A DNA stretch of 63,466 bases, the filler included, from Octopus bimaculoides (lineage: Eukaryota), in the NCBI RefSeq assembly GCF_001194135.2. It is 7 parts of 7 records of this genome, joined end to end, with 100 filler letters (N's around TTAATTAATTAA, not from the genome) between each part and the next. Parts side by side here need not be neighbours in the genome. Positions count along the whole stretch, not along the records: positions 48,154 to 56,624 come from NW_026310982.1; 6 more parts are not named here. One strand, given 5' to 3'. The position numbers were made by a program, and so were the translations under genes. A model generated the notes under the pieces. That model worked only from the letters and a program-made list of their open reading frames with translations. It searched no databases and was not told the origin of the DNA. Shown here piece after piece: positions 1 through 63,466 of this stretch. Positions within the stretch are counted from its first letter, which is position 1. Every line of letters begins with the position of its first letter.

Positions 1-59
<59 letters not shown>
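1..59. repeat. (TA)n microsatellite, representative of dozens of TA/CA/CT/TACA tracts in the window
   Basis: Seen directly. Most internal N gaps are flanked by TA or CA repeats. Confidence 0.98.
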
Positions 60-62
<3 letters not shown>

Positions 63-1201
63 GAGAGAGTGAGACACGAAACGAGATGGGAGAGGGAGAG
101 AGAGTGCGAGAAAGAGATCGAAAAACAAACAGACAATCAGACAGACAGATAGATAGATGGATAGGTATTTTGCTAAACCTCGCAATCGCACATATTTACA
201 CAAAACAAATCAGGAATGCGCGCGTGCGAGCGCCGTTTTGGAATTGACGCAAATAAGGGATTTTCAAGTGATATTTATTTTTGATCTAAGTATAAAATGA
301 AAAGATTAGCAACGATCCACTACGGCACCAATAACAACAAACCATTCTTCGAATATTCATGCTTAATCAATAAAAACGCTTGATTGTCAGGTGCCAGACG
401 GAATCGCCTCAGGGCACTGACCATCAAATTAACAATAAAGTATATAATACATCAATACACGAGAACATTTGTTGGCTTTTGAAAATTTCTAATCTTAACT
501 TCTGATACACTGTTAGGTGATTCAACAGGGGACTGCATTTCGGTTCATGATTTAGTGTTTCATATTTCTTCATATCTTAAAGAACTTCACTTAACAGACC
601 CACATGATACTGGGTACACTTTCACTCTGGGGCACACTTAAAGAGCTGTTTGCTTTTTTTACCTCAGAATTTCATAGAAGGAAACTCTGCAACAATTCCT
701 TTATATATAGACCGAAACTGTAATGATAACTGGAAACTTGACTGATGAATAGAAGGCCACTGAATGATCCATCCTGGTTTTTCGTGTCTGTATGTTTTTT
801 ACAGTCGTCCGTTACGTTCTTATTCCTTTATATATATATTTATATTACTAGTATCACTCGTCATGTAGCGGGTAACATTTGCGACCATGAGTATTATCAG
901 CAAATACGGCATACATACAATAATTATAATTTATCATTTATCAAATTTCCCCATGTTTATACAAAATGATGAAATGAATAGTACTTTTCAAAAGAAAAAT
1001 ATTTATTACCTAAAGTAAAACTGAACAAAGTAACTAACTATTGAATTACTTACTCCCTCTCCTCGTATTTCCTCCACTTCCTCATCCTCCTCTGAGTTTA
1101 TGATTCCTTCCCTCTCACTGTATAGCTTTCGTCTACTCATTCACAGACAACAATCTCCGTATGTACACTCATAATGCTCCTTTCATATACAGCAAATTAG
1201 T

Positions 1202-1262
<61 letters not shown>

Positions 1263-1291
1263 CTACGGATAGGTAGATGAATGGATGGATG

Positions 1292-1355
<64 letters not shown>
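1202..1355. repeat. (GATA)n compound microsatellite
   Basis: Seen directly. Similar tracts lie near 18960, 44985-45220, 46185-46250 and 53680-53900. Confidence 0.97.
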
Positions 1356-1356
<1 letters not shown>

Positions 1357-1908
1357 GTATGGATGTATGTATATGTAGATAAAGTGTGGCAAGGGAGAGA
1401 GAGATAACTGTGTTAAACAATAAAACTGTTAGAGACTTACAGAATCCGTCATCGATTGGAAATAGGAAACTCTGTCTTGCAGACTGATTGTCCGACTGAG
1501 AGCAATTTTTTTCCCTCAGTGTAGATATAGATTTCCTTATATCTACAGTTAATAACTAAAAAAATCGTTTAAGTAATCAATGAAGGAACTCAATAATTAT
1601 GATCAGATATAAGTTAATTTCTATTTACAGCTAATTTGTTTTGTCCTGAGGAATTTTACTTTAGTATGAATGAGAGTTAAGAAGCACTATTGCTGAGAGT
1701 GTCTTTATAATGTTAAGAACAACGCTTTCTATAGACGAAAACATTCTATATATATATATAAAGGAGTAGTTCATCCTGTTCAGGCTATATTATTAACATT
1801 ATCCTGCTATTGAGAATTTAAAATCACCTCTTTAACTTTCTAAGACATCTCAACGTTTCTAAAAGCAAACTTCGTTTGTTTGTTTACGTTTATCGTAATT
1901 TGAATTTG

Positions 1909-2001
<93 letters not shown>

Positions 2002-2574
2002 TACATATATCAATTGTGCTTGCTCGTATAAAGCACGGTGTTCATAAACCAGTGAGAAGTCACACAAATTTCCAGAAATAGACGTCATTAAATGAATTAT
2101 TTTATTTATTAATAGTTTACAGCTTTATAAGTGTGTTTGTAACTTTTTGATCTCGTCATAATTTATGAATGGAAATCGGGAAAACGGATTGAATTAAAGA
2201 AGGTAAGATTTCATGATGAAGTAGAGGCCGAAGTGGAAGGAGGTTTCATATGTATTAATATTTAAGGAGGGAACTAACGTGTGAAGTCTATCTAGTTTGA
2301 TACCGATCTGTAGAGATCGGTAAGGAAAAAAAAAACATACTAAATGTGTAAGTCATAAAAAAATTCTATTGCAAAAACATTTGCCAGAAAATTTGTTGAT
2401 AACAGATAACTGAAGTAATGTTTTAAAAGACACATGTTGAACAGAAATATAAACATTTGAGCAAAAGTTTGCTGAATGTTATTAAAACGGAGTCGGACAC
2501 CCTTCCATAAGACATACCACTGCTTTACAAGAAGATTTTATGGAAAAAAAAAATTATATTTCATCATACAGTTA

Positions 2575-2830
2575 TTGAAAGATATTTAAAAGAATTATTC
2601 TATATTTTTGAGATGAGGAATTATGTACATTAATGAGAATGGATGGATAGGTGTCCTCTCCGTGTTTGTTGTTACCACAACTTTTCGGCTGATGTACTCT
2701 CCAGCCTTCCTCAGGTGTTCTGATGGAATTTCGAACCCAACCCTTTATTTCACTGATGAAGTACTCTATTCTCATTTCTAAGTTATTCCTTTTTGCTGAT
2801 GTTATCTTTTCGTTGATATTATATCGCAAG
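2575..2830 (-). mobile_element. Non-autonomous Penelope-like repeat fragment with a hammerhead-like core
   Basis: The minus strand reads CTGAGGA-A-GGCTG-GAGAGTACAT-CAGCC-GAAA (2714-2683). This is the CUGANGA / stem II / GAAA arrangement typical of Penelope-associated hammerheads. Confidence 0.5.
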
Positions 2831-4380
2831 TCCCTGGGAATCCGAGTGTTAGTAGCCTACGCTCTTAACCACTATACTATATGCCCATAGGCAATTATTG
2901 AATAAATTTTGGAGCTTATTAACCTAATATTCTATCTTTTCTTAATACCGTTTCCATATTTTCAAGTTGTTTTGTTAGAAAAAATTATTAATCTGTGCAA
3001 GTAAAAATAATTTTGTGACATTATACTGAAATGAAATAAGAACCCATTGAATTATCAAAAATAAGCTATGTTATATTCTTTCAGCTTTATCTTTTTTTCA
3101 CTTCAACTGTATAGTCGAATATATTATGTCATACAAAATATTACCATTCAAGATGTAAAGCTCGTATTTCTAGGTAACGATTTGCACCACAGCGATCATC
3201 CATCAGAGTAGTGCACGACCGCTATGATTTTGTTGTCATCCACTCATTGTCAATACCTGACAGAAGGTGAATGTTTCTTTATGCTCATTTCATCTTTCAG
3301 AGATAATTATCTAAATTATCTAAATTTGTATTGTAACATTTCTGGATAATCATTTTATTTTTTTGTTTTTTCTTTGTTTTTTTTGTGTTTTTTTTTTGTT
3401 GTTTTTGTTTTTTGTTGGTTTTTTTTTTGCTAAATAAACACAAACACTATATATTCGTTTTTCACTCGTTATTACTGTTCTTATTTTATCTTATGTCCTT
3501 TGTCCAGAAATTTTTCGTCATACATCTGCGATCTCTTCAGCGACCTTATCCATCCATATGTATCTTTCTGCTCTGTGGGGCGTAAGATTTTCGGACAATG
3601 GTCATAAGGTAAAATAAGAAGAGTAATAAAAGAGTGAAGAACGAATAAATAAAGCGTGTGTTTATTTGGCAAAAAAAAAAAAAAAATGACCATCCCGAAA
3701 TATAACAGTATCTGTTTCAACAACCGGTTTCACATCAGGAATATTGCAACACAAATTCATAAAGGTTGCAGGGTCGTTAAATAATATAAAGTATACCAGT
3801 GCGGGTTATATATGCCGCGGAAGGAAGTATAATGAAGTGATGTGAGTTTCCCATGTGACTACTCACGTACCGTAAACAATTTGCTGTAATTTTGCGCTGC
3901 CTGTGATATTTTGGCAATTTTTCAATATTTTATTATTAGGAACAATTATTGGACCTACGGATTTATGCACATCATGCTCCCAAACCTACGACATTCGGTC
4001 TTCCATCCATAATACAGCCGAATAAGGTGCAGGCCCGATTCTTTGAGGGCAATTACTATAATTAAAACCCGATAATGGATCTGAATTCGATAAGTAACAT
4101 TATTTCAAGGAGAAATAAAACTGGAAGATGAAAATCGAATCAGTTTCGTGTTTTTTGTTTCAGTTTTATTTCCTGATGAAATGGTGCTCTTCAGCTTATT
4201 CCGATGAATTAATTTAGTAATTAGCATTTTTAATTGCTTACTTTTTGCGATGGTATTACATTTTAAACTGTAGAGACAGCTGCAGAAATTAGAAGGAAAT
4301 TTTTGAAATAGCTTTTTTATTATACCAAACCTTTCTCATTCTCATTTCACTCTCTGTCACCCTCTTTCTGTTCCTTCTTT

Positions 4381-4423
<43 letters not shown>

Positions 4424-4430
4424 CTCTCTT

Positions 4431-4465
<35 letters not shown>

Positions 4466-6106
4466 NNNNNNNNNNGTGTGTGTGTGTGTGTGTGTGTTTG
4501 TGTGTGTGTATGTGATTGTGTGTGTAAATCTGAAAAATATGAGTGTGGTGCATTGAAGATTCGATTGAGGCATTTTATCTCTATTCAAACTCATTCCATT
4601 TATGTATATTTCATTGAAGTTATGATATATGGGAATTTAACAACGTTAAAAATCATACTCCTACATTTATAGACATTATGCATATATGTGCACAGTACAC
4701 ATGCATACATACATACATACATACATACATACCATCTCACACACGAGCGCGCAAGTTTCACACATATTGCTGAGATAAACGGATCTCGTTGTCACTCACA
4801 CAATTTTACACCAGCGTTATTTCAGCTGTAATGAATGAACATTCGCTTGTAAGACATCCCTCCAAATTTATACACATAGAATTTACTGCTTAAATTTCTT
4901 TTTTAAATACATCCCTCAGTTCTTTTCATCAGCATTGTGTTAAAGTTTCTGTAATATACTTCTAGTGTATTCTTTCACGTATTGAATATTGCAGTTTCTA
5001 CCCCTATCGGCTGTTTTTTTCCTAACCACTTCTTACAATGCTATATACAGACATTCACAAAAACGGAGTTTCTGTTCCCTTACACGTGGATTTAACTCTA
5101 TCTTTATTGCTACCCTTCATACTTGTATTTATTGCTATCCCTCTACGAGTGATGCTGTTACATTTTTCATCCCCTTCCCGTTGTCTTATATTCATTTTTG
5201 CTTTCTTTATCACTAAAATATTCAATCTATCTTTCACCAACCATCCCTGACGTCACTCAAACAGAGTCCCTTCATTTTGTTTTCTAACTCTACTCTTACT
5301 CTTCTTTGCAACAATGCTGCTCTATTTATACATTTGTTCTTGAAGCACAGTATTTTCAAATCCTTTCCAATACTTTCTATCTTCATCGTCGAGCCGCTAG
5401 TTACTGATCGTAAACATCAACACATGTTTTTATGAACTGTAAATATAAAGACGCCCACTCACACGTATATGCATTGTCACCTCGTCAACACTCTAGACAC
5501 ATGAATTATTTACAGTCACAGAAGAGAACTTGTTCAAAGCTAACGATGAAAATAACCTCCGGGAAATCCGAAGAACTCCACTGCTAATAAAACATAACGA
5601 AGACCAAGTAACCTCCTCCAAATCGTAGTTGCTTTCTGCAGTCTTATAGCATTTTGCAGCGAATCATTCAAGCGGTATGCTACAATTTCTTGAATGTGAC
5701 CTGAATCGTACAATGGAAAGCGAGCCAGAAACGAATAAGAATCCACTTTTTAACCAGAACGCAGCTAAGGTGTCATATACTGTGACTATTTTATTGATAA
5801 GACACTTACATTTCTGCCAATGAAGCTCTGAATAGGGATGTATATCTTACAAATTAGTGTAATACAAGTACAAAGTTTGCGATATATATTTAGCTTTGCA
5901 ATCATAAACTTGGAAAAGGACTAAGTCCGAAAGGTTGCATATTTGAGGACCCACGACAGTTTCACAATACACATGACTACTGTATGCATATTTCTTTGAA
6001 ATTGTAAATGTGTATAGATTTCATAAATACTCAAACGGACACAAATCTTGCTAGAATATAACGATATAGACAATGCCTCCAAAATAAATACACACACATG
6101 TATACA

Positions 6107-6142
<36 letters not shown>

Positions 6143-6278
6143 NNNNNNNNNNNNNNNNNNNNNNNNNNNNNNNNNNNNNNNNNNNNNNNNNNNNNNNNNN
6201 NNNNNNNNNNNNNNNNNNNNNNNNNNNNNNNNNNNNNNNNNNNNNNNNNNNNNNNNNNNNNNNNNNNNNNNNNNNNNN

Positions 6279-6320
<42 letters not shown>

Positions 6321-7068
6321 GTATATATATGTATATATATATACATATATATATACATATTTACATATATATATATACATATATATACATATACGCACGC
6401 ACACACACATATATATATATATACACACACGTACACACATACCCACACACAAATAGAATCAAAAATTGAATTCAAAGTATCAAGGAGAATTTAGATAAGC
6501 ACACCTAAAAGTAATCGACTATCTGTTCACATAGGAATTAAATTACAATGTAGTTTAACTTCTTGCAACCGACAATCCTGGATATGCAAACAGAAAATAT
6601 GTCCACGAGGAGAAATAATTAATACTATTAAATTGAGAATACGAAACGGCTGTAATCATATGAAAATCATTTGAAAGTAATAATTTGTAATCACATACCA
6701 TACCTTCTGATTGTATATGTTTACCTTTATCTCTCTCTCCCTCTCCCTCTCTCTTTCCCCCTCTCTCTCTCTCTATCTCCCTCTCTCTCTCTCTCCTTGT
6801 CTCCCTCTATCTCTCTCGGTGTTTTTATGTATGCATAAGCGTTTTTACTTATATTTTCAAAGCCAAAGCGATACAGAATTTGTAATTTACATCCGTAGTT
6901 AATGCTGTTGCCTAGCATTTCAATCTTTAAAGTTTAGGATCACTTTTACCAGTAGATTTTTTGAAGATTTTCAAACAGTCAGCAAAAGTACAAACCATAA
7001 GCCTGTTTTATTTTCTTATTTTCAAATTGCATTTTATGACCAATAAAAAAAAACTATACTATTCCCTT

Positions 7069-7113
<45 letters not shown>

Positions 7114-7560
7114 TTCTCTCTCTCTCTCTCTCCACACATACACACACGCATACACATATACATACATACATATATACATATATATCTACATACACACATA
7201 CGCACGCACACATATATACATNNNNNNNNNNNNNNNNNNNNNNNNNNNNNNNNNNNNNNNNNNNNNNNNNNNNNNNNNNNNNNNNNNNNNNNNNNNNNNN
7301 NNNNNNNNNNNNNNNNNNNNNNNNNNNNNNNNNNNNNNNNNNNNNNNNNNNNNNNNNNNNNNNNNNNNNNNNNNNNNNNNNNNNNNNNNNNNNNNNNNNN
7401 NNNNNNNNNNNNNNNNNNNNNNNNNNNNNNNNNNNNNNNNNNNNNNNNNNNNNNNNNNNNNNNNNNNNNNNNNNNNNNNNNNNNNNNNNNNNNNNNNNNN
7501 NNNNNNNNNNNNNNNNNNNNNNNNNNNNNNNNNNNNNNNNNNNNNNNNNNNNNNNNNNNN

Positions 7561-7602
<42 letters not shown>

Positions 7603-8745
7603 CGTACACACACATAAGCACACACGCACGCGCATATATGTCTATATATATATATATATTTACATATATAAATACATACATATGCATACCTCCTCTAAAT
7701 GTAAACGCCTACTAACCTTTAATCTATTTATAATTAGCTAAAACTAGCTTATATTGCCAGTATATTGCATAGGAATTTGTGTGTATGCGTGTGGGTATGC
7801 GCGCACCGATATGTGTATATGATACAGTTTGTCTTTCTTGTTCGTCCGATAATAAACATATATTTTGAGAAGACTCGAAGTAGGTATCGAAGTAAAATAC
7901 CTTATAAAGCTATGTATCCAAGTAACGAGTATATTGCAAGTGTCCGCTGATTTATGTACATTGTATAACACAGATCTAATTAAACAGCACAGTGTGCATG
8001 CATTTGTCGTAAGCGTCGACACTCAATTTTTTTCTGTTATTTTATTTTCGTTGATCTAACCAAGGGCTTTATTTTACATGTATATCAAATACTAAATGTG
8101 CTTCAGTTGTTACCAGCTCCACGTTATCATCATCTGTTCCAACAGCCACGTCACGTCATCTGTGAATGTACGTATGTATGTATGTATGCATGCATGCTTC
8201 TATATGCGAATGCATGTGTATCTATGTATATATATATATATATATATATATNNNNNNNNNNNNNNNNNNNNNNNNNNNNNNNNNNNNNNNNNNNNNNNNN
8301 NNNNNNNNNNNNNNNNNNNNNNNNNNNNNNNNNNNNNNNNNNNNNNNNNNNNNNNNNNNNNNNNNNNNNNNNNNNNNNNNNNNNNNNNNNNNNNNNNNNN
8401 NNNNNNNNNNNNNNNNNNNNNNNNNNNNNNNNNNNNNNNNNNNNNNNNNNNNNNNNNNNNNNNNNNNNNNNNNNNNNNNNNNNNNNNNNNNNNNNNNNNN
8501 NNNNNNNNNNNNNNNNNNNNNNNNNNNNNNNNNNNNNNNNNNNNNNNNNNNNNNNNNNNNNNNNNNNNNNNNNNNNNNNNNNNNNNNNNNNNNNNNNNNN
8601 NNNNNNNNNNNNNNNNNNNNNNNNNNNNNNNNNNNNNNNNNNNNNNNNNNNNNNNNNNNNNNNNNNNNNNNNNNNNNNNNNNNNNNNNNNNNNNNNNNNN
8701 NNNNNNNNNNNNNNNNNNNNNNNNNNNNNNNATATCTAGACGTAC

Positions 8746-9080
8746 AAATCGATCCCAGGACTTATTCTTTGGAAGCCTAGTAATTATTGTATCGGTGTCT
8801 TTTGCCGAACCGCTAAGTTACAGGGACGTAAACACACCACCATCGGTTGTCAAGCGATGTTGGAGGAACAAACACAGACACATAAACATATACACACCAC
8901 ATACGCATATACACATACATATATACGACGGGCTTCTTTCAGTTTCCGTCTACCAAATGCACTCAGAATGCTTTGGTCGGCCCGAGGCTATAGTAGAAGA
9001 CACTTGCCCAAAGTGCGACTCAGTGGGAATGAACTCGGAGCCATGTGGATGGTAAGCAAGCTACTTACCACACAGCCACA
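8746..9080 (-). mobile_element. tRNA-derived SINE, family A, near full length (a partial duplicate follows at 9081-9180)
   Basis: The minus-strand head has TGGCTGTGTGGTAAG (A-box-like) and GAGTTCATTCCC (B-box-like), followed by the body shared with 44507-44969 and 52792-53215. Confidence 0.85.
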
Positions 9081-10336
9081 CGACGGGCTTCTTCCAGCTC
9101 TCGTCTACCAATTCTACCCAAAATGCCTTATTCGGCCCGAGGCTATAGTAAAAGACTCTTGCCCAAGCTGCCACGCAGTACAAAAAACAAAATCTAGATG
9201 GCATGTCAGGTAGAAGTGGTACATACATATATCAACGTACATGCTTACATGATATATATGTGTAAATATAACAATTACGAAGAAAATCTTAATAATAATC
9301 TCTGGACTTCAGATAGTTGACGAATAACTGTTCTCATCTTTGCTTAAATTTAATTAATATATTTCAGCATACTACACCGAGTAGAGTAAAGTAGTCAAAC
9401 GCGTATTTTACTTAATGTATATACACGTCTGAAAAGAATGATACTGCAGTGTTTGTCTGAGAGAAAATCTCTTCACCGACATGAATTTAACAGAACGGTG
9501 TTTCAATACCTACATTATATGCAATCCAGAAGTTAAACGCATTTGAACATGCTTTGTTAAAATTGTTGAAATTGGAACTAATTCCTTCCTTCCTTCCTAC
9601 GATCATTCCTTCCTTCCGTCTTTCCTTCCTGCCTTCCTTTCTTTCTTTCTCTCTCTCCGCACATGTATATGTATGTTTGTAATATGTGTGCATGTCTAGA
9701 TGTAATGCTCGTATTACTTAAATAAATGGAGTAGCATGAAACGTGCGTACTGCAGTCATCTTTAAAATCCGTGTTGCTTATTTTGATTTTTTGATCACCT
9801 ATCCTTTTGGAATGGTTTTTGTATAATACCATACCATACGATATTCTGGTGCCTACGCATANNNNNNNNNNNNNNNNNNNNNNNNNNNNNNNNNNNNNNN
9901 NNNNNNNNNNNNNNNNNNNNNNNNNNNNNNNNNNNNNNNNNNNNNNNNNNNNNNNNNNNNNNNNNNNNNNNNNNNNNNNNNNNNNNNNNNNNNNNNNNNN
10001 NNNNNNNNNNNNNNNNNNNNNNNNNNNNNNNNNNNNNNNNNNNNNNNNNNNNNNNNNNNNNNNNNNNNNNNNNNNNNNNNNNNNNNNNNNNNNNNNNNNN
10101 NNNNNNNNNNNNNNNNNNNNNNNNNNNNNNNNNNNNNNNNNNNNNNNNNNNNNNNNNNNNNNNNNNNNNNNNNNNNNNNNNNNNNNNNNNNNNNNNNNNN
10201 NNNNNNNNNNNNNNNNNNNNNNNNNNNNNNNNNNNNNNNNNNNNNNNNNNNNNNNNNNNNNNNNNNNNNNNNNNNNNNNNNNNNNNNNNNNNNNNNNNNN
10301 NNNNNNNNNNNNNNNNNNNNNNNNNNNNNNNNNNNN

Positions 10337-10370
<34 letters not shown>

Positions 10371-11387
10371 GGGTGTGCGTATGTATGTGTGTGTATGAGT
10401 GTGTGTGTGTATAAGTATATGTATATATTCACAAATACTCTCACACACCCATACGTGCACACACGTATACACACATACACATACATACACACACACTCAC
10501 ACACGCATATCAAATCTAAACACGCCTTTTCAATACTTAAGAGACAATTAAATCAGTTGATTAAATATGAAATACTTCTGTTGGGTTAGTCACTGAGGTT
10601 GTTGTAGTTGTCATCATCAGCTGCCATACTATTAGTAATGTGTTTTTGCATTTTGAGTTCAGTTTAACGCACTCCAGACAGCCGGTACTTCAACTGAATC
10701 TCACACGAACTGTCATACAGAGAAAAAAAGTTACGTTCGCGTTCACATCGATAATACAAGGAACGTTACCAAGAATTAACGTTTCCTAGAAATAATTATA
10801 TGGTGAAAATAAACGAAGTATTAATTAGGTTGATGCAAGATAGCGTTGGTGGTCTATAACAGAAATAATGTGTGTGTATGTTTGTCTTTGCGTGTGTGGG
10901 TGGAATGCATGAATATTGAGACACTGTGCAATTTCGTAACTCGTCTTGGCGTTGTGCAACGGGAGGAGGCTTCTTTCAAGCATTTGCTAAATTATCTTGG
11001 ACTAGTTGGAAGCGAAGTACATTTGCAGTTAAAATATATAAATTGTGTGAATTGGAACTCTGTCTATTCAGTTTACTTAAAATATTGCAGTATTTGAGAG
11101 GGGCAAGTCGTTTTCACTACAGTTTAGTCAGGGAGAGAAGGACATTGTCTATGTCACCACTTTGTTTCTAGAGTCTCCGAAATTATATTCAACTGTAAAC
11201 TGCAACAGAATGAACCCAGCTAAAGGTTGTTACGACAGTATGGATTATGTACACTAACTAGGAAATCATACGATTTGCGGCTGAAACTGTTGCATTCCTC
11301 AGCTGTCGATACACTGTATATCTGTTAAGGTAGTTTTGACTTTAAGAGTCCCTTATAGCGTGAGGCACTTACGTATAATATGATATA

Positions 11388-11487
11388 NNNNNNNNNNNNN
11401 NNNNNNNNNNNNNNNNNNNNNNNNNNNNNNNTTAATTAATTAANNNNNNNNNNNNNNNNNNNNNNNNNNNNNNNNNNNNNNNNNNNN
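11388..11487. other. Artificial scaffold-joining spacer (44 N + TTAATTAATTAA + 44 N)
   Basis: The same 100-bp structure recurs at 17083-17182, 24768-24867, 34976-35075, 48054-48153 and 56625-56724. The 12-mer puts stop codons in all six frames. Confidence 0.95.
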
Positions 11488-11524
<37 letters not shown>

Positions 11525-14500
11525 CATACATATGCAGGAAAATAAAGATGTGTTTAACTATCCCATGTAGTTCATGGACAATACACGGCTTTCTGTTTTA
11601 TATAGCTTACTTAGCAATATCTAACATTTCTTCACGATGGAATGGATATCTTCTTTATATGTTAATAACTTTTATGCTATTCGAACTAATCTTAGACTAC
11701 TTCGTATAGAAGAAAGTAGAAAATATATTCATTTATCAGCTGCCTATTTAACGCTGCACTTCACCTGCCTTGGAAATGGAATATTATCTTAGCATATTGT
11801 GGAAACTTTACAATAGTTCAGATGTCGTATATGTGATCATGTCAAGCAACAATTTTTAAAGACTTCCACAAAGATAGCAAAGGTCTGCCAATGCTTTAGC
11901 CATCATATTTTCTTAACATACTACATTGTTTGACGCCATTCCCCTTGTTTTATTTCCATTAATGTGTTATGCAAAAAATATATATCTTCAACGTTTCGTT
12001 TATTAAATTTCAAACAGTTAGATGCAAACATATCTATAAGTATAAAATTTTCCCTTGACAATCAAGTACTTCTCGATCCCAGTCCTCTTTTTTACATCTG
12101 TGAAACGTTTTCTATTAAGTAGGGTTGAGAAAGAGTTTCTGAGTAAAACCTAGTTTATGGAAAATAAGTGGGGGTCCATGAATTAGTACATCATATAATT
12201 GTTTAATACTATATCTCAAATGTCTTTCAGAGTTGTTCCATTATTAGAGATTTTCTTGCACTTGGGTACTCATTATGAGTGATTGTAAATTTCCGCTGAA
12301 TACATTATGTGCGTTAAACACCGGTTGTGATGAAGACGCACTTCGTACAGTTTATGCGAGCCTTATTCTCCCCGGAACAAACATATCTACGCGCATGTGC
12401 CCAAACACCCATATGGGCAAAAATCACCCTCCTAAAACATAACGCGTGTGTATATGTGTGTGTCCATGTCTGTGTGAGTGTGCGTTGTTTTCCGTGTTTA
12501 TGGTTACAGTGCTAATGGCGCCGTAGCACTGCGTCGATTAATGCAATGTACAGTAACATATAATTTAGATAAACAGAGATCTATAAAATGCATACATTTC
12601 GTAGAAGACCGAAAATATTATGATCCACATGTCCGATATCTGCTAAATGATAGCACTGAACCAACATATTATACGAGTACTTTTTAAGCTCATGAAGGGC
12701 TAGCAATGATGTTATAATATAATATAAATAAAATAATGAAAACTCGTGTTTTGTTATAAATGTTGTCAAACGCTTAGCTCTGGCGCGTCTTGGCAGATTT
12801 ATAAAAACACAAATTGAGATCTGTCTCCTTTATTCACCATTCATTTTAATTCTTTGTATGACTACTTTATGTAATGTCTAGTGTGTATTGGGAAAATACC
12901 GTTAGGGCTTATGACAATGTTACTGCTGTCTATTGAACATCCATCGCATAAATCCACTACCTTTCGCCAAACTAATATATAAGGAAAAACATAATAATAA
13001 TATATGAAACGCCGATCATTCCGTCGTACTAACATCCGCCACCACCAGAGGGAAAGTTGTATATTTTTCAGGGTGAAGAGGTTAAAAGAACATCGCTTCC
13101 CCAGTGTTTCAATCGTAAACTTTTAAATGCATCGATGACGTTTGGCAAATTCAAACCGCATCCCGGATTACTTCTTCACCTGCGTTTAGTCAGTGGATGG
13201 TATGTGATTTTGCCAACACCCTCTGTCACAAACCGAATGAAAAAATATTTGTTTTTAAATATTGCATCTGGTCATGCATCCTCAAACCTCTAGCACTAAT
13301 GGTCTAGGTAGCTATAGAAATACATCACCATATATATTATGGTGGTTGACATTTTGCAGCAATTCAGTGTGATATTTGAACTTATGTCTCCACACTATTC
13401 ATTACTAACCTAACGGGAGACAGTATTTGGGCCATGGGTTAACGTTGACAGTATCTTCTGTAAGGTAGATTTGTGGATCAATATGTTGTACTTGTGATAG
13501 TTTGAAAACTAAGGAAAAGAAGTCCTAATGCCACGAAAATATTGAATATTATTTGTCCGTTGAAGAGAAGATTTAATCAAATTTGATTGGATATGTTTCA
13601 AGCTGTATCTAAAGAAACGTAAACCCAAGATGAATGTTCAATAGAAATAACAAAATATTTATTAACAAACCGAGATTAGTATGATTAAATGGTAAATACA
13701 AACTAATATTCCTATCAACTTAAGAGTATGTCGCAGTTGACCAAAGAAAAATATTGATTTACCAGTGGCTTCTTACAAGATATAACCAAGAGCATAGCCT
13801 ACGATCTAAATCTAGTTAATCCAGAGAATATTAATGAAAACATTGAAAATGGTGAGGAATTAATTGTGTTTTTGCTTCGTATTTACTAACCCTGAATATA
13901 GTTAAAGATAAGATTGCAACAGGATTGTGTTTTCAGTAGTAGTTTCATTTTAAATTAATTAAATGCATTTCTAAAAATGTTTATTGATATACGTCATATC
14001 CTGATTTGCTTGGAATCCTTCAAGTATGTTTCGTGATTAATACTCGCTCTCCCAAATCTCCCCCACCACACTCACTCTTTTGTTCTTTCTATTTTTTTCC
14101 TCTCTCCTGTCTCCCCCTCTCTTGATTCTCGTACTGTTGTTAGATTATCCCTATGGCATATTAATTTATTGTCGAGTACCCTCAACCATACGATGTTTTA
14201 ATATCCTATCATGCTTCTCCTAACTCCGACACGTTTTTAGCTATTTAATCAGTTTCGATTAAATATGTTTGTTCTATGGTAAACACAATTGTATCCATTT
14301 TATAATGATCAACACAGGAACCGTCTTATATCTCATATGAACAGAGCAAATGTCCTAAAGCTATTACACAATGGAAACTTAAGCAACGAATTTACCACAA
14401 TATTATTCCAGTTGAAGCTGGTTTTTTTGTTGTTTTTTTTTGTCTTATTGCTGTTATAAGTAAGTTGCTTGTAGGGATGAGGCGGAAATAATAAGAAAGA

Positions 14501-15101
14501 AAAAACGTTCTTTAACTGAAAAGATACAATATGAACTCCACATTCTTTACAAATATATTTTAAAGATAATATCCATTCCTAAGTCGTTGTCAATTTAATT
14601 ATAAAGCGAGATATAATTTAATTATCGCATGTGTTTGGTAAATTGCTTTTAGCAGTCATTTGTTAGATACTTAAATTAATTTTTTGCTGGATTTGAAAGT
14701 AGAAACGAAATTAATTTGGGTAAAAATATCAAGTTGGTAGCGAAGCTTAGATTGGAAAATCTTTCATAAAGATGGAAAATTATGAAAACCCAACATTGCC
14801 GTGCTAGGTGAGGTATGTGTGTGTATTTCAATATGTAATATATATACATGTGTATAACAATACATGATCATTTAAAAATTCATGACGAAAACATAAAGTA
14901 CAATCATGTATTGTATTTTCTCACATTTACTTCGTAGTAGTTCTTTGCCCTGCTAATCTTGATATGAGATTACCATGTCGAGCAAATATGGTTGTGATGC
15001 AGCGTCTGGTGTACCTTTAGCAGACAGGTAGTCATGATGGGTATACTGGGCTTCATATATTTTATTCTAGTGTCACTTTGATGACATGCACTGCTTTCTC
15101 A

Positions 15102-15146
<45 letters not shown>

Positions 15147-15147
<1 letters not shown>

Positions 15148-15310
15148 GTTTCAAACTTTTCCACACGGGCAGTCATATTTAGGCAGGGAATGTGTCGATT
15201 ACATCGACCCCTGTGTTGAACTGGAACTTAATTTATCGACGCCGAAAGGATGAAAGGCAAAGTCGACGTCGGGGAAATTTGAACTCAGAACGTACCGGCA
15301 GACGAAATAT
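15147..15310 (-). mobile_element. tRNA-derived SINE, family B
   Basis: It carries the shared core (AATTTATCGAC...GGATGAAAGGCAAAGTCGAC...ATTTGAACTCAGAACG) and sits next to a (TAA)n tract. Confidence 0.85.
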
Positions 15311-15402
15311 CACTAATAATAATCCTGTGTTCTATAGGCACAAGGCCTGAGATTTGGAGGAGTGGGGTTAATACTACATTAATATATATGCAAATAAATA
15401 AA

Positions 15403-15554
<152 letters not shown>

Positions 15555-15555
<1 letters not shown>

Positions 15556-16287
15556 TGGTTTGGCTCAGGATCGGTCTTATTCCTGGTAGTAATTTTGTGG
15601 ATAGCGGGTTACTACTTGTAACCTTAGGTATCGTTTCAAGTGCTTAGAACACTTCTGATAATGTTTGTTGTCCCTAAGATACAAAATTTCTGTAGGCGCT
15701 CTAACGGACATTCTAATACATTCTCCTTCAGGAATTTGTTTACATCCTGGCTTCTTGTTCCCAATACACGACCTTTACTGTTCTCATGCTCCATATTCTT
15801 CCTATTTCAAATTCTAAAGGATTGTAGCTTTCCATCCTATTTCTTTACGATTCTGGAATCAAACGCGCATGATGGCTCGATTAGTGGACATCTTATCTAT
15901 AATTGTTATTTCTGGTTTATTATTTTCTAACTTCTTTTCCGTTTGAATAGGCAAGTCCCACAGAACCTTGCATTTCTCCGACTCCAGTAGTCTTTCGACT
16001 CGATGAATGTACCATATGTTTCCAGCTTGAAATCCTCATTTCTGGCATAGTTTCCGGTGTTAAACTTTTACAACCTGCTCGTGCCTCCATTTCTTACATT
16101 GTTCCTGTGCTAACTTGGGGTACTCTGTCACAATGTATGTTACCGTCTTGTTCCAATTTCCATAGACCCTCCATTTTTCTGAAACATTATTTCCATATAT
16201 ATATCTTTCCTCAAGATGTCTGTTTTTATCGTTTGATATTGGGCTGCTACAATTGGGCTCTCTGTTTCTTTTCTTAATTGCTCCTTT
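15555..16287 (-). mobile_element. 5'-truncated R4/Dong non-LTR retrotransposon (zinc knuckle + restriction-like endonuclease remnant)
   Basis: Minus-strand translation with frameshifts gives KETESPIVAAQYQ, then WRVYGNWNKTVTYIVTEYPKLAQEQCKKWRHEQV (decayed CCHC knuckle), then KVLWDLPIQTEKKLENNKPEITIIDK...LIEPSCAFDSRI...LQKFCILGTTNIIRSVLST*. AAT/AAC triplet repeats flank both ends, as expected for Dong insertion into TAA repeats. Confidence 0.88.
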
Positions 16288-16339
16288 ATTGTTGTTATTA
16301 TTGTTGTTGTTATTGTTCTTCTCAACGAGGTGAGCTGTC

Positions 16340-16480
16340 AGAATTGCTATTTCGGCTGTCTTTACGTTCATCCTTTTGGGGTCGTTATTAAAATGAAGTA
16401 CCAGTTGTGTACTGGAGTCGATATAATCGACTGGCCCGCTCCCCCAAAATGTTGGGTCTTGTGAGCAGAGTAGAAACGAT
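16340..16480 (+). mobile_element. SINE family B, internally deleted, with (ATT)n tail
   Basis: It contains CATCCTTTTGGGGTCG...AAGTACCAGTTG...GTCGATATAATCGACTGGCCC...AGAGTAGAAACGATTATT. Confidence 0.8.
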
Positions 16481-16513
16481 TATTATTATTATCATTATTA
16501 TTATTATTATTAT

Positions 16514-16634
<121 letters not shown>

Positions 16635-16635
16635 T

Positions 16636-17045
16636 GAAAACCCACAACTTATTTTGCTTGGTATGATGGAAAGTGTCAGCTGTCCACAGCCAGCAGACTA
16701 AGGTAACACTTGTTTACTGGTCATGCTTCAAGAGCCCTGTGAATTATTCTTCCAGTTCCATCAATGCTGATTTTTGTTAGTGTTCTATCTTCCGATTTGT
16801 ACGAAATACTTTTAGATATTACAGTAGTTGAGGGTTGATAGTTCCAAGTGCGCCAATTACTATTGGTATCACGTCTCCTCTCCTCATTACTCATGACTTT
16901 CGTAATTCCCACCTCAATTCGTAGTTTTTTCTCCGCTTCTCTCTCTTTGATCCTGTTGTTATCGGGACTTGCTATGTCTATTATTATGCATGTTCTTTCT
17001 TTTTTTCCACCGCGATATTGTCCGGTTTCCGATGTCTGAATCATT
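16636..17045 (-). mobile_element. Second R4/Dong 3' fragment (restriction-like endonuclease C-terminus + 3' UTR)
   Basis: The minus strand reads KKERTCIIIDIASPDNNRIKEREAEKK...GTGRIIHRALEA*, followed by a short 3' UTR and (CTA)n/(GCT)n/(AAT)n repeats. Confidence 0.8.
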
Positions 17046-17182
17046 GTAGCGGTATAAATGTATGCATATATATATATATATANNNNNNNNNNNNNNNNNN
17101 NNNNNNNNNNNNNNNNNNNNNNNNNNTTAATTAATTAANNNNNNNNNNNNNNNNNNNNNNNNNNNNNNNNNNNNNNNNNNNN

Positions 17183-17355
17183 GGTGTGCTTACATTCTCA
17201 TAACTTAGTGGTTTGGCAAAAAGACTGATAGGATAAGTATTAGGCTTAAAAAAACAGAAGTCCTGGGGTAGATTTGTTTGACTAAAAAAACTCTTCAAGG
17301 TAATTCTCCAGCATGGCCACAGTGAAATGACTGAAACAAGTAAAAGAATAAAAGA
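17183..17355 (+). mobile_element. SINE family A, 3' half
   Basis: It contains TAACTTAGTGGTTTGGCAAAAAGAC...CCAGCATGGCCACAGTGAAATGACTGAAACAAGTAAAAG. Confidence 0.85.
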
Positions 17356-17384
17356 ATATCTCTACTGCTATACCTTTTATCTCT

Positions 17385-17600
17385 CATCTTTTACTTGTTT
17401 CAGTCATTGGACTACAGCCATGCTGTGAGATCACCTAAAAGAATTTTTAGTCGACTGAATCAACCCCAGTACCTTTTTCTTTTAAGACTGGTACTTATTT
17501 TATCAGTGTCTTTTGCTGAACCACTAATTTACAGGGATGTAAACACACCAACACCGGTTGTAAAGTGGTGGTGGGCGACAAACACAGACACAAAGATACA
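17385..17600 (-). mobile_element. SINE family A, 3' half, inverted relative to 17183-17355
   Basis: It is the reverse complement of the same 3' half (TTTTACTTGTTTCAGTCATT...GCTGAACCACTAATTTACAGGG). Confidence 0.85.
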
Positions 17601-17669
17601 CGCACCCACATTTGATATATATTTACATATATGTATCTGTGTGTGTGTGTGCATGTTTGTGTGTGTGCA

Positions 17670-17704
<35 letters not shown>

Positions 17705-17933
17705 ACATGTGTGCATGTGTGTAATTTAGTGATGAAGATTCTTAAGAATAAAGACACATCAACAAGTAGGATATCAGAAATGGCTAGATATGATCACATA
17801 GAATTCATAGTGAAATAAAACAACATTGTAGACTTCAATTGCTGACATGATACCATCGATATGCAAGTATCAAATCCAGTTTATGACAATGGATCCAATT
17901 TACCAGTGGATCCTTAGTGCGGCATAGGTATGA

Positions 17934-18154
17934 CCCTTTAGCATTCAGATTATTTTGTCAAATGTAACATTTATTCATTAACATTGCTTTGGATTAATCA
18001 TGCATTATCTTGTAGCTTTGAGATTTTGATGATATGATTGTTTATGATTTGAAAGACTTTGTGAGGTGGCTGTGAGCGGCCAGATCTGGCCAATTTGAAC
18101 ATAAAATAGATAGAACATTTGGGGCTGGATATGGTCAGTTTAAAAGCTAAAGGG
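17934..18154. mobile_element. MITE with CCCTTTAGC terminal inverted repeats (piggyBac-like)
   Basis: CCCTTTAGC at 17934 and GCTAAAGGG ending at 18154 form a perfect 9-bp TIR around about 220 bp of non-coding sequence. The TTAA target site is not preserved. Confidence 0.6.
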
Positions 18155-18959
18155 AGAAAAAAGCAAACAAAAATGGCATTGAAAATTTTCCATAGAATGT
18201 TATCTACTGTAGTTGTAAAAGATTACATCATAATATATCATCCACTATCATCAGGTAAAATTTTAAACAGGTAAGATTTCAAACATCAACCTTGAGACAC
18301 AACCAACATTTCTTGGGCTAGTGATGCTTTCAAATTCTACATTAAAATTTACTGGAGAATTTGGTGTGATCTGAAACAAGCAATTAATGAATAAAGAAAA
18401 AAATCATAGAACTTCCAAATGAAGAAACACAAGAACCCATCATCTTATTTTCACAAATTATTGATGAAACTTCATACATAGTCAGCATTACAGTAACCCT
18501 CTCTCACCTGTTCACATATGCAGTTGTACAACTACTTCAATCCTGCATCATTCCCTTTACAAGTTTGGCTTCAAATAAAAATAGTACAGACGAAATTTAT
18601 TGTATTTGTTTCTAATTAGTAGCATAAAAGAAACTCATTTCAGCTATCACACTCCACAATATAGAGAATAGAAAACATTGGAAATGACCTCCAATACACA
18701 GTCATGGTTGTGTAAAGAGTTTTTTTTCCCTCTACTATGTGGTTAGGGAAATTTGAAACCATAAATCCCAGTGCATTACTTTATTTTCTCCATAATTTTT
18801 ATCTCTCACTCCATTTTCTTTACCTCTCATCCTTTTTTCTCAAAGATCATAGACTTGAAACATCAAAGACATTTCCCAAGCATCAAACTAATACAGCTGC
18901 TTATTGTTACCTGTTTCTGTCTTTTGTTTTCTGTGCATTTGAACCATATATATGTATAG

Positions 18960-19000
<41 letters not shown>

Positions 19001-22000
19001 TAAGGATTTACTTTTCGTAATGAGATAAAAAACAAGGCTGTGTATAATATTGAACATTTATAAATAGGTCTTACAGCTGTTTCCAGGATATTTATTATAT
19101 CCCTTCATTGGAGACGGTGTGAGAAGATGGTTAAGCAATAGTTAGTTTAGATAAGATNNNNNNNNNNTTATATCCCTTCATTGGAGACGGTGTGAGAAGA
19201 TGGTTAAGCAATAGTTAGTTTAGATAAGATAGGAAATAGAGAGTGAATGTAGGGATATTGTATTTGTAAATCCATTGTTTAGGTAGAATGATATACATAT
19301 AAGATTCCAGTACCTTGTGAGTAAAATCCAATAGTCTTTAAGATTGGTCATTGCATTTGTAAATCCATTATTAAGATTCCAATATCCTATGAGTAAAATC
19401 CAACAGTCTTTGAAATTGATCATTCCAAATACAGAGTTTATACACAGTGTTATTGAATCAAGGGTTCTGTTTAAAGTGACCTAGAAGCAGAGAATGTATG
19501 GTCAAATCGAAAACAGGAAGAGGGAAAAAAAAGAAAAAAGAAAAAAGAAAGTGGGGGGGAGAAATAGAAGAAAGAGAAAGAAGAAAATAATAAAAGGAAT
19601 AAAGAAGAGATAAGGGAAAGTGTACCAGAACGGTCAGTGAATATGATAAGAAGGTAGGAACGGGAGGATAAGGGTGAAAGAGAGAGGAAGATATTAGAGT
19701 AAAGAAAGATAGAAGGAATGGGGGTGGGTTATGGAGAGAGAGATGTAAAGCTTTAAGGAGTGTCAATTGCAGTGATGGAGTCTAAATGATGGGGTAGAGA
19801 AAGGAATTTGGTTGGTTGGACTGGTCAGTAGTAGTAGTAGTAGTAGAATAAAATCATGTGTATATATGTATGCATTAGACGTGTATATATATATATTTTA
19901 TTTATACAGATGTTTATACATATCAATATCTACACATATAACTGGTACTCATATGTATATGGATACGTGCACACCCACATATACGTGTATCTGTATGTCA
20001 TATCGCCCCCTGTACACACATGTATATATACCTCGTATACACGCATACACAGACATATACACGCACATATACATGGATGCACACACACATGCGAATATGA
20101 TTAGATGTTTGTGAAATTCGAGTATGAGTATGAGTGAAGGGTTAGATAGGGATTAGATGTTAAAATATAGATTTATAAGGTCATAGGGATTACCTAAGGG
20201 GTATTGTGGAAATGTACTGTATGGTCATTTTGGCATTTGGATTTGTGGTAGAATTTCAATGTTTGACAAAAGCAGTGATTACATGTGTTTAATGCCTCAT
20301 AATTTTTATTTAGCAGAGCTGGAGAGTTGTGCTTTAATGTGAAGTACCTCCTTCAGGCAAAATTTGCAGGTATATATATATATATATATAACGTGAGAGA
20401 GTTAGGGGTTGGGGGTACAACCCACTAAGGGATAGTATCTATCCAGTATACTGCTGGGAGGGTACCCAATTATTGCTACACTAGTGCTATACTAGGTGCA
20501 ATCAATGGGAGCGGGTAAAAGTGGAGGTTTTACCCAAAATTTGTGTGACAATTAGAAAATGGAGGATAATATGCTGAACCCAACTACTTGCAGACGGTGT
20601 ATCCCGTTGAATTCATCANNNNNNNNNNNNNNNNNNNNNNNNNNNNNNNNNNNNNNNNNNNNNNNNNNNNNNNNNNNNNNNNNNNNNNNNNNNNNNNNNN
20701 NNNNNNNNNNNNNNNNNNNNNNNNNNNNNNNNNNNNNNNNNNNNNNNNNNNNNNNNNNNNNNNNNNNNNNNNNNNNNNNNNNNNNNNNNNNNNNNNNNNN
20801 NNNNNNNNNNNNNNNNNNNNNNNNNNNNNNNNNNNNNNNNNNNNNNNNNNNNNNNNNNNNNNNNNNNNNNNNNNNNNNNNNNNNNNNNNNNNNNNNNNNN
20901 NNNNNNNNNNNNNNNNNNNNNNNNNNNNNNNNNNNNNNNNNNNNNNNNNNNNNNNNNNNNNNNNNNNNNNNNNNNNNNNNNNNNNNNNNNNNNNNNNNNN
21001 NNNNNNNNNNNNNNNNNNNNNNNNNNNNNNNNNNNNNNNNNNNNNNNNNNNNNNNNNNNNNNNNNNNNNNNNNNNNNNNNNNNNNNNNNNNNNNNNNNNN
21101 NNNNNNNNNNNNNNNNNNNNNNNNNNNNNNNNNNNNNNNNNNNNNNNNNNNNNNNNNNNNNNNNNNNNNNNNNNNNNNNNNNNNNNNNNNNNNNNNNNNN
21201 NNNNNNNNNNNNNNNNNNNNNNNNNNNNNNNNNNNNNNNNNNNNNNNNNNNNNNNNNNNNNNNNNNNNNNNNNNNNNNNNNNNNNNNNNNNNNNNNNNNN
21301 NNNNNNNNNNNNNNNNNNNNNNNNNNNNNNNNNNNNNNNNNNNNNNNNNNNNNNNNNNNNNNNNNNNNNNNNNNNNNNNNNNNNNNNNNNNNNNNNNNNN
21401 NNNNNNNNNNNNNNNNNNNNNNNNNNNNNNNNNNNNNNNNNNNNNNNNNNNNNNNNNNNNNNNATATATATATATATATATATATATACAAGGAAAGAAT
21501 GAAGGAATTAATTCTGTTTATAAGAACAATCATGTAGTGCTCAGAAAATGAGCTATATGAATAATATAAGCATCAATAGAAGACACAAAATTCAGGTAAT
21601 TGATAAACAATTTTCCTTTATAACATCAGAGTACTTAAGGCAAATCTCATAAAACCATAAAAAATATATATGCATGTACAAAATTACACAAAAATACGTA
21701 AAAATATACATACAAATACATGTGAACTTCTAAAAATTTGTATGAATATAGAATGAAAATATAAAATGGTATGTGAGTGCCCAAACTCGGTACATCTGTG
21801 TTTGAAACAAGAAGGAAGAAAGTTATAGATACATGGAGAATATGTGACATTATACATAATCAATGAAAAGATATTAAAAGTATTCCATGGCAGAGATAAA
21901 GTCTAATACTCATCCTACGATTGTTTCAGGAAAATATTACTGGGAATGGATAAAGTATTCCTGTCCATCTCCTATATAAACTGTTCCTTCATCAGAGAAC

Positions 22001-22645
22001 ACATAATAGACATAGAGTCCTCCTTATCTGGAATAGAGAGAACAGAGAAAACCAGAAAAAAATAATAAAAATTTAGTGATGTGATTGGACAAATCAACAG
22101 CTAACACTAATAAATAAATGTGAACTAGAAGAGAGGTTCTATGGAGTTAATGTATTTAAGACAAGTTCATTATATACTAGGGTTGAATCTACCAGTTTCA
22201 AATTTATATACAAGTTAGCTATTATTAATTTATATACAAGTTAGCTTTCTTTGTGTTTACTTGTCCTGTTTCCCATTTTTTCTCGTTGTTTATGTATTCA
22301 ACTTGTTTGTTTACGTATTTCATGTTATTTGCACCATTGGTGATGTCCTGTACCCATATATGCATGTGTGTGTATATATATATACATATATNNNNNNNNN
22401 NNNNNNNNNNNNNNNNNNNNNNNNNNNNNNNNNNNNNNNNNNNNNNNNNNNNNNNNNNNNNNNNNNNNNNNNNNNNNNNNNNNNNNNNNNNNNNNNNNNN
22501 NNNNNNNNNNNNNNNNNNNNNNNNNNNNNNNNNNNNNNNNNNNNNNNNNNNNNNNNNNNNNNNNNNNNNNNNNNNNNNNNNNNNNNNNNNNNNNNNNNNN
22601 NNNNNNNNNNNNNNNNNNNNNNNNNNNNNNNNNNNNNNNNNNNNN

Positions 22646-22684
<39 letters not shown>

Positions 22685-23659
22685 CATACACACACACACA
22701 TGTATATATATATACATACATACTCATATATATGTATATGTGTGTGTGAGTGTGTGTATTATGTGTGTGTATGTGAGTGTAAATATACATGTATGCATAC
22801 ATACACTTTTACTCTTTTACTCATATCAGCCATGCAACTGCAGTCATACTGGAGCACCACGATATATATATATATACATACACATACACATATATATTTA
22901 TGTGTGTGTGTGCATGTGTGTGTGTATGCATATATATAACATACATACATACATACAAACATACATACATGCATGCATACATACATACATACATACATAC
23001 ATACATACATACATAAATACATACTATAGGCTTCTTACAATTTCGATATACCAAATCCATTTCACAAAGCTTTAATTGGTCTGGGGTTTATAAAAATATC
23101 TCTCCATGGTATCATACCATTGGACTGAACCCAAAACCATGTAGTTTCAAACCAAACTTCTTAACCACCTAACCATGCTTTGATATCAAATGTATTCACC
23201 TGCAACCTGTAGCCCTAAGGTTTATCTCAACCTCTGGTAGCTTTAAAACCTTTTATCCAATCAGTTCAGTTGCCCACCAAAACTTTTAAACTTTTAACTC
23301 ATTCAAGTTCTTATACATGTAATTATTTATTCTATCTGTCCAACTTGGTCATGGTCTACCCCAAGGGCCTTGTTTCAGTGAGGTACCAGGGGAGAAGTCC
23401 CCCACCCACACTTTTTCAGGAATGGGGGACAAACCATTTTTTGTACCCCCTACTTTTTCACAATTAAAAAGCAAAGTACCACTGTCAATCTAGGTGGTAT
23501 ATTGCATAGTGTCAAGCTGGTGCAGGAGGAGCTAAAGAAATCTAAGCAGCGAAGAAAAATTTCAGGAGCTGTTCAATACAGCAGAAAAAAATTATTTATT
23601 AACTTGATATTTCTCCTTTGGAGCTACCCAGGCAATGAATAGTTCCTAAAAGATACCAG

Positions 23660-23872
23660 GAAGAAAACACAGACACAAAGATACACACACACACACTTAC
23701 ACACACATATACATATACAACAGGCTTTTTTCAGTTTCCATCTACCAAATCCACTCATAAGGCTTTCATCAGCCTAAGGCTATAGCAGAAGAGACTAACC
23801 CATGGTGCCATACAGTGGGACTGAACCTGGAACCATGTGGTTGGGGAGCAAGCTTCTTACCACACAGCCACA
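23660..23872 (-). mobile_element. SINE family A, 5' half
   Basis: It contains TTTCAGTTTCCATCTACCAAATCCACTC...GTGGGACTGAACCTGGAACCATGTGG...CTTACCACACAGCCAC. Confidence 0.85.
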
Positions 23873-23929
23873 CTTGAGCCTAGACACTGATTTGTTGAAA
23901 TTCATTCTTAAAATGATGAACAATTTCAT

Positions 23930-24210
23930 GAAGTAATTTTGTCACTATCAAATTAGTATTTGGAACATAAATTAAAGTGAAATTTTGATGGAAGGCTTCT
24001 TTGAAAATTAAAGTGATATAAAGATCAGTTTAAGCCATAAAATTTGTATCTTAGAACTGAGAGCTTTCTCAAGTGAGTTGATAACAATAATAAAGAATTT
24101 AGTGAAATAATTTTGTCATCATTAAGCTGAAGTTTGGGGACTTAAATTAACATGAAATTTTTGAAGGAAGGTTTTAATATAAATCACTTTGAATTGTATC
24201 ATAGGACCAG
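23930..24210. repeat. Two diverged tandem copies (period about 180 bp) of a repeat segment, probably a MITE interior
   Basis: GTCACTATCAAATTAGTATTTGGAACATAAATTAAAGTGAAATTTTGATGGAAGG (near 23940) matches GTCATCATTAAGCTGAAGTTTGGGGACTTAAATTAACATGAAATTTTTGAAGGAAGG (near 24116). Confidence 0.55.
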
Positions 24211-24704
24211 GATTGCTCACAGTTGGATTGATATCAAAATGGACTTTCAATGTCATGAGAAAAATATAAGCTTTGATCAATCATTTCTTTGTTTCTCTTA
24301 AAATAATTAATTCCTTCCAAATGAATAAATATGATCTTCCACTTAATTCAAATATATTTCCCTCTCCGCTATTCAATTCAAATATAGATCATCACCTGCA
24401 TAATTAACTAACTTGAGATCACAATAATTTTCCCTTACTTAAAGTACTAATAAAGCAATCCGTTTCAATAGTTGATCTCTTCTTATGTTTTCTCAACCTT
24501 TCTCTCCTCTTCTTCTTCAGTCTCTGCTGTTTTGAAACTGTCTGTTTATCAGTTTGTCTCTTCTCACTAGTATTCACTTTCTTTTCTCTCACCTCGCCTA
24601 TATGTAGAACAATAAACAGAACAATAAATGAACTTCCCCTTCAAGATAAAACTTGACTTTCGACTGACAAAGTTGTTTTTCAAGTTTTATCCAACCAACT
24701 GTTA

Positions 24705-24738
<34 letters not shown>

Positions 24739-24867
24739 TTATCTATCTCTTCTCACGGACGTGCTGTNNNNNNNNNNNNNNNNNNNNNNNNNNNNNNNNN
24801 NNNNNNNNNNNTTAATTAATTAANNNNNNNNNNNNNNNNNNNNNNNNNNNNNNNNNNNNNNNNNNNN

Positions 24868-24916
<49 letters not shown>

Positions 24917-25245
24917 TATCATTATTATTATTATTATTTCTTTTCTTCTTCTTCTTCGTCTTTCCCTTCTTCTTCTTCTTCTTATTATTATTATTATTAT
25001 TATTATTGTTATTGTTATTAATATTATTATTATTATTATTACTATTATTATTATTATTATTATTATTATCATTATTATTATTATTATTTCTTTTCTTCTT
25101 CTTCTTCTTCTTCTTCTTCTTCGTCTTTCCCTTCTTCTTCTTCTTCTTCTTCTTCTTTCCCTTCTTCTTTCTTTCTTTCTTTTTTTCTTTTCTCTTCTGC
25201 TGTTGCTGCTGCCGCCGCTGCTATTGTTGTTGCTGTTGCTGTTTC
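24868..25245. repeat. Compound TTA/TTC/TGC microsatellite with an internal block duplication
   Basis: Seen directly. The block ...ATTTCTTTTCTTCTTC...CGTCTTTCCCTTC occurs twice. Confidence 0.9.
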
Positions 25246-26161
25246 GCCTAAGGTCAGCTCTGATTCAGGAAACCTATGAACAAAAGCATTTCAGCTGCGA
25301 TCACTTTGTAGGTTTTTATATTAGGAACATTTCCTTTTTCAATGCACCTTTTTCCGTATTTAAGACATGAGGTTATGATTTGAGAGAAGGATTGTTTTTC
25401 GTTGGCTCTTGCAGAAATAGAAACCCTGTTTAGGCTAAGGCACCTACGGAAACATTGAAAGATTTCCGGTATGTAATAATCATATTACGTACGGTTGAAG
25501 CCGTTACTAATGTTAAAAACAAAAGTTATTGATTTAAAACTCAGAATGCATCAGAATAATTTTGCATCGTTGTTGCAATGCAGTATAAATATCAAAATCG
25601 AACGACAAAAGATAACCACACATATCGTAGATATGTCTGTGTTTTGGAATTTTATTTCCCAAGGATTTCCTTCCAGTTTCGATCTCTCTGTGTGAAACCT
25701 TCATAAAATGGTTCAACTATAGACTTGGATTGATGAATGTATTGTGAATGGAGTTTAGCTGATAGAAACTGCGCAGAATTACTGGAATATTTATAAGTTA
25801 ATGTACGTTATAGTAAATTAAGAGCTATTAATAGTCTTTTTACCATTAAGACACGTGGTTAGGCAGGTTTTTATAACGTGCCTTGTGCCTCTAAGTAGTT
25901 TTAGGCATCTGAGCATATGGTTTGTTTTGTTTGAAAATAAAGACGCTGGTACATGAGAAAGCACAAGAAAAAAGGAGAAGGTTGAAGCTAAAATTGGAAT
26001 GAGAAGACATACATGTATACATACATCCATGTATGCATGCATCTATCTTCTTAATATTTCTCTCTTTCACACCACCTCTCACATTCACTAACTAAATGAG
26101 TGACAGCATAATGCATCGGCTGGCTATATAATTATATTTGATCACTCACTCTCTCTCTTTA

Positions 26162-26193
<32 letters not shown>

Positions 26194-26462
26194 ACTCTCT
26201 TTTCCTCTTTCTTTCTCTCTCATTTCACCTCTTCCTCTTCTCTGAGAAACTAAACCGTAAAGTATATATGAAAGTCTTTGTTAAAAATGACTTAATACAG
26301 TTTTTAAGTGTCAAAGGGATTTTTTTTTAAATTACTTTTTAAAAGAAGTTATAAAATCTTTTCTCAAGATGTTACTAATCTTTTTTGGAAGAAGTTTTTT
26401 CCATAATGTGTGTGTGCTTTCGACAACATTTTCTATATATGTATGTGCTTATGTATGTATGT

Positions 26463-26660
26463 CATTATTACATCCGCCAAGGAAGGACATTATGCTTTCA
26501 TCGGCGTTGGTTTGTCCGTCTGTCCGGCTGTGCGCAAATTAACTCAAAAAGCCGTGAACGATATTTGACTAAACTTACAGGAAAAGTTGGTAATGACACA
26601 AGGAAGAGATGATGAAATTTTGGTAGTGATCCGGGAATTTTTATGGATTCTTGAAGGATT
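26463..26660 (+). mobile_element. Helentron/DINE-1-like non-autonomous element, 5' part (a second head lies at about 26972-27020)
   Basis: The heads TTATTACATCCGCCAAGGAAGGACATTATG and TTAAACCCCGCCAAGGAGGTTATGTTTTCG are present, and the first is followed by GTTTGTCCGTCTGTCCG. This resembles the ACCTCCGCCAAGGAGGT hairpin head of this class (recognised from memory). Confidence 0.55.
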
Positions 26661-27507
26661 TTTCATTTGTTATATTTACTTTATATGAAGTATTACAATG
26701 TTATGTTCTTTGATTATCTCCCTTAAAACGCATTCATCGTTTCAACGTAACCTATGTTGCCGTTGCTGTTTCCAAAGTTTATTTTCGTTTCTCTATAAGT
26801 AATTTTACTCGCGTTGTGTGTGTATCACTCAAGTTTTAGGTAATTGTTGTTTCTTTTTAGTTGTATGGTGAAACTAGCTCGCTGTTGTCATTGATGTATT
26901 ATAACTACTTCAGATGATTCCTGTTTTTAAAGGATTTGTCTTTTTTTAAATATATGGCTGGGTTATTTTTTTAAACCCCGCCAAGGAGGTTATGTTTTCG
27001 CCAGCTTTGGTTTGAGAAATTGACTGAATATTTGCTCGAGTGTGTGTAATTCTCATATCAATCTAAAAGGCCCGGCCCCAGCATTACCGTAATACAATTA
27101 CTGAAAACAGTATAAGAATGAAGTAACACATAGATTATTGCGGTTAATTGTTGGTAATAATTGTTGGAAAAATGCACGTTTGTTTATATAGGTAGCGGGT
27201 AGATAAATCCCTACCAACATTAGCGCCGAGACCACGAATATATACTTTTTATAGAAGTTACTTTAGTATTCCGATGCTAAGTAATAAATATGATTTTCTT
27301 TAGCATTGTAGAGTCGATAGAGGTCTGTAGGAAGTTCGGGAAGTTTTGCAATTCTCCATGATGTTGACCATGTCGAGTAAAGATATGAAAATATGAAAAT
27401 AAAATAAAAATATGATAATGAGTGTAAGTAATGATAGATATGTTAGTACTGCGGATGATAATGGTACATCCTAATCGATTAATTCACCACACAGTGTTTA
27501 AACGTCA

Positions 27508-27775
27508 GGGCACATGGCCCAATGGCTAGAGCGTCGGGCTCACAATCATGAGGTAGTGAGTTCCATTCTCAGTCAGGGATGTGTGTTGTGCTCTTTAACA
27601 AGACATTTATTTTACGTTGATCCAGAAATGTGTTACAACGTTACTGGTGCCTAACTGTATCGGCCTTTCCCTTGGTTAATATCGGTGCCATAGAGAGGGA
27701 GTGGTATGAATGAGCGACTGCTGGTCTTCCATACACAGCCTTGCCCTGACTTGTGCCTCGGAGAGAACTTTTCCC
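27508..27775 (+). mobile_element. tRNA-derived SINE, family C
   Basis: It has an A-box-like TGGCCCAATGG and a B-box-like GAGTTCCATTCTC. Its 3' domain is shared with 51735-51870. Confidence 0.75.
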
Positions 27776-28782
27776 TCTTAGTGTATTAATAAACATGCTC
27801 AGCACCACAGTGAAACAGGAGTTTCAAGCGAGCCAAGAAATGTCGGTTGTGCTGACCTTTCATTTCACTAAGTTCGCTTATATTTTTCAGTATAAAAGAA
27901 AGGAATCATTCGTTACGATTACTCGTTTTCTCTTGTATGAAATGTATGATTATCTATCCCTTCTAGTAGAATAGGATAAAATCTTTTCGCTGAATCAATA
28001 AAATTGCATATATGTTAAACAAAAGCAACTCGTTAGGTCGGAATAATATACACACACAACAATATGTAAATATCAAACTTAGTGCATAAGTACCGGCCGA
28101 AAGATATTCTTGTAGTATGTGTAGACAATTCGAACCAGATGAATAAAGAAATCTGCTCTTGAGCTGTTCAGATATGTGCATCATATTAACTATACGATCC
28201 ATGATATTTACGAAGGGAAGATTCCGATAAAGGCGAATAAAATATAAATGGGTAACAGCAGAGGTACATGTGTCAATCCATTACGGCCGTTTCTAATGAC
28301 ACTTTTAATTGATCAAAGAAAACATTACATTATTGTAAAGAAACCGTTTTCGTTAGATGAATTCATGAACTTCTAAATAAAGGACATTCGAAATGATTTA
28401 ACAAAGCAAAAACATTTACAGTGATTCTGCTACTATTTCAGGCCAGTAACACGTCCTTGTCTATATATATTGCAAAATAGATATGTTACAAAATAGATTC
28501 ACCAGAATAGTATATATTTGTTCATAACAGAGTAATTTAGAAGTTAGCAGAGTTTTTAGGAGGGTGAAGGAATAACTGACTCCAATGACACACTTATCTT
28601 TACTTCTCACAAGAGAGCTGGGTGCGGCTTCATTAGTCTAGGTTTATCTATTAAAGAGTTGTTTAATGTCTACTGGTCAGTGTTAGAAAATGATTTGTGG
28701 TCAGGTCAACCTACTAAATTATCAAGGTCAACAAGATAGTAAGGGATAGGGGAGGGACGAAGAGAAGACAAAAGAAAGAAAA

Positions 28783-28814
<32 letters not shown>

Positions 28815-29149
28815 AAAGAGAAAGAAAGAAAAAAGAAAGACAGAAAAAAGAAAGAAGGAAAGCTGGCAACCTTTATTAATTATCATAGCATTAATAGAGG
28901 AATATGTTGAAAGATAATGGAATAAGGGTAATGAGGGCGAAAGTCTAAACTATGACTGGAATCATTGCATGGGAATAAAACGAATCTACTACAACTAAGC
29001 AGAGATACAATATTATAGCAATGAGAGAAATTGGAAATTAAACATGGGTAAAAAATTAATTATAATGGAAATAGATGCTTTAAGATATAAAAGTAATAAA
29101 GACATTACAATTTTAAAGTAATATAGAGTATATAAATAACGATTTCAAT

Positions 29150-29345
29150 TTTTTTTTCCACAAGAACAGCTTGAGGGAGGGGCTGAAGTCGATTACATCG
29201 ACACCAAGGCGTAACTTTTACTTCTTTAATCAACCCCGAAGGATGAAAGGCAAAGTCGGCATCAGCCGAATTTGAACTCAAAACGTAAAGACGGACGAAA
29301 TACTGAGAACCATTTCGCTAGGCGTGCTAACGATTCTGCCACACC
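29150..29345 (-). mobile_element. SINE family B
   Basis: It contains GTCGATTACATCGAC...GGATGAAAGGCAAAGTCGG...ATTTGAACTCAAAACG...GGCGTGCTAACGATTCTGCC. Confidence 0.85.
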
Positions 29346-29759
29346 ACGATCTTATAGAGTATATAAATAATATTAGGGTAAAGATGAAGATATGTGGAAT
29401 TTATAATAGAGATACCAATAAAATAGCAGTAAAAAGCTTTTTGAACGTACGCACCAATTACAGGAGGGCAACGATAAGACATATTGAATATTAAGTTTTA
29501 AATATATGGTAAATATTTAAATATTATTGAAAATAGATAAAGAAGTATATTCAGATATAAAAATTTAAAGACTGAAAATTGTAAAAAAATGTAGACGGTT
29601 TATAAAAATATGTAAAGAGACAAAAATATTTTTTAAATTATTAAAAAATATATAAGAATTACAAAAAAGTTATTAATAGAAATAAAATTAAAAATAAATG
29701 GATAATAAAAATAAAAACAAAAATAAAAGATGTTTATATTACACACAATAAAAATAAAA

Positions 29760-30470
29760 GAATGAAGGACTTTTGATGTTAGACGTTATAAGTAGGGATG
29801 AATGAAACCTGATGTCTTTAAATAATAATCGTATATAAAAATATAGTTGAAAATAAACATAAGTTTGGGGGCGAAAAATATAAATCCACTAATAATAATA
29901 AAAAAATAAGGAATATTTTATATCAACCATATATAAAAGATACCAATCTTGGAAAGGGGTAGATATATATTATAATACTCTCTAGGGTGGATACACTACC
30001 GAATGAGTTAAGTTTAAATAATTAAATTATAATCTCATAATTAAGCCTACGAATAATTATTTCAAATTATAGATTATAAATGGTCAACTCTCGAGAGAGG
30101 ACTATAAGTAGGTTACATTAAATAGCACTTGATTAAATTGGCTATATAAATATTATTATGGGAGTACCAAGCAAGGTGAATCTTATTATATTAAAATGAT
30201 GGTGATTAAAGCGTGTAATATTCCCGGTGGCTTATAATGATTCGAAATGTAACAAAGTCAAGGAAGGAATAACTAGATCCATATCGGTCAGCCACAGACT
30301 AATAGCTTATATCTAGTATTTAATAGAAAGTCAGGTTAGGACCTAACAAGTATAATCAGTAAGCTAATGGTATTTTAAGATACTGCTAGGAGTAAGATGA
30401 TTATAAATAAATTAACATAAATGAATAAGAAAAATTACAAAATAAAAAAAATTAATAAAGGTGTACTATA
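29760..30470 (+). mobile_element. Highly decayed CR1/L2-like LINE reverse-transcriptase remnant
   Basis: Fragmentary matches occur in the expected order across stops and frameshifts: KHKFGGEKYKSTN (QHGF..SCLTN-like), VDIYY, DTLPNE (FD.VPH-like), IINGQLS, and a K-ANGILRY motif. Identity is low. Confidence 0.35.
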
Positions 30471-31288
30471 CCCAATGGTGGAGTTAGATTTTTTACTACG
30501 TAGCATTTTAAAAATTTAATCCATAAAGTTCTAAGCACTGTTGACAATGTAAAGGTATGAATTAACTATTTGGAGAATAATTACTTACACAGAGAAGTTA
30601 GCAAGATGTAAAGGTGTGAAAGAATTAGGTGGAGAATAAATATCCAGACAGACAAGTTATCTAGACATAAAGGTTAGCTATACAGAAAAGTTAGTAGACA
30701 GAAGTGATATAGGGGCTAAAGTGTCACAAGGCCATATTACTGTTGCTGACACCCTTCACTAAGTTGTTAAACACGACACGGTGCGGTAGAAGGACAGCCT
30801 CTCGTTTGTGTGTGTGTGTGTTAAAATTAAAAGTCGACTTACTGCCTTAAGATATATGTTAGAGGCAACCTACTGTGTTTAAAATGATTTTGTCTTATTA
30901 TTCAAAACAAAGAAATACTGCAACTAATGAATCAGGATCATCTTGGATCTGAACAACAATATTAAGTGTCCGTTGATACAAAGCAACGAAGTGGCCTGTA
31001 CATGGTCGTTCAAGATGCTAGAAATAACAGGTAAATATTTATCAAATTACACACTAGGTCATTTAGAAGTACTGATGACACATTCTATTAATATTTTTAC
31101 ATGTCTGTTTCATCGGAGCCGTGGAATCGCATCCCATCTCTAACATTCCATGTTTTATCGTCACAGGTATTGCTACCATGTCGTTTTGCTACCAGGGGGT
31201 TTCAGATTCACCTCCATTGCGCGGCGCCGGAGATAAGTGCTTTCGAGTATGAGTGAATTTTTGGAGACGGAAACAGTGCTTAAACTTG

Positions 31289-31328
<40 letters not shown>

Positions 31329-31329
<1 letters not shown>

Positions 31330-31628
31330 GGCTCTTTCGTCTTGATAGGTGGTCTAAGCAGCTGTGAGTGTATTAATTAGGTACTAGTAGTCTTCTTCTT
31401 GCAATTTCCCTCATCGTTGATCCTTCCTATGTTTGATGACCATATTCTGCTGCAAAATCTGCAAGCAAGCAAGGAGCTTCAGGGTTGTGGTCTGTTGTCT
31501 TTCCTCCTTTAGTCTTTTGCTTCGAGGGTCAGGCTGTTTTCTACCTCGAGCTGTTTGACTCCTTTGTTCACTGGAGTTTTCCATGCTGTTTTGTCTTCAG
31601 CTAACCTTTCCCAAGCGCTTGCATTCTA
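31329..31628 (-). mobile_element. RTE LINE 3' terminal segment
   Basis: The minus strand reads NASAWERLAEDKTAWKTPVNKGVKQLEVENSLTLEAK, then a decayed C-terminal Cys region and 3' UTR that end at an AT/TA tract. Confidence 0.75.
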
Positions 31629-31864
31629 TGTGGTACTATACATAGGAGAAGTGAAGAAACTCAATGCCTTTTATCTGAGGAGACTGTGAAAAATCATGGC
31701 ATCACTTGGCAAGATAAAGTTAGCAACACAGAAGTTTTGAAACAGACAGCACTTCTGAACGTGACAACTATTCTGTGCAAAAGGCGACTAAGATTGCTTG
31801 GACATGTGAAGCACATGGATGACAACAGAATCTTTAACATGATGAGACAGTAATACGGAGAACT
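31629..31864 (+). mobile_element. RTE LINE internal segment, inverted relative to 31329-31628
   Basis: The plus strand reads VLYIGEVKKLNAFYLRRL*KI/GITWQDKVSNTEVLK...KRRLRLLGHVKHMDDNRI...YGEL, the classic RTE post-RT region. Confidence 0.85.
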
Positions 31865-32344
31865 ATAAATTTTATGCATTATAGTAAAAGCAAGAATATT
31901 TATAGAACATTTTATTTTCGTTGGTTCCACTAGAAAACTATATATAAACATTTATTTGACTATAACCAGAAGCGTCGTATTCCCTTTTATGGCGTTAGGT
32001 AAAATCTATCAAAATATAAAATTCATTATAATGCAAAGTATGAATTTTTCCAAAATATTTTACTGAAACTAGTCGGTTCTTTATGTATTTAATTCAGAGA
32101 AAATTAGATACACTAGAGCAGATTAAAAAATTAATTAATAATTAAAAACATTTAGCAGTTTAATTAATTGAAAACCACTATGAACAAGCATATAATGAAC
32201 TTTAACCAATTAAAATGCTTTTGATGACAAAAATACGCCGAAGAAATGTACTCGCATCAATAAATTTTTAGTAAACAAAATCTGTAATCTGATTTCGTTG
32301 CCCGGCCTTCTTCATTTCATTTCACCTACATAGCTATTGTGAAG

Positions 32345-32600
32345 AAAGTGCCCTAATTGTTAGAATGTTCAGCTCATGATCAAAAGGTCGTAGGTTCAAT
32401 TCCCAGAACAGTCTTGCGTGATATATTTTTGTGCAAACCACTTCATTTCACGTTGTTTAAATCTTCCCAGCAGTAAGGTGTCCCATCAGTCTATTTTTCT
32501 CCATCAGTTACAACCGGGATGTTTAGCTGGGTCACGGACAACGTGGGCCTAGGAACCGGTTAGATCTCTCCGTAACTCATAGACATTGAAAACAATCTGC
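32345..32600 (+). mobile_element. SINE family C, degenerate
   Basis: It has a tRNA-like head (GTTAGAATGTTCAGCTCATGATCAAAAGGTCGTAGGTTCAATTCCC) followed by the family C body. Confidence 0.65.
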
Positions 32601-33621
32601 GAAGGCATCGTTAAAAAGTCATACACACTCGCGAGTGATAGCTACCTATACTCTTGCTTTTATAGTTAGTTGTGACGATTTGACTTCTCTCTCACCCTTG
32701 TTTCTTTCTGAACCATGTTTCTGCTTCTCCCCATATGAGCTCTAACAAAGCGCACTTATGCTCAATAGGCATTTCAATTACGACTATCCCTTCATTCCTT
32801 TCTTTTCTTCTCTTTTTGTTTTAGATACAAAATATCTTGGATCACAGTATCATCTTTTTTTTATAGGGCTCAGTATGATGTAAAATATATTTGATTAGTA
32901 TTTCTAGATCAAATAACCTTATAGAAGCACTCCTGTTTGCTCCTGAAGACATGTCTTTTTCATCTGCGTCGTTTAGCTACATTTATTACCAGGAATTTGG
33001 CGAAAGCGAACCCACATTCGCTATGTTTTCTTTGATTCGACACTTCTACTAATAAAGGTTATTAATCTTAAAATGACATCACTAACACCTTTAATGAAAA
33101 AAGATGAACACCATACATTATTATTGCTTTTATTGGAAAACTAAGACCTTGTGCGTGTATAAGAAATCAATTTTATAATCTCATTTTGAATGCCGTTATT
33201 ACCGTCCTCATACATGTGGTCATCATTAAACTCCTCAATCTGTTACAAGTGAACGTTATTAAGCCGCTATTGCATTATAGGGAACGCAGACCTTATGTAT
33301 GATGTGCTATTATCTTATTAACGATCTCTATACAACCACATAAATCTATTTATCTATTTGGAAAGTTTGCAGATAATTTATATATTGATGATATGTATAC
33401 TTTGTTGTGGTTGTGTATAAATGTATGCATACGTGTTTAAATTTCCATGTGGCATACTGCGAATGTGTCTGTTTTTATGTATGTGCGTGTGTGTATGTGC
33501 ATGGATGTCTGTTATTCACTGTATGTATGCATATGTGAACGTTTTCTATTCTATTCTAAGAAATCAATCAATTTGGCTATATTACAAGTGATATACAATC
33601 GGCTATGAGCTTTTAACCTCT

Positions 33622-33742
33622 TGACGTCATCAACTGCCTCCAGACATTGAATGACGTCAGAGTGCTTTGAGAGACTACTTTGGAAAAGGTAATCAATTAA
33701 AATGGTACCTTCTGGACGGTAACCTTCGCGACCAGATATAAA
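33622..33742 (+). promoter_or_regulatory. Candidate CRE-CRE-TATA promoter module
   Basis: Perfect TGACGTCA occurs at 33622-33629 and 33652-33659, and TATAAA at 33737-33742. The sequence is not a recognised repeat. There is no transcript evidence. Confidence 0.4.
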
Positions 33743-34606
33743 CTGAAGACAATAGGGCTATAATAGATGCAAACACATGCCTAACAACGCCAGCTGTCCT
33801 AAACATGAATATCTTAACGTTTGCAAGTTTCGTTTATTATAATTTGAGATAAAATTAGATAATGATATGCAAGTAGTAATTTTCACTAACAAATATATTC
33901 AGTTTTTAATCTTCAAATGCAACAATTTACGTAGACTTAGTTTATTTCTTACACTTGGTAGTACTTGTTAATCAGTACAAAATCCATGAAAACATTAGCC
34001 TTCAAGTAGGAATAATCGATGCTTTCACACTAGTATATATGTAAACGCAGTAGCTTTTCCTTTTGTATAATAAGCTGATACTAAAAATGTTGTAATACTA
34101 ATGACTTTTTTTTATCGTTGTATAAGCATCAAATCAGCACTGTTTAGGCGGCCGTGAGATCAAAACGTGTACAACTTGGATATCTCACTGTCTTTGTATT
34201 TTGTGGGTTTTTATAGGAAAAATGTACTTCAGACTAAATTATTTAATGCGTTTTTTTTTTGTACCATAGAATGTGGTATGAAGGAGATTTGGTTAGTATT
34301 CCAAGCAGATCGAGTGACCACGTACATAATGCCTGCTTAGATTGTTATTAAAGATGTTAACTGTAGAGGTGAAATAATTTTTTGTCAGTTTTGTCAATGA
34401 ATATTTCAGGTAGTTACAGAAAAATGGAACTGCGTACCCATTGTATCATTATATAATCGGTTGTGCTTCCAAAGTATTTTATACTATTAACATATTATTC
34501 ATACCGACTCAGCGGGCCACACACACGGACACACGGTGTGTAACATGATTATTTACACACAGGAGTGTGTGAGTACGAGTGTTTGTGTATGTAATTGTTC
34601 TTCATC

Positions 34607-34750
34607 GCAACTTGGAAACCGGTATTGGTTTGTTTGTGTCCACGTAACTTAGAAGCTGAACAAAAGAGATCGAGCTAAAAATATAAACATTGAGGTCGAT
34701 TTGTTCGACTAGACCCTACAGAGAGGTGCTCCCAGGTTGGCCACAATACA
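34607..34750 (+). mobile_element. SINE family A, 3' half, degenerate
   Basis: It contains CCACGTAACTTAG...GAGGTCGATTTGTTCGACT...GGTGCTCCCAG. Confidence 0.7.
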
Positions 34751-34786
34751 TACATACAATGTGTGTATGTGTGTGTGTGTGTGTGT

Positions 34787-34838
<52 letters not shown>

Positions 34839-34847
34839 AAGAAGAGG

Positions 34848-34975
34848 TACGTGGTTTAGTGGTTAAGGTGGATTCATGATCGTAAGATTTTAGTTTCGCT
34901 TTCAGCAGCGAGCGATCCGTTGAATTCTTGAACAAAACAATTCATTCCAAGTACTCCAGTCTATCCAGCTGACAA
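34848..34975 (+). mobile_element. SINE family C head (a similar copy lies at 35197-35355)
   Basis: It has an A-box-like TGGTTTAGTGGTTAAG. The 35197 copy has TGGTTTAGAGG and a B-box-like GAGTTCGATATCC. Confidence 0.7.
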
Positions 34976-35592
34976 NNNNNNNNNNNNNNNNNNNNNNNNN
35001 NNNNNNNNNNNNNNNNNNNTTAATTAATTAANNNNNNNNNNNNNNNNNNNNNNNNNNNNNNNNNNNNNNNNNNNNCGGTGGAGCGCCAGGTAAATAAAAA
35101 AAACGAAGAAGAAAAAGAAAAAAGAAAAGAAAAAAAATGTCTTGCAATTATTCCGAATTAGTGATATGTCATTATGTCTCTTCTACATTCTGTGTGAGAG
35201 TACGTGGTTTAGAGGTTAGCGGTTTTCGGATCATGGTCGTAAGGTTGTGAGTTCGATATCCAGTCCAGTGGTGTGTTGAGTCCTTGAGAGCAAGACACTC
35301 TATTTCACATTGCTCCAGTTCACTTTGCTGGCAAAAATGAGTTGTACTTGTATTTCAAAAATGTGTTAGGGAGAAGCGGTCGCTTTCCTCGCTCCGTTAT
35401 TAGCTCCGTCACTGCTTTGATCGTTTCAGGATTGATAAAATAAGTACCAGTTAAGTACTGAGGGTTGATGTAATCAACTTCCCCCTCCATTCAAAAAACT
35501 GTTGGTCCCTGTGCCAAAATTTGAAACGAATCGCTCTCACCATTCTGTGAGCTCAACTCCTGATATACTATGAAGAAGAATAGTTTCTAATG

Positions 35593-35790
35593 ATTCTTTT
35601 CTATTCTAGGCACAAGGCCCGAAATTTTGGAGGAGGGGGCCAATCGATTAGATCTACCCCAGTATACAACTGGTACTTAATTTATCGACTCCTGGAAGGA
35701 TGAAAGGCAAAGTTGACCTCGGTGGTATTTGAACTCAGAACATAAAGACAGACGAAATGCTGCTAAGCATCTCGCCTGGCGTGCTAACGT
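35593..35790 (-). mobile_element. SINE family B (a partial plus-strand copy lies at 35435-35530)
   Basis: It contains TTCTAGGCACAAGGCCCGAAATTTTGG...GGATGAAAGGCAAAGTTGACCTCGG...GGCGTGCTAACG. Confidence 0.88.
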
Positions 35791-36659
35791 TAATTTCTAA
35801 ATATTGGTAAGTTTTTTTCATTTTCTTAAGAGGAGGAGGAGGAGGAGGTTGTGATAGTGGTGATGATGGTGGTGGTGGTGGCGGTGGCAGTATGTTGATC
35901 TAATCGGCCCTACTACTTGTCTAGGTTTGATATTACTGACCCCTTCAGAAATGTATGATGGTGAAGGTGAAGTCGAAGTTGACCCGGGGGTCCCATATTT
36001 TAATGTAAAACAATTCCAAGCATGAATGCTTAAACAGCAGCCCCAGAAGAAAGTAATACAAAACAATACAATACAAGCGTTGACTGTAAATTGTAATTGT
36101 CCGCCTCAGCAGTCTCCATTGATACATGCCAACCGGAAATGTCAGTTGTCGTCTGCTAACCAAAACAACCACACACACACACACACACACATTTTATTTT
36201 TATTTTTTGAGATCTCTTGCCGTACATATTTTTCCCACGGTCTTCCCTTATTATCTTACACTGTCTTTTTTTTTCTTTTTTTTTTTGAAGATCAATTGCT
36301 TTGAGAGATGAGCTACCATCGGATACCTTCCCATATGCCCATTCGGATGTCTGTCTATCCGCCTGTCTGGTGTGTGTGTGTATCACTTGATGTATGTAAG
36401 TATGTATATGTGTATGTGTGTGTGTGTATATACATTTCGTTTTTGTATTTGGTTTGCAAGATTCTTTATGTGAATTCATGTATTGAAGCATATTTTATTA
36501 TCTGGGGAAGAGTCATTCTCTTTCTTTTTTAGTGCCTTATCACTTAACACACTCACCGGTTCGATTTCTAGTCGGCGGCGTATCAGTAGTCTTATGTGAC
36601 ATTTTTTTCTGTTCTGTAAGTAATTCTAGACATCTTTCTTGTACAGTTGATTTATTAAT

Positions 36660-36791
36660 TAGGGCATCCAGCTGTAGAAACTCTGCCAAATCAGATTGGA
36701 GCTTGGTGTAGCCATCTGGTTTCACCAGTCCTCAATCAAATCGTCAAACCCATGCTAGCATGGAAAGCGGACGTTAAACGATGATGATGCT

Positions 36792-36822
<31 letters not shown>

Positions 36823-36830
36823 ATGATGAC
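36660..36830 (+). mobile_element. 3' tail of a SINE/LINE ending in (GAT)n
   Basis: It reads AGGGCATCCAGCTGTAGAAAC...AACCCATGCTAGCATGGAAAGCGGACGTTAAACGATGATGATG, a retroposon-like 3' end with a triplet tail. Confidence 0.65.
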
Positions 36831-38494
36831 TACTTTCATAAAGTCACTTCTGCAAAAATGTTTTAATATTTGTAAGCAAAGTTTTGAAATAAAGGTTGAT
36901 ATTTGATAATATTTGACAAATATTAGTTACATTTACGTTAAAAAAGGGCCATGTAACTCCCCAGATTATAGTGCGGTTTATCTGCGAGTCAACTGCAAAT
37001 ACCTACTTTGACAACCTTAAACTAAGGGTGCGGCCTGTCCACTGGTGCGACCTACCAACTTCTTAACCACATATCCATGCCTGCACCTATCTTACTACAA
37101 ATCCATTTTAATATATCAAAAAACGGATGATCTTCCAAATTTACTTCATTAACCATTAGGATTATTTAAGTTCCTACACACTGAGGTTACCCACTCCTCC
37201 ATCCCCACCCCCACCAAAGAACATCCTCTCGGTAATATTATTCGTGACATTTTAAGCAATTCCATACCCATTACATACCCCTAATAGGTAATATAGCTTT
37301 GTAATGCCTCTGGCCTATTGTATAACTACTTTAAGACCCCCCCCCACACCCCAACTTACACCACACTGACGCCCTCCCTACCTTCCTGCTCGTATTCGAA
37401 CGCCAGACTCTAATGCCTCTCTCTCCTGTAAGAATCTTCCACTTAGCTTCAGTTAATCTGAACCATTCTTTTTTTAACAGTGAAGTCTTTTGCGTATCAG
37501 ACTAACATTTCATCATGATGCCTTCCATTCCTGTACTTATTAAAATATATACATACACNNNNNNNNNNNNNNNNNNNNNNNNNNNNNNNNNNNNNNNNNN
37601 NNNNNNNNNNNNNNNNNNNNNNNNNNNNNNNNNNNNNNNNNNNNNNNNNNNNNNNNNNNNNNNNNNNNNNNNNNNNNNNNNNNNNNNNNNNNNNNNNNNN
37701 NNNNNNNNNNNNNNNNNNNNNNNNNNNNNNNNNNCCATGACAACATCTCAATAATAAAATTAGGTCGTTATTTTAAAGGAGAGAATAGAACACCGATAAC
37801 TTGACACGAACCGACCAACCTTTCGATCGGCAAACAGGCAACCCTCACGACTTAATATTTCGCAAATTCCATTGTTATTTTAGATAAACATTTGTCATTA
37901 TTACCTACATTAAGCATTGTCTGACTGACTTCTTTTCTATTCTGTGATTTATTTTGGTTGATTTGGTGTGAACTTTCTCAGCTCAGACCAGTCACATCGG
38001 CTGCAATAGCTGGTTGTCTGGTCTTTTTCTCCCCGAAACACACAATACCGCTTAAACGGTAATTTGTATTTTGAATGAAACAGTTATTAAAATCACAGTA
38101 AAAAGATCAAATGCTTTAGTTCTGGACCGAATGCATGTTGTAAGTGTCTATTGTTTTATTTTAATTTTTATGTTCATTTGGGCGCCGTAACTGTCTCAGC
38201 TTCGTTTTATTACTTGAAGTTACCCCAATGAAGTTTGCAGCCAACTCAGGTGACACTCCGGTACTAAATTACTTGTTGACTGGTTAATATATTCGTTTCT
38301 ATGTTCCGGTTGAATAATTGATCTCTTGTTCCTGTGGTGTGTCTCGATTGAAGTTAAATAACATCAGCGTTGTGGTCTTAATTGAAGTCAAATAATTTCT
38401 TGGGATTCGATCTCTGTTGTTGCAGTTTCTTAATCATCATCAATACGGCAATAACAACAACAGCAACAAAAACAACAACAATGGTAGCAGCAAA

Positions 38495-38612
38495 GCAACG
38501 CAAAATGAAATGTTTTGCTCAAAAACACAAGGCACCACCCAGGTTTGGAATCGAAACCACGCTCTAACGATCAATGAATCCAACATGCTAACCACTAAGC
38601 CATGCGCCTCCA
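38495..38612 (-). mobile_element. SINE family C head
   Basis: The minus strand reads GGAGGCGCATGGCTTAGTGGTTAGC...GGTTTCGATTCC (A and B boxes). Confidence 0.75.
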
Positions 38613-39255
38613 TGTCACTAGGTCATGCAGTTTCAAGGATTTTGTTTAATCCTCAAATAAATGTGCTCAAATATCTTCTCACGGCATTACTGGAGCGATG
38701 CCAACAGAAACATTTGGTGGAAATCACAGATAACATAGAGATGCCTAGCAAACATATCGCTTCTTATCTCGGTTTCGATTCCAAAATAAAGACGTTTATA
38801 TTCCAATTATGCGGTCGCTAGTTCCTCATCTGAGCGTTACATGATCACCCACTGTTGGTAAATTTGCGCTGGCCAAGGCTGGCTTGTAATTAAACAGAAC
38901 TAACCAAGATTTAACAGTGGTAGTAGCAACAGCAACGGCAGCAGCAGCAATAACCAGCACAAATTTGGCAATGTTCCGATCTGGAAGTATTAGACAAGAA
39001 GAAGAAGAAGAAAGCAAACTATCAGCATGGAACAAAATTATTCAGAGACACTATCAGTATGCAGACGATCGGCTTTGATTAAAGAGAATGTCAGACATGA
39101 AACATAACGGCAACAATAGTAACAACAACGACAACGGGACCGTCATGAAAGTAACATGTATTCACTGCGTGGCCGACCAGCCTGCTAGAAAGACCAGCTA
39201 GATACCCCACCGTTACGTCTCGTCATTTTATGTGATAAAACAGCAAAGAAAGTTG

Positions 39256-39428
39256 GGAGCAGATGTGTCTGTGTGGTAAGAAGCTTCCTTCCCAACCACG
39301 TGGTTCTGGGTTCAGTCCCACTGTGTGGCACCTTGGGCAAATGTCTTCTATTAAAGCCTCGGGCTGACCAAAGCCTTGTTAGTGGATTTGGTAGACAGAA
39401 ACTGAGAAACTGAAAGAAGCCTGTCGTA
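39256..39428 (+). mobile_element. SINE family A, 5' half, running into a gap
   Basis: It contains CTGTGTGGTAAGAAGCTT...GGGTTCAGTCCCACTG...GAAACTGAAAGAAGCC. Confidence 0.88.
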
Positions 39429-40199
39429 NNNNNNNNNNNNNNNNNNNNNNNNNNNNNNNNNNNNNNNNNNNNNNNNNNNNNNNNNNNNNNNNNNNNNNNN
39501 NNNNNNNNNNNNNNNNNNNNNNNNNNNNNNNNNNNNNNNNNNNNNNNNNNNNNNNNNNNNNNNNNNNNNNNNNNNNNNNNNNNNNNNNNNNNNNNNNNNN
39601 NNNNNNNNNNNNNNNNNNNNNNNNNNNNNNNNNNNNNNNNNNNNNNNNNNNNNNNNNNNNNNNNNNNNNNNNNNNNNNNNNNNNNNNNNNNNNNNNNNNN
39701 NNNNNNNNNNNNNNNNNNNNNNNNNNNNNNNNNNNNNNNNNNNNNNNNNNNNNNNNNNNNNNNNNNNNNNNNNNNNNNNNNNNNNNNNNNNNNNNNNNNN
39801 NNNNNNNNNNNNNNNNNNNNNNNNNNNNNNNNNNNNNNNNNNNNNNNNNNNNNNNNNNNNNNNNNNNNNNNNNNNNNNNNNNNNNNNNNNNNNNNNNNNN
39901 NNNNNNNNNNNNNNNNNNNNNNNNNNNNNNNNNNNNNNNNNNNNNNNNNNNNNNNNNNNNNNNNNNNNNNNNNNNNNNNNNNNNNNNNNNNNNNNNNNNN
40001 NNNNNNNNNNNNNNNNNNNNNNNNNNNNNNNNNNNNNNNNNNNNNNNNNNNNNNNNNNNNNNNNNNNNNNNNNNNNNNNNNNNNNNNNNNNNNNNNNNNN
40101 NNNNNNNNNNNNNNNNNNNNNNNNNNNNNNNNNNNNNNNNNNNNNNNNNNNNNNNNNNNNNNNNNNNNNNNNNNNNNNNNNNNNNNNNNNNNNNNNNNN

Positions 40200-40245
<46 letters not shown>

Positions 40246-40844
40246 ATTTGTGCTAATATCTATCTATCTTCGTTGCATTGTGACAGGAACCGTAGAGAGC
40301 ATCACTCAACATGCTCCTTTCTCCAAAAGTGAAGAGGAGTTTAGCGAGGAGTGCCAACAATCTCCTCACATACCAATATATATATAACTGAAAAAAATAT
40401 ATAACTGAAACTGTACAAGGACAGGCAAACGTACAATATACAGCACAGAACGGAAATGATAGAAAGCACGGATCATCTATCACACTTATACATCTTCGTC
40501 TATAAAACAAACTCAATGGCCGACAGCTCAACCGTATCATCTTCCTTACAAAACCAGAAGTTGGTGGGCGTTGTCATTTTAAACTGAGAATATCAAAGTT
40601 GTTAAAGACGGGAAGAGATTAATTGCCGGGGCGAAGAATCTGGGAAGCTGTTTCGATTACTAAGACTTATAAAATTGTACATGTAGTAGAAAACATGTAA
40701 GACATCTCCTATTAGAAATTCTTCAGACAGAGAATCAAATAATATTATTTGTTCAATTTTGTAATTCCTGTTAACAAACGAAACATCTGTAATAGTGAAT
40801 AAATAATATCATTTGATAAATAGATAGTTGGGTAGATAGACAGC

Positions 40845-41066
40845 TATGAGGGGGTGCTGGAAAGGTCCTGGCTATAAGGATATCGTGAAAGGCTTTGTTG
40901 AAAGCCCAACCTTCCGAGTTCTTTTACAGGGCTTAGAAAAAACTGAAGGACCATTGCAATAAGTGTGTGAATCTGAGAAGGAAACATGTTGAATAAGATC
41001 ATATTTAACTGGTCCTCCTATATTTTCTTTTACCTAGAGCCAGGAACTTTTTAGCACTCCATCGTA
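40845..41066 (+). mobile_element. Mariner-derived MITE with TA target duplication
   Basis: The termini are TA-TGAGGGGGTGCTGGAAAGGTCCTGGCT and AGCCAGGAACTTTTTAGCACTCCATCG-TA (imperfect TIR of about 27 bp). An internal remnant, GLEK/LKDHCNKCVNLRRKHVE*, matches the mariner transposase C-terminus. Confidence 0.8.
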
Positions 41067-42059
41067 GACAGACAGACAGACAGACAGATAAATAGGCAGA
41101 CAGGTTTATATATAATGCTGAAGTTAGCAATATTACATTTATTGTTCGCCAAAACATGTTATTGATGTCAGTCGTCGTGTCATTGGATTTAAACGTATTA
41201 TAACAGAATCAGTTAACAGTAGATATTTAATCTGGTTAATCCTTCAGTTTCTATGAATGAAACCAAAACTGACAATTGCTTTCAACGAATATCTTATAAA
41301 AACGATGTCAGCTCCCTAGAAACCTCGACCAAACAATGAGCTCCATTCACAAGACTTGTTTTGTTTAGCTAAGCGATCAGAGTTTCATACATGAAAAGAA
41401 GAAAAAAAAAGAGGGCAGTCGGGATAATAATAAAAAAGAGTTTGTTGTGTAATAAATACTATGTACGAAAATCACGATTTGTTTGATGAATTGATAACAA
41501 AATTAAATATATAAAAAAAAAAAGGAAGTCGTTAGCTTCCGTCTGATTGTGAGAAAGTTGATAAAAATGAACTGTCCGCCTGATTTGTATGTTTTTTTTT
41601 ATTAAGGAAGACATAGAAATATCACTGTATGATACGAGGGGAAAGATTAAGAGATATAGTCGTATCAGTTTGGAATTGAAGAGCAGATTTCGAGATATAA
41701 GTTGTTTAATCAACACGCGACTATGTCGCCAAATGTCAGTCGTCGCAAAGCAAATTTTAGATTTTTGTTGAGATTAAATTACCAACGCTAGCGAAGGCTT
41801 TTCCGGAATAAAAATACATGAATTTTGGAGGTACATTTGCTAGAAAACAATTATTTGATTTGTGGAAGACACAGGTTAGCCATTCAGAAACACAAACGCT
41901 GTTAACTTCATTTATTATTTACTGTCAGTTTTCGTCGTACCAACTGCGACCTCATCACAGGATTGTTTTTTTCTTTCTTTTTTGTTAAATGATCAGAATA
42001 TTTGCCAAAAATTCTTAATTTTTTTTCTTTATTTAATTACTTATTTAGTATTTATTGAC

Positions 42060-42310
42060 TTTGCCTTTCAGCCTTTCAGAGTCGATAAATTAAGTACCAG
42101 TTGCGTACTGGGTCGGCTAATCGATTGGCCCATTCCCCCAAAATTTCGGACCTTGTGCCTAGAGTAGAAATGAATATTTAACAGGTTTTTAGTTTTATCA
42201 CATCCGGAACGGCGAAAGCAAATTTAATCTCGGCGGGATTTGAAACTCAGAACGTTACAGCCGCCACTAAATAACCGAAAGGAATTTTGTCTAAGATTTC
42301 TAACGATTCC
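42060..42310. mobile_element. Two partial family B SINEs in opposite orientation (42060-42175 plus, 42205-42310 minus)
   Basis: The first has GTCGATAAATTAAGTACCAG...TGCCTAGAGTAGAAA. The second has GAAAGCAAA...CTCGGCGGGATTTGAAACTCAGAACG. Confidence 0.75.
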
Positions 42311-42910
42311 ATCTATTTTAAACGTACTTAATAATCTATGGACGGATTATTCCGGTCGGTTGTCAGCAATGAATATAATAAGACAAGTTTCAATATTAAA
42401 GAAGCTGTTTGGTAGACACCTCAGTTGATAAATGTCGCAGTTACAGACGACAAGGAAACAGCACAGACAGACATAAAAATATATTAAATTATTTGTACTC
42501 TGATTTCTTTCTCAATAAACACTAGCATTTGTATGATACATTTTATTTGATCTTCGCCGACTTTTATTCATGAGGAGGGTAATAAAGCTAAGCTGTAGGC
42601 GACCTAGCTAAATTCTGCTCATCAAAAGCACATATCGGTGCTTTTCTTCTCATACACAATCAAACATACAGGCACTAACGCACATATATATATGATATAC
42701 GTGTACCGAAGTCTAGATTTATGTGCACGGTTATATATAAGTATTATTATTATACATAATACTTTTATGACTTACATGACCGAAGACAGAAAGATAGAGA
42801 GAGGGGAGGCGTGATTTCATGAATTAATTTGCTGTTACATACTTCATTCCCTGATTCGAGTACATTTATTATCCAAACATCTGTGTGTTTGCCTCCATGT
42901 TGGCGATGGC

Positions 42911-43225
42911 GAAGGCGTGTGGTTTAGTGGTTAAGGGTATCCGATTTACGATCGCAAGGTTGTGAGTTCGATTCCCGGCGGTGCGTTGTATCCTTGAGCC
43001 AGACACTTTATTTCCTGTTGCTGCGGTTTATGCATCTGGCAAAAGTGGTTTGTACCTGTAATTCAAAGGGATCCAGCCTTGTCACTTTCTGTATCATGCT
43101 GAATCTCCTTGAGAACTACATTAAAGGTACGCGTGTCTGTGGAGTGCTCAGCCACTTGCACGTTAATTTCACGAGGAGGCTGTTCCGTTGATTGTATCAG
43201 CTGGGACCCTCGTCGTCGTAACCAA
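42911..43225 (+). mobile_element. SINE family C, near full length
   Basis: It has TGGTTTAGTGGTTAAG (A box), GAGTTCGATTCCC (B box), the family body and a 3' end GGGACCCTCGTCGTCGTAACC. Confidence 0.85.
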
Positions 43226-44506
43226 CAGTGTCAGTTTATTTTTCATTGCTCCAGTGAAGTCAGCTGGCAAAAGTGAGTTGCAATTTTATTTATCACTGCT
43301 CAGCTCCTCACCCCCACTCCGTAATATAGAATGTATATTAAGGACACAGAGGGCTCCCCCCCCCCGAGATAGCCCCTTCGGTTCTATTGTCCACTATATT
43401 ATCCAGTCATTGTTGTTTCTGACTCACTGGTTATTATAGTCGTCGAGGTCGCCATTGTTATCCAGTCAAGCGTTTCAAAGTATGCTGTTATTATTAGTGC
43501 AGTATCAACATATGGTATTGTTTCAGCTACAAACTCAACGAGATTTCTGTTTGATTTATTCGGCAGATAAAATGACGAACCGAAGGATCTCAAATATTCG
43601 TCATCCCCATCTTTGTACTGTCTCACTAACTCCCCTCCATCGTCATCGACGTCGGTTTAAAACTAACAGCAGCAGCAGCACTGTTACCACCACAATCGCC
43701 GTCATCAGCAACACCAGCACCAACAACAACAACACACCAGCTACTGCCACCACTAACACCATCGACAATACTACCACTACTACCAATGCCATTGACTTTT
43801 ATTGGAGATAGACGAGTTAATGAGGGGAGCTTGCGCGTGCCCGCTCGACCTTCCAGCAATAGCAGCCAAATATCCCTTAAATAGCACCAACTTAAAGAAA
43901 GGTACAATGCTTGCGAAACAGAAAAATAAAGCCAACAGCATGGTCATAACTGGAATTCCATTCGTCTTGTCGTGGCTTTCACGGAGAAAAGTTCAACAAC
44001 AGCAACAACAACAGCGGATTACATTTAATCAAGTTATTCTCTCGTCTGCTTTAACCTTCTACTCTAATCTAATATTATTAAGTTAAATCTAAATTAAATA
44101 GTTTTCTCTTGGTTAATTACAAGGTGAATTATTGACATAGAAGATGTATTTACTTGATTTTCACATGGACGTTGGTCTGTGAACAGCGTCCATTATTGTA
44201 TCGTCTGCTGCCATTGAAGAAGGATCATTGTTACTAAGATCACAGATCACACACTGACTATGAATGGCGGATGAGTTGCTGAAACTTGTTCGCTTGGCTA
44301 TTACAAAGATTATTAACAAATATATCAATAAATACTTAAGTTAATCTTATAGGATAACTAATTTAACGGATTAGAGATTGCTAGAGTGTGGAATCTGTCA
44401 TTGTTTTGAATGAGAGAGAGAGAGAGAGGGGAGTGAGAGTGAGTGATAGAGGTGTCGAGAGGTCAACAGATCAGAATAGCAATATATACACACATACACA
44501 CACATA

Positions 44507-44969
44507 GGCGCAGGCTTGGCTGTGTGGTAAGAAGCTTGCATACTGGCAACACGGTTCAAGGTTCCGTCCTATTGCGTGGCACCTTGGGCAATTGTCTTCT
44601 ACTATAGCCTCGAGCCAACCAAAGCCTTGTGAGGGGTTTGGTTGACGGAAACTGAAAGAAGCCCGCTGTATATATATGTATGTATGTATGCACGCACACA
44701 CACGTGCATGCATTCAAGCATGCGCGCGCGTATGTGTGCGTGTGTGCATCTTTGTGTCTGTGTTTGTCCCCCACTGCCACTTGACAACCGGCGTTGATAT
44801 GTCTACGTCTCCGTAACTAGCAGTTCGGCAAAGAGATCGATTGAATAAGTACCAGGCTTACAAAAAAAGAAAAAAAAAGTACTGGGATCGATTCATTCGA
44901 CTAAAAAATTCTTAACAGTGCTCCAGTCTGACCGCAATCTAATAACAGAAAGAAGTAAATGATAAAAGA
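44507..44969 (+). mobile_element. SINE family A, full length with an internal CA/TA microsatellite
   Basis: The head GGCGCAGGCTTGGCTGTGTGGTAAG runs through to the tail GAAGTAAATGATAAAAG. Confidence 0.9.
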
Positions 44970-44979
44970 TATATAGTTA

Positions 44980-45044
<65 letters not shown>

Positions 45045-45120
45045 GTCCGTTTATATATATCCATATTTATCTGTCTATCCCTCCATCCATCTATTTATCT
45101 CTCTCTCTCTATCTGTCTGC

Positions 45121-45160
<40 letters not shown>

Positions 45161-45162
45161 AC

Positions 45163-45219
<57 letters not shown>

Positions 45220-45632
45220 CATCCATCCTCACGTCTGTCTGCCTGCTTGCCTGTCTAATATTTTATTCATATATTTTCGCTTATCTCTCTTTGTTATGTT
45301 CTCCTGACAATCTACCCGGGGAATCTATTATCAGAAGGATGCATTACTTGAATAAATCACTGAAAGTACATTATAAATTGATATTGTTTAAGAGGTAAAT
45401 AAACATGCGGGAAGGGACGACAAAAAAACAGAGAAGAGGAAGATGTGAGTGTATGTGTAAGTGGTGGTAGTGGTAGTAAGAGGTATAGGGGAGAAGAGAG
45501 GTAAAGCGTGAGAGACAGGGAGGGGGTGGAAGTGTGGATGCGAAGAGAAGAAAATGAACTCTGCGAAATGGATTCATGACGATTCCACAAGCGTATAAAC
45601 TTGATACAAAGCAATATATATATGTATATATA

Positions 45633-45674
<42 letters not shown>

Positions 45675-45806
45675 NNNNNNNNNNNNNNNNNNNNNNNNNN
45701 NNNNNNNNNNNNNNNNNNNNNNNNNNNNNNNNNNNNNNNNNNNNNNNNNNNNNNNNNNNNNNNNNNNNNNNNNNNNNNNNNNNNNNNNNNNNNNNNNNNN
45801 NNNNNN

Positions 45807-45837
<31 letters not shown>

Positions 45838-46183
45838 ATATAATATAATATAATATAATATAATATAATATACTAATGTATATATATGCATATATACATA
45901 CTTACATCTATACGTATATATATATGTGTGTATATGTGAGCACAAGACGTCACGAAACGTGTACAACAAAAAATACGAAGTACGAGTACATGGAATATGA
46001 ACTATTTCTTCGAACAACGAAAGACACAAATCGAAAACAAGACAAACAACATTAAGAACGACCCTTCATCAGTTGTTGGCTGTTTTACTACTCTCGTATT
46101 TCGAGCCTTTCAGAAAAACAGCCAACAACCGTTGATCTTATCAGCTGGGACTCACCTTTTTTTATGTATGTATGTATGTATGT

Positions 46184-46247
<64 letters not shown>

Positions 46248-48161
46248 GTAGATTGCTTGCTGATTTATTGACATCACCTTTAAGACAGAAAAGGAAACAA
46301 ATATTGTTTTTGAGAGAATTTATTTATTAAAAAATTCCTTATTCTTTTTATTATTTTACTTTCTTAAGTCGTTGCTCTGCGGTCACAGCCACATGTGTGT
46401 GTCTCTTCCACGAATTTGTTTCCTCAAAACAGATATCTTTTAGATTTTTTAATGAAATTTTCAACAAATAATTTTTAGATGGTGTAAATTAAGATTCTAT
46501 CAAAATTTAATGTAAATAACAAAAAGGTGGGCACGCAGATATTCATGCTGACACATATCCCAATTTTCATTTTGTAGATATTATGTATTGTATGTCATTA
46601 TTTATGTGTGCCGCCTCCAAATATTTTTCACTACAAAATCCGATATAATCGGATTCCTCAACATCTCTAAGGTATTTGTAGAAAATTTCATTAAAATGTA
46701 TACATTTTAAGGAAACATTCTCAGGGTGTGGCACATCGGTCTGCAGTCATGCTGAGACACCGCCTTCAAGGGTTCTAATTAATTAAATCATTCCTACAAC
46801 TTATCTCCCCAGCATCTTTTGCTTTCTTCATTTGGTTGCTGTTTTTTTTTTTTCTTCCAAATTGCTAATAATTTATTTTGAAAAAGACGGTATAAAACTC
46901 GTTTGGATCTCGTATTGTCAGCAGCAATATTTGAAACTTCCGCGATACTAAAACAAGGGAAATTACTCCAGAGAAATTAATGGGAAATAACTCCCTTCTA
47001 GAATTAAAAGACCTGAGAATCCCCCCTCTCCAAAACACACACGCGCCATAACAATAATAATCCTTTCTACAATGGGCGCAAGGGTGAAATCCTGAGGTCA
47101 ATGCAATCAGTTAAGCCCCACTCCCACCAAAATTTCAGGCCTTGTGCCATTAGTAGAAACGACCATCATCAATCATCATCATCGTCGTCGTCAACATCGC
47201 CATCATCCCCATCATCTTCATCTTCATCACCATCATTATCAGCATCATCACCATCACCAGCGTCATCGTCGTCGTCATCATCATCATCATTCGACATTTT
47301 ATTTTTTTTCAGACAAATTTTTACTGCATCACCTGCTGCACGCACTGGGGTCGATGCAATCGACTTTTCCCAAAATTTCAAGCCTTAAGCCTATAGTAGG
47401 AAGGATTATTGTTATTGTTGTTGTTGTTGTTGTTGTTGTTCAACATGTGGCACCTCCATGTTTCTGAGGTTTGTGCAGCATTGTGTGTTTTTTTGTTTTT
47501 TTTTTTGCTGTTGGGAGTATGCAAACCCTTCCCGATATTGTATTGCATCAGTTTTTCCTTTCTTTACTTTCTTTTTGAGGTGTGCTGCTGACTTTTGCTG
47601 TAATAGTGTTTGCATCGTGTGTTGTGCGTATAATATAATGCATTGGGTAACCGGATTGCTGGTGGTAGTTTTATTTCATTGGATATTTGCTGTATGGAGT
47701 GTCTTGTCTTTGTGGCTTACTTTGTTTAGCTTGCATTATTGAGCTGATAGCGTCTTGCGTAGGATGTGGGCTGTTCCTAGCAGAGCTATATTCTGGATAG
47801 TGTGTAGTGTTGAGGATCCAGGTATAGCCTCTAAAAGCATAACGTATGCAATCCTGATGATGACAGTTACATATTACACACAATGATTATCATTTTTAAT
47901 ATTACATCAAAATTAAGTATCATTATATTAAGTATCAATTATACGAAACATACTTTTATAACACATCGTACATAATATACATTAAATATACAGAGACACT
48001 CCTCTGTGTGTGTGTGTGTGTGTTTGTGTACATACATACATACATATATATATNNNNNNNNNNNNNNNNNNNNNNNNNNNNNNNNNNNNNNNNNNNNTTA
48101 ATTAATTAANNNNNNNNNNNNNNNNNNNNNNNNNNNNNNNNNNNNNNNNNNNNATATTTAA

Positions 48162-48860
48162 TTATACTTAGAAAATGAATATTTTGTAGCGTGTAAACAA
48201 ATTCTATACGCATTCTATACAGCTAGAAATACCACGAACAACCAAACTAACAACCGTCCAACTAATAGAACTAACCCCAACCCTAATCCAATACCTCTTG
48301 TTAGGAGAGACACACACCAAAAAAACAATAGGACCACACAACAACACACAGACATAGACACCCCTTATAATCTATGTAGCTGTAGAGATAGGAATAAATG
48401 TAATTTCTCCAACAGATGTAAGACCGAAAATATAGTTTACCAATGCGACGTACACACAAACGGTCATATCAGATCTTACATTGGCGGTACGAAAAACCAA
48501 GTACGCCTCAGATACAATGAGCACCAATCTAGCTTTAGAAATAGAAAAAAGGCAAATTCAACAGGACTTAGTAGCTATATCTGGGAATTAAAGGACAATA
48601 AAATAGAGTATAAACTAAAGCGGCGTATACTAAAAGCAGCAAATTCTTATAACCCAACTAACAGACGCTGTGACTTCTGTCTAACTGAATGCATCAAAAT
48701 CCTAACGACTAGAAAGCATCTCTTAAACAAAAAATATGAAAATAATCTAATTTGTTTACACACTACAAAATATTCATTTTCTAAGTTGACTTGCTTCTTC
48801 TTGTGTTTGTTTCTCCATTCTCCACATAATTATAATTATAAACTGCGGTTTAAACAATAA
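48162..48860 (+). mobile_element. Penelope-like element, C-terminal GIY-YIG endonuclease ORF (232 codons, no ATG, truncated by the scaffold start)
   Basis: Manual translation is open from 48162 to the TAA at 48858-48860: ...LCSCRDRNKCNFSNRCKTENIVYQCDVHTNGHIRSYIGGTKNQVRLRYNEHQSSFRNRKKANSTGLSSYIWELKDNKIEYKLKRRILKAANSYNPTNRRCDFCLTECIKILTTRKHLLNKKYENNLICLH... It shows the IVY/YIG motifs, the R-Y-x-x-H motif, an N-terminal Cys cluster and CxxCLxE. Confidence 0.9.
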
Positions 48861-49861
48861 ATTACCTGCCTAGGATACCTTCTAACAAAGACGATACCCA
48901 CACAAGTAATTTCCAGGAGTGCCTTCGGATTTAAATATCCCCTGGTTGCTTAAATACTTCAGACTACCCCTGAAATATTGAAGCAATCCTATCATTTACC
49001 TATATACATACACACACANNNNNNNNNNNNNNNNNNNNNNNNNNNNNNNNNNNNNNNNNNNNNNNNNNNNNNNNNNNNNNNNNNNNNNNNNNNNNNNNNN
49101 NNNNNNNNNNNNNNNNNNNNNNNNNNNNNNNNNNNNNNNNNNNNNNNNNNNNNNNNNNNNNNNNNNNNNNNNNNNNNNNNNNNNNNNNNNNNNNNNNNNN
49201 NNNNNNNNNNNNNNNNNNNNNNNNNNNNNNNNNNNNNNNNNNNNNNNNNNNNNNNNNNNNNNNNNNNNNNNNNNNNNNNNNNNNNNNNNNNNNNNNNNNN
49301 NNNNNNCAAAAAGGAAGAAATAGTATTTACATATGTTTACTCGTTTGCCCGAGAGGTAATTAAAGAGACACTAACAATTCTAGTGGTAGTGACAAGATTG
49401 ACTCGCTAATTAGCAGTTGATAATGTAGAAAAAGGTTGTCTGTTAGTAGAGAGTGAAAGAGTAAGGAATGCACGGTGCTGACTAGAAAGGAAGGAAGGAT
49501 AGAGATGGCACCGTCTTTCGTGCGGCGGAAAGGGAAGTGCTGCTCTTGGTCATGGCTGACGCAAAAGGGGGTGTTGCTCCTTAGTCTCACTGACACGAAA
49601 AGGGCGGGGGTGGCTCCTTGGTCATAGCTGACACATAAGAGGAAGAGATAGGAAATTCTCTCTGTTATATCAGACTATGGTCAGTAATGTAGGTCAAACG
49701 CTAAACAAAGGACTGACCTTTCATTGAACAGCACAGGTCCTAGGGGGTCGAGTGTTTCCTCATCAATCATCTGGTGTGGAGAGGATTTCCCGCTCGTTTT
49801 GACAAGCAACAAGCAGGTGGATTTGGTTTCAAATCTCAGACAGGGTCAAGCCAGATCCCTT

Positions 49862-50025
49862 CATATCTTTTATCTCTTACTTGTTTCATTCATTAGACTG
49901 AATCGACTCAAGTAATTCTTTGTAAGCCTAGTATTTATTTTATTGGTTTCTTTTGCCGAACCGCTAGGTTACGGGGGCGTAAACACACCAGCACCATTTG
50001 ACAAGACGGTGGTGGGGGACAAACA
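49862..50025 (-). mobile_element. SINE family A, 3' half, abutting the 21-bp array
   Basis: It contains TCTCTTACTTGTTTCATTC...CTTTTGCCGAACCGCTAGGTTACGGGGGCGTAAACACACC...GGGGGACAAAC. Confidence 0.85.
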
Positions 50026-50030
50026 GAGAC

Positions 50031-51010
50031 ATCGCAGAAACCGACCGAAATATTGTAGAAACCGACTCAGATATCGTAGAAGCTGAGCAAGACATCGTTC
50101 GAGCCAACCGCAACACGCCAGAAACCGACACAGACATAATAGAAACCGACAGACGTATCGCAGAAAATTCGCGAGATATCGAGGAAACCGATCGACACAT
50201 CGTAAAATCCGATAGAGATATCGTAGAAACCGACAGGCACCTCGTAGAAATCGAACGAGACATCGTAGAGACCGACCCAGACATCATAGAAGAGATAGAG
50301 ACATCGTAGAAGCCTACGGAAACATCGTGGAAACTGATAAAGACGAAGAAGCTGATCGAGATATTGCAGATACTGACCCAGATATCATAGAAATCAAGCG
50401 AGGCATCGTAGAAACCGACCGAGACATCGTAGAATCCCGCACAAACAACGCAGAAATAGGTGGAGACATCATAGTACCCGAACGAGACATCGTTGAAATC
50501 GACCGATAAATCACGGAGAGAAATAGAGAGAGAGAGACCGACTGAGTCAACGTAGAATCCGAACGTGGCATCGTAGAAAAGTACCCAGACATTGTATAAA
50601 CCGAGTTTGACATCAAAGAAACCGAGTGAGACAGCCTAGAAACCGACACAGACATCGTAGTTGTCGACAGAGACATTGCAGAAACCGACGAGCTCCTCGT
50701 CGAAAACGAACCACACTTCGTACAAACCGACGCAGAGATCGAAGAAACCGATGGAAACAACGTAGAAACCCTCTGCGACATCGTTGTAACCGACCTGGTC
50801 TTCACAGAAACCGACCCGGCATCGTAGAAATCAAACGAAGCATCGTGGAAATCAACCGAGACATCGTAGAATGTGACAGAGTTGTCGTAGACGCCGACCC
50901 AGACATCGAAGAAGCCGGCCGAAACATCGTAGAATCTGACAGAGACATTATAAAAAACCAACAGAGACAGCGAAGAAACTCAACGTGACATCGCAGAAAC
51001 CGACCGATAC
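50031..51010 (+). repeat. Diverged 21-bp minisatellite, about 47 units, consensus ATCGTAGAAACCGACCGAGAC (left arm)
   Basis: Parsed unit by unit. Variation is mostly substitution, with about five indel units and several in-frame stops. Confidence 0.95.
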
Positions 51011-51020
51011 ATGATAGGAG

Positions 51021-51735
51021 GTTTCTGCTGATTTTTACGATGTCTCGGTAGGTTTCAACGATGTCTGGTTCGGTTTCTACGATGACTTGTTCGGCTTTTA
51101 TGATGTCTCAACCGATTTCTACGATGTTTCGGTGGGATTCTACGATGCCTCGGTCGGTTTCTACGATGTCTCGTTCGCTCGTTCTATTTCTACGTCGTCG
51201 TGTACTATTTCGACGATGTCTCGGTCAGTTTCTTATTTCTTTATTGCCCCCAGGGGGCTAAACATAGAGGGGACAAACAAGGACAGACAAAGGGATTAAG
51301 TCCATTACATCGACCCTAGTGCGTAACTGGTACTTAATTTATCGACCCCGAAAGGATGAAAGGCAAAGTCGACCTCGTCGTAATTTGAACTCGGAACGTA
51401 ACCGCAGACGAAATACCGCTAAGCATTTCGTCCGGCGTGCTAACGTTTCTGCCAGTGCGCCGCTTTGGTCAGTTCCTACGATGTCTCGGTCGGTTTCTAC
51501 GATGTCTCGGGTGGTTTCCACGATGTCTCGTTCGCTTTGTACGTTAGCTCGTTCGATTTCTGCGTCGTCGTGTGCTACTTCGACGATTTCTCGGTCGGCT
51601 TCTACGATGTCTACATTGGCTATGTCAGTTTTCACAATGCCTGGATCTCGTTCTACGACGTCTGGGTCGGACTCTACGATGTGTTGATCGTTTTCTACGG
51701 TGTTTTGGTCGGTTTCTGCAATGCCTGTGTCGGTG
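51021..51735 (-). repeat. The same 21-bp minisatellite in inverted orientation, about 22 units (right arm), interrupted by a SINE
   Basis: The plus strand shows repeated GTCTCGGTCGGTTTCTACGAT. The minus strand reads IAETDQN TVENDQH IVESDPD ... IVETDRD. Confidence 0.95.
51234..51464 (-). mobile_element. SINE family B, full length, inserted in the array with a ~13-bp target-site duplication
   Basis: The flanks are TCGGTCAGTTTCT (51221-51233) and TTGGTCAGTTCCT (51465-51477). Both share the non-consensus A. Confidence 0.9.
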
Positions 51736-51870
51736 GCATGAAGAGGGAAGACTGGTATACACGAGTAATTGCTAGTATTCCATAAACAACTTTGCCCAAA
51801 CTGGTGCTTCGCTGGGGGACTCTCGTGGTGCAATCCCATGGTCATATATGACCAAAGGTGGTCTTAACCC
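51735..51870 (+). mobile_element. SINE family C, 3' domain
   Basis: GAGGGAAGACTGGTATACACGAG...CCATAAACAACTTTGCCC...GTGCAATCCCATGGTCAT matches 27690-27775. Confidence 0.65.
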
Positions 51871-51879
51871 TAGTTGTCA

Positions 51880-52105
51880 GAATCGTAAGTGTTTCGCGGG
51901 GAAATGTTTAGCACCATTATTTATTTATTTATTTATTTATTTGTAGTACTTTTGCGTTCTGAGTTCAAATTCCGCTGAGGTCGACTTTGCCATTCATCCC
52001 TTTGTGGTCGATGAAATAAATAAGTATTTTTTGACCACTATGATCGATGTGAAGTCCTCTTCTCCTAAAATTGCCGGAATTGTGCAAAAATTAGAAAAAA
52101 ATGTT
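51880..52105 (+). mobile_element. SINE family B, degenerate
   Basis: It contains CGTTCTGAGTTCAAATTCCGCTGAGGTCGACTTTGCC. Confidence 0.8.
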
Positions 52106-52735
52106 TAGTAATATTAATATAAATAAAACTCAAACTTTTGTTTTGCGGCTTCGATCGAACCGTTTCCGTTTCGAAGCTGGCTTTCGTCTTTCTTTTGTCT
52201 CTTTCCCAGCGGCCATGCTGGAGTACCACTTTGAAGTATTTTAGTCCAACGAAGCGACCGCAGTTCATATATATGTATGTGTTTGCGTGTGTGGGATGTG
52301 GTAGACGGAAACTGAAAGGAACCCGTTGTATATATATGTATGCATATANNNNNNNNNNNNNNNNNNNNNNNNNNNNNNNNNNNNNNNNNNNNNNNNNNNN
52401 NNNNNNNNNNNNNNNNNNNNNNNNNNNNNNNNNNNNNNNNNNNNNNNNNNNNNNNNNNNNNNNNNNNNNNNNNNNNNNNNNNNNNNNNNNNNNNNNNNNN
52501 NNNNNNNNNNNNNNNNNNNNNNNNNNNNNNNNNNNNNNNNNNNNNNNNNNNNNNNNNNNNNNNNNNNNNNNNNNNNNNNNNNNNNNNNNNNNNNNNNNNN
52601 NNNNNNNNNNNNNNNNNNNNNNNNNNNNNNNNNNNNNNNNNNNNNNNNNNNNNNNNNNNNNNNNNNNNNNNNNNNNNNNNNNNNNNNNNNNNNNNNNNNN
52701 NNNNNNNNNNNNNNNNNNNNNNNNNNNNNNNNNNN

Positions 52736-52774
<39 letters not shown>

Positions 52775-52791
52775 TACAGATATATATATAC

Positions 52792-53215
52792 GCGCTGTGT
52801 GGTAAGAAGTTTGTTTTCCAACCACATGGTTCCGAGTTCAGTTCCGCAGCGTGACACCTTGGGCAAGTGTCTTCTACTTTAGCTTCGAACCAACCAAGAC
52901 CTTATGAGTAAATTTGGTAAACGGAAACTGATAGAAGCCCGTCATAGTTTTATATATATATATGTATATATGTGTGTGTGTGTGTGTGTGTGTTTGTGTA
53001 TTTGTGTCCGTGTTTGTCTTGCACTATTGATTGATAACGGTGTTAGTGTGTTTATGTTCCCGTAGCCTGGCGGTTCGGTAAAAGACACCGATAGAATAAG
53101 TATTAAGTTTCACAAAAATAATGTGGGCGATTCATTCGACTAGAATTCTTCAAGGTTGTGCCCCAGCATGGCCGCAGTCAAATGACTGAAACAAATAAAT
53201 GATAAAAAGAAAAGA
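52792..53215 (+). mobile_element. SINE family A, full length (a partial minus-strand copy lies at 52190-52330)
   Basis: The head GCTGTGTGGTAAGAAG...CCGAGTTCAGTTCCGC runs to the tail CCAGCATGGCCGCAGTCAAATGACTGAAACAA. Confidence 0.9.
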
Positions 53216-53675
53216 AAAAAGAAAACACACATACACAAAGGAGGGGAGGAGAAGTCAGAGGCAAAGAAGAAGTAGAGTGGTGGTAGAGAGAACGAGAATG
53301 AAAGAGAGAAAGGAGGGAGGTGAAAGTAACTAAAATGACCAACGGCCGGAGCTGACCGACGCCTCTTCGGACTTTCGTCGTCTTCATTTGGAAAAGCACT
53401 AATTACTTACCAGATTGGCCTGAGCAGATTTCAAGTGCGGCTTTAAGTAGCGTAAGCGACATCAATTCCAATTATTCTTACGTGGTCTGTCCTTCCCACC
53501 TCACCATCACCACCACCACCACCACCATCACCGCAGACCACCCCCAGCACTGTCTAATTATAAACTGCCTCTACACACACGTGCCCACACGCACATGAAT
53601 ATATACATATATGTACACGCACATGAATGCACGCATATATTTATATGTATATATATATACATACATGTATCTATG

Positions 53676-53717
<42 letters not shown>

Positions 53718-53842
53718 CAGAGAGAGAGGGGGAGAGATATGCATATATTATGGATAGATAGATTGATAGAAGATATGTATATATTATGCATATATATACG
53801 TATATATACAGAGAGAGAGAGGGGGGAGAGAGTGAGCTAGCT

Positions 53843-53897
<55 letters not shown>

Positions 53898-54151
53898 CAA
53901 GATAGATAGATATTTGATGACACCTAAATTCTTGAATAGAGGTTTCACAAACTCTGAGTGGCGATAAATAAAACTCACGAGAAGTGAAACGTGTGCATGT
54001 ATGTGTATACATACATACATACATACCTACATAACGTGTACATACATACATACGTATGCGTATATGTAAAGGCGCAGGTGCGCGTGTGTGTGCGTGCATA
54101 TATGAGTGCGTATACAGATGCACTGGTCAGACTTTTGTGCCGTAGACGCTC

Positions 54152-54185
<34 letters not shown>

Positions 54186-55147
54186 TTAAATTTAATTAGA
54201 GGTTGTGTTAACCTCATGAAGGGATGGATTCATCCAAGGAAATATTAGTTCAATATCTGGTATTTTGAGGGAAATAAATTTCCTTAAAATAATAGGCATA
54301 TATATATATATATATATNNNNNNNNNNNNNNNNNNNNNNNNNNNNNNNNNNNNNNNNNNNNNNNNNNNNNNNNNNNNNNNNNNNNNNNNNNNNNNNNNNN
54401 NNNNNNNNNNNNNNNNNNNNNNNNNNNNNNNNNNNNNNNNNNNNNNNNNNNNNNNNNNNNNNNNNNNNNNNNNNNNNNNNNNNNNNNNNNNNNNNNNNNN
54501 NNNNNNNNNNNNNNNNNNNNNNNNNNNNNNNNNNNNNNNNNNNNNNNNNNNNNNNNNNNNNNNNNNNNNNNNNNNNNNNNNNNNNNNNNNNNNNNNNNNN
54601 NNNNNNNNNNNNNNNNNNNNNNNNNNNNNNNNNNNNNNNNNNNNNNNNNNNNNNNNNNNNNNNNNNNNNNNNNNNNNNNNNNNNNNNNNNNNNNNNNNNN
54701 NNNNNNNNNNNNNNNNNNNNNNNNNNNNNNNNNNNNNNNNNNNNNNNNNNNNNNNNNNNNNNNNNNNNNNNNNNNNNNNNNNNNNNNNNNNNNNNNNNNN
54801 NNNNNNNNNNNNNNNNNNNNNNNNNNNNNNNNNNNNNNNNNNNNATAACAGAGAAAAACAGTATGCGAGGAAAACAGACCGAATTAAAACATTTAACAAC
54901 ACAAATAAAAATATTATGCATACTTTATTTTTATATAAAAGAAGAAAAAGAAAATGGAGATTGGGAAGATAATAATTGTTTATAATTAACAGCAAATTGG
55001 TCATTTTCAACGGGTTTAAGTGAAGATGATCAATTTACTGTTAATAATAAACAGCTATTAACTTCACAATCTCCATTTGCTTCTTCTTTTAAATGAATAT
55101 AAAATATATTTGCGCGCGTGCGCATGCGTGTGTGTGTGAGAGAGCAA

Positions 55148-55183
55148 AGTCTGACGAAGGTAGGCCGAAACTTGTAAGTTACT
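55148..55183 (+). ncRNA. Minimal type I hammerhead ribozyme motif (Penelope-type)
   Basis: AGT-CTGACGA-A-GG-TAGG-CC-GAAA-CTT-GT-AAG-T-T/ACT. Stem I is AGT:ACT, stem II is GG:CC, and stem III is ACTT:AAGT, lying in the self-complementary AACTTGTAAGTT. Predicted cleavage is after GUU at 55180. Confidence 0.7.
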
Positions 55184-55361
55184 GTCAACCTTTTCATTGT
55201 AAAAGTTTTATAAATATGTACGCTACTAATAGTTATTGAGAAATCCTTCAGCTTGTGTGTGTGTATATATATGTGTATGTGTGTGTGTATATATATGTGT
55301 ATGTGTGTGTGTGTGTATGTGTGTATGTATGTATGTATGTATGTATGTATATATAAAATAC

Positions 55362-55625
55362 AAAAATAGGACAAAAACGCAAAACATCCAGACAGGTGAA
55401 ACAAAAAAGGGACATCAAAACATCCAGATAGACGACACAAGGAAAACAAGGACGGGTCATTCGGAGTTTTCTATCCTCAGTCGAGTTCCAGATTATCTTT
55501 GCAATTTCGGCTGGCTATTCTCGAGATTGCTCCAATCTGGCCAGCCCCAAGGAAAAAATAAGCTAAGAGCATTAGATTCATTGGAAGAAAGCAGCGAATG
55601 TATACACACAAATATATATTCATGC
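55362..55625. mobile_element. Interspersed repeat, probably Penelope-derived and non-autonomous
   Basis: An A-rich spacer is followed by GGGTCATTCGGAGTTTTCTATCCTCAGTCGAG. The layout resembles 45945-46115 and 22250-22360. Confidence 0.4.
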
Positions 55626-56064
55626 AAAAGCTAAGTTAGGGACAGTGGTTGTGGTATTGTTATTGCATTCTGAAAACCTTGATTCTGTATCTCGAAAGGA
55701 ATCAATACATGGTACTTTTACATGAAATTTGTACCTATAGCATTATTCCTATTACATTGATGCTCGAACGATTTATGATGATAGAGAGAGTAAGCGATCA
55801 TTTACCAAATTGTTCTTGTAGACGTGTGTGTGCAGAAAATGAAATCTGGTAAAGAGTTACACTAGTTAGCTTGGTGCTGTATGTTGTTGTGGATTGTGTA
55901 GGATATGAAGAAGGTTTAGTTGTGATTCTCTTACCTCTTTTGCTATTCTGTATTGTCTGAAAACCACATGTTCAGTGACTCTAATCCTCTTGCGATTATT
56001 ACTATAATCACGTTACCGCTCTAATACGTGTGCCTGAAAAGAGGATTCTGCGGCGAGGTGCTGA

Positions 56065-56283
56065 CAAAAATATTCTTTTCTACTCTAGGCACAAGGCCCG
56101 AAATTTTTGGTGAGGGAGCCAGTCGATTAGATCAACCCCTGTACGCAACTGGTACTTAATTTATTGACCCTGAAAAGATAAAGGGCAAAGTTGACCACAG
56201 CGGAATTTGAACTCAGAACGTAAAGACAGACGAAATGCCGCTAAGCATTTCACCCAGCGTGATAAAGATTCTTCCAGCTCGCC
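56065..56283 (-). mobile_element. SINE family B, near full length
   Basis: It contains TACTCTAGGCACAAGGCCCGAAATTTTTGG...GGAATTTGAACTCAGAACGTAAAGACAGACGAAATGCCGC. Confidence 0.9.
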
Positions 56284-56313
56284 AGCATGGCCGCAGTCTA
56301 GTGAATGAAACAA

Positions 56314-56570
56314 GTCGTCGTCGTGGCTATCCCTCTTTCTTCAAAGGATGATGGATTTGTTCTAATCTATGTTGGGTTGTTGCTGTACTCGAAGGCGGCC
56401 GATGAGTCCATTTTGGTCTTTGGGGGATCTTCTGCAAGTCGAATTCTTCCTTGTGGATGATTTCGTCTGAGTTGGGGTTGCGTCTCATTCCTTCTTCTTC
56501 GCTTGTCTCGAATATAATTGTTCCTTCACAGATGATGGAACTCCAGAGGGTTTCGCTCATTTTCATTTTC
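56314..56570 (-). mobile_element. RTE LINE 3' end fragment with (GAC)n tail
   Basis: The minus strand reads TLWSSIICEGTIIFE (DRxxWRxxIxEG-like), then a frameshifted GLIGRLRV (IGLISHLRTH-like), ending in GACGACGAC. Confidence 0.6.
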
Positions 56571-56724
56571 TTCCCAGGCGCAGGAGTGGCTGTGTGGTAA
56601 GTAGCTTGCCTACCAACCACATGGNNNNNNNNNNNNNNNNNNNNNNNNNNNNNNNNNNNNNNNNNNNNTTAATTAATTAANNNNNNNNNNNNNNNNNNNN
56701 NNNNNNNNNNNNNNNNNNNNNNNN

Positions 56725-57470
56725 GGTGTTGGTGGCTGTGGAGGTAATATTGATGCGTTTGTTGTTGTTGATGATGCTGGTTGTGGTAGTGGTGATGATG
56801 AAGATGGTGGAGTTTGCCGTTGGTCATCCTCCCCACCATCGCCGCAGACCACCCCACTCTCACCACGACCACCACCACCGACCGGTGTTGGGGGTGGTGG
56901 GGGTGACGCTGTTAAACACTGTTTGTTCAACAACCTGTTGCTGGTGTTGTTGTTGTTGTTGTTTGTTTTCGTGTTCTTTTTAATGTTATGCGTATTTTTT
57001 TTAATTTTCTTGTTTTTGTGTTTGTTATTGTTGATATTGTACTCACTATTGTTGCTGTTGCAGTTGTTGTTGTCGTCGTTGCGGCTACTCCGCGTTCTCG
57101 TAGTTATAGTAGTAGCAGTAGTAGTAGTAGCAGTAGTAGTAGTAGGAGTAACAGTATTACAACTGTTGTTGTTTTTGTTGTTATTGTTGTTGCTATTGTT
57201 GTGGTTCTTGCGGCTTCTTGTAATAGTAGTAGTAGTAGTGGTAGTAGAAGTGTCAGTAGCAGTGGTTGCTGTAGCTGTTGTTGTAGTTGCAGTGTGGTTG
57301 TTGTTGTTGCTGTTGTTGTTGATCATAATATCCGTCATTGAATTGTTGTTGTTGTTCGCCGTGGTGTTCTTATTGTTGTTTGATGTTGTCGAAGTGCTGG
57401 TGGCGGCGGCGGCGGTGATGTTGCTGTTGTGCCGTTTACACGCGCTGTTGTTGTGAAGCTTTCTTCCCAT
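56725..57470 (-). CDS. Candidate first coding exon of a low-complexity (poly-N/T, Pro-rich) protein, truncated by the scaffold end
   Basis: The ATG sits in a good context (GCAACAATGG), and the frame is open for about 248 codons to the scaffold edge. Non-repetitive stretches (MGRKLHNNSACKRH; LLNKQCLTASPPPPPTPV; DGGEDDQRQTPP) are interleaved with triplet runs, and a TATA-like GATATAAG lies about 315 bp upstream. Triplet repeats alone can also produce such ORFs. Confidence 0.35.
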
Positions 57471-57894
57471 TGTTGCAAACGAATGAATAACGACGACGAG
57501 ATGACGACGATGACGGCGGCAGCGGTGGTGGCGGCGGCGGCGGCTGCAACTACGACGACGATGACGACGACGAAAGTGCTGATGATGATGATGATGATGA
57601 TTGTGTATATAAGGAAGCTGGTGGTGTTGTTTTCCTTTGCTGCTGCTGATGATGATAACGACAACGACAAGGATGATGATGATGCTAGCTGTATGTGTGT
57701 GCGCCTGTTTGTGTGTCGGGCAAGGGTTGAAGAAGTGTGGTGGTGGGGTGGATGAAATCTCCCTCCTCTTCTGCCTCCCCCCTTATATCTCTCCCAACCA
57801 CAATATTTCACTGGAAAAAACCCTACACACCAACCGACCACTGACGTTGTGTCGACATCTTCTGATAGAGAAACTCCACAATCTAACTTTCTCT

Positions 57895-57895
57895 C

Positions 57896-57978
<83 letters not shown>
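57895..57978. repeat. (CT)n microsatellite
   Basis: Seen directly. Confidence 0.97.
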
Positions 57979-60448
57979 ATTCATATAAACACTCTCTCTC
58001 TCTTCTCTATGTCTCTCCTTTTGTGTCTTTCCTCTTTCGCCCGCGCTCTCTCCTTCTATCCATCACTCTATCGCCCTTCCTTTCTCTCTATACATCTCTC
58101 TTGTTTCCAACTTTTTCTCTCTCTCTCACTAATTCATTCATTCCTCTCACTAAATCACACACATACGCACGCATACACATACACATACACATACATACAC
58201 ACACACATACACACACACATACATACATACATACATACATACATACATACATACAGATTCACTCACGTTTTCTCTGATTCTCTACCTTATTTTGCTGTTC
58301 ATTCGATTTACACCACCTCCACCTCCACCACCACCACCACCACCNNNNNNNNNNNNNNNNNNNNNNNNNNNNNNNNNNNNNNNNNNNNNNNNNNNNNNNN
58401 NNNNNNNNNNNNNNNNNNNNNNNNNNNNNNNNNNNNNNNNNNNNNNNNNNNNNNNNNNNNNNNNNNNNNNNNNNNNNNNNNNNNNNNNNNNNNNNNNNNN
58501 NNNNNNNNNNNNNNNNNNNNNNNNNNNNNNNNNNNNNNNNNNNNNNNNNNNNNNNNNNNNNNNNNNNNNNNNNNNNNNNNNNNNNNNNNNNNNNNNNNNN
58601 NNNNNNNNNNNNNNNNNNNNNNNNNNNNNNNNNNNNNNNNNNNNNNNNNNNNNNNNNNNNNNNNNNNNNNNNNNNNNNNNNNNNNNNNNNNNNNNNNNNN
58701 NNNNNNNNNNNNNNNNNNNNNNNNNNNNNNNNNNNNNNNNNNNNNNNNNNNNNNNNNNNNNNNNNNNNNNNNNNNNNNNNNNNNNNNNNNNNNNNNNNNN
58801 NNNNNNNNNNNNNNNNNNNNNNNNNNNNNNNNNNNNNNNNNNNNNNNNNNNNNNNNNNNNNNNNNNNNNNNNNNNNNNNNNNNNNNNNNNNNNNNNNNNN
58901 NNNNNNNNNNNNNNNNNNNNNNNNACTTTACTGCTTTTTACCACCCTTGCTGCCACCGCCATCACCCCCGCCTCATCCGCCCCTATCTCCACCATCGCCG
59001 CCAACTCCGCCATTGTGCCATTGCCGTAACCCGTAACCCCAGCCCTTCCCTGCCGCTCCCACAAACCTCGCTCTTACCAATAAACATCGTAAACACCGCA
59101 GCCATCCTCGTCGTCGCCACCGTCATCGCATCGCTATCATTATTTCCTCTCCCACCACCACCTTCAGCATAAGCATCGTATCATAAACATGGCCACCCTT
59201 ACTGCCACCCCCACACCCGCTACCGCTACCCGTGTCTTTATCACCCACCATCTTGGTAAATATCGTTCTGGCTCGCTCTGCGCCGCCACCACTAGCATTA
59301 GTAATAGCTTATCGCAATCGCCGTCGCCGCCACCGACAACACTTCCTCAACATCCCCACCTCCACAGCAAACAGAGTCACCACCTCCACCATAGTTATAA
59401 CATAAAAAAAATTATATAAAAAGCAACACAGCTCCGTGCCACCACTACCATCATCATGTATTGCAACCACCACCGTCGCCACTACCACTACAACCTCCCA
59501 TCACTTCTCCACCATCGTCTTAACACAACAAACACCACCACCGCTACTACCATCACGTCTACAACCATATTTCGGTAAACATACATTCACACACGCACAC
59601 ACACACACACACATTCAGGGACACACATATGCAGACACCAACACATATACACACACACAATTGTATATAGTCGCCTATACACAGTCATATGCGAACAGAT
59701 CCACACACACGCACATACACACGTACAGACAGATATACACACTTAGACACACACAGTCGTATCCATACACATTGCAGAGAAACCTCACCGCCGCCATCCC
59801 CACTAGAATTCCCTCCCTTCGGCACCATCTCCACCGCCACCGTATACGTCACTTCCTTTCCCTTATACTTCTTTCTTTCCTTCTTTCCATCATTATACTT
59901 TTTTATTTTCTTTCTCGTTTATATATTTATATTTTTATTTTATTTATTTATCTATTTATTTATCTATTTATTTATTTATTTTCCTCCATCAGTTCGTTTC
60001 TTCTCCATCAGCACCACCGCCACCAGCAACACATCACGCACCGCCGCCATTATCATCAACATAAAGCCGCCACCCTCCGCCGTCACCTCCACAACCGCCA
60101 CCACCACCACTACCAACGCATTAGTCGTCTCCGTCAATAGTTAAACCCCACACACCGTCATGCTCACCACACACACACACACACATATAACGCCCCCATA
60201 CCTCCTCTTCCATACCGCTCACTCCATCACCGTTTCTCCCCCACCCCGGCCCGCCTTTCTCCCTTTCACCTTCTCTCACCTTCCAACCTCCCCTTCTCTC
60301 CTACTTACCGCCCTTCTGCTGCATATATACATACTTATATACATACATGTATATATATATATATATATGTATGAACATACATATATATACACATTACCAT
60401 ATATATATATATATATATATACATAATACACACATATGCCTAAATGCA

Positions 60449-60479
<31 letters not shown>

Positions 60480-61346
60480 CACGTACACACATATATTTAT
60501 ATACATATACATATATAAAAAACATACACAAATACAAAATTTTATGTTCACAACACAGATATGTGTATATGTATACGTATATATATCTATACACACACAT
60601 ATATATATATACATATACATATACATATACATTCATAAATACATATATACATATATCTCTCTCTCTCTCCCTCTCCCTCCCTGTATATAAATATACAGAT
60701 ATATATATATATTTGTATCTATATGTATATACACACACATATTTATATATATACATATGTATATATCTTCTATACACGTGAACACATATTTTTTTTCCTT
60801 TCTGCAGTTCTTTTCTCTCTCTCCCCCCCTTTCCTTACTTCACCACGGCTCCTCCTCCTCCTCCTCTTGTCCGCCATCTTTCCTCCTTATCCTGCCAGCC
60901 GCCATTATCCTCCGCCACCCACCCCGACTCTCCTCACTCCTCCACCACACCACATCTTCCTCCACCCTGTCCCTCACCCTTCCTCTTCGCTTACCTACGC
61001 TCCATCGACCACAACGCGTACGTGTTCACACGCATATGCACATACACATACACCATACGCATGCACATACATAATTACCAACGTATATAGACGGACATAT
61101 GCATATACGCTTATGTGTATGTATGCATATTATGTTTATATGTGTATATATCTATCTATCTATATATATATATACATACACACACATATATAAACGTATA
61201 CGTTAAATGTGTATATGTTATGTGAATATGTCAGTGTTATGTATGTGTATGAGTGTGTATATATATTTATATGCGCTAATCGATGCACACACACACACAA
61301 ATATATGTACTTAGACATATACATACCTACATAAACACATATATAC

Positions 61347-61437
<91 letters not shown>

Positions 61438-61651
61438 CAGACAAACACACACGTATATATTTCTATATGTAAAACTATATGAAGCTATATACTTCCACAC
61501 ATGTTCCTACACATCAACGCGTGTGTGTGTGCTTATAAACGTATCTGCACGTATACTGTTTACAATGAACATACACTCACATACGTATAAGTACGCACGC
61601 GTGCAGAGAAAAAGTATAACCTACGCAGGAAAGCACTCATTGCACACACAG

Positions 61652-61685
<34 letters not shown>

Positions 61686-61967
61686 GCACACACACGCACG
61701 CACACACACACACACTATAACCTACAGAATGTGTATGTATTTATATACACATCCTAGACACATATTCATACTCATGTAAGGACAAACACTATTTTCATAC
61801 ACATTTATACGTACATAGACAAGCACACAAACACACACATATATATACACACTTATACACACACACACGTGTTCACAGATGCCAAAAAATTCTCAAGACC
61901 CGAACAAACACTGACGTTCACACATACACACAGTTCTGCGCATGCACATATATGTATGTATATATAA

Positions 61968-62027
<60 letters not shown>

Positions 62028-62652
62028 AGATATACACATCAACATACGCACACACTTACATACATACGTACATACGTACATACAAACATATATATTTACA
62101 TACACACAGCCACGGAACCATATCTCATACATTTAATCATACACAACAACGGAAACATAAGACAAAGGGAAACTCTGTACATACTTACATACACACACAG
62201 CCGTTTATAGATATATACACATACATAGACACACGCACACACAAACACACGCATATGTGTATGTATTTTTCATAGTCACCCACACACGTACAATACCACA
62301 TAGACGCATACATTCACAGAAACACCGACAGACACACATGCACGCATAACTAAACCACCCACTGACAGACGGACGAACACACAGACACAGCGATAAAGGC
62401 GAACACATAATCAAACACGTTAACACATACATATATACACACACACATACACTTACATACACATTAAGAAGAAAACAGCGAGAAACGCCATATACTGACA
62501 ATACAATATCTTACATACAAATATATACGCATACTTATATTTAAGCGTATATATGAGAATATAGTGTGTATATATACATATGTATATTCAAACATACATA
62601 TATATATTTAATATATATATATATATACATATATCTGTGTGAGAGTGTGTGT

Positions 62653-62683
<31 letters not shown>

Positions 62684-62925
62684 AATAATATACACGTATA
62701 TACACTTGCATATGCAGAGAAAAATGTAAGTGAAACTATACATATAAGATGATTAAAGCACATACAAATACGCATGTATGTATAAAATATTTTACACACA
62801 CAAACGATCATATATATATTGAATATAAGCATTACATATATATACATACATACATATATACGTATATATATATATACAGGTATTTGTATATTAAATAGAT
62901 GCATTATGTATATATATATATATAC

Positions 62926-63051
62926 ATGTGTGTTAGTAATTGTCATTCAGTACGTCTTTTCTGGTTTTGTCTCCTATGTACGTACGATTGTATGTATCGA
63001 TGTATATAGTTACATACATATACATAATGAATGTATGCACTTATACTAAGA

Positions 63052-63087
<36 letters not shown>

Positions 63088-63175
63088 NNNNNNNNNNNNN
63101 NNNNNNNNNNNNNNNNNNNNNNNNNNNNNNNNNNNNNNNNNNNNNNNNNNNNNNNNNNNNNNNNNNNNNNNNNNN

Positions 63176-63211
<36 letters not shown>

Positions 63212-63342
63212 GGGGGTCTTAGTATAAGTGCATACATTCATTATGTATATGTATGTAACTATATACATCCATACATACAATCGTACGTACATAGGAGACA
63301 AAACCAGAAAAGACGTACTGAATGACAATTACTAACACACAT
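62926..63342. repeat. Near-perfect inverted duplication (arms of about 160 bp) flanking an N gap
   Basis: 62926-63087 is the reverse complement of 63176-63342, apart from microsatellite length and one substitution (ATCGAT vs ATGGAT). Confidence 0.9.
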
Positions 63343-63430
63343 ACACACACACTTTTATAGAGGAAAGGCATAATGCCACGCATTCACACACACTTACAGT
63401 TAGCATCTCCATATATACACGCACACAAAC

Positions 63431-63466
<36 letters not shown>

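What the first reader, a model, noticed from the sequence alone, without database searches (positions are those of the whole stretch)
50031..51735. Foldback-like convergent array of a 21-bp unit
Seen in sequence: about 47 copies of ATCGTAGAAACCGACCGAGAC point right (50031-51010) and meet about 22 copies pointing left (51021-51735) across a ~10-bp centre (ATGATAGGAG). Both outer ends start with the same variant unit (IAETD). The arms are not exact mirrors and differ in length. Established: long inverted repeats built from tandem subunits are the hallmark of Foldback-type DNA transposons, where the subunits are transposase-binding sites. Inference: this may be an uncharacterised cephalopod foldback-like element, or an inverted satellite. 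If transcribed, it would form a long imperfect dsRNA, a likely ADAR or siRNA substrate. SINE fragments hide both outer termini, so no TSD is visible.
Basis: partly seen in the sequence, partly recalled or inferred. Interest (0 to 1): 0.75.

Follow-up and report, generated by a model that had tools for sequence, protein, structure and literature searches.

The report
Head-to-head 21-bp minisatellite arrays
Two old, decayed runs of the same 21-base repeat face each other in junk-rich non-coding DNA; the structure is real in the sequence, but nothing I could test shows it is a jumping gene or has a function.

Summary
There are 46.7 units of ATCGTAGAAACCGACCGAGAC on the + strand (50031-51010), a 10-nt centre (51011-51020), and 22.4 units of the same consensus on the - strand (51021-51734). 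A 233-bp SINE with an 11-bp target duplication interrupts the right arm. Strand partition is absolute (44/0 versus 0/21 hits; 0.3 expected in shuffles).

The array is not coding: no third-codon-position signal, stops and frameshifts present, and no Pfam or protein-database match. Units are about 64% alike within and between arms. One 104-bp inverted block (85% identity; 0 of 300 unit-order shuffles reach its score) shows the arms are paralogous.

The features that define a Foldback transposon are not seen. I found no target-site duplication, no terminal similarity clearly above background, and no inverted flanking domain. Copy number could not be tested because no source genome or reads were available. 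There is also no mirror symmetry about the junction.

Most likely this is an ancient inverted duplication of an already degenerate minisatellite, later scrambled by unequal exchange. A relic Foldback-like element (about 0.25) and a misassembly (about 0.1) remain open. The predicted hairpin RNA is very imperfect, with a longest helix of 18 bp. Interest is low to moderate.

The parts
49888..50030 (-). Left flank: the tail of a SINE-like interspersed repeat. Its similarity to another copy in the piece ends exactly where the array begins. In that other copy, an internal (TG)n microsatellite starts at the same point.
   Evidence: blastn 49888-50031 versus 53146-53005: 72.6% over 146 bp, E 2.6e-18. 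Alignment A1. TRF finds (TG)n at 52971-53007.
50031..51010 (+). Left arm: 46.7 units of ATCGTAGAAACCGACCGAGAC. Units match the consensus at 13-21 of 21 positions. Small phase shifts occur at about 50283, 50342, 50821 and 50948. A GA-rich degenerate stretch lies at 50510-50548.
51011..51020 (.). Non-repeat centre, ATGATAGGAG. Taken more broadly, an 18-nt loop (51002-51019) lies between a 9-bp inverted pair, GCAGAAACC (50993-51001) and GGTTTCTGC (51020-51028).
   Evidence: Sequence. DNA fold -19.1 kcal/mol, z -4.2, 0 of 200 shuffles as stable.
51021..51233 (-). Right arm, inner part: about 10 units of the same consensus in reverse orientation.
51234..51466 (-). SINE inserted into the right arm, with its A-rich tail at the left end. 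It is flanked by the target duplication GGTCAGTTTCT (51223-51233) and GGTCAGTTCCT (51467-51477). Removing the SINE and one duplicate restores a 21-nt unit in phase.
   Evidence: 80% identity to another copy at 56113-56283, E 1.6e-39.
51478..51734 (-). Right arm, outer part: about 12 units, ending in a 12-nt partial unit at 51723-51734.
50399..50502 (+). Left copy of the only clearly collinear inter-arm block. It pairs in inverted order with 51070-51173.
   Evidence: 84.6% over 104 bp, score 56. Unit-order shuffles of the right arm: mean 32, maximum 48, 0 of 300 reach 56. Unit-level test: 2 of 500.
51070..51173 (-). Right copy of the inter-arm block.
   Evidence: (I6).
51476..51603 (-). Internal direct duplication within the right arm. 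It is the partner of 51119-51233 and includes the unusual units IVEVAHD/IVEIVHD, which match at 19 of 21.
   Evidence: 78.9% over 128 bp, score 44. Unit matrix.
51951..52106 (+). SINE fragment in the right flank, of the same family as the inserted SINE. It begins 216 bp beyond the end of the array.
   Evidence: blastn against 56224-56068 (E 1.4e-17) and 51401-51307 (E 1e-16).

Best explanation
This is a non-coding 21-bp minisatellite present as two paralogous arrays in head-to-head orientation. It is an inverted minisatellite, and I found no sign that it moves.

Inferred history:
1. A 21-bp unit expanded by slippage and unequal exchange, then diverged.
2. The already degenerate array was copied in inverted orientation next to itself by a DNA-level event. 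Hairpin-primed fold-back synthesis or a replication template switch are the likely kinds.
3. Both arms then turned over independently by unequal exchange, small indels and a 5-unit duplication in the right arm.
4. At least one ~100-bp tract was exchanged or copied between the arms.
5. A SINE inserted into the right arm.

I expect no sequence-specific function. The only predictable property is structural: the locus can form an imperfect hairpin or cruciform, or a long, heavily mismatched dsRNA if it is read through.

Shown here: the anatomy, the non-coding status, the shared ancestry of the arms, and the age relative to the SINE. Inferred: the mechanism and order of events.
For: - Same consensus in both arms, with unit identity of 63% and 65% within the arms and 64% between them. 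The arms therefore draw on one unit pool.
- The best-matching pair of segments anywhere in the structure is an inverted inter-arm block: 84.6% over 104 bp, with 0 of 300 unit-order shuffles reaching its score. This is far closer than the average unit pair, so the copy or exchange post-dates most unit divergence.
- The exact variant AT[CT]GCAGAAACC occurs four times, three of them at array ends (50031, 50990, 51711). The fourth end carries it with a 1-nt insertion. This suggests each arm is a whole array that has kept its edge units.
- A SINE with an 11-bp target duplication interrupts the right arm in phase. The arm is therefore genuine, old genomic DNA.
- Not coding: mean conservation at codon positions 1, 2 and 3 is 74%, 79% and 80%. 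Stops and frameshifts are present. There is no Pfam match, and two protein searches found nothing.
- No target-site duplication and no inverted flank similarity.
- The junction has a 9-bp stem and an 18-nt loop. That falls within the stem (4-15 bp) and large-loop (15 nt or more; median 36 nt) ranges reported for hairpin-primed foldback inversions in yeast (PMC7467729).
Against: - There is no mirror symmetry about the junction. The innermost 120 nt of the arms are 66% alike, which is background. A simple fold-back copy is therefore not visible and has to be assumed erased.
- Only 5 of about 22 right-arm units have a detectable collinear partner.
- A copying event that stops exactly at the array edge, taking no flank with it, is awkward for a fold-back model and more natural for an element with defined ends.
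- The 9-bp junction stem is largely what two in-phase inverted units would give anyway.
- Copy number in the genome is unknown.
Confidence: 0.5

Rival explanations
1. A relic of a non-autonomous Foldback-like DNA transposon. The two arms are its terminal inverted repeats, built of 21-bp subrepeats, with almost no middle domain. It is old enough that its target-site duplication has decayed.
For: - The overall architecture matches the Foldback scheme of long, internally repetitive inverted repeats of unequal length (PMC4079207).
- Both outer ends stop in the same unit phase with the same variant unit. The first 47 nt are 79% alike against a 64% background.
- The flanks on the two sides are unrelated to each other, as expected for an insertion.
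- The left end is flush with a SINE's internal microsatellite, a plausible insertion target.
Against: - No target-site duplication. A 6-mer is the best match, and about one such match is expected by chance.
- Terminal similarity is about 2 SD above background and covers only about 1.5 units. One side of it is explained by the SINE tail.
- No inverted flanking domain.
- The rest of the SINE is not detectable on the right side (15 of 400 and 202 of 400 shuffles do as well).
- The same variant unit also sits at the inner ends, which a terminal-repeat model does not predict.
- No transposase-like ORF in the piece.
- No other copy was found in any accessible collection, although none of them holds the source genome.
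Confidence: 0.25
2. An assembly artefact. Two separate single-orientation arrays of the same minisatellite family, or two haplotypes, were joined head-to-head at 51010-51020 by the assembler or a gap-closing step.
For: - The piece is a draft scaffold with three N gaps, and the array lies in a 3-kb contig.
- Tandem repeats are common sites of misjoins.
- The junction could not be checked against reads.
Against: - The junction is inside a contig, not at a gap.
- The units are degenerate (64% pairwise), so most long k-mers are unique.
- The only inverted identity at the junction is 9 bp. I judge that too short to cause a graph misjoin; this is inference.
- The arms are not reverse-complement copies of each other. 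The best block is 85% identical, which rules out a palindromic read artefact.
Confidence: 0.1
3. A functional hairpin-RNA locus. Transcription through both arms gives a dsRNA that is edited by ADAR or processed into small RNAs.
For: The inverted arrangement roughly doubles the predicted folding energy: -608.7 kcal/mol versus -264 for the same arms in direct orientation, and -407 +/- 12 for shuffles. There are 383 inter-arm pairs.
Against: - The longest uninterrupted helix is 18 bp, and arm complementarity is about 70-75%.
- The arms show neutral-looking decay, unequal lengths and a SINE insertion, with no sign of selection to keep them pairing.
- No expression data could be obtained.
Confidence: 0.04
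4. Decayed coding sequence for a heptad-repeat protein, (IVETDRD)n, duplicated in convergent orientation.
For: The period of 21 bp equals 7 codons, and a 103-aa open frame exists at 49998-50309.
Against: - Five of the six frames of the consensus are open by construction, so long ORFs are expected.
- Several stops and frameshifts occur.
- Third codon positions are not more variable than the others.
- No Pfam family reaches its threshold.
- Two protein-database searches gave no hit at E <= 0.001.
Confidence: 0.01

Closest known systems
Foldback-type DNA transposons (Drosophila FB, Galileo, Tetris; sea-urchin TU elements)
   Same: Long inverted arms made of short tandem subrepeats. The arms are unequal and imperfect, the middle is small or absent, and there is no coding capacity (PMC4079207).
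   Different: No target-site duplication. No conserved terminal or flanking domain. Copy number and any transposase are unknown. The unit variant that marks the outer ends also marks the inner ends.
Fold-back inversions / inverted duplications made by hairpin-primed synthesis or template switching
   Same: A head-to-head junction with a short spacer (10-18 nt) and a short inverted microhomology (9 bp), in the range described for yeast foldback inversions (PMC7467729).
   Different: These events give arms that mirror each other outward from the junction. Here the innermost 120 nt are only at background similarity, and the one collinear block is offset by about 225 bp from the symmetry axis.
Dispersed minisatellite or satellite-like arrays associated with mobile elements in molluscs (for example Helentron-borne arrays in oysters)
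   Same: A short tandem array embedded in TE-rich DNA and abutting a mobile-element fragment at a defined point (PMC7492417 and PMC5139131, listed but not read).
   Different: Those arrays are described as single-orientation cores inside a defined element (my recollection). Here there are two orientations, and no complete carrier element is recognisable.
Hairpin-RNA (hpRNA) loci and inverted-repeat ADAR substrates
   Same: An inverted repeat that could fold into a long dsRNA.
   Different: The duplex is much less perfect (longest helix 18 bp), and there is no evidence of transcription.

Membership tests
Foldback-type DNA transposon | Long terminal inverted repeats containing tandem subrepeats | tested here: met
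   Arms of 980 bp on + and 470 bp on -, built of the same 21-bp unit, with absolute strand partition.
Foldback-type DNA transposon | Both ends share a conserved terminal sequence or flanking domain | tested here: inconclusive
   The first 47 nt are 79% alike against a 64% background, about 2 SD. The outer 120 nt are 66% alike. Nothing outside the arrays shows inverted similarity.
Foldback-type DNA transposon | Target-site duplication of about 8-10 bp flanking the element | tested here: not met
   Only CGGTGG recurs (8-mer with one mismatch). About 0.9 such matches are expected by chance, and it is placed inside the SINE tail and inside the last unit. Decay of an old duplication cannot be excluded.
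Foldback-type DNA transposon | Multiple dispersed copies with the same ends; presence/absence polymorphism | not testable with these tools
The protein database, metagenome contigs and prokaryote genome contigs hold no relative. No cephalopod genome is on hand.
Foldback-type DNA transposon | A cognate transposase (Mutator- or P-like) in autonomous copies | not testable with these tools
   Among the ORFs of at least 70 aa in the piece, the four scanned against Pfam, together with one further open frame at 48201-48842, reached no family threshold. Autonomous copies would lie elsewhere.
Minisatellite / tandem array | Head-to-tail units of constant period, far above chance | tested here: met
   TRF period 21. 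Autocorrelation is 0.58 and 0.66 at lag 21 against about 0.2 at lags 20 and 22, and lower at lag 42, so there is no higher-order unit. Shuffles give 0.3 hits against 65 observed.
Minisatellite / tandem array | Non-coding | tested here: met
Fold-back (palindromic) inverted duplication | The arms mirror each other outward from the junction | tested here: not met
   The innermost 120 nt are 66% alike, which is background. The best block has its symmetry axis at about 50786, not 51010.
Fold-back (palindromic) inverted duplication | A short spacer with inverted microhomology at the junction | tested here: met
   9-bp stem at 50993-51001 / 51020-51028 with an 18-nt loop. Inverted in-phase units would partly produce this anyway.
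hpRNA / ADAR-substrate inverted repeat | A long, nearly continuous RNA duplex | tested here: not met
   383 inter-arm pairs, but the longest helix is 18 bp and only 20 helices reach 8 bp.
hpRNA / ADAR-substrate inverted repeat | Transcription through both arms, with editing or small RNAs | not testable with these tools

The most novel reading that the evidence does not exclude
The locus is one old copy of an undescribed cephalopod Foldback-like transposon family. Its terminal inverted repeats are arrays of a 21-bp subrepeat, and it may seed the 21-bp minisatellite elsewhere in the genome.
Probability: 0.2. Interest if true: 0.45.

Novelty: new member of a known kind. Interest (0 to 1): 0.25.

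Why it matters
As it stands, the locus matters little. It is one decayed inverted minisatellite in repeat-rich DNA, useful mainly as a caution for repeat annotation and as a possible site of hairpin-driven instability or misassembly.

If the genome turns out to hold many such loci with shared ends and target duplications, it would define a Foldback-like family in cephalopods. My literature searches found no such family described. That would also give a concrete case of a transposon seeding a minisatellite, as shown for Tetris in Drosophila virilis (PMC4079207).

If the locus is transcribed, it would be a natural, highly mismatched dsRNA in an animal group known for heavy RNA editing. However, the predicted duplex is poor.

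Tried and rejected
- Coding heptad repeat. Rejected on the codon-position profile, stops and frameshifts, Pfam and two protein-database searches.
- Reads across the junction, and expression.
- Other copies of the array. Exact-pattern scans of metagenome and prokaryote genome contigs gave 0 hits with a 27-mer pattern. A looser two-unit pattern gave only chance hits, and none of the loci fetched from the two scans carries the array.
- Simple palindrome about the junction, and terminal-repeat-like correspondence from the outer ends. Both are at background identity.
- Unit-level collinearity. Only one block of 3-5 units was found.
- 42-bp higher-order repeat suggested by TRF. Not supported by autocorrelation.
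- Right flank as the missing head of the left-flank SINE. Not significant, and the wrong orientation scores as well.
- CpG decay as a sign of germline methylation. It is weak: divergence is 25.8% at CpG positions against 20.2% elsewhere, and CpG observed/expected is still 1.6-1.8.
- Rfam and tRNA scans. These gave only sub-threshold mir-297-type hits on TG/TA microsatellites, and no tRNA.
- Literature. I found no paper on cephalopod satellites or Foldback elements.

Full report
**Setting.** The usable piece (48154-56624) is a draft scaffold with three internal N gaps: 49019-49306, 52349-52735 and 54318-54844. The feature lies entirely within one 3,042-bp contig (49307-52348), so the central junction is not a scaffold join. 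The surroundings are SINE fragments and microsatellites. I saw no convincing gene. ORFs of at least 70 aa outside the array are low-complexity or gap-spanning. The two non-array frames I scanned, at 48201-48842 and 56330-56620, have no Pfam match. Rfam hits are sub-threshold matches on TG/TA repeats, and no tRNA is found.

- Tandem Repeats Finder reports period-21 arrays over 50023-51012. It reports the reverse-complement unit over 51032-51177, 51467-51612 and 51651-51717.
- A position-by-position parse gives 45-46 forward units from 50031 to 51010. It gives 21-25 reverse units from 51021 to 51722, plus a 12-nt partial unit to 51734.
- The majority consensus of each arm, computed separately, is the same 21-mer: ATCGTAGAAACCGACCGAGAC.
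- Strand partition is absolute. The left arm has 44 forward and 0 reverse matches (at least 14/21), and the right arm has 0 forward and 21 reverse. The remaining 4.6 kb of the piece has none. Shuffles of the region give 0.3 on average and at most 3.
- AT skew flips sign at the centre.
- Autocorrelation peaks at lag 21 (0.58 and 0.66) and is lower at lag 42. The 42-bp period listed by TRF is therefore not a higher-order unit.
- The 10-nt centre ATGATAGGAG is at 51011-51020. Both outermost full units are the GCA ('IAETD') variant.

The right arm is interrupted by a 233-bp SINE (51234-51466, on the - strand, with its A-rich tail at the left end). The SINE is flanked by an 11-bp target duplication, GGTCAGTTTCT / GGTCAGTTCCT. 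Removing the SINE and one duplicate restores a 21-nt unit exactly in phase. The SINE is 80% identical to another copy at 56113-56283. This shows that the right arm was already an array when the SINE arrived. Its net length is 470 bp (22.4 units), against 980 bp (46.7 units) on the left.

**Not coding.** The period equals seven codons, and one frame reads IVETDRD. However, five of the six frames of the consensus lack stops by construction, so long ORFs carry no information.
- The arms contain several stops and phase shifts of +/-1.
- Mean conservation at codon positions 1, 2 and 3 is about 74%, 79% and 80%, so there is no wobble signal.
- No Pfam family reaches its threshold.
- Two searches of the large protein collection, using ORFs that cover three of the open frames, returned nothing at E <= 0.001.

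**Relationship of the arms.** Mean pairwise unit identity is 63% within the left arm, 65% within the right arm and 64% between them. The array is therefore old, and the arms are no more different from each other than units within one arm.

Most of the similarity between arms is simply shared consensus. One block stands out: 50399-50502 pairs in inverted order with 51173-51070 at 84.6% over 104 bp, with score 56. The next-best inter-arm score is 35. The best within-left score is 34 and the best within-right score is 44.

Shuffling the order of the right-arm units never reaches 56 (mean 32, maximum 48, 0 of 300). A unit-level test that scores only shared non-consensus bases recovers the same block (2 of 500). 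The arms are therefore truly paralogous. At least one copying or conversion event between them is younger than most unit divergence.

The right arm also contains a direct duplication of about 5 units, 51119-51233 and 51476-51603, at 79%.

**What is not there.**
- Mirror symmetry. The innermost 120 nt of the two arms are 66% alike, which is background. The symmetry axis of the one good block is near 50786, not 51010.
- Extended terminal similarity. The outer 120 nt are also 66% alike, and only the first 47 nt reach 79%.
- Inverted similarity between the flanks. The left flank matches only another SINE-like copy in the piece, and the right flank matches only SINE fragments starting at 51951.
- A target-site duplication. 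The best candidate is the 6-mer CGGTGG (an 8-mer with one mismatch). About 0.9 such matches are expected by chance in the windows searched. It also falls inside the SINE tail on one side and inside the last unit on the other.

**Edges.** Two details are worth keeping.

First, the left flank 49888-50031 is the tail of a SINE-like repeat (E 2.6e-18 against 53146-53005). Its similarity stops exactly at the first array unit. In the other copy, that is the point where an internal (TG)n microsatellite begins. I could not show that the rest of that repeat lies to the right of the array.

Second, the exact variant AT[CT]GCAGAAACC occurs only four times. Three are at array ends (50031, 50990 and 51711 on the reverse strand). 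The fourth end carries it with a 1-nt insertion, seen in reverse complement at 51020-51032. By a post-hoc hypergeometric count this has a probability of about 3e-4. It fits the idea that each arm is a complete array whose edge units escaped internal turnover. A terminal-repeat model does not predict it for the inner ends.

**Folding.** The junction can form a 9-bp stem (50993-51001 with 51020-51028) around an 18-nt loop. As DNA, 50969-51062 folds at -19.1 kcal/mol, with z -4.2.

As RNA, the two arms without the SINE fold at -608.7 kcal/mol, with 383 inter-arm pairs. The same arms placed in direct orientation give -264, and shuffles give -407 +/- 12. However, the longest uninterrupted helix is 18 bp. 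The 'long imperfect dsRNA' would be very imperfect, and transcription could not be examined.

**Related sequences.** Exact-pattern scans of metagenome contigs and of prokaryote genomes gave nothing with a 27-nt pattern. A two-unit pattern gave only chance matches, and no fetched locus carries the array. None of the collections on hand contains a cephalopod genome. The decisive question, whether other copies exist and what they look like, therefore stays open.

**Interpretation.** The simplest account of everything seen is an inverted minisatellite. An already degenerate 21-bp array was copied in inverted orientation beside itself. Both arms then turned over by unequal exchange and indels. A ~100-bp tract was later exchanged between them, and a SINE landed in one arm.

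The junction anatomy falls within the range reported for hairpin-primed foldback inversions in yeast, where stems are 4-15 bp and loops run from a few nucleotides to tens of nucleotides (PMC7467729). The expected mirror symmetry is not visible, though, so this step is inference. I give this account a probability of 0.5.

A relic Foldback-like transposon fits the gross architecture described for such elements: internally repetitive inverted repeats, unequal arms and 8-10-bp target duplications (PMC4079207). It also fits the clean outer edges. It fails or is inconclusive on every defining feature that I could test, and I give it 0.25.

A misjoin cannot be excluded without reads. It is disfavoured because the junction is inside a contig, the units are degenerate, and the arms are not reverse complements of each other. 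I give it 0.1. A selected hairpin-RNA role (0.04) and a coding origin (0.01) are unlikely.

**Verdict.** The locus is a new example of a known kind of structure, of low to moderate interest unless a genome-wide search shows it to be a transposon family.

Noticed in passing
window 51223-51477: A 233-bp SINE (51234-51466, - strand, A-rich tail) is inserted into a unit of the right arm. It has an 11-bp target duplication (10 of 11 identical), and the array phase is restored exactly on excision. This gives a relative date: the array is older than the SINE insertion.
   Followed up: yes
window 49888-50031 versus 53005-53146 and 52971-53007: The left flank is the tail of a SINE-like repeat, and its similarity ends exactly at the first array unit. 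In the other copy an internal (TG)n microsatellite starts at that point. I could not decide whether the array replaced, grew from, or inserted into that microsatellite. The expected remainder of the repeat is not detectable on the right side.
   Followed up: partly
window 50031, 50675, 50990, 51711 (reverse strand), 51020-51032: The exact variant AT[CT]GCAGAAACC occurs four times among about 67 units. Three of the four are at array ends, and the fourth end carries it with a 1-nt insertion. The post-hoc probability is about 3e-4. This may be an edge effect in which the founder unit is preserved. It remains unexplained.
   Followed up: partly
window 50510-50548: A GA-rich, non-unit stretch (ATCACGGAGAGAAATAGAGAGAGAGAGACCGACTGAGTC) interrupts the left arm. 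The left arm may therefore be two sub-arrays.
   Followed up: no
window 48201-48842 (+ strand, frame of 48156): A 214-aa open stretch, Cys/His- and Lys/Arg-rich (…CSCRDRNKCNFSNRCKTENIVYQCDVHTNGHIRSYIGGTKNQVRLRYNEHQSSF…), with no Pfam hit at E <= 0.1. From memory it resembles nuclease-type domains of retroelements. This was not tested.
   Followed up: partly
window 52796-53146; 56068-56300; 56575-56624; 51951-52106; 52290-52348: Several further copies or fragments of two SINE-like families, in both orientations, plus long (GATA)n, (TG)n and (TGTA)n arrays at 53676-53912, 54155-54183 and 55254-55354. The Rfam 'mir-297' and 'mir-466' hits all fall on these microsatellites and are far below the gathering scores.
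   Followed up: partly
window 50031-51734: The array keeps a high CpG content (observed/expected 1.6-1.8, against 0.85 in the rest of the contig). CpG positions are only slightly more diverged than others (25.8% against 20.2%), which suggests little germline methylation of this locus.
   Followed up: partly
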